Positions 1-64,000 of a stretch of DNA of 64,000 nt are shown piece by piece (the first letter of the stretch is position 1; each line of letters opens with the position of its first letter). Both the position numbers and the translations under genes were made by a program. The DNA is from Octopus vulgaris. Lineage: Eukaryota. A model generated the notes under the pieces. That model was given only the letters and a program-made list of their open reading frames with translations, was not told the DNA's origin and did not search any database. The stretch spans positions 21,080,001 through 21,144,000 of the forward strand of contig OX597829.1 in NCBI GenBank assembly GCA_951406725.2, in the 5' to 3' direction.

Positions 1-99
1 ATAACTGCATAGAGATATAATCCAAGACTGAGAAGAATAAGAAAATGACTTGAAATCTTTATTCATTGTAATACAATAGCAGTGTCACCATTTCAAATC

Positions 100-752
100 A
101 ATCCAGGTATGACTCAACCAAGAAACTAAAAGCATGGGCATAATTTATATAAGTAATAATAGCAGACTCAGGAAGACATAGGATGAGGTGGTCAAGCATA
201 GCCTTCGAATGTTGGGCCTCACAGAGGCAATGACAAAAGACCGAGACCTCTGGAGATATGCTGTGACTGCGAAGACCTGACAAATGAAGTGAGTTCATGG
301 CTCGCAGGACGGCCTGCTGTGCTTACCTTGGAACATAGGGTAACCTGCTGTGCTTGAGGAGACCTATTGAGTCAAATACATCAACATCAAAATAAAAATC
401 AAATGGAAATTATAGTTGTGATACCTGTGCCGGTGGCATGTAAAAAACACCATCCTAACGTGGCCGATGCCAGCGCCACCCTGACTGGTGTCTGTGCCGG
501 TGGCACGTAAAAAGCGCCAACCAATTGTGGACATTGCCAGCCTCCTCTGGCCCCTGTGCTGGTGGCACGTAAAAAGCACCCACTACACTCACGGGGTGGT
601 TAGCATTAGGAAGGGCATCCAGCCGTAGAAACACTGCCAGATCAGACTGGAGCCTGGAGCAGCCTTCTGACTTTCCAGACCCCGGTCAAACTGTTCAACC
701 CATGCTAGCACAGAAAACAGACGTTAAATGACGACGATGATGATGATGATGA
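100..752 (+). mobile_element. RTE 3'-end/SINE-like repeat with (GAT)n tail; many copies (e.g. 14150-14520-, 27128-27265, 52200-52460-, 55080-55395, 58120-58500)
   Basis: Recurrent AGGAAGGGCATCCAGCTGTAGAAAC...CCATGCTAGCATGGAAA...GATGATG consensus; here preceded by an RKTxDEVV coding remnant. Confidence 0.85.
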
Positions 753-1295
753 ATAATGTATAAGTTTTTATATAAAAAATTTAATTTCAAGTCACTTCTC
801 AGTTTCATTCTCATATTTGGTTGAATGGATGGACATGGCAGTGGTCATCATGTTATTCCAGTTTTGGGTAGAGTATATAATGCAAAAGTGTGTAGTAAGA
901 AGATGTGGTGGTGAAGAAAGCATTGGGGCATCTTAAGGTTTGGGGCACCCAAGTCTATTTCATTGTTAGTAAATGTAAGTTTATAATGTATTTTGTTAGG
1001 CAAGTGTGTAAGGGTGAATGGCCTTAGTGGTTAGGATGTTGCACTCACAGTTGTGAGATTGTGGTTTCAGTTTTCAGACCAGTCAGTGTGTTGTGTTCTT
1101 GAGCAAAACGCTTCATCTCATGTTGCTCTGGTGACCATTTTGACATCTGACGTTTGGCACACCATGCAATCTGTTCAGACAATGTTGATTTGATGGAAGG
1201 AGTGAGCTAATGTACAGCACACAATTAAACAAATCATTTGTGTTGGTTGTTTGGCAAGAAATTGCAGAACCATCTTTCTTGGACTATGAGAAAAT

Positions 1296-1413
1296 ACCAC
1301 CACCACCAATACCATCAACCCCACCTCCACCTCCACCACCACCACCAATACCACCACCTCCACCACCACCACTGCTGCCGCCATCACCAGTACCTCCACT
1401 GTCGTCGTCGTCG

Positions 1414-1456
<43 letters not shown>
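1296..1456. repeat. (CCA)n/(TCG)n/(TCA)n compound microsatellite
   Basis: Direct reading. Confidence 0.95.
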
Positions 1457-1921
1457 AAGGCAAGTATGTTTGCATTCATCATTTATTATGTAGAAAAAAA
1501 TTCAAGAAGCTGTACATAGTGCAAGATGCAAAATGTAAAATATAAAATGCTAAATTTCCCTTCTTCTCACACGGTGGTAAATCAGAGAGTTGTGTTGACA
1601 TACCAGAACAATGGGGGGGGGCGGATTATATTGTAAATGTGGTGACTTTATTCTATACTTGAAATGAATGCATAAAACTTGAGCAGTAGTATTAATTTAT
1701 CTCAGTGTTCCAAATGTAATAATCATAGTAGAACTAAAGGTGGTGAGCTAGCAGAATTGTTAGCAGGCTGGGAAAAATGCTTAGTAGAATTTTGACCATC
1801 TTTACATTCTGAGGTCAAATTCCTCCGAGGTTGACTTTGCCTTTTTCTTCCCTTTTTGAGTTGATAAAATCGATTACATGAACCCCCTTTTTTTTTTTTT
1901 TTTTTTTTTTTTGTTCTTTAG

Positions 1922-2196
1922 GCAAGTGCCAAACTCAAGAAAGATGTCGATCAAGAGGTTTCTGAAGATATTCGTGAACTCGTAAACCAACTGAAAAATA
2001 AACTTGAGAAGAATTCTTATCAGGGAACATATTTTGATCGGACTGCTTTGGAAACTGAACGGATTTGTAACTCAGATGGCTTGTTCGAATGTGAAGGGAA
2101 GTTTGATGAAAGTACATGTGAAAACTCACATATGATCAACCCTTATTCATCCAGGCAAAACTGTCTGATGTTTGGTATGTGGGATCTGGATCATAT
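1922..2196 (+). CDS. DFFB: DNA fragmentation factor subunit beta (CAD/DFF40), penultimate coding exon
   Basis: Poly-T tract and AG acceptor at 1920-1921, GTAAGT donor at 2197. Open frame ASAKLKKD...GTYFDRTALETERICNSDGLFECEGKFDESTCENSHMINPYSSRQNCLMFGMWDLDH matches the CAD nuclease domain (YFDR, C-x8-C-x3-H, INPY, WxLDH). Ends in phase 2. Confidence 0.95.
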
Positions 2197-3065
2197 GTAA
2201 GTAACAATATTGCTAGTCATCAAAAATATATTTCTCTTATACTCTTTTACTTTTACTTGTTTCAGTCATTTGACTGTGGCCATGCTGGAGCACTGCCTTT
2301 AGTCGAGCAAATCGACAGGTCTTCACAACTAGAGTTTTGTGTCCCAAGAAGGAAAGGTATGCATTAGTGGACCAGCTACATCCCAGGTAGAGGCCACGGG
2401 TTATGGTCTGACTTGTCCTGCCGGGTCTTCTTACGCACAGCATACTTCCAAAGGTCTCAGTCTCTAGTCATTTCCTTGGTGAGACCTAAAGTTCAAAGGT
2501 TGTGCTTCACCACCACATCCCAGGTTTTCCTGGGTCTGCCTCTTCCACAGGTTCCCTCAACCGCTAGGGTGTGGCACTTTTTCACACAATTATCTTCATC
2601 CATTCTCGCCACATGACCATACCAGCGCAAACGTCTCTCTTACACACCTCAACTGATGCTTCTTTGGTCCAACTTTTCTCTCAAGGCACTTACACTCTGT
2701 CGAGTATGAACACTGACATTACACATCCATCGGAGCATTCTGGCTTCATTTCTTGCGAAATATATATATATAAACACACACACCTATATATATGTGTGTG
2801 TGTGTGTGTGATAAATTAAGAGGCATGTAAATGCCAGAAAAGAAATAATTTTAAGAGTCAACGGAAGCAGATTGTCTGTTACCTGTTGAAAATAATGGAA
2901 AAATTAGATAAAATTAAGTTGTTAAATCAAGGTTGTGCTCCAGCATGGCCACAGTCAAATGACTGAAACAAATGAAGAAAAATCTAAGTTGCCATGGCTT
3001 GTTTCATGAAAATTAACTGGTTTAGTTAATATATGTAACTAAAAATAAAATCTTAATCAAATATA

Positions 3066-3472
3066 GGCACAGGAGTGGCTGTGTGGTAAGTAGCTTGCTA
3101 ACCAACCACATGGTTCCGGGTTCAGTCCCACTGTGTGGCATCTTGGGCAAGTGTCTTCTGCTATAGCCCCGGGCCGACCAATGCCTTGTGAGTGGATTTG
3201 GTAGGCAGAAACTGAAAGAAGCCTGTCGTATATATGTATATATATATATATGTATGTATGTGTGTTTGTGTGTCTGTGTTTGTCCCCTTAGCATTGCTTG
3301 ACAACCGATGCTGGTGTGTTTACGTCCCCGTCACTTAGCGGTTCGGCAAATGAGACCGATAGAATAAGTACTGGGCTTACAAAGAATAAGTGCTGGGGTT
3401 GAGTTGCTCGATTAAAGGCGGTGCTCCAGCATGGCCGCAGTCAAATGACTGAAACAAGTAAAAGAGTAAAAG
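3066..3472 (+). mobile_element. SINE family A (tRNA-like head, CR1/L2-type tail); copies also at 21519-21930, 22942-23375, 30978-31378(-), 20250-20735(-), 23690-23969(-), 25400-25760, 60545-60750(-)
   Basis: A-box TGGCTGTGTGG, B-box GGTTCAGTCC, internal microsatellite, tail GGTGCTCCAGCATGGCCGCAGTC shared with the LINE end at 7155-7200. Confidence 0.9.
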
Positions 3473-4146
3473 ATATATATATATATATATATGAACGCCT
3501 AAAATTTTTCATTAAATCCATTAAAATATTAATAATGAATATTATTTCCTAGTCTAGGAACAACAAAACAAGCGTAAAATAGCAAAAAAGCATATACAGG
3601 GGTATTTGAACTTAAGATGGGCTGTGATTGGCGCAATGGAGAGAGACGACAAATCACAGCTTTCTATTTTGAAATCTGGCCTGTGTAACAGTAACAATCT
3701 TTATTTTTTTTAATCTAAAGTTTTATTGCCTAACAGTTGTCCTTGTTATTAATAGACTACTGTAATGGGTGGGTTGTTAACAGTACAGGGAGGGTTTTAA
3801 AAGTCCAAATACACATTAAGTACTGTAAATATGGTGTCCCTACTTCGCGGAAATTCAGTTATCACGGCCAGTCTTGGAACCAATCTACTGCGATAAACTA
3901 GGGATCACTGTAATGACTCTCCCTAGACACAACAAAATTTGTTTCAACGTGCAAATTCACAAAGAACCTTGCAAACCAAATACGAAAATGAAATATTGAA
4001 AAAATTATTCTCAAGTAAAATATTAAGTATGAGAGATGTACGTATGGTCAGCTTGAGAAACTGTCATATCTCTTTTTAATGTCTTATTTATGTATATTTA
4101 TCAACACTATTAATGCACACTAAACATATGATTACTTTTATTACAG

Positions 4147-4339
4147 AATTGAGAAGACTCGGGTTATTATACCAATGGTGTTAAAGGCAGCTAAGATGAA
4201 AAAAACAAAGCAGATATTGTCATGTGATAAAATTTATAATCTTTTGTTCACCAGGCATAATCTTAAACTGGTGTTCCGGGAATGTCACAGTAAAAAATCT
4301 CGTGTTTCCACCCTTGACTGGAAAACTTTATGTTTATGA
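4147..4339 (+). CDS. DFFB: DFFB/CAD terminal coding exon
   Basis: TTACAG acceptor. Phase-2 join gives LDHI-IEKTRVIIP...IYNLLFTRHNLKLVFRECHSKK...L*, matching CAD LDHIIEKKR...LLFTxxNLKLVHxxCHKK. TGA at 4337-4339, AATAAA at 4346-4351. Confidence 0.95.
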
Positions 4340-4810
4340 TTTGTAAATAAAAGAGGGGTGTTTTAGTAATTTGCTCATCACTATTTTTATTTTGTAATAC
4401 CTAAGATTGAATTCTTAAATCTATGTCTGGACCATTCTAATGAAAAGTAAACTATTGTTATCATCAGGAAGAAGATATTTCAAAAAAGTATTTGTGAAAA
4501 ATTGAATGTTTTATGATAATGAATACATAACGACTAAGGGGAGACCAATGGGGTATGTTGGATATGCTATATTAATTTATGAGAAAAGTTTGTGAATTAA
4601 CCCTTTTGATACCAACCTCTACCTGATGCCACACCTGGTTCTATAATACAAACTTTGTGTTTTAAAGTGATCTGAATTAAAATCTTCCAGCAAAATCTCC
4701 TGTTAATCTATGTTCCAAGCATCAGTTTAATTATGACAAAAATATTTTAACAAATTCTTCATAATCATCAGAACTAATTGAAACAGGAATATGGAACCAA
4801 AAGAGTGAAG

Positions 4811-4848
<38 letters not shown>

Positions 4849-6144
4849 AATAAATAAATATATATATATATATATAAGTTTAAGTCACAATGTATGGATT
4901 CAAGTAATCTTTTGAAATTTTAACTTTGTATTCATATAATGTTACGTTGAGAATTTAGTATTTCACTTAGACTTTCTTTTACATGAGGATATAGCTTAAA
5001 TTCTGCATTAAGTAATTTATTTGTTATTAAATATAATATAAATTATGTACATCTTTTTGAATTATGAAACAATTTATCCTGATATTAGAATTGTCTTATT
5101 GTTAAATAAATTTCATCAAACTATTTCTCTGTCATTATGACTTAGGAAATACTATAGAAAATATCTTTATATATAAAGTACATGTCTGAACTACCCAGTG
5201 CGGATCTCTTGACTCAGCTGGGTTGCGCTGTGTGCACACATGGCAGGAATATCAAGTGCAAACACTCCTGCACCAAGTTTTGATATTCAATATTCAAGTG
5301 ATATTGTTTGAGTTAGAAGATTATATTAACCTAGCAAGGTGCCTCATTTTAAGTACCTAATTCAACAGAATCTGAATTAAATATATATATAGTGGAATTT
5401 CCAAAAGACTTTCAGTATAATTAGTTACAAACTGTAGTTTTTCCTTAATTTTTTTATGGTGTACTCCAAAAAATTTCTCGACCTCTTGCATGATCTCTGA
5501 GATGCTTGGAAGAAAAAGGAAGTTCAGGACAATTCAGGGTCAGCTTATCTTAAGACTGGAGACCCGATGCAAATGCATCAGAACTTGGTGAATACTGCTG
5601 AAGGTACTTACCTACCTACCTAACAGCCAGATGGTGGTATTTTATCTGGAAGAGAGATTAATTCTACCATGTAAGAACAAGTATGATCTATTTGATGGGC
5701 TTCTGCACAGTCTTGATTTACTCATTTTCATTCACAGTCAAATGATGTCTTTGTGAAGCAGACTTTTGCCCTACACAGCCAGGTCTGTGTCAATTGGTAT
5801 TGCATTTATATGGAGCTACTCATATCCTTTTTGTAATAGCATGTATGCAGCAACTCAAAACTAAAACAGCAATACTAACTTCACTCACTCTCTAACTCTC
5901 TCTCTCTCTCTCTCTCTCTTTCACTTCCTCTCTCAATTCCTCTCTCTCTCTCTCTCTCTCAAACTAACAAATTTTTAAAAATATAATTCTATATTTTCAC
6001 ACATTTTAATTTTTTGATTTGTAAATATATTTACAAATATAATAAAATTTAATTCTTTTTTGTAATAAAAATTTTTCTGTTGTTTGAATTTTTATTTTAT
6101 TTAAAACCAAATTTGTTTTCTCATAGTTTTCATTCAACCCCCAC

Positions 6145-7200
6145 CTTATACTGCATAATCATCATCCTGGTTTTTAAGTATACTTTTCTAATACTAGCTA
6201 CGCAGATGATACAAAAGCCTCTCAGAAGATACAGAACCCTGGAGATGTTGGGCATCTGTAACGTGAGTTGGATGCAATATACAGGTTGGCTGAGGAAAAT
6301 AACATGCAATTTAATGATGGAAAATTCCAAGTCCTGTGCTACCAACACTGGAAGCTCAATGGAAAACAGATAGGATACACTGACCCAGGAGGGATTCCAA
6401 TCCCTGTATCAAAATCAGTGTGTGACCTGAGCATTGACATGAGTAATGATTGTATCTTCCTTGGTGCACATTACCAAGCTAGCAATAAAATGCAGACATA
6501 TGACTGGGTGGATCCTTCGAACTTTCAAAACAAGAGAAAAGGAAACCATGATGGTCTTCTGGGGGACAACCATGATGGTCCTCTGGAGGACTTTTATTCT
6601 CAGCCATCTGGATTACTGCTCCCAACTGTGGTCATCAAACAGTGTAAAATCAATGATGGAATTTGAGGTGATCCAGCGAAGCTGCACAAGGAAGATCAAT
6701 ACAATGCAACATGTTGCTTACTGGGAGAGACTGAATGAGTTAAGACTCTACTTCCTGGAGTGAAGGTGGGAAAGATATGCAGTAATATACATCTGGAAAA
6801 CCCTAGAAAATCTTGTTCCAAACTTTGGCGTTGTCACTCACACAAACAGCAGGATGGGGCGCTACTGTATGGTGCCAAAGATCCCAACATGGCCAATACT
6901 GCAACAGTTTGGGCTTCAAAGGCCCACAGCTCTTCAGTTTCTTCCCACAAAGCTTGAGAGACCTACATGGCATAAATGTAGGCTTTTTTGAAACAAAATT
7001 AAATTTCCTGTCAAGATTTAGTTTTGCCCAGAGGTAGAGTTCCAGATGAATCTACCTCTGGGCAAGAAACACAGATGAGGCCAGCAACATCAAACTTGCT
7101 CATCCACCAAATGTGATGTATCAGATGAGGTTTAGTGAAAGTATAGCAAAGTAAACGGTGGTATCCCAGCATGGCCGCAGTCCATGGACTGAATTTTAGA
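6145..7200 (+). mobile_element. CR1/L2-type LINE, 3' RT fragment (decayed)
   Basis: YADDTK, NNMQFNxxKF, HLDYCSQLWS, YWERLNELRLY motifs with frameshifts; tail GGTATCCCAGCATGGCCGCAGTC. Confidence 0.85.
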
Positions 7201-7225
7201 GAATATATATATGTATATATATATA

Positions 7226-7258
<33 letters not shown>

Positions 7259-7262
<4 letters not shown>

Positions 7263-7730
7263 CTTACAGAATAAGGGCAAAAGAAAAATTCTAATGCCAA
7301 ATATGCTGAAAAAAAGACAAAATTGTCAATAACCATTATAATTTATGCGTCTCGAAACAATCCGTTATTACTGTATTGGTCCCAATTTCGGGGTTAATTC
7401 ATAAGGTTAATCCATGGGTATGAGTAAGTATTTCATTTAAGTCTTACGTATTTATCGCTGAAGAGGGGAAAATTCTTATGAATTAACCCCAAAATTGGGA
7501 CCAATATGGTAATAACGGATTTTTTAGAAATTTCTATCAGTTTGTTTCAAGACGCATAAATTATAATGGTTATTGACAATTTTGTGTATTTTTTGGCATA
7601 TTTGGCATTAGAATTTTTCTTTTGCCCTTATTTTGTAAGTTATTTATAAATTTAACCTTTAAAGGTATTTTTTGATATGCCGGTCGTTGATAAAATTTTT
7701 TTTCGAAAAAAATTTTATCCTACATTAATT
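7259..7730. mobile_element. Fold-back element in (TA)n with degenerate hammerhead (7453-7506)
   Basis: Arms 7259-7405 and 7475-7643. CTGAAGA 7458-7464, stem II GGGG/CCCC, GAAA kept in the left-arm copy, cleavage triplet degenerate. Confidence 0.75.
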
Positions 7731-7917
7731 ATATATATATATACATATATAGGCGCAGGCATGGCTGTGTGGTTGAGAAGCTAGTCTAAGGTTCAGTTCT
7801 CCTGTGCAGCAACTTGGGCAAGTATCTTCTAAGTATCTTTGGGTTGACCAAAGTCTTGTAAGTGGATCTGGTAGATAGAAACTGAAAGAATCCCATTATA
7901 TATGTATGCATGTGTGT

Positions 7918-8257
7918 ATTGGGTCATCCCATAAATAATGTGGTTTTTTCAAATGCATGAACTAAAAGTCATAGGGGAATGGGATAAACTACTTGCATCA
8001 ACATGCTATAAAAGCAGGGAGTAATTTTACCTCGTACTTATTCTTAGTGCAAGCTTTGAAGAGTGTAGTTCGATTTTAAGTCATTTTTTCAAAGGCCATA
8101 ATGAAAGTGACAAAGGAGCATATTTGGCATATTTTGCTTTATGAATTCAATAAAGGCAACAATGCAACAGAAAATGCGAGGAATATTAATACAGTATATG
8201 GGGAATGGACAGTAAACATAAGCCAGTGTCAACAATGGTTCTAGAAATTCTGAGGTG
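7918..8257 (+). mobile_element. Mariner 5' fragment
   Basis: TA+TTGGGTCATCCCATAA end; ATG at 8101 gives MKVTKEHIWHILLYEFNKGNNATENARNINTVYG...CQQWF (mariner HTH). Confidence 0.8.
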
Positions 8258-10075
8258 AATGTCTTTGTACTGCAGAACTTTGATCCATAGCCTTCCAGTG
8301 CCTAACCTGCTTTCTGGGTTCTTGACATGATTTTTCTGTCAAGAGTACCATTGCTGGAGATAGTGCTCCTCAGGTATCTGAAAATAGTCGTGAGTCATTG
8401 ATGATAATGCATAGCTGTAGCAGGTTGCTGTTAGGTGAAATTTGAAGGAGGACTTCTATTACTGAGGCTGGTTGTAAAACTGAACTACCTGGATACAGTA
8501 ATGACTCTCTCAATGTTCTGAAGGTAGTTTTCTTGCTGTGCCATTTTGATATGGCCATCTACACAGAACACTTCTATGATGAGCTTCTAAAAGGTTTTTG
8601 TGTGGGCTGTAGGGCAACACAAGTTAAAAAGTGATTCATTCAGACAGTATTTGATGTCCAGATTTAGGTCTTTGATAGGATGTAGTTGGACTTGGGTGAA
8701 GAAGAGATTAAAAAGTACTGGTTCGAGTATACAGCCCTGTTTAACACCATTGAAAACGTCGAACTTCTCACCAGATTTATCAGCCAAGAGCATCTCTCCA
8801 GTCATGTTGACATAGAAGAGACTATGAAGTTGATAAATTTTGATGGGCAGCCCAACTTCTTGAGAATAATCCACGGAGTTTATCTGTTGACCATATCAAG
8901 TGCCTTTGTCCGATTGATGAAAACAAAATACATATTTATGCTCTGTTCTAGGCATTTGTCTAACTGTGAAGATCACCTCTATGGTATTACCTTCAGGTTG
9001 GAATTTGCATAGTGATTCAGGAAGACCTTTTTTTGGATAATGTTGAAATAAGTCTATTAAAGATGAGATGGGCTAGAATTTTGCAGGTGATGGTGTGGGA
9101 TGACGTCAGCAGCTGGGGAGCTGACCGGAACTTGGGACTGACCGGAAGAGGAAGGGGTAGGAGTGACGCGTGCGCAGGCAGGGCAAGATTGGACCTTTTT
9201 GATCGAGGCAGCCGAGGGAGTTAGATGTGTGAGCACGTTGTTAAGGTAGGGGAGAAGCAGCTGCTATTTCTAGTGTTCGGGTTGGGCTGCGTTGAAGGGT
9301 CCATTACCACTGAGAGGTCTCCATCAAGCGAAGAGAAGGTAGGTGTCCTTATTTCGAATCTCTCGCATACACCACAGATGGAGAGTAGGGAGATACCTTA
9401 GTAGTTCCTGCAGTCTGATCATGAGCTTTTGTTCTTATAAAGGGAAACTATTGCAGTAGACTGAAGATCAGGTGGCATTTCTCTCTGTTCTCAGATACTG
9501 ATCAGGACATCCTGGAATACTTTGAGGGACTCTTTGTCAAGAGTTTTGTACACTCTCTGGGAATGCCATCCTTCTGGATGCTTTACCACAATTCATCTGC
9601 TTTATGGGTGATTTGACCCCAGACAAGGAAGACAGTTCATTGAGGTGCTTGTGTCCTGAACTCTGAGAGATCTGATCAGGTGCTGACTGATCGACAGTGA
9701 AGGATTTGTCCACAAGTTAGCTGAAGTGTTCTTTCCATCTGTTGTTAATGCCCTGCTTGTCTTTGATGAGTGAGTATCCACCTGCCAATAACAGAGAGGC
9801 TATACTTGGTTTCGAGGGACCAAAGACAGACTCGATGGCATTGCAGAACTGCTTGATGCTATTTGTGTCAGAATAGATCTGAACCTCATCTGCCCTTTTA
9901 CTCCACCATGAATTGTGCTTTGTGCAGATTTCTCTTTGAGAGAGAGAGCCTGGAAGGACATGAATACGTCCTTCTTGCAGATGGAGCTCTGGTTATTCTA
10001 CCACTCTCTAAATATCTTGTTCTTCTTGGTTAGCAGATCATTGATAGTGGTATTGTTCTCATCAAACCAGGTTTT
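8258..10075 (-). mobile_element. RTE-clade LINE RT fragment (decayed)
   Basis: DCRNYxGISLLSI, GVKQGCILEPVLFNLFF, STISSNGTLD motifs on the minus strand. Confidence 0.85.
9094..9376. mobile_element. Solo LTR (283 bp) nested in the RTE fragment
   Basis: TGTGG...CCACA termini; 5-bp TSD GATGG (9089-9093 and 9377-9381); removal restores the RT peptide GISLLSITCKIL. Confidence 0.85.
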
Positions 10076-11174
10076 ATTATGATTGAGAAGAGGGCAAACA
10101 AATTGCCATGTTAAAAAACATTAAAATCATTTGAAGCATTTAAAATTTACATGCAATACCATAACAAAGAAGAAAAAAATATATAAAGACAAATTCTATT
10201 GTTTTTCTTTTGTGAATAAAATGAGGCCCCAAAATATTTTCCTAACATTTTGGTGCAAAGAAGTGAGTCAGTTTGAGAACCACTGCATTATATAACAAAG
10301 AGCAAGGACCCATTCCCTCAAAGCGAAATTATATAACACTCAAACTCTTCCATGGTAAGAGAAAGTAAAATGGGGTGAATGCTAATGCAGTGCTAGGAAT
10401 GCTTGTTATAACTGAAAAAGGGGGAGACAATTCACAATGTCTCCAAAAAAAATATTTGAAAGTTCTAAAACTTGTCTATAAATATGGTGAAATAACTGGC
10501 ACTCAGTTGATTACAACGACAAAGTTTCCATTTGATCTGATCAACAGAACAGCCTGCTTGGGAAATTAAAGTACAGGTGGCTGAACACTACACAGACATG
10601 TGTAGCCTTAATGTAGTTCTCAGGGAGATTCAGCATGATACACAATGTGACATGGCTGACCCTTTCAAATAAAGGTACTACTCATTTTTGCCAGCTGAAT
10701 GAACTTGAGCAATGTTAGATAAAGTGTATAGCTCAAGGACACAATGTGCTGCTGGAAATTGAACTTATGACCTTACAATTGTGAGCCTAACACCCTAACC
10801 CCTAAGTCACACGCTATGGTGAAAGAAGCATAGCTATATGGTTGATAACTGTATTTCACCTCATTAATAAAGGGGCAGGGAAAAAGTTACTTAAATATCT
10901 TGGTAGAGACTAGTCAGAAGTAAGTAGAAACAAATGTGGTGATGCATTCCATATTTTTGTAGACATGAATTGTTATAGCAACAACTGGATGAGAGAATGA
11001 TTGGAATTTGGAAAAAAAAAGAAGAAATATTTTCCCGTTTGGCTGTTATTTCTAGCATGTGAAATCTTTGACCTTTGTCATTTTGTCTGCTTGTTTGAAA
11101 AGCACCAACATTCTGGATAATTTTAAAATTGTCTGCTCATTTGCACATGCGTATATGTGTGCACACACACACAC

Positions 11175-12030
11175 ATTGGGTTGAAACAAAAGTGCATACT
11201 GATTTTAAGAAGAAATTTTAAAACACTATTTAGATATTTTGTATTAGATGCCTTTATTCGTCTACATATGTCCCATTTTGTTCCACTAGCTTTTGTCATC
11301 TTTGAAGTAGCTTCATGTTCCCATTCTTCTAAAATTTGGCGTCTTTTTCTCTGGCTCATGAACCAGTCAAAGTGGTTTTTACAGTCTTCCAAAGAATTAA
11401 GGGAATTCTGTAAAGATCAAAATAAGTGGCAATCTAAAGGTCAAAGTTTAGGGGAGTACAAAGGGATGGTAAGACATTACAGACAAGTTGTGCCAATTTC
11501 TGTTGAGTCAGCAAGAAAACATGAGATCTAGTGTTATAAAGCAAGGGAACAACATTCTGAGAGACTAATTTTGGACATTTTTCATTAATTGCTGCCTTTA
11601 ATTGGTTTTATTAGGAACAATAAATGTTTGAATTCAATGTCTGATTTCACGGAAGGAGCTTGTAATACACAATACTCTTCCAATCCCAGCAGATATGGAC
11701 CATCACTTTCTTCTGACACAGACAAGCTTTTGGAATGATTAAACGTGGTTCATTTAATTTTTTCTGGGATCTTTTCCTCTCCATGCTGGTATAATTTTTT
11801 TCAATTCAGTTAATATTTTTTTCCATTAAAGCATGAAGCACCCAAATATCATAGCAATTCATGCATCCAAGTGTTTTAAATACCTTATAATACACAAATG
11901 AGGAATATGGAGTATCTCTGAAATGTCTCATATCTTTTAAATTGGATTATGTTTGGTTAGCATTTCAATCTGGTCATCATCAACAACTGTATGTCTGCTG
12001 AAATCATCATCATCATCATCATCATCATCG

Positions 12031-12092
<62 letters not shown>

Positions 12093-12410
12093 GTTTAATG
12101 TCTGCTTTCCATGCTAGCATGGGTTGGACGATTTGACTGAGGACTGGCGAACCAGGTGGCTGCACCAGACTCCAATCTTGATCTGGCAGAGTTTCTACAT
12201 CTGGATGCCCTTCGTTTTACAATTTTCCAGATCAAAATTTTCACTCTAAATTAACTTTGCAAACCACTTATGAACAGTCCTCTCAGTTATGGCACTATCT
12301 CAATAAATTGCACTTATATATTTGTTTTTGCTGTTTGTATAGTGTTTTTTCCTTTTCAGAAAAAAAAAAGCATCAAATGATGAAAATGTATCTCATTTTC
12401 TTCCATTTTC
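11175..12410 (-). mobile_element. Decayed mariner transposase, interrupted by (CAT)n/RTE tail at 12003-12212
   Basis: MEENEIHFHHLML N-terminus; YSPKL*PLDCHLF*SLQNSL corresponds to the YSPDLAPSDYHLF motif. Confidence 0.75.
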
Positions 12411-13207
12411 ACTTTGAACGTAAACTAGTAAAAATAAGCTATCCACACAGTAACTATATACAAAAATGTGTTGAAATATCATCTTCTGGAATATACATAT
12501 ATCATCATTATCATCATCATTTAGTGTCCATCTTCCATGTATGCATGGGTGGGATGGTTGACAGGAGCCAGCCAGTTAGAAAAACTACCCTAGGTTACTG
12601 TGTCTGTTTTGACAGGGTTTTTACAGCAGGATGTCCTTCCTAACACCAACCACTATGCAGAATGGACTCAGTGCTTTTTACATGGCACTAGCACAGGTGT
12701 AGTTAGTTTTGGTATAATTTTTACAGCTGGATACCCTTCCAAACATCAACCATGTTACAGTGTTAACTAGATGCTTTTAACGTGGCACCAGCACAGGTAG
12801 GGTAACCAAGTAACTCACAAGACAAGTAATTATGAGAGGGGCAGGGCATTCAAGGAGAGAAACTTAAGGTTACAGTGTTACAAAGACACAGAGACAGAAG
12901 CAGGTGTCTTGCAACTAGAGGTGGGGTATTAGAGGAGATGATCCAGTATCAAATGATGAAAGGTTAGAATGTAACAGGGAAATAGAGAGACGATTTGACT
13001 GAGGTCTGGCGATCCAGATGGCTGCACCAGACTCCAATCTAATCTGGCAGTGTTTCTACAGCTGAATGCCCTTCCTAAAGCCAACCACTCCAAGAGTGTA
13101 ATGGGTGCTTTTACATCCCACCGGCATGAGGGCCAATCAGGTGGTACTGGCAACAACCACACTCAAATGGTGTTTTATATCTATATATCTATATATATAT
13201 ATATATA

Positions 13208-14099
13208 TACAATCAACCAATAAAGGTGAGAAAATTGGGTACTAATTTAATAGCACATCCATTTACCACCAAGTGGCTTAGTGCATAAAAAACCCAGATT
13301 ACGACACATTTTATACATAAATATAAGAGAGTGACCACCATGTGGTCTACTCTAGCACTAAAAATAGATCCGCAAGGTTTCAGCCACAAAAGAAATTGTT
13401 TCCGTTGAAAGTTAGCACGACTACTAGCGCAAATGAACTAATCTGCATTTTTGTTATTTTTATTTGCCCTGTTCGTTTGCGCTAGTAGTCGTGCTAACTT
13501 TCAACGGAAACAATTTCTTTTGTGGCTGAAACCTTGCGGATCTATTTTTAGTGCTAGAGTAGACCACATGGTGGTCACTCTCTTATATTTATGTATAAAA
13601 TGTGTCGTAATCCGGGTTTTTTATGCACTAAGCCACTTGGTGGTAAATGGATGTGCTATTAAATTAGTACCTAATTTTCTCACCCTTATCGTTTGATTGT
13701 AATTATGCTGCATTTAATTTTGGATGTAGTATTTGTTTCCGTGAATTTTGGCGGGCGATGACAGGGGCACTTGAATTATAACAGCAAGTACAATCGACTC
13801 AACTGCACGTGCGTTTATCGTTATGGTGAAGTCTAGCGTGCGATCGGGTAAATTGTATTCTGGATGGGTTCGGCTGAGGAGCTACAGATGAATTTATGTA
13901 AGTAAAAGCACATAATTTATTAATAGCGAAACAATTGTCTTGAACTAATCTACATTTTGTTATGTTTATTTGCCCTGTCCATTTGTGCTGGTAGTAGTGC
14001 TAACTTTCAACGGAAACAATTTCTTTTGTGGCTGAAACCTTGCGGATCTATTTTTAGTGCTAGAGTAGACCACATGGTGGTCACTCTCTTATATTTATG

Positions 14100-14103
<4 letters not shown>
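13208..14103 (+). mobile_element. Hammerhead-bearing non-autonomous Penelope-like/retrozyme-like insertion: inverted copy + 507-nt unit + partial unit, in (TA)n
   Basis: 13208-13438 is the reverse complement of 13471-13701; 13941-14102 directly repeats 13434-13595; (TA)n on both sides; intact hammerhead at the unit junction. Confidence 0.88.
13868..13945 (+). ncRNA. Type I hammerhead ribozyme
   Basis: Stem I GTTCGG/TTGAAC; core CTGAGGA 13874-13880; stem II GCTA/TAGC; GAAAC 13928-13932; palindromic AATT; GTC cleavage triplet 13937-13939. Confidence 0.9.
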
Positions 14104-14132
<29 letters not shown>

Positions 14133-14889
14133 TTATGTATGTATGTATCGTCATCATCATTGTTTAGCGTCCGCTTTCCATGTTAGCATGGGTTGGACGG
14201 TTTGACTGGGGTCTGGGAAGCCAGAAGGCTGCACCAAGCCCAGTCTGATCTGGCAATGTTTCTACGACTGGATGCCCTTCCTAACGCCAACTACTCCGTG
14301 AGTGTAGTGGGTGCTTTTTACGTGCCAGACAAGGCTGGCAAACAGCCACGATCGGATGGTGCTTTTTACGTGTCACCGGCACGGATGCCAGTCGGGGCGG
14401 CGCTGGCAATGGCCATGTTCGGATGGTTCTCTTACGTGCCACCAGCACTGGTATCACAGCTACAATTTCCATTGATGTTGATCGATTTTGATTTTGATTT
14501 TGATTCTGATTCTCACTTGCCTCAACAGGTCTTCACAACTAGAATTCTGTGTCCCAAGAAGGAAAGGTATGCATAAGTGGACCAGCTACATCCCAGGTAG
14601 AGGCCACGGGTTATGGTCTCACTTCTCCTGCCAGATCTTCTCATGCACAGCATACTTCCATAGGTCTCGGTCTCTAGTCATTTCCTCGGTGAGACCTAAA
14701 GTTCAAAGGTTGTGCTTCACCACCTCGTTCCAGGTTTTCCTGGGTCCACCTCTTCCACAGGTTCCCTCAACTGCTAGGGTGTGGCACTTTTTCACACAAC
14801 TATCTTCATATATATTGTTGGTAAAAATTATAAATCTGAAAAAGAAGCATACTGTAAGTTATAGAGCAATAAAGTATAGCAATAAAAAT

Positions 14890-15083
14890 AGATATGGCCT
14901 GTCTATGGGGTTGCACTGGGTTTCATATCCATAAAGCACTTAGCTTTACAGTGTTTCTTCAGACCATAGGCCTATGGTCTCTGTTGCTAGAGAAGCCATA
15001 GGCCTAGGGTTTGAAGAAACACTGTAAAGCTAAGCGCTTTATGGAAGTGAAACCCAGAGTAATCCTATGGACCAGCCATATCT
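14890..15083. mobile_element. Fold-back element with a degenerate hammerhead in each arm
   Basis: Arms 14890-14982 and 14989-15083. Minus arm GGT-CTGAAGA...GAAAC-CCAGT-GCA-ACC; plus arm GGGT-TTGAAGA...GAAAC-CCAGA-GTA-ATCC. Confidence 0.7.
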
Positions 15084-15273
15084 CATATATCATATATATA
15101 TACACATACATACAAATGGCGGTGCCCCAGCATGGCCACAGCTCGTGAGCTGAAACTAGATAAAATAAAATTTAAAAAAATACACATGTATATGTATATG
15201 TACATTCAATTAGTGTCTGCTGAAATGATTTGAAACTAAAATATCTAATAACATAACGGTATATCTTTTCTAC

Positions 15274-15355
15274 CCCTCTGATGAGATTTTGCCTTATACA
15301 ATGATTTAATGACTGTAATTTAATCTTTTAGGCTAAATTGAAACAGCTGTAAGAG
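15274..15355 (+). ncRNA. Type I hammerhead ribozyme (long stem II, weak stem I)
   Basis: CTGATGA 15278-15284; stem II GATTTTGCCT/AGGCTAAATT; GAAAC-AGCT-GTA 15340-15351; stem I CCCT/AGAG with one mismatch. Confidence 0.75.
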
Positions 15356-15904
15356 AATATGCTGGATTTTTGAAAATAATAAATCATCTTAATGCTACAT
15401 CTTCATTTTCTAAATTTTCTTTTATATATACATTTACCAATTTATTTTGCAAGATTCCTGATGTGAAATTGTGTGTTGAAAGAGATATTGTTGTACTTCA
15501 GGATGGTCATTTTATTTATTTATTTTTTTGCCAAATAAACACATGCACTATATATTTTTTTTCACTCATTTATTGCTGTTATTTTATTATTTTAACGCCT
15601 GTCCATTGTCCGGAAATCACACACATGCATGCATGCTCAGAGGAAGAGAGAGGAGGAGAGAGAGAGAGGGGAAGAGACAGAAATGCCTTCAAAACAATAA
15701 CTAAAACAAGATTGACATTTGAAATGGCGACCATAAAATAAAATATAATCCATCTCAGACAAAAAAGATCCCTTCTCTTTCTTTCTTTCTCTTTCTTTTT
15801 TCCTCTTTTCCCTTTTTCTATTTTTTTCCCCCTCTAACCAAGCCTTCAAAAATTCACCACACATACATGCTTGCACATACATGCATGCATATATGTTTGC
15901 ATGC

Positions 15905-15933
<29 letters not shown>

Positions 15934-15935
<2 letters not shown>

Positions 15936-16245
15936 GAGGCGCAATGGCCCAGTGGTTAGGGCAGTGGACTTGCAGTCGTAGGATCGTGGTTTTGATTCCC
16001 AGACCGGGTTTTGTGATTGTTTATTGAGCAAAAACACTTAAAATCTCCACGAGGCTCCGGCAGTGGGTGGTGGCGATCCCTGCTGTACTCTTTCGCCACA
16101 ACTTTCTCTCACTCTTTCTTCTGTTGGCCTGCTCGCTTAACCCGGAAGGTGGCGTCATTTGAAGGCTAAAACAATGCAAAGTGCATTGTGACCAGCGATG
16201 TGTAGCAACATCTGATATCCTGGTCGGTCACATGATCACGTGATA
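15934..16245 (+). mobile_element. SINE family C (tRNA-like head, ends in (TA)n); copies at 42265-42568 and 41304-41551
   Basis: TGGCCCAGTGGTT A-box, GTTT(C/T)GATTCC B-box; tail GTGACCAGCG...CTGGTCGGTCAC..GATCACGTGA-TATA. Confidence 0.85.
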
Positions 16246-16469
16246 TATATATATAAATGCGCAAACATATAAATGACAAAACAACATCTCTTCCAGAGTT
16301 ATATAAAAGGCATGAATTTTCTATAAAAAATCATTTCTGATGATTCTCAGAAATGAATGTGATTAAAGTGCCAATGAATAATTCCAAAATTTTGACACTT
16401 TCTCCTTTTTACTTAATATTTAAAATATCTGTACACCACAACAGATAATTTGTGTGTGTGTGTATGTAT

Positions 16470-16749
16470 AGTTCAAATTTTCAAATTTATAGAAAAGCAA
16501 TGATGAAGACAGGCGTAGGAACAACAAGTAAGTGTATTAGTTTGGTACTCAGGAAAGAATGGAAAAGTCTTTTATGTTTAGAGCCTATGCTCTTCAATAG
16601 GAAGGAATAAGAGAAAATAGAGGGAGAATGAAAAAAAAACATGGTGAATTCAGTGGTCCAACATGGTGAATCTATATATATATAGATTCACCGTGTTGGA
16701 CCACTGAATTCACCATGTTTTTTTTTCATTCTCCCTCTATTTTCTCTTA
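16470..16749. mobile_element. Fold-back element centred on a short TA run; same family at 46095-46290, related ends at 27818-27917 and 47740-47820
   Basis: Arms 16608-16672 and 16685-16749; hammerhead-like motif on the minus strand 16568-16605. Confidence 0.72.
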
Positions 16750-17003
16750 CACTCCTTTATGTACACTGTTTTGTCATATATTATTATGTTTGACCTTAAA
16801 GTTTCTTATGTGGTGGTTTAATAAAGTATGTGATTGGGTATTATCTGGTAGTTGATATTTGATTTGGATGTATTTCTCCATTTTCTTATTTTGTCAAGAC
16901 ATGAAACAATTGTAGTGGCGGTTTTTTTTACTTTTTATTAAAATTTTATGTATTGATTAAGTCTTTCCTTGTTTGTTTTGCAAAATAGTGGTTTTGTCTC
17001 TAA

Positions 17004-17044
<41 letters not shown>

Positions 17045-20000
17045 TATAAAGTGTGTGTGTGTGTGGTGTATAAGTATGTATATGTTTATATCTAAATATT
17101 TATCTATATGTATACATGTGTGTGTGTGTATGTATATGTTATGAGACTGATGGACTGTAAGTCTTACAAACCACTACACCTCACCCAATTTTACTCTAGT
17201 TGTGCCTTGTGGGTCCATGTGAGTACCTCATCATCATTCTCTGTCTTGCAGCTCCTACTGAAAATTTTCTCTTCTCCCTTGTCTTCCCCTATAGTAGATG
17301 TGAGTAACCATGCAGATCCCTCTACCTCCTCTCTCACAGTATCCCCAACTCCATGTGCATGAAGCTGACTCTGAATCATCTATATTACTCTCGCTGCTCA
17401 TCACCCCCTACTCCTCTGCATCCCTCTATTATTGTCAGTTCATAGGTCTTGTCTCCCCCACCCTTCAACCCTAGCCATTTTGGCAGTCTGCTTCCCTATC
17501 CCATATTTCACCCTCCCATACAATCTTGCAAACTACCCACCCATTTTTACTCAGCTTGTAGGATCACATGGGTACCTTATCATCATTATTTATGTCTTGC
17601 AATTCCTACAGACTATTTTCCACCCTTAGCTCCAACCACTTTTCCCCCCATACTACATGTAAGCATCCAGTGAAACCCCTTTACAGGAACCTGCTCTGGG
17701 TTTCTCCCCCTAAGCATGAACCTGCTCTCCTCTACCCTAGAGCATGTAGTCCTGTGAACTGTGTGACAACCTCAATAGTACAAGTGGCATAAAAAAAAAA
17801 GCACCCAGTTCATGCTGTACATTGGTTGGCATTAGGAAGGGCATCCAGTCATAAAAAAAACATGCCTAAGAAGACATGCTCTATGCAGTCTTTGAGTACA
17901 TTACTTCCTGTGAAATCATCCAATCCATGCCAGCATAAAGATATATTTAGTACTGATGTATTTTTTATAACCCACTGCTTAGTGGGACAACTATTGTATT
18001 CTTTCCATAGGGGCTATGTATTGAAGCTTAGCTACATGTACTTTTTATGTTTACAAAGATAAGTATACAGTACAGTATAATAATAGATTTCTTAAAGCAT
18101 TGCCAATATTTTCACCAATGTTTGCAATGCTTTAACAAATAGCAAAATAATATTATAGACAGATAATGTTTTTGATTTTGTTCTATACTTAAGATTGTTT
18201 AAATTTTTGCTGCATACTTTCAACACACCTTCAATTACTTAATCACAATGGAAAGGCAAAGAGAAGTAAACCAATATTTCCTCATGGAAAATCTGTATAC
18301 CATTGTTTTTGTGGTACTTTAAATGGATAATCACTCTCAAGTCAGACTAAGTCTATAACAAAGTATATAGTTTTCAAAGTTGAACTTATTTAAGACTTCA
18401 TTTTAAATTATTGTGAATTTCCAACACCCCCAGCAAAATATTCTGAGAAATACAATTTGAAAAGAAATTATGTATTTCATGGTTCTGTACAAATTTCCAA
18501 TAATTTTATAGTTTTACAAAATAACACCAGAAGTTCATTATTTATCTCTTTAAGTATTGATTTTTTAAAAAGCTTTCTCTAATATTTTTATTATGCCCTT
18601 TTCCTGGGCATAGAAATTTGTATGTTTTGAACACTAGAGTCAGAATATACAGAACAGAAAATTTCTTCTTTTCTACAATTTCAAAATTTTTTGATGTAAA
18701 TATATATTTTGAAGATAGGATATAGGGTTAGATGGTTACTCTTGTTTTTTGTATAATTAAGGGTACATATAAATTTTTTTTCATCTTGAAACTATTACTT
18801 CCTTTTCTGAATATATTGAAGGATGTTTCTGTTTCAAATTATTAAGGATGTAAAAAATCTAACATAGACAAAATATATTTTAGACACATCGAATTCAAAT
18901 TAACGATATTAACCTACTCTCCGTTTCCAAATTCTAATCAGATTTTAGAAATTAATATTTTTATAAGTAATTTTTTTTTTGTGATTCGTCAGAAAATGCT
19001 TTGTTTTTTTTTTTAAAAAAAGAAAGGCAGACCAAAGAATTGAGATGAGTGTTTAATAATGCTGACACTTGAACTAAATTCTGAAATTCTTATGATACCA
19101 AAGAAATGAGCTCAATTAAAGTACATACTATTTATAAAATCTAAATGATATTTTCTGCAATAAATTTTTTTCCTACTTAAAATGGAACCTTTTTCATTGT
19201 GGTTTAATTTTCTTTCAAGATATCTGCAGCTTTCAAAGAAAAAAAACAAAAACGAAAATAGGTGACACTGACCTATTTTCATCCATTTTGTTAACAATAC
19301 TTAATATTGGTTTCGAATTTTTGGCATAATGCTCGAAATTTTGGGGATGGATCCTAGTTGATTACATCAACTCCAATACTTGACTAGTACATATTTGATT
19401 GATCCTCAAAGGATGAAACGCGAAGTCAACCTTTGTGGAATTTGAAATCAAAAGGTTAAGATGGTTGAAATACTGCAAAGCATTCTACTAGCTCACTGCC
19501 TTAGCAATGTTCAAAATTTAGATGAATGAATGAACTGTATTCCTTTTTGTATCAAAGTCACATAATGAATTGAAACCTGTTGTTTCTGAGTGCTGCTTAA
19601 AATTTAAACAATGGTTAAAGTGTTCAAAATTTGAAGTAAATTCAAGAATATAGAAATTTAAATTATAGCAAAACAGCAGAATGCAAGCAAACTAGTGATG
19701 CTGCTAGAGCAGAAACTAGTGCAACGAGTTTATCGGAGGAATAGATTTCATCGTGTGTGATAGAAGAGAAGTCTAACATTGCTTGCAGGACCTTTTTTAT
19801 TGGAAGGATTAAGAAATATGGAATGATGTTGATGGATAAATAATTTGGTTAAGATAGAAAGAGAAAGGGGGAAGAAGATGTAAGTAGTTTTTTGTACGAG
19901 AGGAAAACAGTCAAGATGAAAAGGAAATTGAAGGAATGTGAACAACTTTTCAAAGAATCACTGAGAGGAAACGGAACATACAGACAGGAAAAAATCCATT

Positions 20001-21930
20001 TATATGACACTTTGCTCATTATGACATGCGGAAAAAGGATAAGGTGGGTAGGGAAAGAATAATTGAGTTACATCCACTTCTTGTCCATTAATTCACACAT
20101 GCACATATACTATGTGCGTGTGTGTGCATGAATGTGTGTGTACACATACACACACACACAAACGTTCAGGGTGGCCATTGACCTCCTGAAAGAATGAAAA
20201 CAGCATAAACATTCTTGAACTGATCTTGAAGGATTGTCACCAAACAACTACTCTTTTACTTGTTTCAGTCATTTGACTGTGGCCATGCAGGAGCACTACC
20301 TTTAGTCGAGCAAATTGACCCCAGGACTTATTCTTTGGAAGCCTAGTACACACACACACACACGCATACATATAAATACACACCAATATTGGTATACTCT
20401 TTTACTTGTTTCAGTCATGACTGTGGTCATGCTGGAGCACCCACTTTAGTCGACTTATTCTTTGGACTTATTCTTTGTAAGCCTAGTAATTATTCTACTG
20501 GTCTCTTTTGCTGAACCACTAAGTTACAAGAATGTAGGCACACCATCATTGGTTGTCAAGCAATAGTGGGGGGTGGGATACAGATGCACAAATACATACA
20601 CATATGTATATACATATACAATGGGCTGCTTTCAGTTTCCACCACCTACCAAATCCACTCACAAGACTTTGGTCAGTCTAAGGCTATAGTAGATGACACT
20701 TGCCCGAGGTATTAGGCAGTAGGAATGAACCCGGAATCATATTAGATACTTTACAGCAAAAATTCTTGATTTATCAAAATCATCTCAGCTTTCAGTGGGT
20801 GTTTTATAATTATCAAATGGCAATCATGACTTGCTCCTTAAAGATCATGCCAAAACTGGCCTCACCTGTGCTGGTGCCATGTAAGAAGTACTGTGTACAC
20901 TCTGCAGAGTGGTTGGTGTTAGGAAAGGCATTCAGCTGTAAAAACTATACCAAAACAGACAATGAAATCTGGTGCAGTCTTCTTCCTGGGCAGTTCCTGT
21001 CAAACTGTCGGACCCATGCCAGCAGGGAGGGCGAATGTTAAACAATGATGATGATGATGAGATAATCTCAAGTTTTAAAAAAACTCTCCAAAACTGACAT
21101 GCCATTAAGAAAAAGGATAGGATTATTGTCTGGAGATATGTTGCTTATATAGGGAGGAAACAATAAATATAAAATAAGAATAAAAATGATGAAATAGAAA
21201 GAATGAAACCAAGGCAACAATAATATTAAATGCAAGGAAGGGAAGAAGAAGAAGAAGAAGAAGAAGAAGAAGAAGAAGAAGAGGAGGAGGAGAAGGAGGA
21301 GGAGGAGACATATATGAAGTAAGTTGATCGATTAGTTGTGAATCACAGATATAAATAGTGGCAGGCCATGATGATAAAATACTAACAAACCCAAAAAATA
21401 ACAATAATATTAAGTATACTACTACTACTACTACTACTACTGCTACTGCTGCTGCTGCTGCTGTTGCTGCTATAAATAATCAAATATGAATAAATATAAA
21501 GAAAAGTGTATATATATATGTGGCTGTGTGGTAAGTAGCATGCTTACCAACCACATTGTTCCGGGTTCAGCCCCACTGCGTGGCATCTTGGGCAAGTGTC
21601 TTCTGCTATAGCCCCGGGCCGACCAATGCCTTGTGAGTGGATTTGGTAGACGGAAACTGAAAGAAGCCTGTTGTATATATGTATATATATATATATGTAA
21701 ATGTGTATGTGTGTGTATATGTTTGTGTGTCTGTATTTGTCCCCCTAGCATTGCTTGACAACCGATGCTGGTGTGTTTACGTCCCCGTCACTTAGCGGTT
21801 CAGCAAAAAGAGGCCGATAGAATAAGTACTGGGCTTACAAAGAATAAGTCCCGGGGTTGATTTGCTCAACTAAAGGCGGTGCTCCAGCATGGCCACAGTC
21901 AAATGACTGAAACAAGTAAAAGAGTAAAGA

Positions 21931-21985
<55 letters not shown>

Positions 21986-21989
<4 letters not shown>

Positions 21990-22365
21990 GAGGTACCCAA
22001 AATGCTCTTCGTGGGACAAGCCCATTGTAGTTCAGGCTTCTGCAGCTAGAAGCCACTTGATGCAACCTGTGGACATCAGTTGCCGCTTGATGCAACCTGC
22101 TGACCATTCGCATCCACTGGAGACATACTGCCACGTGGCGCGTCTTTGTTTTGCAAACGCTTCTCCCTGAAATAGTTATCATGCTTTGAACAGCTGATAA
22201 GGATGCTGCCATCAGCAAAACACAAGTTTACAAGTGGTTCTCACACTTTAGGAATGTTCCCTTGTTGCTTGAAGACCAACCACGTTCAGGGCAGCCATTG
22301 ACCTCCTGAATGAATGAAAACAGCATAAAAATTCTTGGACTGATCTTGGAGGATTGTCACCAAAT
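21986..22365 (+). mobile_element. Mariner 5' fragment (short copy also at 20161-20245)
   Basis: SKTQVYKWFSHFRN...LEDQPRSGQP. Confidence 0.7.
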
Positions 22366-23116
22366 GCCTAAATATATATATATATATATAGAGCGAGAGA
22401 GTGGGGGTGGATACAGAAAGACAGACAGAGTAAAAAAATATATATATCGTCATCATCATCATTTAATCTCCAGGTTCTATGCAGGTATTTGTTGGACAGT
22501 TTGACAAGATCCAGTAGGTACAAGGACTGTTTCATGCTGAAATTTTGCAGTATTATTTTATCCACTTAGTTTTACATGTTTACATTTCTATCACCTTCTA
22601 AATCAGTCCAGAGGTGTTTTCACTGTTTGAAGCAGTGCTGGAACTCTTGTGAAGTAATGCCCTTTAACACCTCTGTTGCTTTTTTCTTCATTTCCTCCAC
22701 ATCTGCAAATTCCATAGCACCAGCTTTTGTCACCAGTGATGACCTTCAAAAAGAGGTCTGAATCAATTTCTAACTGTTCTTTCAGTTCATGACATGCATT
22801 CAGTCATGACTGCTTATAATCTTCCTTGAGCAAGCAAGGCACAAATTTTGCTGCATCACTTTTCATTCGCAATCCCTCACTCAAAATTCATTGCAAGAAC
22901 TCCAAGACACACCAGTTGTATAAGCAAGTTCATCAGTTTATAGGCACAGGAGTGGCTGTGTGGCAAGTAGCTTGCTTACAAACCACATGGTTCCAGGTTC
23001 AGTCCCACTGCATGGCACCTTGGGCAAGTGTCTTCTACTATAACCTCAGGCCAACCAAAGCCTTGCAAGTGGATTTGGTAGACAGAAACTGAAAGAAGCC
23101 CGTCGTATATATGTGC

Positions 23117-23148
<32 letters not shown>

Positions 23149-23969
23149 GTATATGTTTGTGTGTCTGTGTTTGTTCCCCCCAACATCGCTTGACAACCGA
23201 TGCTGGTGTGTTTATGTCCCCGTAACATAGCAGTTTGGCAAAAGAAACTGATAGAGTAAGTACTAGGCTTACGAAGAATAAGTCCTGGGGTCGATTTGCT
23301 CGACTAAAAAAGACAGTGCTCCAGCATGGCCACAGTCAAATGACTGAAACAAGTAAAAGATTAAAATAGTAAAGAGTATATCTATGCATATAAAGATAAG
23401 TTTTCAAATTATGGTTGGTATGGATATAAAATCCAAGTTGGTACCATAGTTGCAAGTACTGGTTATTAATGCCGGCGAATCTCTGTGAGTATATAAAAAA
23501 CTCCAGTTAGTTTGATTTACTAATCTCAGTCTATCTTCACATTGGTAAATCCATATGTCTCTATGGAGACTGCATTTTTCCAGGAGAGAAAATAATGAAT
23601 TTATAATAAAGAAGATTAAAGATGTTTATCTAGTTTTATAGTTTTATTCAGCAGTTAATTACTTCTAGATAATAATAACATTGTATATATATTCTTTTAT
23701 TCTTTTATTTGCTTCAGTCATTTCACTGCAGCCAAGCTGGAGTACTACCATTGATCAAACAAAGTGATACCAAGACTTATTCTTTGTAAGCCTAGTACTT
23801 ATTCTATAAGAGTCTTTTGCTGGGACAAACACAGGCACACAAATGCATATATATATACGATGGGCTTCTTTCAGTTTTCATCTACCAAATCCACTCACAA
23901 GGCTTTGGTTGGCCTGAGGCTATAGTAGTGGGGCTGAACCCAGAACCATGGGGTTGGGAAACAAGCTTC

Positions 23970-25349
23970 AATTGCCATAAAGGCATTACACAGAGGGGGA
24001 CACTACAACACATGTGGGGACATATAACAATTAAAAATATAAAAATAAAATATGATATAATGAATGACACATGAAAAACAAATTAAAATATGATAACATG
24101 AATGATATCTGAAAATGATATTATGAAGAGTGTGCTATTCATCCCACACTAAGTAACACCACTCGCCGCCTCTGGGTCCTAAGTCCTTTTTCTCTTTCAG
24201 TCCAATCCTTTTACCCCTTTCTTCATCACTTAGTGACATCATTCTCTCCGCCATGCATTCGTAACCTTTTTCACTGGGAGTGGGAGCGGGTCATCTAAAT
24301 TTTGTGGTGTCTGTTCTTTCTTCTTTTTTCCTTGCGGGGAAATGGGATGGGTAGGTTTGGTGTCTGTATGGGGAGGGTGGGTCTGAATGGTTTTGGGTGG
24401 GATGGAGTTGGACTGAGGTACCACATCATACTCAGTGCTTTTTCTTTTTTTCTCTTTCTCCTTCTGCTTTCTGTAACTTTCCATTCTTCCTCCTTTTCCT
24501 CCATCTGTCTTTTCTTCCTCTCTTTTCTCTTCCATCTTCACAACTGTTTCCTCAGCCATTGTCCTCTGTAGAGGGCAGTGTGCTCTAATGTGGCCCTTTT
24601 GGTCACATTTAAAACAATGTGGTACTCTGCCCACACCCTCAGCATGATTTCCCCCAATTCTGCCACATTCTCCAGTTGACCCTCCTCTGTCTGAAAAATG
24701 AGTTTAAGTGTCTTTCCTTTCCACCCTCCTTCTTCCATTTCTGTGGCTTGGACGACAGCCACATTCTGCTCGCTTTCAAGGACAGCTGCCACTACTCAAG
24801 CCACTTCTATATCCAGTGGAATTGCTTCTACCCTCACCTTGGAAGTCTTTCTTCCAAGGTATGTGGGCAGAAGCACTGCTTCCTCTGTTTTCACCACCAC
24901 ACTTGCCAGCCTCCTTACCTCCTCTACTGTCCTAAATTGGATGACTGTTGTCCCATATCTTCTTCCTTTGGTTATGTACATTATCTCCTTTGATCGTTCC
25001 CTCAACGTCTTTTCCACTTCTGCCTTTTTTACCTTTCAATGAGTGTACCTTATAGGTGATCGTTTTCTTCTCCATCCTCTCCATAATTCCTTTGGGGAGT
25101 GACAACTTCATGTCACCGATCACCTTCTGAGCCATCTTTTCATACTTTTTCAGACCAGCCAAATCCAGCTCCCTTCGCTTCACCTCCGTGGTTTTAGCAA
25201 AACTCCTTGTCTTCAACACTCCATCCTTCTTTATGACCGCCCTTACCAGCTCCTCCTTTGATGACGACAACTCAGACCCATCTTGTAAGCAACACAAAAA
25301 ACCATGACTCTTACAAAATCCAGACAGCAAATAACCCAACGCATGCACA
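23970..25349 (-). mobile_element. ORF1/gag-only retroelement (1.38 kb) with CCHC knuckle, inserted in a SINE
   Basis: Four consecutive broken ORFs with CFKCDQKGHIRAHC in the last; TSD GAA(A/G)CAAGCTTC at 23958-23969 and 25350-25361; the host SINE resumes after the TSD. Confidence 0.8.
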
Positions 25350-25758
25350 GAAGCAAGCTTCTTACCGCACCACCATTCCTGCGCCTATATATATAGGTAC
25401 AGACAACATGGCTGTGTAGTAAAGACAGTTGCTTAGCAACTAAGTAGTTTCAGGTTCAGTCCAACAGTGTGGCACCTTAGGCAAGTGTCCTCTACAGAAA
25501 CTGTAACCCCAGGTTGACCAATGCCTGGTGAGTGAATTTGGATGCATGTGTGTCTTTGTGTTTGTGTTTGACTCTACCACTGTTTGACAGCTAGTGTTGT
25601 TTTGTGCATGCCACTATAACTTAGCAGTTCAGTAAAAGATACTAATGAAATGACTATCACTTAATAAAAAATAAGAACTAGCATTGATTTGTTTGACTAA
25701 GCACTTTAAAGATGTACCCCAGTGTAACTGCAGTTAAATGACTGAAACATGTAAAAGA

Positions 25759-25797
<39 letters not shown>

Positions 25798-25933
25798 TAT
25801 ACATATATCTATATCTATATCTATCTATATATGTATATGTGTGTGCGCAGGTGTGTGTGTGTTTGTATGTGTTTGTATGTGTGTGTGTGTGTGTGTGTGA
25901 CACAGAGAAATAGTTTGATGAAGTGTTATATAA

Positions 25934-26154
25934 CCCTTTCGTTACTGTATTTATTTTGAGATGCTCTGTGTTTCTTCCAATTATTTTAAATATAAGAAAG
26001 AATTTAGTAAAATAACATCGTTATCATTGAGCTAGTGTTAGGAACATAAATTGTGACTAAAATTTGGTGGAAATTTTGAATTCAAAACTTATGAAAACAA
26101 GACATTTATACTAAAGAGCCAGAGCCGGTTTCAGCCGGGTTGGTAACGAAAGGG
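25934..26154. mobile_element. piggyBac-type MITE
   Basis: TIR CCCTTTCGTTAC/GTAACGAAAGGG, flanked by ATAA and TTAA. Confidence 0.75.
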
Positions 26155-26219
26155 TTAACAATAAGAAATTTCTAATATCATGACAAATTGTTTTGTAACT
26201 TAGATACATGTATAACTGT

Positions 26220-27000
26220 TATAACAATGTCATTGTAAACTGATACAAAGGCAAAAGAGATGCTTTACAGAGGCGAAATTATAGAGGATTCAAATTACTG
26301 AATCAGGTTACGAAGGTCATGGAGAGAGTTACGGCACAGCTGATATGTGACAAAGTAGATCTGGATCAGATGCAGCTTGGTTTGGGGTCTGGAAGAGGTA
26401 CCATGAACGAAATTTTCCTGGTGAGGTAACTGCAGGAAGAGTACTTGGCTAAGAGTAACCCACTATTGCTAGCTTTCTCTGACATCCGTTTTCCATGCTG
26501 GCATGGGTTGGACGGTTCGACTCGGGTCTGGGAAGCCAGGAGGCTGCACCAGGCAGTGTTTCTACAGTTGGATGCCCTTCCTAACGCCAACCACTCCGTG
26601 AGTATAGTGGGTGCCTTTTACGTGCCACCGGCACAGGTGCCAGGGGAGGCTGGCAAACGGCCATGATCGGTTGGTGCTTTTTATGTGCCTGAGGAAAGTA
26701 CATGTGGATGAATGGCTTGTGAAGGCTGTACAGGTTATGTATAAAGACGCTGTTATATGAGTCAACAATAATTTCAGTGAGAAGTTAATTATGAGAGCTG
26801 GAGTTCATTAAAGCTCACTCCTTAGTCCTCTCCTATTCTTTATAGTCTACAGACCATCACAAAGATATTTAAGACTGACTGTTTATGGAAACTCCTATAT
26901 GCTGGCAATCTAAATCTCATAACTGAAGCTATAGAGGAATTAGAAAAGAAATTCTATCACTGGGAGCTAAACCTTGAATAGAGAGGTTGAAGACTCCCCT
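26220..27000 (+). mobile_element. Decayed RTE RT fragment interrupted by an RTE-tail repeat (26480-26690)
   Basis: NYRGFKLLNQVTKVMERV, LSPLLFFIV, ELLYAGNL peptides. Confidence 0.7.
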
Positions 27001-27079
27001 TTTTATACCCTCTACCTATCTATCTGTCTGTCTGTCTGTCTGTATGTATATATATGTATATACATACATACATACATGT

Positions 27080-27128
<49 letters not shown>

Positions 27129-27286
27129 GGGCATCCAGCTGTAGAAACACTGCCACATCTGACTGGCCTGGTGCAGCCTTCGGGCTTCCCAGACCCCAGT
27201 TGAACCGTCCAACCCATGCTAGCATGGAAAGCGGACGTTAAACGATGATGATGATGATGATGATGTATGTGTGTGTGTGTGTGATA

Positions 27287-27329
<43 letters not shown>

Positions 27330-27332
<3 letters not shown>

Positions 27333-27780
27333 TTGTGAGGGAGAGAGTGAAGTATGAGAGAATTAGGAGGGAGATTAGAAGGGGGAACCTGTTGGAAGTT
27401 AGAGAATGTTGCTTTTTTACGTGTGTGGTTTGTGTGCGGAGGTGGTTGAGTTATGCAGGCTTGGTGAGCCATCAAAATTCTCACAGAAATCGACCCATAA
27501 TAAACAATGATGTAGCTATTGAAATTCACAACAGAACATGTGTAAAATTTAGAAGGGCGTGTCTCTCAGTTGGAGGCCTAAAAAGACATGTTAAGAGAGA
27601 GCATGTGGTGGCACCTGTTTCTCCTGCCAGCCAGCACAGTTGTCCAGTATGTAATAAAATGTGTAAAAGCCTGGCCAGGCTTAAAAGTCATATAAGGGCA
27701 TCACATGGCAACAATCATGAATCATTTCAGTAAGTCTTCTTGGCAATGGCTTTTCTCATGTAATGAGGATGCAGCTGTGT
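27330..27780 (+). mobile_element. LINE (RTE-like) C-terminus with C2H2-like zinc fingers
   Basis: CVVCVRRWLSYAGLVSHQNSH and CPVCNKMCKSLARLKSHIRASH; bounded by TA runs; no splice context noticed. Confidence 0.6.
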
Positions 27781-27819
<39 letters not shown>

Positions 27820-27914
27820 CGGGAAGGTTTATGAAAATAAACAAAAGACGAAGGCAGGTTTACGACAATAAACTAAAGACGAAGGCAGGTGGAGTACAAA
27901 CAAATAATGTATTA

Positions 27915-27983
<69 letters not shown>

Positions 27984-30091
27984 ATCATCATCATCTTAAA
28001 AAGTTTGTGTTTCATGCTAGCATGGGTTGAACGGTTTGACGGAATCTGATGGTCCGAGGACTGCATCAGGCTCCAGTGTCTACTGATTTGGCTACATTGG
28101 CATAATTCCTACAGGTGGATGCTCTTCCTAATGCTAACCACTTTACAATGTGTTGTGGGTGTTTTTTTTCTTTTGTACCACCAGTAACAGAGAGGTTTGC
28201 ACCTAGGAAGTTACCCTCCGAGGCCCAAGTCCAGGCAAGGTTGTTTCTGGAAGACCAGCAATTGCCCATGCATACCAGCCTTCCCTCTCCATGCCACCAA
28301 GGTTATCCAAGGGAAAGGCAAAGGCCAAATAGTTTGGAACTAGTGATGTCACAATACATTTCTACAGCTGAGTGAATTGGAGCAATGTAAAATAAAGTGT
28401 CTTGCTCAAGAACATAACACACAACCTTGTCTGGGAATCAAACTCATTATCTCATGAGTGTGAGCCTGCTGCTCTAACCACTGAGTCATGTTGCCATCTT
28501 GCAAGGCTTTGTTCAGCCCAAGGCTATTGTAGAAGACACTTGCCCAAAGTGCCATGCAGTGGGACTGAACCCAGAACCATGTGGTTGGGAAGCAAACTTC
28601 TTACCACACAGCCACTCCTATATATATATATGTTACAGCATTTTAAACATTACTCTTTTGTTAGTGTATATTTTACCATGGGTGGATGGGTCCTCTTTTG
28701 CACTACATATCACCAGTTAGCAGAGTCTTTGCTATCTCCTCCTTAAGACGAAGCATCTTCAGATCAGCCTTCAACTCTTTATCCCCTCTTCCATAGGTCC
28801 CATTAACTCAGAGTGCATGGTACTTTTCATACGAGCCATCATCCTTCATACACATTACATGCCCATACAACAAAGCCTCCTCCACTCTTGTACATTACAC
28901 CTTATGTCCAGTTTCTCTCTTGGGTCATTTGCTTTCTGTTATTTATGTACTAACTTTATACATCAATTCAAACCTGCTAGCTTTCTAGTCTTTGCAAGTC
29001 TTCTGTATGCAAGGCCTGTGTTTCACTAACATGCAACATCACAATTCTAACACAAATATCATGTTAAAAAGGGCATCCTGCCATAGAAAGCAAGCTAGAT
29101 CAGAATGGAATCTGATGCAGCTCTCCTGCTTGCTAGCTCAGGTCAAACTGTCCAACTCATGCCAGCATGGAAAACAAACTCTAAATGATGATGATGATAA
29201 TGCTGCTGCTGCTGTGGTTGTTGTTGTTGTTAAGCAACAAGACGGGTAAGGGTGATTTAGGTGTTGGTCTAGGGCTTAGGGGCAGGAGACCCCAGACCTT
29301 GGAAAAAAAAAAGAAAACTTTGGTCGTCTTGTTGTAGTCGAGGACTCTTCGTTGACACCCAACACCACTGGGAGGTGGCCCTTGAAGTCGCTGGAGATGG
29401 GGATCCCCAAGTCCAAATTCTTGAATGGCAGATGCTGCTGCTGCTGATGTTTACCATAATTCTTTAAATGAAGACCAATCCATCCATAATGCAACTATAT
29501 CCTTTAAATGAAATTTTTTTTTGGTCACGTGTAAACATCATCATAAACATCATCTGATGCTGCTGTTGATGATGTTTACACATGACCAAAAAAGAATTTC
29601 ATTTAAAGAATATGGTTGCACTATCTTTACAACACATTTAACAACAACAGCAAGCAATTTGCAGCACTTTAGGTCGTATTTTTCATGGCAACAGGAAACC
29701 ACCTTCAACAAGACAGCACAACAGTAAAATATTGAGTTCATTGGAAATTACAAAAGTGAAGGTACAATGTGAAGAAATATATTCTAATGAGGACCTGCTA
29801 TAAAAAAATCGTTAAATAATCAACTCAAGATTTATGAGGATTAAGATTATATTGATTAGATTGCCAAGAGAAACAAATAGGAACAGAGTTCCATAAGATG
29901 GATACTGGAGGAAAGAAACAACTAGAGTAGCAATGCTTCTTCAAGGGGGGAGAGAACTGCAAAAAGATGAGAATTAGCAGACAGACAAGTTACTTGTTTA
30001 GTAACTTTAAGAGAAAGTTCGAGAGAAGAAATTTTAGCAGAACAAGGTCTATAGAAGTCATCACTGCTTTTAACATTCACTTTTCCATGCT

Positions 30092-30293
30092 GTTGTTGTT
30101 GTTATGCAACCAGACGGGTAAGGGTGATTAGGTGATGGTCTAGGGCTTAGGGGCAGGAGACCCCAGACCTTGGAAAAAAAAAAACTTTGGTCGTCTTGTA
30201 GTCGAGGGCCCTTTGTTGACACCCGACGCCACTGGGAGGTGGCCCTCGAAGTCGCTGGAAATGGAGATCTCCAGGTCCAAATTCTTGAACGGC
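30092..30293 (-). mobile_element. ~200-bp retroposon with (CAA)n tail; second copy at 29216-29431
   Basis: TSD CTTTTCCATGCT at 30080-30091 and 30294-30305; the other copy is flanked by ATGCTGCTGCTGCTG. Confidence 0.8.
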
Positions 30294-31715
30294 CTTTTCC
30301 ATGCTTGCATAGGTTGGATGGAATTTAGTTAAAAGGCAGATTTTTCAACAGCTGGATGCCTTCCTGTCACCAACCCATGCCTATTTCCAAGTAAGGTAAA
30401 ATTTATCCATGACCAGATATATTTTTCATGGAAGATTAGGAATGAATGACACTTGCTTACAATTTTCAAGCAATGCAAAGGCAAGGAGACACACACACAC
30501 ACACATGCTTCTTTCAGTTTCTGTCCACCAAATCCACTCACAAGGTTTTGGCTGGCTTGGGACTCTAATAGAAGACACTAACCCAAAGTTCCACAAAGTG
30601 GGATTGAACTTGGAACCATGTGGTTGGAAATCAAACTTCTTACCACATAGCTACACTTGCAGTTATTTATAAGAATAAAGAGATGATGTTCTAATCGTGG
30701 AAAAAGAGTTGAAGTTAAGGTGTCAAACAGGACCAAAGATGACAGGTACTAGTGACACATGTTGATTGTAAAAACATGGTTTTGAAAACAATAAATTACA
30801 TTTTTCTCCAGGGACTTCATAACACATGGAAAGGAGGAAGAAATACAAAGAGTTACAGAAGTATAATACTTGAATACTTGATCAGAATGGATTCTACAAA
30901 GTAATCTAAGTGGCAACTGGTAGTGTTCGACCAAATGATGGATTAAGTTTATGATTGATGAACAGAAAGTTGAAGTATTCTTTTATTTGTTTCAGTCATT
31001 TGACTGTGGCCATGCTGGAGCATCACTTTAGTTGAGCAAATCGACCCCAGAACTTATTCTTTGCAAGCCTAGTACTTATTCTATCGGTTTCTCTTGTCGA
31101 ACCACTAAGTGACGGGGACGTAAACACACCAGCATCGGTTGTCAAGCGATGTTGGGGGGAACAAACACAGACACACAAACATATACATACACACACATAT
31201 ATATATATATCTATGACAGGCTTCTTTTAGTTTCCATCTTCCAAATCCATTCACAAGGCTTTGTTTGACCTGAGGTTATAATAGAAGACACCTTCCCAAG
31301 GTGCCACGCAGTGGGATTGAACCCAGAACCATGTGGTTGGTAAGCAAGCTACTTATCACACAGCCACCCCTGCACCTGCATAGCATTTATGAGGATATTA
31401 ATGATGCAAAGTGATAAAGTGATTTATAAATATGTAATCAAAAAGAACAGATTGAAATAATCCACTGGTCAGTAATTATTATTAACAACATTACCATTAT
31501 TTAATTTCAAATTTTGGCACAAGGCCAGAAACTTTGGAGGAGGGGTTGCGTTGGCTACATTGACCCCAGTGCTCAAGTGTTACTTATTTTATCAACTTCA
31601 AAAGATGAAAAGCAAAGTCAACCCTGACAGAATTTGAACTCAGAATGTAAAGACATGAAATGCCACTAAACATTTTCACCACCATGCTAACGATTTGGCC
31701 AGCTCACTGCCTAAG

Positions 31716-32020
31716 GGTTGTTGTTTGTTCCTTCTTGAGCCATGCCTGGCTCATAAGGGCCGGTTTCCCGGTTTCTTGGCGTATAGGCTCCCCACCAGGA
31801 TGGGACGCCGGTCCATCGCAGGTGAGCTGCAAGATGCAGGAGGAAAGAGTGAGAGAAAGTTGTGGCGAAAGAGTCAGCAGAAGTTCGCCATTACCTTCTG
31901 CTGGAGCCGTGTGGAGCTTAGGTGTTTTCACTCCTAAACACACACATCACCCAGTCTAAGATTTGAACCCGCGGTCCCTCGACCATGAGTCCGCTGCTCT
32001 AACCACTAGGCCATGTACCT
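31716..32020 (-). mobile_element. SINE with family-C head and body but a different tail
   Basis: Shares CTTTCGCCACAACTTTCTCTCACTCTTTC body; (AAC)n end; 16-bp TSD CAGCTCACTGCCTAAG at 31700-31715 and 32021-32036. Confidence 0.85.
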
Positions 32021-32298
32021 CAGCTCACTGCCTAAGCCTTATCATTATTAATAACAAAATACAAATGCCAATATTAGTTTTCAAACAAAAGTTTTATTCA
32101 TTTTTTTTTTTTAATTTAACTTTTATGGATGTATTTACTCTTTTATTGATTCCAACAGAAAGTCACTTTATTGGCAGTACTGAAGACAACTGTGTTTGTA
32201 TATGTGTTTATATATGGTATACATATGTGCATATATATATATATGTTGATCATATATATATGCATGTGTCGATCATATATATATATATGCATGTGTCG

Positions 32299-32340
<42 letters not shown>

Positions 32341-32791
32341 TACATATATATACATACATATATATACACACATGTACACGTAAATACATATATAAGCATA
32401 CAATATGTATATATGTTTATACATACATATATATGGATGTGTGTGAATGTGTGTATATATATATACATATGTACAAATATATATAAATAAAATATATATG
32501 TACATATATATCTATAATATAAATGATGTGTATGTACACACATACACATTTTTATAAACATATAAGCATGCACACGCATACATGCATTTGTTATGAATAT
32601 TTATATCATATAAATATTTATATATAGATATAATTATACATATTATATATGCATACATGCGTGTGTGTAAATATATATATTATACATGCATACATACATG
32701 TATACACACACATATGCTGCATATAGATATATATGTATATAAATGTGTGTGTGCATATATATATATGTATGCATGCATGCATGTATGTATA

Positions 32792-32827
<36 letters not shown>

Positions 32828-34403
32828 TGTATGTATGTATGTATGTATGTATGTATGTATGTATGTATGTATGTATGTATGTATGTATATGTATATATGT
32901 ATTATAAGTTCATTAGTATTTACCATATTAAGCACATCTACGGATAGTGGCTATCAGACAAAATTCAAAATTGGAGATCGTTTGTTCTTCCAGACAAATA
33001 CCTGAAAATCCACAAATATCCATAGAGCATTTATAATGACGAATATTAAAAAATGGAGTGAGCAACTAATTTTACTTCTTCAATTTACAATTGCTTTGCC
33101 ATAATCTTGTATAATTAATCTTGTGTCATTATGTTTTAATGATTAAATCACACGTGCTGTTTAAGGTTTCCTCCTTTACACATGTTGAAAATTAACTCTG
33201 CAGAACTGTGTTTAAAAATCGCTCAGTCTCAAAGACAAGACAATAAGTCTACTTAATAGTCTTGAAGAAAAGTAATTAAAAATGACATAGCATCTTAACA
33301 TTTTATTTAATGAAGCAAACAACCATTAATCATGTTGTTAGTAGTGTACTGAACAACTAATTAATACAACAGACAATTATCCCATCTAAACAAAATAACC
33401 CGCATTTGATAAATGTGTCTCTTGGGACTCATTTGTTTTTATAATGTGATATGCCCTACTTGGTGTACATACATTCATATAATTTTTTACACAATTCTGA
33501 AAAGCCAGTTTTCAACATGTATTATGGAGGAAAGTTAATGAAAATTAATCAACAGTTGAAGGAATTATTTCATAATGATGCAAGACAGATTAAGTTGGCC
33601 AATGAGAAAACAATTGTAAATTGAAGTAGTAAAAGGATTTGCACGTTCCATCTTTTAAAAAATATTTGTCATTATATACATATATGCATACATATATACA
33701 TACATACATATATATATATATGTATATATATATATACACACATATATATATATACATACACATATATATATATATATACATACACACATATATATATATA
33801 TACACACACACATATATATATATACATACACACACATATATATATATATATATATGCATACATATACATATAAACACACAAATGAATGCATATATATATG
33901 AATATGTGTGTGTGTGTGTATATATATGTGTGTGTGTGTGTGTAGTATTGTGTGAAGGAGCAATAAAAAAGAACAAAAAAATATATAACAATCAAACAAA
34001 CATTGGTAGTTTGATACAACAATCAAACAAACATTGGTAGTTTGATACATTAACGGTTCAAAAGTTGTTATTATTGCAACCAGACTTCCAGTTAATTGAT
34101 ATAATTTGGTAAAATTGAGCTTTTGGCTGTTTTTTTTATTGTTATTATAATTTTTTTTTTTTATGGAGAACTGGAATTTTGAGCCGTTTAGAGAAGTAAA
34201 AATAATAGTTTTAAGGTTTTAAGTCACATGCTTTCTAATATACAGTTACAAAATATACTTTTAGCAAAGGAATTTTTAGAATGGTATTAAATATCTACAG
34301 ATTCTGTGAACAGAAAAAAAAATTGCATGTTTGTGTATATATGCAATTGAGCTTGTTGATGTGTGTGTGTGTGTGCATGCACATGTATATGTATGTATGT
34401 ATG

Positions 34404-34459
<56 letters not shown>

Positions 34460-34522
34460 AGTAAGTTGTCAAAGAGTCTGTAAGAAAGAAAAAATGCACT
34501 CGTATATCTGTCAAGAGGGTAG

Positions 34523-34707
34523 GTATATTATCTGAAGTGTTATATATCCATTACAGCTGATCATTACATTCCATATTGGCTATCTCTTATGAGCACAAGG
34601 TTACATAATCAAGTTATTACCTAACATTCCATCGAATCCCTGGAGTGAAACTGATTGGTAAGTTTAGCCATAATGGATATATAATACTATACACTTCAGA
34701 TAATATA
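34523..34707. mobile_element. Older fold-back element with hammerhead at 34578-34669 (one core change)
   Basis: Short inverted ends; GGCTATCT-CTTATGA...GAAAC-TGATTG-GTA-AGTTTAGCC; related fragment at 63162-63220. Confidence 0.6.
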
Positions 34708-35578
34708 TATATATGTATATATATACATACATTGTGTTCCATGAGAATAGCTTTGGTGACATAAGATGATCTAAAGAATATTTATATGTGTGTGTGTGTG
34801 TTATGTGTGTATGTATGTATATACATGTGTGTTACATGTGTATGTATGTGTGTTTAATATATATGTGAATCTGCATGTGTGTGTGTATTTCAGAATATGC
34901 AGGTTTATACGTATAACATATGTTTAAAGATACATATGCAGTGCATGAAAATGCTGAATGTGATGCTTGTAAAGAAATTGTTAGGCTTCATTATAGAAAG
35001 TATTTCAAAATGAAGACTCTTAATTTCACTTCTTTATTTCATATGTTTGTGGTTATATTTACTCTCTCTCCAATTTTTATCCATGAAGGATCGTGGACAT
35101 CCACAAGTTTTTGATACAAAGAATTGATTATATTTTTTGAAATATCTATCAACATGTATTGGTGTGTAATGATTATTTGTGCTTGCGTATTTGTTTTTAA
35201 TATGTGTGTATATGTGTGTTTTTGTGCATGTGCAGGTGTTTATCCTGGAAAAAAAAAGTCATCATTATTATGGCAATATTCAGTATTGCATGAGACTTTC
35301 TTTGGAGATGCAGGTTTTTACAGATTAATAATAATAATAACTTCTTACATAGGCACAATGCCACAAATTCGGTGGGGAATTAAAATCAACAATTAAATCA
35401 AAACTTCAACCACTTGACTGCTACTTATTCAATTGATCTTGAAAAGGGTGAAAGGCAAAGTTGATCTCAGTGGGATTTTAACACAGAACATAAAGGGATA
35501 TAACTAATCATAACCACATAGCATTTGATTCATTGCTCCACTTATTCTGCCATAAATTGCTTTAATAATAATGTTAAC

Positions 35579-35616
<38 letters not shown>

Positions 35617-37262
35617 TAATAATAATAACAACAACAACAACAATAATAATAATGATATAATGATAATAATAATAATAATAATGATAATAATAATAATAAT
35701 AATGAGTTTTAACATAGGCGAAAGGCCACACATTTTTGGGGAGATGTATTGTCATTTATATCAACTTTAGTATATGTTATCAACCCCCAGATAGATGAAA
35801 AGTAAAAGTTGACTATGGTGGAATTTGAACTGAATGGTTTCAAACAATGATTAAATATAGTACAATAAAAAAAAAATCAACAAATAAATGAATTAAATAA
35901 AATTTGAGGATAAAAAAATGCAAATTTAATTTATAACATTTCTTTTTCTTCAACAATGTCATCTCATCATCCAAAGCAAGGATATTGGTGAAAAAAAAAA
36001 AAGTATATGTTTGCGTAATGATAATGGTAAGGGTTAAAGACTCACATGCAGAATTGCATGTAATATTGCTCAAATCATGTTTTAAAATTTGTGAAATAGT
36101 CAAGGTTAATTAGTGAATGGTGTTTTATACCGCATGAAGATATATTATTGCACATAATCTTTTATGAATACCAATGCAAACCCAAATGTCTGTGTGCCAG
36201 TGCTTTTTATATACGTGTGGAGATGCATTTATTATTTGTATACATCTATGTATATGCGTGAATGTGTATGTGTGTGTATACATACAAACATACATATATT
36301 TATGCATGTATATATACATGCATGTACACATGTATGTATATGGCTGTTTGTATTTTCAAATTCATAAACACACTCAATTATAAATTAGTATGTGTTGTGG
36401 GGTGTTGTGTGTGTGAAGATGTAATTGTACATAAACAATAATCAACTGTCAAATGTAGATTTCAAATCATGTTTTTTCTTTAAAAAAAAATTTACTTTTG
36501 TTCCCTCAAAAATTTCTAAATTTTGATTCAAAGAAAAAGAGAATATAAATTTACTAACGAAAATATATTTGTGCTTTCAACTTTGTTACATGTGTAACAT
36601 ATTCACACATACATAATGCATGAATACAGATTATATGCATACGCAAAATAACATGTCATACTTTATTTTTACAAAACATTTTAGATCTTTTCACTGTCTT
36701 ATATAAAGAATTAAATTGAAAGTAACACTTCTTTTTGAATTGATTTTGTTTATAATTAAAGAATGTTTAAAAAATTTTTTTAAATTAAGTTTTTATATAA
36801 TTAATATAATTAATGTTCTCAAACACCAAAATAATTTTCAATAAGTCTGAGAGATTTTAAGACCATTAATCTATTAGATATTTAGGATATTCTATTATAA
36901 CTCCATTCACATATCGGAGGAATCATTGCAAAAATATAAACAGATCAAAGACCACGGCTGGTATTCTATCCTATTGATTGCCATCCCACCCAAGAAAATT
37001 TAAAAGGTAAATTTGACCTCAGAGAAGTTTGAACATAGAATGTTAAGCACAATAACTAAATACTGTATGTTGCTTTGTCCAATGATTTAATGATATCACC
37101 ATTCACTGCCCTATTATTATTTTTGTTATATTTTCTCTTATTGCAAAGTTAAATCATAAATATGCATGTGATGTTTAGTCTTGACTTATATTTTCTGTTA
37201 CTCCAGCATAATTTTATGTTCAACACCTGAATACTGCTTTTAAAAATTTTACTAAATAACTG

Positions 37263-37315
<53 letters not shown>

Positions 37316-37686
37316 CAAAATACACCGTGTGTAATTAAAAAATTTATTATAAAATGTACTGATGCATAGACTAGAAACACAAGAAATCATTTTTTAACAA
37401 ATTTCTTTTAAAGTATCTAATAAACTGTTTCTAGAAATATATGAATGTGTTTATAAATTTATTGTAGTTAATTTCATCAGTAATTGATCTAAAATGTGAT
37501 GAAAATAATAATAATAATAATAAAAAAAAGGAAATATACAAATAGATTTTTAACAGATTGTTATTAAACAATTATACATACACACATGCACATATATACT
37601 TAGAGACAACACACACACATATAAATGCATGTATATATATTGTATATATGTATGTGCATAGTGTATACATATGCTTATAAAGTGTT

Positions 37687-37734
<48 letters not shown>

Positions 37735-37839
37735 ATATACATCTACCAATATATGAACATATATATAAGCTCACACACATAGATAATATACAAATATTCA
37801 TATATATATATGTATATATTTATGCATGTATACATGTAT

Positions 37840-37915
<76 letters not shown>

Positions 37916-38323
37916 TCATATGTATATATATAAATATATATATATATAATTATGTGTATGCACATATATATGCAAGTATACATACATGTATATGCCTATA
38001 CTGATATACATATGTACATATATATATGTATACACATACATGCATACTTACACAAAGCATTCACACGCATCAGCTTGTGTGTATGTGCCTGTGTGTGCGT
38101 ATACAGATATGTGTGTACAAATATGCATTTGCACACATGCACGTACAGATACACACACAAATCATACGCATATATAAAATATATTATTTCAGATTATTTC
38201 TGACTTGCTTATTAATACTCTTGACAAACAGCAACCATGAGACCTTTAGGTATGAGAAAATAATCCAGTCCAACAACATACGGTTAAGTGTGTGTGTGTT
38301 TGTGTGTGTATATGTATGTGTGC

Positions 38324-38370
<47 letters not shown>

Positions 38371-38560
38371 TATATATGTATATATATACCTATGTATACA
38401 TATATATGTATATATGTACACACACACACATATATGTATATGCATACACACACATATGCATATACATATACACACATGCAAATACATTCACACACATGCA
38501 TATATGCTGATATGTATGCATAGACATGTACAGATACAAACATATTTATACTGATATCTA

Positions 38561-38688
<128 letters not shown>

Positions 38689-38756
38689 TACACACACAAA
38701 CACACATTTACAAGTAAACATATGTATATATATGTATGTGTGTGTGTGTGTGATAT

Positions 38757-39192
38757 AAATGTTTGGAGAAAAAAACCTTTGAGCCATGCAGATGAGAATT
38801 TAGGTAAAATATTCCAGGTGATATCAATGAATGAAAACAAAGAGAAAAAATACTGTATTACTTTTTATAGGTTATTTAATGATACTATATTTCAGGAAAG
38901 ATTCTCCTTTTCAAAGAGAAACCAAAAATATTTCAAAGAAATGTGTACTTACCATCAGACCATTCTCATATATTAAGTATGACTTGTCAGTAAGAACACA
39001 TTTCTCTGACCCTTTTAATGGTTTTCTTACTTGTATTTGAAAAAAGGAATCTTTCCCAAAATACTACAGGCTCATGAAAAAACCAATGTAAGTTAATGCA
39101 ATACCTGTTCTCCTTGTTTTCATCCATTGACATAACTTGATATATTTTGCCAAACTCTCACCTGCATTGATGAAATGTTTTTCCAAACATTT
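38757..39192. repeat. Diverged ~200-bp-arm inverted repeat next to a TA/CA tract
   Basis: AAATGTTTGGA...GGAAAGATTC...GAAATGTGT mirrored by ACACATTTC...GAATCTTTCC...TCCAAACATTT. Confidence 0.65.
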
Positions 39193-39820
39193 TTTAAATA
39201 ATTTACACACATTACAATATCACATCAAACTTCAATGAAAATAGAAATATTTACTATACACACAAAACACATTCACTAGCATTTCTTGACAAACGGATAG
39301 AGTAATACATGTACATATCTGATTTAGATACATTGTACATTCTTTACTTGTAAGATTTTGGTACCTCTGAGTGAGAAATCTTTTATATTGACAATAAACA
39401 TAACTACATTTTTTTTATAAGAAAATCAATTACTCCCTCTTTACAATTATCAACATTTACTCATGAATTCACTTTTTGTTTAAAACACCAATGAAATATC
39501 TAGTAGAACAATTGGTTTGAAGCAACTTGTAAATTGTAAACAACATAAGAAATGCTCTAAATTTAATTCTATTATTTTTGTTAGATATGACTATTATTGT
39601 TGTTTTTTTTGTTGAAAGAAAAATTCATAATTTACATTTTGCAAATATTTTGAAGATGCTTCTATATAATTTCAACATACAGTGCTAGAAGAGGAACTAC
39701 TACTTCAAAGACTATGAGAGTACTGAAATCTATAATTCTACACATTTTAATGGTAGTCAACATTTTGATACCAAACAATATTTACAAACTTTCACACTGA
39801 TATCTTACTTAGAATATTTA

Positions 39821-39936
<116 letters not shown>

Positions 39937-39972
39937 CTACTATATAATAAGGATATTATATTTATGGTATTA

Positions 39973-40015
<43 letters not shown>

Positions 40016-40458
40016 ATCCAATTATTTACTAAAATTAACTTATGGCCACCAAATCAGATTTTTTAAAATATTTTTTCTTCTTGTTAATCAATTTGCTAAT
40101 TGTTATATTACTTCCGTCTCATCCAAGATCTACAAATCAAATTGTACAATAATAAGTACAAAATGAATTAAGTTTTTTTTTTTTTAATATTTTTCGGGGT
40201 TTGTAGTGATAGTGGAAATATATATGTGAGGCAAACTGAGATGTGGATAGCAGGAAGAGAAATATTAAGTTAATTTTATAACAATTTTTATAGGTTCATT
40301 ATGTTGATCAGTTCTTTCTTTTGTACATCTTTGTTTGTTGTACACTGGACCTTCATCTTTTTTTTTTTATTACTGTGTAAAGGAAAGGAGGCATGTCAGA
40401 AACAAGTACCATTCCAGCTCCTGGTACCTGCACCAAACAACTACTCTTTCTCATATTT

Positions 40459-40791
40459 CTACAGGAGTATATCCATTTCAGTGTTATCTTCAACATTTTC
40501 ATCTTTTACCTCTTCTTTTTTAACGTCTTGTTCTCCATCATCTGCTGGCTTTTTCATCTCAGCTCCCTCCTCTGGTTTCTCCTCCTCATGCTCTTCCCCC
40601 TTTTCCATTACTCTTTCTTTCTCTCCCTCCACCTCTTCTTTCTTTGGTTCTACAGAAGGCTCTGATGATACAGCAGGCAATGTTGCCACAATATTGTCAT
40701 CATGGGTTTTCATGGAATCATCATCAGTGACTGCATTAGATACATTGTTTTCTATTGGTTGACCAAATTCATCGCTACTTTTGAAGGTTTG
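40459..40791 (-). CDS. Terminal coding exon of an unidentified minus-strand gene (E/K/D-rich acidic tail)
   Basis: Pyrimidine tract plus CAG acceptor (plus-strand CT at 40792-40793). Phase-0 open frame QTFKSSDEFGQPIENN...EPKKEEVEGEKE...NTEMDILL* in non-repeat sequence. Confidence 0.75.
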   Translation of the reverse strand, partial: QTFKSSDEFGQPIENNVSNAVTDDDSMKTHDDNIVATLPAVSSEPSVEPKKEEVEGEKERVMEKGEEHEEEKPEEGAEMKKPADDGEQDVKKEEVKDENVEDNTEMDILL

Positions 40792-41547
40792 CTGGACAAA
40801 TAGAAAAATGAAACAGTATTAAGAAAATCAAATATTTTTGATGGCTGATCAGCAGTTATACATCATAAGTGGTAAAAAAACAAACAAAAAAAAAAATTCT
40901 GCTTTCAGCATCAATTCTTTTTATAAATACTAAATTAACTATTTTCCTACAATTTGCTACTTTTCTTTGAGACAACTGTGTCACTTTAAGATAAATAATA
41001 AAATTGTTAAAGAAACTGGGTGATTTCTCTCATTTATGCAAACATCAACAAAGTTTGTGAATGTATCAGTGTTATTCCTTGATTACTTGAAATTGAAAAT
41101 ATTCAGCATCAATATTCCAAGTTTTTGATGATATCTGACCAGAGATATATGGCAATTAAGATGTTTTTAAAAACACACACACACATATGTATGTATACAG
41201 ACAGATAGATACGTACATATATGTGTGGGTGATATGATACAATATAATATAAAACAATGTTATATATTATCATAAAATATATAAATATAATAATATATAT
41301 CAGTGAAAACATGTGGTCTAGTGGTAAGGCTGTTGCACTCAGTCTCTAGATTGTGGATTTGCTTCCCAGATCAGGTGGCGTGTTGTGTTCTTGCACAAAA
41401 CACTTCACTTCCCATTGCTTCGGTCCCTCTTTCAATCACTGCTTCTAGCCAGTGGGGTGGTGTGGTTCAAAAACTAAAACAATCCAAAGCACATTGTAAC
41501 CAGCAACGTGAAACAACACCTGATAGTCTGGTTGGTCATATGATCAT

Positions 41548-41548
<1 letters not shown>

Positions 41549-41601
<53 letters not shown>

Positions 41602-41642
41602 CATATATATACACATATATATATATACATATATATATACAT

Positions 41643-41688
<46 letters not shown>

Positions 41689-41835
41689 TATATACATACA
41701 TATATACATATATATACATATATATATACGTATATATATATATATATATACGTATATATATAAACATATATATATATACATATATATATATACATATATA
41801 TATATACATATATATGTATATATACATATATATGT

Positions 41836-41871
<36 letters not shown>

Positions 41872-41932
41872 TATATATATATATATATATATACATATAT
41901 ATATACACATATATATATACATATATATATAA

Positions 41933-41963
<31 letters not shown>

Positions 41964-42120
41964 CGTATATATATACTATATATACGTATATATATATACG
42001 TATATATATATACATGTATATATATATATATATATAAATATATATACGTATATATATATACGTATATATATATACGTATATATATATACATATATATATA
42101 TATATTATACATATATATAT

Positions 42121-42154
<34 letters not shown>

Positions 42155-42204
42155 ATATATATATACTATATATATATACGTATATATATATACGTATATA
42201 TATA

Positions 42205-42262
<58 letters not shown>
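41549..42262. repeat. Long degenerate (TA)n microsatellite
   Basis: Direct reading; flanked on both sides by family-C SINEs. Confidence 0.95.
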
Positions 42263-42266
<4 letters not shown>

Positions 42267-43149
42267 GAGGCGCATTGGCCCAGTGGTTAAGGTGGCAGAC
42301 CCACGGTTGTAGGATCACGGTTTCGATTCCCAGACCGGGTGTTGTGAGTGTTTATCGAGCGAAAACACCTAAAGCTCCACGAGGCTCCGGCAGGGGGTGG
42401 TGGTGATCCCTGCTGTATTCTTTCGCCACAACTTTCTCTCATTCTTTCTTCTGTTGGCCTGCTCGCTTAGCCGGCGAGGTGGTGTCATTTGAAGGCTAAA
42501 ACAATGTGAAGCACATTGTGACCAATGATGTGTAGCAACATCTGATAGCCTGGTTGGTCACGGTGATATATAATATATCAGTATAATTGTGTAAAGAAGT
42601 TTGTTTTGCAACTATGTGATATATATGGATGAGAACAACTGTATAAAGAAGTGCCAACCACATAGTGTTCATAGAAAGACATGGGACAAAGTGGTGAAGG
42701 CTGATCCCAGGACCTTGAACTTTATGGAAGGAATGGCAAAGGACCAAAATGATTGGTGATATGTAGTCCTTTAGAAGACCCACCCAAATCAATGAAACTA
42801 AATTCTAGAAGTACTGTGTGTGAGTATAAATATGCACAACTTGGACCTTCACCTAAAATCCTCTTCAAAATATCCCCACCACTGATAATCTCTCTAAATG
42901 TAGCTTTTCATTGAAACAGCTAATCTTTCTTACTTCCTTAAAACATTTCTCTTGATATCCACCCCTCATCCTTACACTGTTCTCTCCACCCACATTTTAC
43001 ATTAATTAAACCAGTGAGCCACCAAATTATCTTTCCTTCACCACTCTACATCTCTCACTCTTCCTACCTAACTCTCCCCATACATCCTGGCAACTTATCC
43101 AATCTCACATCATCTCTCTCTCTCTCTCTCATCCTCCTTCTCACTACTG

Positions 43150-44560
43150 CATCAACATTAAATGCTAAAAATTACAGGCCTATCTCTCTGACTTGACATG
43201 TTAGCAAGGCTATGGAACACATTGTCAGCAGGAGACCGATCATGTTCTTGGAAGAGAATAACTTGCTCTCAAACACATAACAGGGTTTCCACTCAGGGAA
43301 GAGCTGCCTCACACAGCTATTACATTATAGCTGGGCACTGAAATACCAGCTCAACCACTCAAATGTAGATGTGATATAACTCAACTTTGCCAAAGCATTT
43401 GACAAAATTGATCATGGGATGATACATTATAGCTGGGCACTGAAACACCAGCTCAACCACTCAAATGTAGATGTGATATAACTCAACTTTGCCAAAGCCT
43501 TTGACAAAATTGATCATGGGATGATATGTCTCATAAACTACACGATCTTGGTATCACACGAAAAGTGGAAAAGGACAAAAGTCAGACAGTTGCAGCCAAT
43601 GATGCTCTCTCTCTGGGGAGACATCAATCTGCAGTAGTCCACTACTGTTTGTGGTGCATCTCTCAGACATGCCCTCACTTGACACTCTTGCCAAGTACAC
43701 TGATGATTCAAGAATATCACAAGTGGTCAAGGATCTTGATAACATGCTAAAACTACAAATCAACTTGCATGCAATATGCAAATGGACTGACAAAAATAAC
43801 ATGCAATTCAATGCTGAAAAATTTCAAGCACTCCACAATCACCCCACAAACTACAACTGGAATAGAATACATAGGACCAGTGGGGTAGTGCTATCCCAGA
43901 ATTAGAATCAGTGCACGACCTGGGAATCCACATGAATAATGATGCAGCATTCCATGTGCACATTATCAAGACAGCAACACTCTGCAGGTGAGTAGCTGAA
44001 TGGACTCAGATCATTCAGAACCAGAAATAAGGGTACCTTGCTATTCCTATGGAGAACTTTTGTTCTCAGTCATCAGGATTAATGTTCCCAACTGTGATTG
44101 CAACAAATTGTCAAATCTGTGTTGGGACTTGAGGAACTACTGGAGAGGCAAAAAGAACTTGAGGAGCTAGTGGGAGAGGCTAAAAGATATGCAGAAATAT
44201 ACATATGGAAGATCCAGGAATCTTTAGTTCCAAACTTTGGAATTAAAAGCTATACAAACCACCAAACTGGATGGCACTGCATAACACCAAAGATCTTGTC
44301 TTCTCCATCTCAAAAAAAATACCCAGTACTGCAACAGCTTGGGTTTCAGAGGACCACACATATTCAACATCCTGACAAACAACCTCAGAGATTTGTGAGG
44401 CGTAGATGTAGAGACCTTCAAATAACCCCAGATGAAACACCATCACAGCAGGAGGTACAAAGAAGAGTGGCTTTGTCCAACTCACTTCATCACCAAAAAT
44501 GGTACAGAAAGGAGACCCAAACACACTGAAAGTCAGTGCTTCAGCATGGTCCCAGAATTT
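43150..44560 (+). mobile_element. CR1/L2-type LINE RT fragment with internal 102-bp tandem duplication
   Basis: NYRPISLT, FAKAFDKIDHG (twice, 43321-43524), YTDDS, NNMQFNAEKF. Confidence 0.85.
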
Positions 44561-44608
44561 GGGTGAAATCAGTAAAAAAGAGAAACATATGTAACAGACA
44601 CACACACT

Positions 44609-44652
<44 letters not shown>

Positions 44653-45210
44653 TATAATATCTAATATAATATCTATATGTATATATTTATCATATATATC
44701 TAATATATATATATATATATATATATCTAATATAATATATATATTTTCCTCTCTTCTTGCAAACACAAATCTTAAAAACCATTCAAAACTTCTAAATTTC
44801 TCCAATGGCCAATTATGATAACCACCTTCTTCCTTCCTATTTTTAAAAATATATATAGATATAAGCAACTTCCTCACACACAGCTAACATTGTAAATTCC
44901 CCAACAACATTCATCTACACTCACTACAATTATCTACAATTATTTTCATAGATATCCAGAAAAAAATTCTACCTAGCTGACATATGGGACAGATGATTTG
45001 TATATAACATGCCTGTTTAGTGGTTTATATACATCTCTCCACATTGCATTTATATGTGTATGTATGTTAACAGTCTCCTGAATATACACACATGACTGTG
45101 CACACATTATGATGAGCAATGCTAATACATGCTTGGGCACTGAAAGTATGCATACATGCATATATATATATAAATAATATATATGCATGTATATATAATA
45201 TATATATGCA

Positions 45211-45265
<55 letters not shown>

Positions 45266-45309
45266 TATATATGCATGTATATATATATAATATATATATG
45301 CATGTACAT

Positions 45310-45355
<46 letters not shown>

Positions 45356-45395
45356 CATATGTATATATATATATAATATATATACATACATATAC

Positions 45396-45442
<47 letters not shown>

Positions 45443-45531
45443 GCATGTGTATGTATATATATATGCATGTATATATATACATATATATATATGCATGTAT
45501 ATATATATATATATACATATATTTATGCATG

Positions 45532-45573
<42 letters not shown>

Positions 45574-45637
45574 TATGCATGTATATATATATATACATAC
45601 ACATTTATATATATATATGTATGTATTTGCCTGTTTT

Positions 45638-45674
<37 letters not shown>

Positions 45675-45677
<3 letters not shown>

Positions 45678-46049
45678 TCAAAGTGAGTTATCTACAGTAG
45701 CGGTAACACATCGTGACGTATATTTACCATTTCAATATGGCTAACCCCGAAGGGTGGATGCTACTGTAGTTTTTAGCCCCAGGAGGACACACTCCTCCAG
45801 CTGGCCATAGACACACTTTCTGTGTCCTGTCAGTATTTGTCACACGCTGACGAGAGGTCAATACCTCGAAACTCGAGTCCGTGTGTATCATAAGTTGAAG
45901 ACGGGAAGGATGACTTCCCTTTGCAAATACTGACAGGACACAGAAAGTGTGTCTATGGCCAGCTGGAGGAGTGTGTCCTCCTGGGGCTAAAAACTACAGT
46001 AGCATCCACCCTTCGGGGTTAGCCATATTGAAATGGCAAATATATGTCA

Positions 46050-46053
<4 letters not shown>
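45675..46053. mobile_element. Fold-back element in (TA)n with a hammerhead in the spacer
   Basis: Near-identical ~130-bp inverted arms 45710-45839 and 45924-46053, TA runs on both flanks. Confidence 0.88.
45841..45885 (+). ncRNA. Minimal type I hammerhead ribozyme
   Basis: CACACG-CTGACGA-GAGGT-CAAT-ACCTC-GAAAC-TCGA-GTC-CGTGTG; stems I and II perfect, palindromic stem III. Confidence 0.93.
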
Positions 46054-46096
<43 letters not shown>

Positions 46097-46302
46097 GTTG
46101 AAATTTATAGAAAAACAAAAGATGAACACATGTGCGTGAACAACAAACAAGTGTATTAGTTTGACACTCAGGGAAAATAAAAAAGTCTTTTACACTTCCA
46201 GCCTACGCTCTTCAACAGAAAGGAATGAGAGAAAATAAACAGAGAGAGAATGAAAAAAAACTTGTAGATTTAGCAGTCAAGCATGGTGAATATATATATA
46301 TA

Positions 46303-46860
46303 TTCAGACATGTTTGTTATTGATGAATAAAAGTGTTACATCATGCAAAAAAAAAAACTGTTTCCATCAAATGAATACAGGTAAGAATTAACAATAAGAA
46401 CTTCTTGCAAAACAATACACAGGTCAGCCAAGTCATCTGGTACTATGTACTGTTTTCCAAGAAATTCTCATTATCAATTCTTACCTCTGTTCATCTGATG
46501 CAAACAGTATTTTTGCATGATGTAACACATTTGTTTATCAATAAAGAACACATCTGAAACAGCTGTAGGGAACTGCAACCCATCTGGGTTATTATTTATT
46601 CTTCACCTAACTCGGAACCTTCCATATGTTAGGATCTGGAGTCTATAGCTAAAGTGGAATATGTGCAGTGACTGTACTCCTATATGACTGATAGCACATA
46701 ATAGTATTCAGTCAGTTACTTGTGGATGTATGCATAACTGGGAGGGCAAACCCATGTTTACTTTACTAAGTAGATTGTAAGTACAAAGGTGCGCTATCCC
46801 TGACCCTACCTTGGCCCTTTTACTTCTTAAATACCCAATTCTTTTGAGTCTTGAAAATTT
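46303..46860. mobile_element. Diverged fold-back element between TA runs, with hammerhead remnant 46489-46573
   Basis: Arms ~46303-46420 and 46450-46558; GTTCAT-CTGATGC...GAAAC-AGCT-GTA-GGGAAC. Confidence 0.6.
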
Positions 46861-47023
46861 ATATATATATATATGTATGTATGCAGTATCCTTAAATCCT
46901 TAAAAATGCTTAAGCCTGAAGGCCGCGGCCATGCTGGGGCACCACATGTTTACACATATTTTGCAGCCATTTATATGTATGCTTCCCTTGTTGGAGTTTT
47001 GGAGTTTTCTAGTTTTCTAGTTT

Positions 47024-47054
<31 letters not shown>

Positions 47055-47453
47055 GGGTATTCAGCCTATGATAACGTCATGAGTTTGATTCCTGGTGGTG
47101 CACTGTCCTTGAGCAAGACACTTTACTCTCACTTTGCTCCAGTCCACTCAGCTGGTAAAAATGAGTCGTACCTGTAATTCAAAAGGGTCATCCTTGTCAC
47201 ATTCTGTGTCACACTGAATCTCCCCGAGAACTACATTAAGGGTATACATGTCTGTGGAACTCTCAGCCACTCACACAGTAATTTCATGACAGGGCTGTTC
47301 TGTTGATTGGATCAACTGGAACACTCGTTGTTGTAACTGGTGGAGTTCCAATAATATATGCATATGTTAATGGAGGTACATGCTGTTTATATACCAATCT
47401 ATGGATGTGCATGAGTGTAAATGTGCAGTTTCAGTTATCTATCTATTCAAATA

Positions 47454-47487
<34 letters not shown>

Positions 47488-47519
47488 AATATATCTGTCT
47501 ATCTATGTGCATATATATG

Positions 47520-47578
<59 letters not shown>

Positions 47579-47611
47579 CAAAGTTGTAAGATACTGCATT
47601 TTCAAACCTTC

Positions 47612-47646
<35 letters not shown>

Positions 47647-47839
47647 TAGATAGATATTATAAATGTAGTGCTGTAGCTTAGCTTGAATAATGATGGTTAA
47701 AATAAATAGTAACATATTAAGTGTTTTTTTATTTATATTCCTGAGCGCCATACTAATACAATTGTTTGTTTGTATTCCACCTGCTTTCGTCTTTTGTCTA
47801 TTTTCATAAAGCTTCCCGTTATATATATATACATATATG

Positions 47840-47940
<101 letters not shown>

Positions 47941-48112
47941 ATGTCTGTATATATATGCATCTGTATACATATGGACACAAATTATATTGCTTTCATGCAT
48001 ATGCAAGATACATGTATTTGCATATGTACACACAATTTCATACTGCAGTTCAGAACAAAAATTATTGATAATGCAAACATGGTACCCATGAACAGAAGTA
48101 AAATTAGTAGTC

Positions 48113-48143
<31 letters not shown>

Positions 48144-48946
48144 TAACAATTACAACATCAACTACAACAACAGTTCTTTTAATGTACATAATCATACAGA
48201 AAATTAATTAGCAGACATTTAAATAGTTAGATTATGTGAATGCTAATTTTAGAACTGGCTTAGTAACTATAGTAACCATAGTGATTTTATTTGCTGGATA
48301 TCATTAACTTTGTAGATTATTTTTCAACTGATAAGATGAGCATTATATAATTCAAGGGCTATAACCTATAAATGCCTTCTCATTTCCAGTTAACTGTGTT
48401 GCCAATAGAAACTTCTATAAGGTTGCTTGGTCTACTAGAAATAGCAGTCACATATTCAATAATAATACTATAACATCTTAAGAGAAAGAAAGGCTATACT
48501 GGACAATTGTCCTAGACAGAGTGTGCATGTCTGGCACAAAAAATAAAGAAACAAAGAAAAAGAAAAAAAGGATGGTTATAACTGTATAAATGTTTTGATC
48601 TTAATAGTCTTCATCAATTTTGGAATAGGGGCTAAATAACTCAGGGGTTTGTAGTGTTACAGTTTTGATGTTCCTTCATTTACAGGCTTAACTTTCTAGC
48701 CTTACTTTGCTTCTTTATTCACTTTGTTTTGAATTAACTATGCATTATCTTGTAGCTATAATATTTCTACATTATCTTGTAGCTTCAACAATTTCCATTG
48801 TTCATTTTTAGGATGCTATTGTAGGCCACCTTTTATATAAAACAGGTAGAATATTTGGGCCTGGTATAGTCAGTTTAAATTCTATATTAATTTATTGAAG
48901 GCTGTTTTTCAGTTCTCTGTTCTGGGGATTTATGCTGCATTTATTA

Positions 48947-48999
<53 letters not shown>

Positions 49000-50604
49000 G
49001 TTATTGTTGTTATTGTTGTTGTTGTTGCTTTTATACTGCACTTAAACTGGTCTTAGGAAATGAATGGAAACCATCACTGCTCATGTTTGCCTCAAGTCAT
49101 TAGGACTGAGTACCGTTTAATAATGAAAATCTGAGTAAACAAGTTATTACTCAAAAGCAAAGAATATTTATTCTTAATTCATTACCGGCATTTTATAAAA
49201 ATTTTCTTATTAAAATATGTAATTTTTAATAAGAAGTACACTAGCTAACAAATCTCCCTGAACAAAATCTTTTAATACTCTTTATTGTGAAAAATAAATG
49301 AGTTCAGTATAGGATTTTAGGACATTACAGCAGAATACAAATGAAATAGTTATATAGGAGAAAATTGCTCAACTAAACATGCTGAGATATCTTATATTTG
49401 TCCAGTCTGCAATATACAAATTTATTGAAGCAATACTTTCTTCCCTGCTCAATAAACGTTCTGTTAATAAAAATAAATAATTAATGTTTGCAGTTTTTGT
49501 TGTTCCCAGCTTAATAATCTATATTATTTATTGTTGCGGAAAAAACAAAAAAACCAATACACAGATATGCTGACAGATTAAAAGGGTTATAAGACTACTC
49601 CTAAAGTTAAGCATTCAAATCTCACTGCTGCAAACATTGTATTATGTTCAAGGATAAAATGTACATGATTCTGCTTGTTTCTTGCCTTAGTCTAGTTCTC
49701 ATGAGAATAGCTTTTATTCTCAATATCTGAAACAATGGTAGATGGCAACAGAGTCAAATACTAAAAATAAGGAATTGCAAATATTTTATGAATCTAAAAA
49801 AAGACAAAAATACCCCAATCCATGCCAGTAGAGAAAAATGTTATTACTTTTAATTATATTGCATCATTTTGATAGTTAAGTGTATGTTTTTTGGCTAAGC
49901 TAGAACAATGTATATGAACTTATGCAGTGTTTAATGTATGGTAAGTACCATTTTAATGAGTTGTATTATTATTTGATAGTAAAGGACCTCTCTGAGAGGA
50001 AATTAAATCATCTAATTTTAAAAAGAATAAAGAATGAAAAATAAAAGCACACTAACAAAATTTACCATATTTCAACAAAACTTAATGAACTGAGACAAAT
50101 TGATTATGTTGCATATGGTATTGTGGGGGTTAATTTTCAGTTAGTAGCTTTGGAATTTATGCAATGAAATTTCCATGCAAACAAATATTAAGGAAAAATA
50201 AATCTGCATAAGTGGCAAATCTAAAGCAAACAAAGCAAACAGGTAAAATAAAAAAAAAACAAAAAAAACACAGCAAAAACAAATCAAACAAAATACGAAG
50301 TACTCAAAAAAAAAAAAACAAAAAAAAAAAACAATGCATGTAAAATATATAATTAGAAAAATAAATAAAAACAAAAATAACAATAAAAACTACACCAGCA
50401 GGATATCAATCATTCTGAAGTAGAGAGGCAAAGATTATGAGACAGTTTAAGATGGTGAGAAAGAGTATAAGAAAGTGAGTGAGAGAGAGAAAGAGAGAGA
50501 CAGAGAGAGAGAGAGAGAATGGTTTTCAAGAGTTTGTCCAATTACTTAAATTTGACAACTGTCAAATATAAAATGCTTTAGGAAATTATATATATATATA
50601 TAAA

Positions 50605-50635
<31 letters not shown>

Positions 50636-51109
50636 CATACATATATGTATGACCATAGGTATGAATGAAATGTAGGTATTCACACAAATGAAAACAGAGT
50701 AAACCAGATGTAGTGTAGAGTGAAATATATTAATATAGTACATTAAAGATAATATAGCATAGTTTTGAGTTTCATACTTAGATAGAAACTAAGCAATCTT
50801 CAGACAATGAAACAAAACCATTTCTAGAATAACCAATATGCAAAACCTTCCAGTCTTGACTGCAAAGTCGAGAAAGTTGTAAGGATCCTAACTTATTACA
50901 TATGAATATTAGTCAGCTGGAATTATTTCTGTTGGGAATATGGAGATATAAGATATAAAGTATAACAAAACTTTAAAAAAAATGACTAAAAACATAAATG
51001 AAGAAAAACAAAAGGAAGATGTAATTAAAATAGTATGGGAATTTTTTTTTAGAAATGTAGAGTTGCAAAAGGCATAGGGAGTTCAAGAAGTGAATTACTG
51101 GGTTAAAAC

Positions 51110-51235
<126 letters not shown>

Positions 51236-51428
51236 CTCTGATCTTTACAGTTTTGTAAGAGACAATGGGTTAAAATATTGAAGTGTAAATTTATTAGATA
51301 AAGTGAGTACATCACTTTATGTATAGATTTACTTTCCACCATGCCTATGAACTTTAATATATACTATGTTAAAGTTCAAAGGTGACTTCTGCTTGACATA
51401 ACTGTTTCAGCATTATATGACATATAAA

Positions 51429-51470
<42 letters not shown>

Positions 51471-52469
51471 TTCAGCAGGTACAGTTAATTTCAATAGCAT
51501 ATTTAAGTACTAATAGTGCAAGTATATTTCAATTCAAGATTATTTCTACTGAATAGTTTTTCCAGTAATGGCAGTTAATAGAGAAATATTTAACCAATAA
51601 GTTTGCAAAGTTCTTGCAATATTAGACTTAACTCATCTAAGCATTAATATGAAATGAATTATGCTCCTACTAAAAAATTTGATGAAGTACAGACAAGAAT
51701 CTTTTGCATATATGTTCTTGATGCTGCAGAAAGCATGTTTTATTTAACATCTGAAGATTGTTAAGTTTTTTTTTTTTAATTACATACGAAACTTTTTCAA
51801 TGTATCATCTTTAACAGTCTATATTATATGTGAGTGTGTATGTATATGCATACATGTGTGTGTGTATTATATTTGAAACAATGGCTTTAAATACAGTTCT
51901 ATGGTGGTAGAAAAATGTGGAGTAATGGCATGAAGGTATAATAAAACCAGAAATGGTAGTATTCAGTCAATCCCCCTTTTCTGATCCATGTGGAGGTTAT
52001 TTATAAAAAGAGAAACATATGCTACTGTTTTGTGTACCAAGTAAATTAATTAATTTATGAATACTGCAGTGCTAAAAACCTATGGATATTCTCCACAGCA
52101 AATTTTAGTATGGTATATATATACATCTACATATTTATATACACATGTACACATACACATGTATGTATATATATGTATGTACACACACACACACATCATC
52201 ATCATCATCACCCTCATTTAATGTCTGCTTTCCATGCTGGCATGTGTTGGACAATTTGACTGAGGACTGGTGAACCAGATGGCTGCACCAGGCTCCAATC
52301 TTGATCTGGCAGAGTTTCTACAGCTGGATGCCCTTCCTAATGCCAACCACTCCGAGGGTGTAGTGGGTGCTTTTATGTGCCACCGGAATAAAGGCCAGTC
52401 AGATGATACTGGCAACGACCATGCTCAAATGGCGTTTTTTACGTGCCACCGGCATGGAGGCCGCAGATA

Positions 52470-52848
52470 TATATTAGAATCGGGTACTTGAAAAGATATG
52501 CACCAGGTAGAGTTGGATAAATCTCTGGTTCCGGTCTATGGTTGATAAGTATCAAATAGGATATTCCGGTTGTGTACACTGAGAAAACCCACCCTATGAG
52601 TATTTAGCACCTAGGGGCTGGTCCAAAGCATGTGTTACATTGAATTGTTCATTGTTGGTATCCTCTAGGGTGTCCAACAAGTTGTAAATCCCCTTGCTGA
52701 GTTATAATCAAATGAATAGTAACAGATGATGGATAATCGTCGGTTCGTTACAGCTGTTTCTAAAGCATTTTAAAAATAAAAATGCATAAGAAACAGCCGT
52801 AATGACTAGACAATTATCCATCATCTGTTATTATTCATGTGATTTTAT
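52470..52848. mobile_element. Fold-back element with hammerhead 3' halves (GAAACAGCYGTA) at the inner end of both arms
   Basis: Arms 52704-52761 and 52789-52848. Confidence 0.62.
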
Positions 52849-53068
52849 ACACATACATACACATTTCCATGAGTTCACCAGTGTGTATAAGTGACAACAG
52901 TGGTTTTGAGTTGTTTTAACTCTTATGTCTAGCAATGTTGGTATTATCTGGTACCATTGATTATAAATTAATAATTTTACCTTTATGGTTATTTTTATGC
53001 GTGTTAGCCACTTATATTATCATTATTTATTAATAATATCTTTATGTATTAACTTATATATGTATAGA

Positions 53069-53127
<59 letters not shown>

Positions 53128-53899
53128 GGCAGTGGTAGACCCAGGAAGACCTGGGATGAAGTGATGAAGCATGAACTCCGAAAATTAGGCCTCACCAAGG
53201 CAATGACTAGTGACAGAGACCTTTGGAAATATGCTGTGCTTGAGAAGACCCGGCAAGCCAAGGGAGACCATAACCTGTGACCTATACCAGTAGTGTAACC
53301 AGCCCATTTATGTGTACCCTTCCTTCATTGGACACTAAATTCTGCTTGCAAAGACCTGTTGAGACAAGTGAAATTGAAATCAAATTTGATGATAGCACTG
53401 CATGACTGGCATCCATGCCAGTGGAGCGCTAAGAGCACCATCTGAGCATGATTGTTGCTAGGGCCGCTGACTGGCTCCTGTGCCGGTGGCATGTAAAAAA
53501 CCCCATTTGAACGTGATTGTTACCAGCATCACCTTACTGGCACTTGTGCTGGTGGCATGTGAAAAACATTTGAGCGAGGTCTTTGCCAGTGTTGCTGAAC
53601 TGGCTCCTGTGCAGGTGGCATGTAAAAACACCATTTGAGCGTGGTCGTTGCTTTTTACGTGCTACCAGCATGGGTGGGTGGGTGGTCAGTCAGGTGACAC
53701 TGGCATCGACCATGCTTGAATGGTGCTTTTTATGTGCCACTGGCATGGGAGCCATTTTCCAATCTGGCATATGTTTGACAAGAGCTGGCCAGCTGAAGGG
53801 CTTTCCAGGCTCCCTTTGTCTGTTTTGGGCATGGCTTCTATAGCTGGGTGCCCTTCCTAATGCCAATGAAAATATATACTTATAAAGTGTTTATCCACA

Positions 53900-54530
53900 A
53901 ACCTACAGAAGATCTTACTCACACACAAAGTTTTCAGAAAGTGTTCTGGTTCACAGTACACTTCACCCTAACATAGTGCATAAATATTGTTCTCATACAA
54001 ATAAGTTCCATAAAGTATTTAATAGACAGAATTTTTGTTGTGCATCCAGTTTAAAGAAAATAGTGGTACGTAGGCCCACACCTGAGACAGACACAGGATG
54101 CACATGCAGAGGAAATATCATATGTCCCTTAAAGGCCAATGCAACACAGAAATCATCATAAATGAGACAGAGGTGATGGATCCCAGTGAAGAGTTAAATG
54201 TGTAGTATTTTGTGGATATGACAGAAGGGCCTGTCAGAACCAGAATTAACAACCATAAGTCCTCCTATAATATTTAGGGGAGACAATGTCACAGCCTTCA
54301 CCAGGCATGTATGGTTACTGAATAAAAGCTCCATGGATTACAATATCAAGTGGAGAATCCTGGAGAGGTACAGTATTATTTTAACAGTTTTAACAGTAGC
54401 AGAAAGTGCAGGCTATGCTAAGCCAAGAAAAGAATTATGTTAAAAACTCTTTTCAGCAGGGCACCTACTTAAACTGCAGGAGTGAAATTTTCCACTTGTG
54501 CCTACAGATAACAAGGTAGCAATTGCTTAA
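53900..54530 (+). mobile_element. Decayed Penelope-like element, C-terminal GIY-YIG endonuclease region
   Basis: Frameshifted peptides in order: HKVFNRQ, CTCRGNIICPLKAN, YFVDMTEGPVRTRINNHKSSY, TAFTRHVWLLNK..YNIKWRILE, RKCRLC, CRSEIF. This is the motif order of PLE endonucleases. Confidence 0.8.
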
Positions 54531-55605
54531 CTATAGACTCCACAATGATTATATATGCTAGGGCCTCCACTGTTGGTCCTTTCACCATGACAATCTGAGA
54601 GCTCTGCAAAATTTTGACCAAACCATATGCTTACAGACACATATGCACCCACACACAAGACCAAAGGTTTTGGCATCTGCCCAATCTCCCACCAATAAAA
54701 GACTTGCCATACATTCATATCAACCCCAAAGTACCTTAGGTAGCTCAATCAGGCTTTTGAGAAGTAAGGGATATAACTCTTGATGAAACTCTCTCTTAAT
54801 TGTCTCCCACAAATTCTTTTTTAGAGCACCCCTAAACCTAATGTAATACTTTCTCACCTCCAGTAACAAAGTGCAGTCTTTTTTTTCCATACCTTCCATC
54901 TCTGACAAGCATAGTTATTAGATAATTGTCCAATTACCTAATATCTAGTGTGAAACTACTTAGTACAAATGGCTGTAATGAATCTATAATACTGTACATT
55001 TTGATTAATTTATATTAATTTATATTCATGATCACCTCCTTCAATGCCTCTTCTTAGAAATTTTTTTTTGTCTTGCCAGTACTTGGTGACCTTTGTAGTG
55101 CAGGTGCCACTTAAAAGCACCCAGTCTACACTGTAAAGTGGTTGGTGTTTAGAAGTGCATCCAGCTGTAAAAACCTTGCCAAAACTGACCTTGCCTGTAC
55201 TTGTACCATGTAAAAAGCACTAAGCCTACTCTGCTGTGTGGTTGATGTCAGGAAGGGCATCCAGCTGTAAAAATCCTGCCAAAACAAACACAGAAGCCTG
55301 GTGCAGGCTTCAGCCTGGCCGCCTCTTGTGGTACCGCCCCACACATGCTAGCATGGAAGACTGACGTTAAACGATGATGATGATGATGATGATGATATCT
55401 ATATATATATCATTGTGGCTATCCCTTGAAGTCAAGGATGATGGTCTTTTTTATATCATTGATGGATCTTGTGGTGACTTATGAGTACAGGAAACTCTTT
55501 TCACAAGTGGGACAGGTGGTTATGGATGGATGGTCCCTTCTTGGTTCAACTTCTCTGCATTCCCTCAGCCCTTCTTGCTTGGCAGTCCTACTGGTCTCAA
55601 AAGTT

Positions 55606-56060
55606 GTTAGTTAGTTAGTTAGTTAATTTTTTGGCTCAAAAAGCAAAAAGCAAGGCCATGTAGGGGGACATGGAGTTATGTACAGGGTGGTGTTCATGTA
55701 AAGAGTTCAAGCTACTTGAGGTCAAGGGAGACTTTGAACAAAGCGGTCGTCGGCATCTTCACCATCTCGTCTGGCAGCTTGTTCGACGGATCCGCAACCC
55801 GGACGGAGAAAGCCCCTCTCCTTCGATTGAGATGAAATCGTCGCAGGTAGAGCTTTTCGGAATGACCCCGCAGCCGACGCTCTGGAGCAGGAGTGAAGAA
55901 CAGCTCTTTCGAGAGGTTACACTTTCCGCTTATGATGTTGTGAGCGAGAATGAGATCACCACGGCGGCAGCGTTTTTCTAGAGAATAAAGGTCGAGCGTC
56001 TTTAGCCTTTCTTCATAAGACAAATTCTTGAGACCGTGAACCATGCGGGTAGCCAGCTTC
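55606..56060 (-). mobile_element. Young 5'-truncated CR1-type LINE end with (AACT)n tail
   Basis: ORF GLKNLSYEERLKTLDLYSLEKRCRRGDLI...RLRGHSEKL...FSVRV; CpG-rich; TTAG repeats 55606-55624. Confidence 0.85.
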
Positions 56061-57391
56061 TGGACTCATCCCTCTATGATCATGGATCTCTAGCATTCTT
56101 GATCCTAAGTATTTTTCTCCCAGTTCTCAGTGTCAGTATCACATTTCTGTCGGCTTTCAAGGGATCTTTGAATTTTTCCTTTTGCTCTCCACTTCTTTGT
56201 TTTCTTTCTTTTAGCTGGGAGTAGAGAAGTTGCTTAGTGGTTCCCAAATTGGGTCCATAACTAGGACTGCATTACAGTGACTGCTCCTTTCTTCATGGCC
56301 AGAAGTTACATCAGCTGCCAACAATTACTGAAGTATTAAAAGGTTCAAGTGAGGCCCACAGTGAAGCATCACACTCACATCTTCATTAGTACTGTTATGA
56401 TACACCAATTTTCTAGAGCATGTCTGGAGAAGAGTTAGCCAGCTGATTGGCATAAAGTTATTCATAGATACACTTCAGCCTTTGGTTTGCACATGTACTG
56501 CCACCTCTCTCTGCCATTTTTACTGCCATTATAACTCAGGCATTCACCTAGCTACCAATTTTAAAATTTATTGTGCTGTCATCTTTCTATCTCTCTCCTG
56601 TGGTGTAGAAACTTGAACAGTGTATCAACTTTATGCTATAAAGTGGAATTATTTCCGCATATCTTACTTCAGGAAGATTCTAAGCAAAAGAAGGCAGAAT
56701 AAAATTTCCAGTAAAGAGATTCTTGGGTGTGACAATATCCCCCAGTTTGTCTAGTAAAATGAAGCAAATCCAGCAGTGTTAGGCTGGACAAGTTGTCGGA
56801 ATATCTGACTATACAAAGACAAAAGTAAGCTTTTGAGCTTACAAATGGAAGGTGCAACTGTAAAGTGCACCCAAGACTGTAAAATGAACCTAAACTTTTG
56901 GGAAGCTATTGTACAAGCAAGGACTGCATGGAAGGAAGTCAGCATTAGGTGCTTAAAGGAATTTGTATCTTAAACTGCTAAAGCAGATGCCTGAAGAGAA
57001 GTTCATAAACCACACCCTAACAGCCTTTGATATAAAGGAACATCAATGTACAGTGTGTGGACTAAGAAAAACACTTCTCTATCAGAACAAGCCTTCTCCG
57101 TCAGAGCAGGACCTATAAACATACAGCGCTATTTAGTTTCATAAATGTTATGTCACGTTAGGTGAGGCCAATTTTCCTTTTTTCCTTTGCAAAAAGCATA
57201 AACAAATTTTGAAGGATGAAACCATATGTGAACATAAGATATAAAACATCAATAAATAAGAAAATAATATGCAGAAAATAAATTCACTACAACTGAATAT
57301 TACTGATGGAAATGTCTCTCTTTATCATCCTTTCTGTCTCACTCACATAGAAACATGCACTTATATATACTTATATGTCTCTCTCTCTCTC

Positions 57392-57428
<37 letters not shown>

Positions 57429-57507
57429 TTTGATTTTGATTTTTGATTTTTCTAGTTTCAGCTAATGAGCTGTGGCCATGCTGGGGCACCGCCATATATA
57501 TATATAT

Positions 57508-57762
57508 AATAATTATTATTAAAATTATAATTTAGGGTATCTACGAGATACTGCCACACTGGAAATAGCAGCCAAAACTTAACTCTAAAACCACATTAAA
57601 TGTTCATACAGCACCAGGAGAGAAGACAAAAAGACAAAATAAACTAGCCAAAAATTACTGGATATTTCCAGATCCCGGATTTCTGACTTTGCATAAGAAA
57701 TGCTTTGCCTCTTCAGTGGAATATATGCAGAAAGTAACATAAATACACATATATATACACAC

Positions 57763-57845
<83 letters not shown>

Positions 57846-58110
57846 CATTGTCTTCTCTCCCGGTGCTGTATGAACATTTAATGTGGTTTTAGAGTCAGGT
57901 TTTGGCTGCTATTTCCAGCGTGGCAGTATCTCGTAGATACCCTAAATTATAATTTTAATAATAATTATTACCTTTGAAGGTTTTTATTCCCATGCTGGCC
58001 ACTTGATAAGATCGATATTTAAATTAAGAGAGGAGTGGACAGTGTGCTGTGACCAGCGGTGTCAAATGGATGCCTGATGGACTGGTCGGTCAAGGTGATC
58101 AAGGTGATAT
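57508..58110. mobile_element. Fold-back hammerhead element with central (CA)/(TA) tract
   Basis: Inverted arms 57508-57629 and 57848-57968; TA runs outside and in the middle. Confidence 0.8.
57666..57721 (-). ncRNA. Type I hammerhead ribozyme (AUC site)
   Basis: Minus strand TTCCA-CTGAAGA-GGCAAAGCATTTCTTATGCAAAGTCA-GAAAT-CCGGG-ATC-TGGAA. Confidence 0.75.
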
Positions 58111-58119
58111 ATATATATC

Positions 58120-58335
58120 GTCTGGCACCTGTGTCGGTGGCACATAAAAAACACCATCCGAGCGTGGCCGTCTGCCAGCCTCGTCTGGCACCTGTGTCGG
58201 TGGCACATAAAAAACACCATCCGAGCGTGGCCGTCTGCCAGCCTCGTCTGGCACCTGTGTCGGTGGCACATAAAAAACACCATCCGAGCATGGCCGTCTG
58301 CCAGCCTCGTCTGGCGTCTGTGTCGGTGGCACATA
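58120..58335 (+). repeat. 63-bp tandem repeat (~3.5 copies) within an RTE-tail repeat
   Basis: GTCTGGCACCTGTGTCGGTGGCACATAAAAAACACC unit recurs every 63 bp. Confidence 0.9.
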
Positions 58336-58499
58336 AAATCACCCACTACACTCTCGGAGTGGTTGGCGTTAGGAAGGGCATCCAGCTGTAGAAACACTGC
58401 CAGATCTGACTGGCCTGGTGCAGCCTTCGGGCTTGCCAGACCCCAGTTGAACCGTCCAACCCATGCTAGCATGGAAAGCGGATGTATGATGATGATGAT

Positions 58500-59699
<1,200 letters not shown>

Positions 59700-60253
59700 T
59701 ATGCATGTGTATTTATATATAAATACATATATTATCTGCGTGCGTGTGTGTATGTGTGTTTGTGTGTGTGACAGAGAAAGAGGAGAAAGAGAGAGAGAGG
59801 GAGAAGAAAGAAAGAAAGAAAGATAGAAAACCAATTGTATTAGTAATGATGAACTGTAATATATCATTTAATAATTTTTTCATTTATTGATATTTTTTTT
59901 TTCAATATATTAACGAACATTTTTCTGTGAAATAAGGCCATGTTAAAATCTTGACAAAATTTACAGAAAAGAGTAGATGTTGAAAAGAAACATATAGGAA
60001 GAAGGAAAATAAATGCATAGATCCACAAAGACACCCACTGAAACATACAATGTGAGATAAATCCACTCACACACACACAGACACATACACTCATTCATAC
60101 ATATGCATACATATATAAAAATATTTAGAGCAATACATACAATATTTATTACAATATCATATTATGATTAAAGTAAACAAAAAATTGGTGAGGAGCCAAA
60201 ACAACAACAAAAAAAAAAGAATGATACAATAGACAAGCTCCTTAATTACTCAC

Positions 60254-60274
60254 CTACTATATCATTGGGTGGGT
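60254..60274 (-). CDS. Candidate 21-nt micro-exon
   Basis: Minus strand reads CTAAT branch-like motif, CTCTTCCTTCCAG acceptor, 21 nt, GTGAGT donor. Open only in phase 1 (xPPNDIV). Confidence 0.4.
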
Positions 60275-60743
60275 CTGGAAGGAAGAGTAGACATTAGTAA
60301 AACTGTTCCCAAAAAACAAATATTTACTACACACACATATTTGACAAGAAAAAATTTACTAATTGAACGAAATATTTCTATTAAATACTTAGAATAAGCA
60401 ACAACATAATACAAATAATAAGTAAAAAGTACTAAAAGTGTTCTTTGTAAACAATTTTTATACCAGGGTTTTAGGAAATTAAAAAAGAAAAAAAAAACAC
60501 TTTAAAACATACAGAGTATTCTAAAAAGTCAATTTTCTATCTATTTATTCTTTTATCCTTGTATTTGGTTCAGTCATTTGAGTACTGCCTCTAGTCAAAC
60601 AAATCGACCCCAAAACTTATTCTTTGTAAGCCTAGTACTTATTCTATCAGTCTCTTTTACTGAACTGCTAAGTTATGGGGACATAAACACACCAACATCG
60701 GTTGTCAAACAATGGTGGTGGTGGTAGGACAAACATAGACACA

Positions 60744-60778
<35 letters not shown>

Positions 60779-60961
60779 TCCCTGTTGACTACCTGAAATT
60801 ATCATTAATGTGATTTTTATCCTTATTTTACGTACACACACACACACACATATATAATGGGTTTCTTTTGTTAGTCTGGTGCATGTGTTATTAATATTGG
60901 TGTAATGACTCTCTCCGGACACAACAAAATATATACAACTACACACACACACACACACACA

Positions 60962-63135
60962 CATGCTGATGACCTTGCTCTTATTGCAGAATCTTTAGCA
61001 GAATTGGATAAGAAATTCCAGGTATGGAAACAAAACCTGGAATCAAAGGGCCTTAAAGTCAACCTAGCTAAGACAAAAGTGGTTGTTAGTAAGAAAGAAG
61101 ATAAAACACTCTTTCCATCAGGTAAATGGCCCTGCTCAATATATAGGAAAGGAGTTGAAAGAAATTCCATTTATTGCACCTAGTGTAAACTATGGATACA
61201 TAAGAGATGCAGTGGTATCACAGGTAGATTGACAGATAAAATCATCTTTGTATGTGGCAGATGTGCAGGAACAATAAGCACTAAGAGCACACAGGAATTA
61301 GATTCTCTCAAATATCCAGGAGGCTCTCTTGAGGTTGTAAATAGTATCTGTTACCTAGGTGACCAAATTAGCAATGGTGGAAGATGCTCTGAAAATATTG
61401 TTTCTAGAATAAGAATTGGTAGGAGGAAGTTCAGTGAGCTATTTAGCTCTGTTGGCAACAAACAGATTCTCTCTCAGAGTGAAAGGTAGACTACATGATG
61501 TTTGTGTGCGAATGGCTATAATCCATGGTAGTGAGATATGGGCTCTGAATGGAGAAGACATCGGTAGACTGGAGAGAAACAAAGGTAGTATGCTCCGTTG
61601 GATGTGCAACATTGGTGCATATGTACGGCAAAGTGCAAATGTATTGAGAGAAAAGTTGGGCATAAGAGGAATCAAATGTAGCATGCAAGAGAAAAGACTA
61701 CATTGGTTTGGACATGTGATGTGTGTGAATGAAAACAGCTGCATGAAGAAGTGCCGATCACTGAAAGTGGATGGTACCCATGGAAGAGGGAGACCCAGGA
61801 AGACATGGGATGAAGTGGTAAGAACTGATCTCAGGAAGTTGGGCCTCTTGGAGGAAATGTCAATGGACCAAGATGTCTAGCGATATGAAGTTCTTGAGAA
61901 GACCTACCCATGTCAGAAAAACTGAGTTTTAGAAGCATTGTGTATCCCACCCACACTTAACAAGAAAACTTCTCACACACTCTACCACAACAAACCAAAC
62001 TATGTCTCTACATCTCTTCTCTTCCCTCAATATTTCTGCTTCATGTACTATGTTTACCTCCCACTCCCCAGTCCTGTCCTCTTGGCCCTGTGCCACTGTA
62101 TCATTGCTCTCCCTTAGTCCCTAACCTGTGTATTCCACCTACACATCCTGTCTCACTGTATTACTGCTATCTGCTGGCCCCCCCGACCTGTGTGTTCCAC
62201 CCACACATAACAAGAAAACTTTTCACTCACCCTACCCCAACAAACCAATCTACATCTCCACAACTCTTCTCTTCCTCACATTTCTTCCTTCATACACTAT
62301 GCCTAACTCTCACTCCCCAACCCTGTCCTCACAGCCCTGTTCCTGTGTACCATTGCTCTCTGGTAGCTGCCTGACTCTATATATGCCCAGTTTTTTCCCC
62401 CTCCCCTCTCTTTAATCACACTTTCTTCGCAATATCCTGCCACTTATATTATTGCATTTTGGACCTCAAGTGTATGCCCTGGCACTTGCCACAACCTATA
62501 TTTCTCTCTTCCTTTACTCAACCATCCCATTTATATTCTGATCCCTGTCCCTTGTGAGTATACTTGGTATTTTGCTATCATCTTTATCATACTGTCTCCC
62601 ACTCTCTCTCTCTCCTTCTCCTGGGCTTCCCTCAGGTTGGGTAACCATGTATTTCCCATGTGGTAGCGCACTTGTTTCTGTCTTCATTCCTAATCTCTCT
62701 CTCTCTTTCTCCAGCCAGGTAACCTTTTACTTCCTCTACAGCAAGACACCTGTTTCTGTCTCTCTGTCTCACTATAACCTTTCATCATCCGACACAATGT
62801 CTCCTCCCCTCTTTTCTTTGTCTTGCAAGTACTTGGTGACCCTGTCAGTGCAGGTGCCACTTAAAAGCACCCAGTCTACACTGTAAAGTGGCTGATGTTT
62901 GGAAGTGCATCCAGCTGTAAAAACCTTGCCAAAACTGACCTTGCCTGTGCTTGTGCTATGTAAAAAGCACTAAGTCCACTCTGCTGAGTGGTTGATGTTA
63001 GGAAGGGCATCCAGCTGTAAAAATCCTGCCAAAACAGTCACAGAAGTCTGCTGCAGACTTCTTCCTGACTGGCTCTAGTCAAACCATCCCACCCATGCCA
63101 GCATGGAAGGTGGATGTTAAATGATGACAATGATT
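60962..63135 (+). mobile_element. 5'-truncated RTE LINE with long 3' UTR and GAT-type tail
   Basis: ADDLALIAES...GLKVNLAKTK, RLHWFGHV, GRGRPRKTWDEVV; 3' end shared with many short copies. Confidence 0.9.
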
Positions 63136-63911
63136 ATAAATATATATATATATATATATATTACCGATTGGTAAAATCAGCCATAATGGATATATAATAC
63201 TGTACACTGATAAATATATTTACTTACATATACATACATATATACACACACATGCATATTTATATATATATACACACACATGCCTACTCATTTGTCTTGT
63301 ATTCCACAAAGCCTTTCTTTATAACTTATCAACACTTCCTTTTACTGGCAACTTCAGTATTCTTGCTGTCCTTAACAGTTATTATGATTAAAACTAGGAA
63401 ACCAATTTTTCTTGTTCTTTAAGTCTTCCACTATCATTGTAGTTATATATATATATATATAAAAAAACTATAAAATATATCATTTTTAATCAATGGAAAA
63501 TGTATATCTACAAATAAAAACAAACCAAAAATAAACTGAAGAAACACAAAAAGAAATCAAATTATAGAGATAGCTGGATAAACTTTTTTGTTGTCTCTGG
63601 AACAAGACACATGAAATAAAAGAGGAATACCGTTGCATCATTGTACAACAGTACATTTGAGAACAAAAATAACATCCACAAGAACAACATTAGCAGAAAT
63701 AATAACAAAATCTCAGTATTTCCATATATGGAACTGATGAGTAGTAGTGGAAATTAGTTTTAATAAGAGAGGACTAAGATCAATAGTCTTCAGTTTCACC
63801 AGCATTCTCTGAGAGAAAAAGGAAGATAAATCTACAACCATAATTAAGGATTTCCTGGAATGAAAAATGATTAAGAAAATATTGAAAAATGTTTAATCCT
63901 TTTAAACTTAC

Positions 63912-64000
63912 AGAATCTTCCCCATGTGTTTTGGAGTCTGCACTGGTCTCCTCATGCAGACTAGGTTTATCCACCGAACTTGAGTCTTTCACAGAAGTTG
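63912..64000 (-). CDS. Internal exon (cut by window edge), probably of the same acidic protein gene
   Basis: Only open frame is TSVKDSSSVDKPSLHEETSADSKTHGEDS, followed by a GTAAGT donor (plus-strand ACTTAC 63906-63911). Phase 0, compatible with the 40791 exon. Confidence 0.65.

Follow-up and report, generated by a model that had tools for sequence, protein, structure and literature searches.

Inverted retrozyme-like insertions in Octopus vulgaris and the probable priming of both (TA)n target strands at two fixed sites

A short repeat with a hammerhead motif lies head to head with an inverted copy of itself at 13208-14103 of the window, by which we mean the whole 64,000-nt stretch of Octopus vulgaris DNA that was analysed, and the question that it raises is how such an insertion was made. 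The forward copy begins 1 nt from the point at which the ribozyme is predicted to cut, and the original prediction read the locus as a record of the integration mechanism: a cleaved RNA was primed at a TA target and copied to its ribozyme-made 5' end, and the cDNA folded back on a few matching bases to self-prime the inverted arm. The features are given below, with unit positions (u) numbered from u1 = 13434 and all other positions counted in the whole window; the parts of the hammerhead were assigned from the sequence.

13176..13207, no strand: left (TA)n target microsatellite
13208..13433, minus strand: inverted arm, u268 to u43, its outer end being fixed end B (u268)
13208..13311, minus strand: the "tail", u165-268, 104 nt, at the outer end of the inverted arm only
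13434..13438, plus strand: inversion junction TGAAC, the first bases of the forward copy
13434..13490, plus strand: 5' patch with alleles of the major ("G") subfamily
13434..13939, plus strand: one repeat unit, 507 nt from cut site to cut site
13867..13946, plus strand: type I hammerhead with a short palindromic stem III, architecture as in PMC4209133
13867-13873/13940-13946, plus strand: stem I
13874-13880, plus strand: hammerhead core CTGAGGA
13881-13884/13924-13927, plus strand: stem II
13928-13931, plus strand: GAAA
13931-13938, plus strand: ACAATTGT
13940..14103, plus strand: terminal partial unit, u0-164, with pure minor-subfamily alleles, its outer end being fixed end A (u164)
14104..14148, no strand: right (TA)n target microsatellite

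The bases at 13937-13939 are GTC, followed at 13940-13950 by TTGAACTAATC. The forward copy at 13434 opens TGAACTAATC; it lines up with 13941, which is base 2 of the predicted cleavage product, at a unit spacing of 507 nt (or 506, given a 1-nt indel at u15). Complementarity between the arms, 13203-13438 and 13471-13706, is 97%, and at the junction GAAC (13435-13438) stands opposite GTTC (13471-13474). T13434 is mismatched with G13475, which leaves an overlap of 4 bp with a terminal mismatch, the unbroken match of the arm stopping at 13433. G13475 was considered as a later mutation of a perfect 5-bp overlap and rejected as such, since it is the usual allele of the major subfamily. Measured against the column majorities of the locus's own subfamily, the overlap is 5 nt; chance pairs reach at least 5 nt in about 0.7% of cases and at least 4 nt in about 2%. 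Both outer ends of the element merge into (TA)n, and no target-site duplication is definable at the locus because both flanks are (TA)n. The (TA)n target sits among copies of a common interspersed repeat of 60 to 100 nt (12606-13180 and 14190-14460). On re-reading of the sequence, the original coordinates for the cut, the 507-nt unit, the GAAC/GTTC overlap and the (TA)n flanks all hold, as does the start of the upstream copy within 1 nt of the cut site.

By standard hammerhead numbering, which we take to apply here, the predicted cut falls after C13939. Among the copies compared, the ribozyme core is intact, with N7 its sole variable position, and the stems are paired in 98.4% of cells (13 stem pairs, 21 distinct copies), as against 10-42% when the partners are slid. 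Covariation is weak: one pair is altered on both sides, and the score was reached by 19 of 500 shuffles. The isolated 91-nt ribozyme piece folds no better than shuffles (z -1.19), and the whole 507-nt unit folds far better (z -4.07, 0/100). An Rfam scan of the window at gathering thresholds returned 0 matches and missed the hammerhead. The type I hammerhead, for which cleavage is predicted, is backed by its intact core and by stem pairing across the 21 copies; the motif and predicted cut position first proposed are supported. In older copies (L019, L020, L030, L032, and L016) CCGA stands in place of CTGA in the core, as in a Penelope-like element described below (L200). Hammerheads with a short palindromic helix III are described in PMC4209133 as cleaving mainly as dimers.

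The locus belongs to a repeat family for which a first look at the genome gave 1872 candidates for the 507-nt unit, 40 of which were scored. The annotated set of 121 insertions, which includes two pairs of segmental duplicates, was assembled by means of a junction pattern, a whole-genome list of motif matches, and three similarity searches. Sampled loci are mostly best-scoring matches rather than a random draw, and only the counts of the u2-18 motif, the ribozyme pattern, and the post-cut motif are whole-genome counts. Two subfamilies dominate, diverged by about 2.2% and 2.9% from their column majorities, and family runs carry at most 3 ribozyme junctions. A looser ribozyme pattern gave 2164 exact matches genome-wide for this and a sister family together, and most of the 100 listed belong to the sister family. 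The latter, a young family, has a unit of about 534 nt (fold z -9.13), at least 1898 units with one exact 21-nt motif, a tail of about 125 nt, and arrays with as many as 13 ribozyme junctions, often placed head to head (contig C1, loci L172-L199).

In content, the element matches animal non-LTR retrozymes. The family resembles those described in passages of PMC7229834 and 10.64898/2026.07.22.740005 in its tandem low-GC repeat, in the type I hammerhead of each unit, and in its dispersal as dimers to multimers. Those retrozymes encode no protein; here, the RT, GIY-YIG, and transposase matches lie in flanking elements, and none was found inside the repeat among the 60 longest of 283 stop-free frames scanned. 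Its units of 507 and 534 nt are longer than the 170 to 400 nt or so given there and fall outside the range of about 150 to 450 nt that defines such retrozymes, and the passages of neither paper describe head-to-head arrays that have two fixed ends in (TA)n. This locus holds one complete hammerhead, a point on which it departs from the definition of a non-LTR retrozyme; six other copies (L004, L005, L009, L021, L026, and L028) conform to that definition. Judged by sequence features, the family is probably a retrozyme, with cleavage and circles putative. A circular RNA template and a Penelope-like partner have been proposed for animal retrozymes (PMC7229834, Cervera and de la Pena 2020; 10.64898/2026.07.22.740005, Li et al. 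2026). Both families are partly covered by assembled contigs of putatively RNA runs, one showing high summed depth for the sister family; such contigs are uninformative on ends, strand, level, or circles.

The ends of the copies proved more regular than the original prediction supposed. Among 198 family runs, 87 end at about u164 (end A), 84 at about u268 (end B), and 27 elsewhere, with the 5' ends spread out. Of the 87 A ends, 78 have (TA)n within 12 nt, as have 71 of the 84 B ends (149/171 canonical ends). The ends fall at two points despite 46 TA steps and 8 T[AG]TA sites in the unit itself. Letters of the target type replace the element's own at these (TA)n-flanked ends: A at u160 occurs in 57 of 85 terminal copies as against 9 of 121 internal ones, and A at u266 in 46 of 56 as against 1 of 54. 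This is as expected of a primer overlapping its template, and it supports the part of the original reading that had priming at a TA target.

The two ends are also paired with each other. Sixty-five of the 121 insertions begin with a minus run and finish with a plus run. Both ends are canonical in 51 of these, comprising 50 A/B, 1 B/B, and 0 A/A insertions, and 14 more have a noncanonical end. With one segmental duplicate removed (L035/L040), 49 of 50 are A/B (P = 4.5e-14 at p = 0.5). The B/B exception, L143, has one arm at 77% identity that lies about 300 nt from the other. Single-arm copies number 26 with end A, 24 with end B, and 2 with another end. Among 28 loci of the sister family, every inverted array (15 of 15) is A/B at the homologous sites; both end motifs show this in 11, and in 4 the A end was placed by BLAST coordinate only. 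Arms within a locus differ by 3.1% as against 5.5% between loci, and rare alleles are common to both arms at 0.97% as against 0.05% of sites, also in L002 and L019, where neither arm is contained in the other. Arms of a locus thus usually come from one source, L044 being an exception, and shared arm alleles can also stem from later conversion, as in L100.

This insertion architecture is that of Penelope-like elements (PMC8557442, PMC2377424). In passages of PMC8557442, PMC2377424, PMC11167929, and PMC4209133, endonuclease-positive members of that group (Penelope/Poseidon, Neptune, and Naiad) are described with a partial tandem and an inverted 5'-truncated copy, a tail at one end, microsatellite targets, and a hammerhead with a small palindromic helix III. 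The differences are that no ORF was seen in the element, one for RT plus GIY-YIG being found only elsewhere in the genome, and that the tail is 30 to 40 nt there as against 104 nt here and about 125 nt in the sister family. The passages of the Penelope papers place the tail "often" at one end, whereas a strict pairing of one end of each kind was counted here.

In this context, the inverted insertions were likely made by a borrowed Penelope-like RT/GIY-YIG enzyme that primed both strands of the (TA)n, one at each fixed site (u164 and u268), with the two cDNAs joined head to head. Dispersed copies lie in (TA)n and have two fixed 3' ends, one of each kind paired, and variable 5' ends. Passages of PMC11167929 describe a purified Penelope-like enzyme that nicks, and extends from, each strand of AT-rich DNA. 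Its two starting points, internal to the RNA, match the bounds of the genomic tail; a dimeric form is predicted for it, and it works on uncut RNA, ribozyme cleavage not being required. The pairing rule and these in vitro data together argue that each target strand is primed, and at a site different from that of the other. Probably as a dimer spanning the 104-nt tail, the enzyme would nick both strands, and from each 3'-OH a cDNA would begin at a separate site. In most cases the sequence copied continues through an intact ribozyme, and the template would be a multimer left uncut or a circle closed by ligation. The 3' ends of both cDNAs would then be joined with an overlap of 0 to 5 nt, and loss of one cDNA would leave a single-arm copy with end A or end B. 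Some points stand against this model. In vitro, start sites did not differ between the strands (PMC11167929), whereas the model needs one site per strand, and plain twin priming on one pure RNA would not give the foreign alleles that this locus carries in its inverted arm.

At the clean junctions of the family (43 of 60), the mean overlap is 1.4 nt against a null of 0.72, a value compatible with any end joining, and overlaps of at least 5 nt occur in 4 of 43. An inner end at u37-39 (GTTCA, complementary to u1-5) recurs in five runs (L001, L044, L071, L081, and L029), one of which (L071) joins the GTTCA stretch to a different TGAAC near u363; u37-39 is possibly a joining or pause hotspot.

Twin priming was first described for L1, reportedly by Ostertag and Kazazian in 2001. 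Twin or dual priming of L1 resembles the process proposed here in that both target strands prime cDNA, a 5' inversion results, and there is little or no microhomology at the join (PMC2837659). In L1 the second site is variable and the fragments do not overlap (PMC2837659), whereas the sites used here are both fixed, neither of them being an RNA 3' end, and overlap of the arms means that one stretch of RNA is copied twice.

The form of the template may differ between the two families. The sister family shows 1.4 substitutions per 534 nt between units of one array (173 pairs), 1.1 between units of opposite arms (38 pairs), and 16.6 between units of different arrays (153 pairs). In one array (L184) 10 units show no substitution. 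Variants are mostly singletons (gap columns were left out, and the last unit of L180 was misprojected), and in L178 one site is common to 4 nonadjacent units. Near identity of units across both arms suggests a circular template, which we regard as rather the better bet for this family. Near identity is also found between some sister arrays (at the minimum, 0 substitutions), and transcripts of homogeneous parent arrays are a possible template as well. For the long copies of the 507-nt family, a partly cut linear dimer is favored by a small margin. In L002 two full units carry 201A and the terminal copy is without it, a pattern that a linear dimer fits better than a circle.

A more specific geometry may be considered, tentatively. 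An enzyme dimer would straddle the tail of one retrozyme RNA, often circular, with one start site per target strand, and both reverse transcriptases would roll round the unit until they met head to head.

The candidate source of such an enzyme lies among the GIY-YIG loci, for which a first look gave 6136 candidates in the genome; 148 of 150 scored were matched. Many stand in intact-looking open frames of exactly 781 amino acids with equal scores (e.g., C16:20838796, L208), which suggests, from the frames themselves, a recently active Penelope-like family and a candidate partner. An autonomous partner was not found: among the matches listed, neither monomer has a significant BLAST match to Penelope-like sequence in 32 of the 6136 loci, once family copies lying in L200 and L201 are set aside. 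This is a further difference from Penelope-like elements, as no link of the unit to a pseudo-LTR was found in those 32 loci. GIY-YIG or RT frames near L148, L022, L131, L156, and L108 were considered and belong to neighboring elements. A head-to-head Penelope-like element at L200:1800-5930 (C4, 95.73 Mb) encodes RT, a cysteine-rich linker, and GIY-YIG at the C terminus, lies in (TA)n about 180 nt from a retrozyme copy, and is Neptune-like by the description in PMC8557442. Each of its pseudo-LTRs has a hammerhead-like motif with a CCGA core, and its arms end about 30 nt apart. It was rejected as the partner, its pseudo-LTR showing no similarity to the unit by BLAST, but as a parallel case it counts, together with the abundance of GIY-YIG candidates, in favor of two-site priming.

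Other hammerhead-like motifs, from different sequence families, occur near GIY-YIG elements at L201:2558, L209:45, and L210:208 and 455. The window itself holds a second, unrelated hammerhead-type element in (TA)n at 45673-46053. Its 130-nt inverted arms (45710-45839 and 45924-46053) are 98% alike, and a hammerhead-like motif with a palindromic stem III spans roughly 45841-45887. The left arm alone carries some 37 extra nt, a tail of Penelope size.

A cut RNA driving the fold-back of its own cDNA would, if true, give the ribozyme a part in integration, and copies should then stop at the cut site. All 95 exact genome matches of the u2-18 motif were read and 94 were kept; L150 was dropped as a match of 19-20 nt without family alignment, and a reversed-pattern control gave 1 match. 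Stops within about 1 nt of the cut numbered 3 of 94, as against 1.3 expected from a background of 0.47% per nt (P = 0.15), and 2 of 93 without this locus (P = 0.38). One of the three ends (L006) extends 3 nt and is ambiguous through microhomology. An enrichment of about 8-fold was rejected, as the background had been set too low and L150 wrongly counted. The claim that breakpoints track the cut site therefore failed in the pooled sample, where stops at the cut did not significantly exceed background. In 28 sister loci, 0 of 101 ribozyme passes stop at the cut, in a sample that needs an intact ribozyme and misses first-arrival stops, and genome-wide 1871 of 1898 post-cut motifs of that family retain the upstream ATTGTC, so that at most 27 stop. 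Copying to a ribozyme-made 5' end as the general route is not supported by these counts. Sorted by ribozyme order, stops occur at 0 of 88 ribozymes met first and at 3 of 6 met second, upstream (Fisher P = 1.5e-4; post hoc, six runs), or at 2 of 5 without this locus (P = 0.002; post hoc). If cutting depends on a dimer (PMC4209133), it may take place at the upstream ribozyme when a transcript holds two. Ribozyme-made 5' ends are probably real but rare, and the data leave the ribozyme a minor role in integration, in line with passages of PMC11167929.

One such end may be that of the locus itself. Its forward copy carries major alleles at 6 of 6 diagnostic sites (u12, 15, 25, 42, 51, and 57), switches to the minor ("A") subfamily between u58 and u70, and carries minor alleles from u71 on, and the foreign G alleles recur in the inverted arm at u51 and u57. 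Between the arms there is no difference over u43-179, whereas 5 sites differ in u180-268. Of 316 segments, none apart from this locus and one arm of L044 shows internal discordance. Under two-site priming, the cDNA started at end A likely changed template near u58-70, to an RNA of the other subfamily, ran off the probably ribozyme-cut 5' end of that RNA, and was joined through GTTC/GAAC. Alternatively, and compatibly with two-site priming, u268 may have been primed as usual and the inner inverted arm made by fold-back of the first cDNA after it had switched to, and run off, the cut RNA; this is possible, though we lean somewhat against it. One event would then cover the 5' end at u1, the foreign patch at u1-57, and the u51 and u57 alleles shared by the arm, and the restriction of cut-site ends to second ribozymes (3/6 as against 0/88) is what dimer cutting through a palindromic stem III would predict (PMC4209133). 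Against this, the inverted arm offers just two informative sites, twin priming on a chimeric RNA or later conversion of the arm gives the identical pattern, the split by second arrival is post hoc on six runs, and the fold-back hairpin, taken as DNA by itself, is unstable (+1.06 kcal/mol). Even with a fold-back here, a second priming event is needed for the outer end, u268. Of the original account of this inverted arm, then, the in-register geometry stands and is joined by the shared foreign alleles, and the u268 end is left unexplained by it.

Palindromes are unstable, and the two fixed ends could owe their existence to later events rather than to two primings, namely, endonuclease trimming of the inserts or recombination or conversion within the palindromes. 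Homogenized arms do exist, those of L100 showing 1 difference in 407, and passages of PMC8557442 ascribe the tail to endonuclease-mediated resolution. We consider this unlikely, as terminal copies bear target-type letters several bases inside the element, in the manner of a primer overlapping its template, the tail ends have been mapped to RT start sites (PMC11167929), and the pairing rule holds in very young arrays without substitutions.

Fold-back of a single cDNA as the route of the whole family, the last alternative and a very improbable one, has on its side the in-register junction of this locus, a second u38/u1 junction in the genome (L044), and the fold-back inversions known at DNA breaks and L1 sites (10.1101/2024.12.14.628481), and is opposed by the cut-site counts, the absence of A/A pairs, the fixed outer end at u268 that it does not explain, the instability of the hairpin, and the extent of the arms. 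Self-priming needs one arm to be contained in the other, and in 27 of 47 inverted pairs with canonical ends neither arm is, which excludes it for those pairs unless each lost a unit by later recombination; such loss is possible for single cases, hardly for more than half of the young copies. The 20 contained pairs have loops of 0 to 345 nt, only 5 of them of 40 nt or less. In L044, the only other copy with the u38/u1 junction, the forward arm (u2-164) is too short to template an inverted arm reaching u264, and the alleles differ at 8 of 123 sites. The idea that this locus records the integration mechanism cannot be sustained in view of these results: it is an exception, not a record of the family's route.

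Two-strand priming at two fixed sites bears on matters that the literature leaves unsettled. The formation of tandem and inverted Penelope-like structures is named as an open task in PMC8557442, and Penelope-like enzymes have been proposed as the movers of animal retrozymes, with limited evidence on the life cycle (10.64898/2026.07.22.740005). A pairing rule or a twin-priming account of Penelope inversions was not found in the literature searched, which misses much of the older Penelope work, so that either is perhaps in print. Here, a probable retrozyme family bears the Penelope insertion signature in many young copies, with a pairing rule that is nearly absolute. The rule makes a prediction for the existing in vitro system, namely, that the two strands of one target use different start sites. 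The geometry of a dimer on the tail, if true, would account at once for the tail, for the inverted pseudo-LTR, and for the tandem arrays seen in Penelope-like elements and in animal retrozymes.

Follow-up and report, generated by a model that had tools for sequence, protein, structure and literature searches.

A canonical type I hammerhead motif in a likely Penelope-type hairpin insertion of Octopus vulgaris

Introduction

Insertions of Penelope-like elements (PLEs) are 5′-truncated, often lie beside an inverted truncated copy, often carry a 30–40-bp tail on one end and use microsatellite targets, as described in the accessible text of Craig et al. (PMC8557442). In the available sections of Arkhipova et al. 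(PMC3846280), a 31-bp tail was found on one inverted pLTR and head-to-head joins were the commonest form. Frangieh et al. (PMC11167929, text available in part) described the tail as the interval separating two internal RT start sites and the targets as AT-rich, and reported that the Anolis PLE hammerhead requires the protein and that in vitro insertion proceeds without this hammerhead. A total of 31 recently active Penelope-like families have been recorded in O. vulgaris (PMC13282606 Table 1), and the main text of that study, which annotates Octopus Penelope families, never uses the word "ribozyme".

Canonical metazoan hammerheads have a 6-bp helix I, a 4-bp helix II and a 1–2-bp helix III with a palindromic loop, whereas min-HHRs are without helix III (Cervera and De la Pena, PMC4209133, accessible portion). 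According to the available parts of this source and of PMC7229834, most reports of canonical type I hammerheads concern non-LTR retrozymes, and the hammerheads of PLEs are mostly min-HHRs. In flies, rotifers, shrimps and mosquitoes, however, there are PLE hammerheads whose helix III is small and palindromic (PMC4209133, same portion).

Here, we describe a hammerhead-bearing hairpin in a 64-kb stretch of O. vulgaris DNA (hereafter the window, to which all coordinates refer). The motif is real and of a known kind, it is a new octopus example, and the copy at 45674–46053 is a truncated passenger. No description of an octopus hammerhead family was found in the open literature, a scope outside which lie most subscription papers, Repbase/Dfam and several supplements.

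Results and Discussion

The hammerhead motif

45841–45885, plus strand: type I hammerhead with stem I, core, helix II and palindromic helix III (descriptor and Rfam)

On the plus strand, a 6-bp stem I (45841–46 paired with 45880–85) accompanies the core pieces CTGACGA (45847–53), GAAA (45868–71) and GTC (45877–79), and the palindrome of helix III, ACTCGAGT, lies at 45871–78, with cleavage predicted after C45879. The Rfam model Hammerhead_1 (RF00163) was matched at all 45 of its 45 positions with every pair standard (E 2.4e-6, 371 bases scanned), and the score of 32.2 bits narrowly missed the gathering score of 34. The RF00163 core (C3–A9, G12–A15.1 and U16.1–H17) is intact together with helices I–III, and helix I is open. 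A strict hammerhead descriptor gave one match in the window and none in 150 dinucleotide shuffles; a looser one gave two matches in the window and was found in 1 of 150 shuffles. The Rfam search of the whole window was dominated by microsatellite and miRNA matches, with no hammerhead among the 150 of 254 matches listed.

The motif is a real hammerhead, canonical type I with a palindromic helix III. This agrees with the initial annotation of the locus, which had placed a hammerhead with a 6-bp stem I, CTGACGA, GTC and a palindromic stem III at these positions. The 5-bp stem II of that annotation can be drawn at 45854–67 with a 4-nt loop, but the Rfam alignment reads the same letters as 4 bp with a 6-nt loop. 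Its label "minimal" does not apply, because the layout is that of a canonical metazoan type I hammerhead and unlike the min-HHR of Cervera 2014: helix III is present, helix II has 4–5 bp, there is no extra nucleotide and helix I has 6 bp. Like the RF00163 hammerheads of Schistosoma Sm-alpha and newt satellite 2, the octopus motif matches the model over its full length, keeps all pairs and, with its short palindromic helix III, is predicted to function as a dimer, whereas its score lies below the gathering level, it is solitary rather than tandem, and its distal stem I is cut off.

Anatomy of the insertion

The hammerhead lies in an insertion unit of 380 bp (45674–46053). From left to right, the order is (TA)n, a 36-nt one-sided stretch, the left arm, an 84-nt spacer opening with the hammerhead, the right arm and (TA)n. 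The run X11 named below is one of four sequencing runs compared in the next section.

45642–45673, no strand: (TA)n flank on the left, insertion target, without a discernible TSD (sequence)
45674–45709, minus strand: one-sided 3′ extension or "tail" of 36–38 nt, family sequence (contig depth; X11 records 1 and 2 bridge to the arm)
45710–45839, minus strand: inverted copy, more deeply 5′-truncated (left arm), head-to-head with the direct copy (arm comparison, family contigs)
45837–45840, no strand: inversion junction with 3-nt microhomology (45837–39), where family copies go on upstream with other sequence (contig joints)
45840–46053, plus strand: direct 5′-truncated copy, i.e., hammerhead, 38-nt structured linker and right arm (sequence, arms, family contigs)
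45887–45897, plus strand: 3′ strand left over from the distal helix of stem I, partner strand absent here (contig loose ends compared by eye)
46052–46089, no strand: right (TA)n flank (sequence)

The hairpin arms (45710–45839 and 45924–46053) are 130 nt each with two mismatches, as expected from the earlier description of ~130-bp arms with very few differences. The "intact CpGs" of the same description are only partly borne out: one arm mismatch is a CpG>TpG change (45718/46045), the CpG o/e of the arms (0.42 and 0.28) is window-like (0.31), and the spacer is the only CpG-rich part (1.21). Against (TA)n, the 3′ end of the direct copy can be placed only to within about 2 nt. There is no ORF within the 380-bp element, all three sense-strand frames containing stops, and no partial tandem of direct copies at 45674–46053. 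A window search found a single hammerhead at the locus and no second copy of the element in the 64 kb.

The sense strand of arm plus tail is structured (z −3.66; sense-strand z −3.5 and −3.7). Tail positions 45692–45701 form a perfect 10-bp complement of arm positions 45760–45769, a helix matched in 11 of 5000 shuffled tails, and no variant above 5% was listed across contigs in either of the two pairing segments. The arm end, a putative first RT start, sits inside the region enclosed by this tail–arm helix.

The element family in public sequencing runs

Part of the stretch studied was contained in 20 of the 24 runs listed, spanning 10 organism codes and 12 studies, and four runs were compared in detail. 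Family contigs matched in all four (4176, 3305, 425 and, in X11, 31), and these numbers indicate a large family, with summed contig depth not being equivalent to copy number. The tail is covered to the same extent as the arms, and X11 record 1 (11 differences) and record 2 (4 differences) both read from the tail into the arm. Both records run 25 letters beyond the tail, and the family may extend past it. Other copies leave the stretch near 46044–46053 into mixed, AT-rich flanks of low agreement (22 contigs in run X2 and 30 in run X4).

The joints between copies bear on how the hairpin arose. Among the best 15 of 25 joints, 11 link the left arm to the direct copy, all with different breakpoints and in single contigs, with library chimeras possible among them; one of the 11 breakpoints is present in two runs. 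The letters 45749G/46014C are common to both arms and missing from about 95% of family depth, and hence both arms would come from one template. The length and near-perfection of the inverted repeats, together with TA flanks and a high copy number, could also be read as a MITE, that is, a DNA transposon with 130-bp TIRs and a TA target that captured a hammerhead. However, the arm–spacer junction varies in the family, with a dip in contig depth at 45828–45853, other upstream sequence and the 11 breakpoints, and the tail is one-sided. Since the 11 inversion breakpoints differ, the inversions appear to have been made per insertion, on which ground a MITE is rejected; we consider such an origin highly improbable. 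A MITE with fixed TIRs, a shared interior and symmetric ends is largely refuted by the variable junctions and the one-sided tail in the contigs.

Upstream of the junction, family copies carry a strand that is lost here. Loose ends before 45837 (35, 33, 1 and 8 contigs per run) finish in ACAACTATGA, complementary to 45887–45897, in three of the four runs; the X2 loose end is a noisy two-letter variant of ACAACTATGA with an agreement of 0.56. The upstream strand is thus drawn from consensus loose ends at agreement 0.56–0.64 plus one contig. Compared by eye, the upstream family letters together with T45837 pair with 45887–45897 in a 10-bp helix with one bulge, and a small internal loop separates this predicted distal helix from the 6-bp stem I. 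With distal helix and internal loop, family copies would have a layout permitting the loop 1–loop 2 contact that full-length type I hammerheads need for fast cleavage at low Mg2+ (PMC6155905, available text). Both features are absent in the copy at 45674–46053, where the inversion junction just before stem I removed the partner strand.

Variation across copies is suggestive of a lower variability of the core (0 of 13 versus 23 of 130 positions variable), a difference that is not significant (p = 0.09). In the whole hammerhead, 3 of 45 positions are variable (p 0.054), and the 10-bp helix gave p 0.13, neither of which is significant.

X11 record 4 covers 45837–46029 with one difference (192/193 identical) and then continues for 103 nt further upstream. 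Given the 31 contigs and the different organism code of X11, this record could come from a low-coverage close relative, a transcript or a transfer.

Origin of the insertion

The best explanation of the observed anatomy and family variation is that 45674–46053 is one insertion of a hammerhead-bearing family mobilised by PLE machinery, either as a PLE pLTR or as a non-autonomous derivative, and we regard this as very likely. The initial annotation had not read hairpin and tail as a PLE-type insertion. In common with EN+ PLEs (Penelope/Poseidon, Neptune and Nematis; available parts of PMC8557442, PMC3846280 and PMC11167929), the octopus element has an inverted 5′-truncated copy beside a direct truncated copy, with variable truncation (11 of the best 15 of 25 joints), a 30–40-bp element tail on one end only (36–38 nt here, bridged by two listed contigs), an AT-rich or microsatellite target ((TA)n on both sides and AT-rich loose ends in contigs) and a sense-strand type I hammerhead in a putative pLTR.

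The comparison also yields differences. Unlike the min-HHR of EN+ PLEs, the octopus hammerhead is canonical, with a 6-bp helix I, a 4-bp helix II plus hexaloop and a distal helix in the family; because PLEs mostly carry min-HHRs, this type counts against a PLE origin. No RT or GIY-YIG ORF is linked to the family, which also weighs against the PLE explanation, and scans of metagenomic (two scans), genomic and viral contig collections, where octopus DNA is not expected, gave 0 matches. The octopus element is likened to EN+ PLEs by insertion anatomy. The Naiad PLEs of Octopus (Naiad_Obim and Naiad_Ovul; PMC8557442 supplement, accessible part) share the (TA)n target and the insertion anatomy, whereas they are without canonical hammerheads and, in cephalopods, are reported to have been inactive for a long time (PMC8557442, accessible part). 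Two short motifs of the octopus element were not found in the PMC8557442 supplement.

Under the PLE explanation, a PLE endonuclease would have cut one strand within a run of (TA)n, and reverse transcription would have begun at two internal PLE start sites, so that only one of the two copies received the 36-nt tail. Each copy would have ended early, and the two would have been joined head-to-head through the 3-nt microhomology. Intact family RNA has a distal stem I and its helix III is palindromic, and tandem transcripts of it would thus cleave as double hammerheads, whereas the hammerhead here would be a passenger whose distal stem I strand was lost, with no tandem partner and with the antisense strand transcribed by the host.

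Alternatively, the family could be a classical non-LTR retrozyme, with tandem 170–400-nt units and a circular RNA intermediate, the locus then being a dispersed rearranged monomer and not a pLTR. Retrozymes typically have the canonical type I architecture (PMC4209133 and PMC7229834, available parts), and the octopus family resembles metazoan non-LTR retrozymes (PMC7229834; bioRxiv 10.64898/2026.07.22.740005, both in part) in its structured RNA (z −3.5 and −3.7 for the sense strand), its high copy number, the lack of an ORF in the 380-bp element and a proposed PLE dependence. Moreover, two back-joints among the joints listed (46045>45857 and 45933>45856) are tandem pieces, although their return points lie within the hammerhead, as expected of truncated partial tandems. 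In contrast to retrozymes, the locus has a single copy and no array of tandem 170–400-nt units, and PLE signatures are present in the form of a dimorphic tail, head-to-head inversions and a (TA)n target; none of the runs listed as containing the stretch is recorded as RNA. A purely retrozyme origin is unlikely on balance. It partly merges with the PLE explanation, since retrozymes are derived from pLTRs according to the accessible text of bioRxiv 10.64898/2026.07.22.740005; non-LTR retrozymes have also been proposed to be PLE-mobilised (PMC7229834, in part).

A more specific reading, which we put forward only tentatively, is that this large family of Octopus retroelements is non-autonomous, has been active recently and combines a canonical, retrozyme-type, dimer-dependent hammerhead with the full PLE insertion signature. 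If true, this would be direct insertion-level evidence of PLE machinery mobilising retrozyme-like RNAs, and the tail–arm helix of 10 bp, with the first RT start site enclosed in it, would mark a cis element recognised by the PLE protein. The single locus matters little: family contigs number in the thousands, and this is one clipped copy of the retroelement. The family, in turn, would extend hammerhead-bearing PLE-type elements to octopus and provide a natural series of intact, truncated and tandem copies for studying PLE hammerhead function and the PLE mobilisation of retrozymes.

Predicted folding and activity

The minimum free energy (MFE) structure of the 45-mer was a misfold (−14.5 kcal/mol; forced monomer hammerhead, −8.7), and the hammerhead fold lay about 6–8 kcal/mol above the minimum overall, with 7–8 kcal/mol in longer contexts. 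Stem I was in the hammerhead register with P 0.09–0.14 in longer contexts and about 0.14 in the whole element, and 45837–39 were locked in the 130-bp arm helix in the predicted fold (P 1.0). When two copies were co-folded, the minimum was a double hammerhead (−33.9 versus 2 × −14.5, i.e., −29.0 kcal/mol), in keeping with the earlier proposal of a dimer-type palindromic stem III. In a control permuting the helix III hexamer (between A15.1 and U16.1), the double hammerhead appeared in 19 of the 24 permutations that are palindromic and in none of the 156 that are not. Within the dimer ensemble, the native intermolecular helix III and double hammerhead reached only P about 0.4. Tertiary contacts are left out of the folding models, which also penalise every helix III of 2 bp, so the results suggest a tendency toward the dimer, not proof of inactivity.

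Published assays agree in direction with the predicted dimer dependence: a single min-HHR did not cleave (PMC4209133, available part), and axolotl hammerhead monomers cleaved 6–22% in an hour and dimers much better (PMC7229834, available part). Coral and mussel hammerhead monomers, which do cleave (PMC7229834, same part), go against it. Based on the modelling, the family ribozyme probably works as a dimer.

The copy at 45841–45885 is a poor candidate for activity, and it most probably does not cleave in vivo. It had been put forward in the initial annotation as the best candidate for an active ribozyme, a view that is not supported, given its occurrence as a single copy, the loss of the distal stem I 5′ strand, the monomer fold 6–8 kcal/mol above the MFE and host transcription of the other strand. 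In addition, a second intact-core hammerhead (13867–13946, described below) keeps its predicted distal helix. For this copy to be active, a plus-strand transcript would have to cleave as a monomer, in trans via the palindrome or with a PLE protein. No core nucleotide or Rfam pair is disrupted, folding favours the dimer, the family is seen in run X8 (RNA by guess), and the Anolis PLE hammerhead is protein-assisted (PMC11167929, available text); yet with the distal stem I partner gone, 45837–39 locked in the arm helix, stem I seldom in register in the whole element, no second copy nearby, the opposite strand transcribed by the host and loop–loop contacts required at low Mg2+ (PMC6155905, available text), we judge activity improbable. 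Taken as a joint claim, a PLE-type origin plus in vivo inactivity of this copy appears likely.

Age and host gene

From the two mismatches in 130 bp, we calculated an arm age of ~2 Myr (Poisson range about 0.3–8 Myr), using our own arithmetic calibrated at JC 0.09 = 25 Myr (PMC13282606), which gene conversion or RT error would bias. The "young hairpin" of the initial annotation is accordingly fairly young; the insertion is young for the O. vulgaris genome and may well be fixed. As regards presence/absence polymorphism, the best runs contain 0.64 of the stretch's words, and no listed contig crosses the junction gaplessly, with 7964 further pieces beyond those listed and contigs breaking in repeats.

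40792–63911, minus strand: last intron (23.1 kb) of the host, an Octopus FCHSD2-like gene (protein match and splice donor)

The ORF at 40462–40791 (minus strand) is 100% identical over 110 aa to an O. vulgaris FCHSD2-like protein and 95% to that of O. bimaculoides, the identification being based on 2 matches among 1403 candidates. Because the minus-strand exons lie at 40462–40791 and from 63912 up, the earlier one ending at 63912 with a GTAAGT donor, the host intron is 40792–63911. The plus-strand hammerhead is antisense to it, as had been proposed.

Host pre-mRNA (minus strand, 45710–46053) would carry a 130-bp duplex with two mismatches. We assume that such a near-perfect duplex is a plausible ADAR or Dicer (editing or small-RNA) substrate in a cephalopod. 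Editing-type places showed no excess in run X8, which is RNA only by guess (A>G 6, T>C 8), over the DNA run X2 (5 and 7).

Other features of the window

13208–14103, hammerhead on the plus strand: hairpin of a different family with the same anatomy, i.e., inverted copy and TA-rich flanks (own descriptor)
7248–7654, plus strand: hairpin with a hammerhead-like core at 7452–7512 (own descriptor)
57507–57970, minus strand: hairpin with a decayed hammerhead-like core at 57679–57716 (own descriptor)
14890–15083, minus strand: hairpin with a decayed hammerhead-like core at 14920–14962 (own descriptor)
58590–59174, 16608–16749, 29486–29624, 46303–46558 and 52703–52847: long inverted repeats without a hammerhead under our own descriptors

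Hammerhead cores other than 45841–45885 were identified by our own descriptor, and Rfam gave no hammerhead match in 13200–15110 or 57495–57760. The hairpin at 13208–14103 includes a partial tandem, with 13434–13597 repeated at 13941–14103. Its hammerhead (13867–13946, plus strand) is an intact-core type I whose palindrome measures 8 nt and whose helix II is long; a distal helix is predicted as well, and the co-fold minimum of this hammerhead is a double hammerhead. In the core at 7452–7512, GAAA has become AAAA in that arm and is kept in the complement of the opposite arm. The hairpins at 57507–57970 and 14890–15083 are probably older insertions of the same kind.

ORF fragments at 6053–6763, 55712–56065, 60875–61880 and 24239–25384 resemble, by eye, what we take to be pieces of LINE reverse transcriptases and a zinc-knuckle ORF1. 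An exon-like open segment with good splice sites lies at 1922–2196 (plus strand), possibly belonging to another gene.
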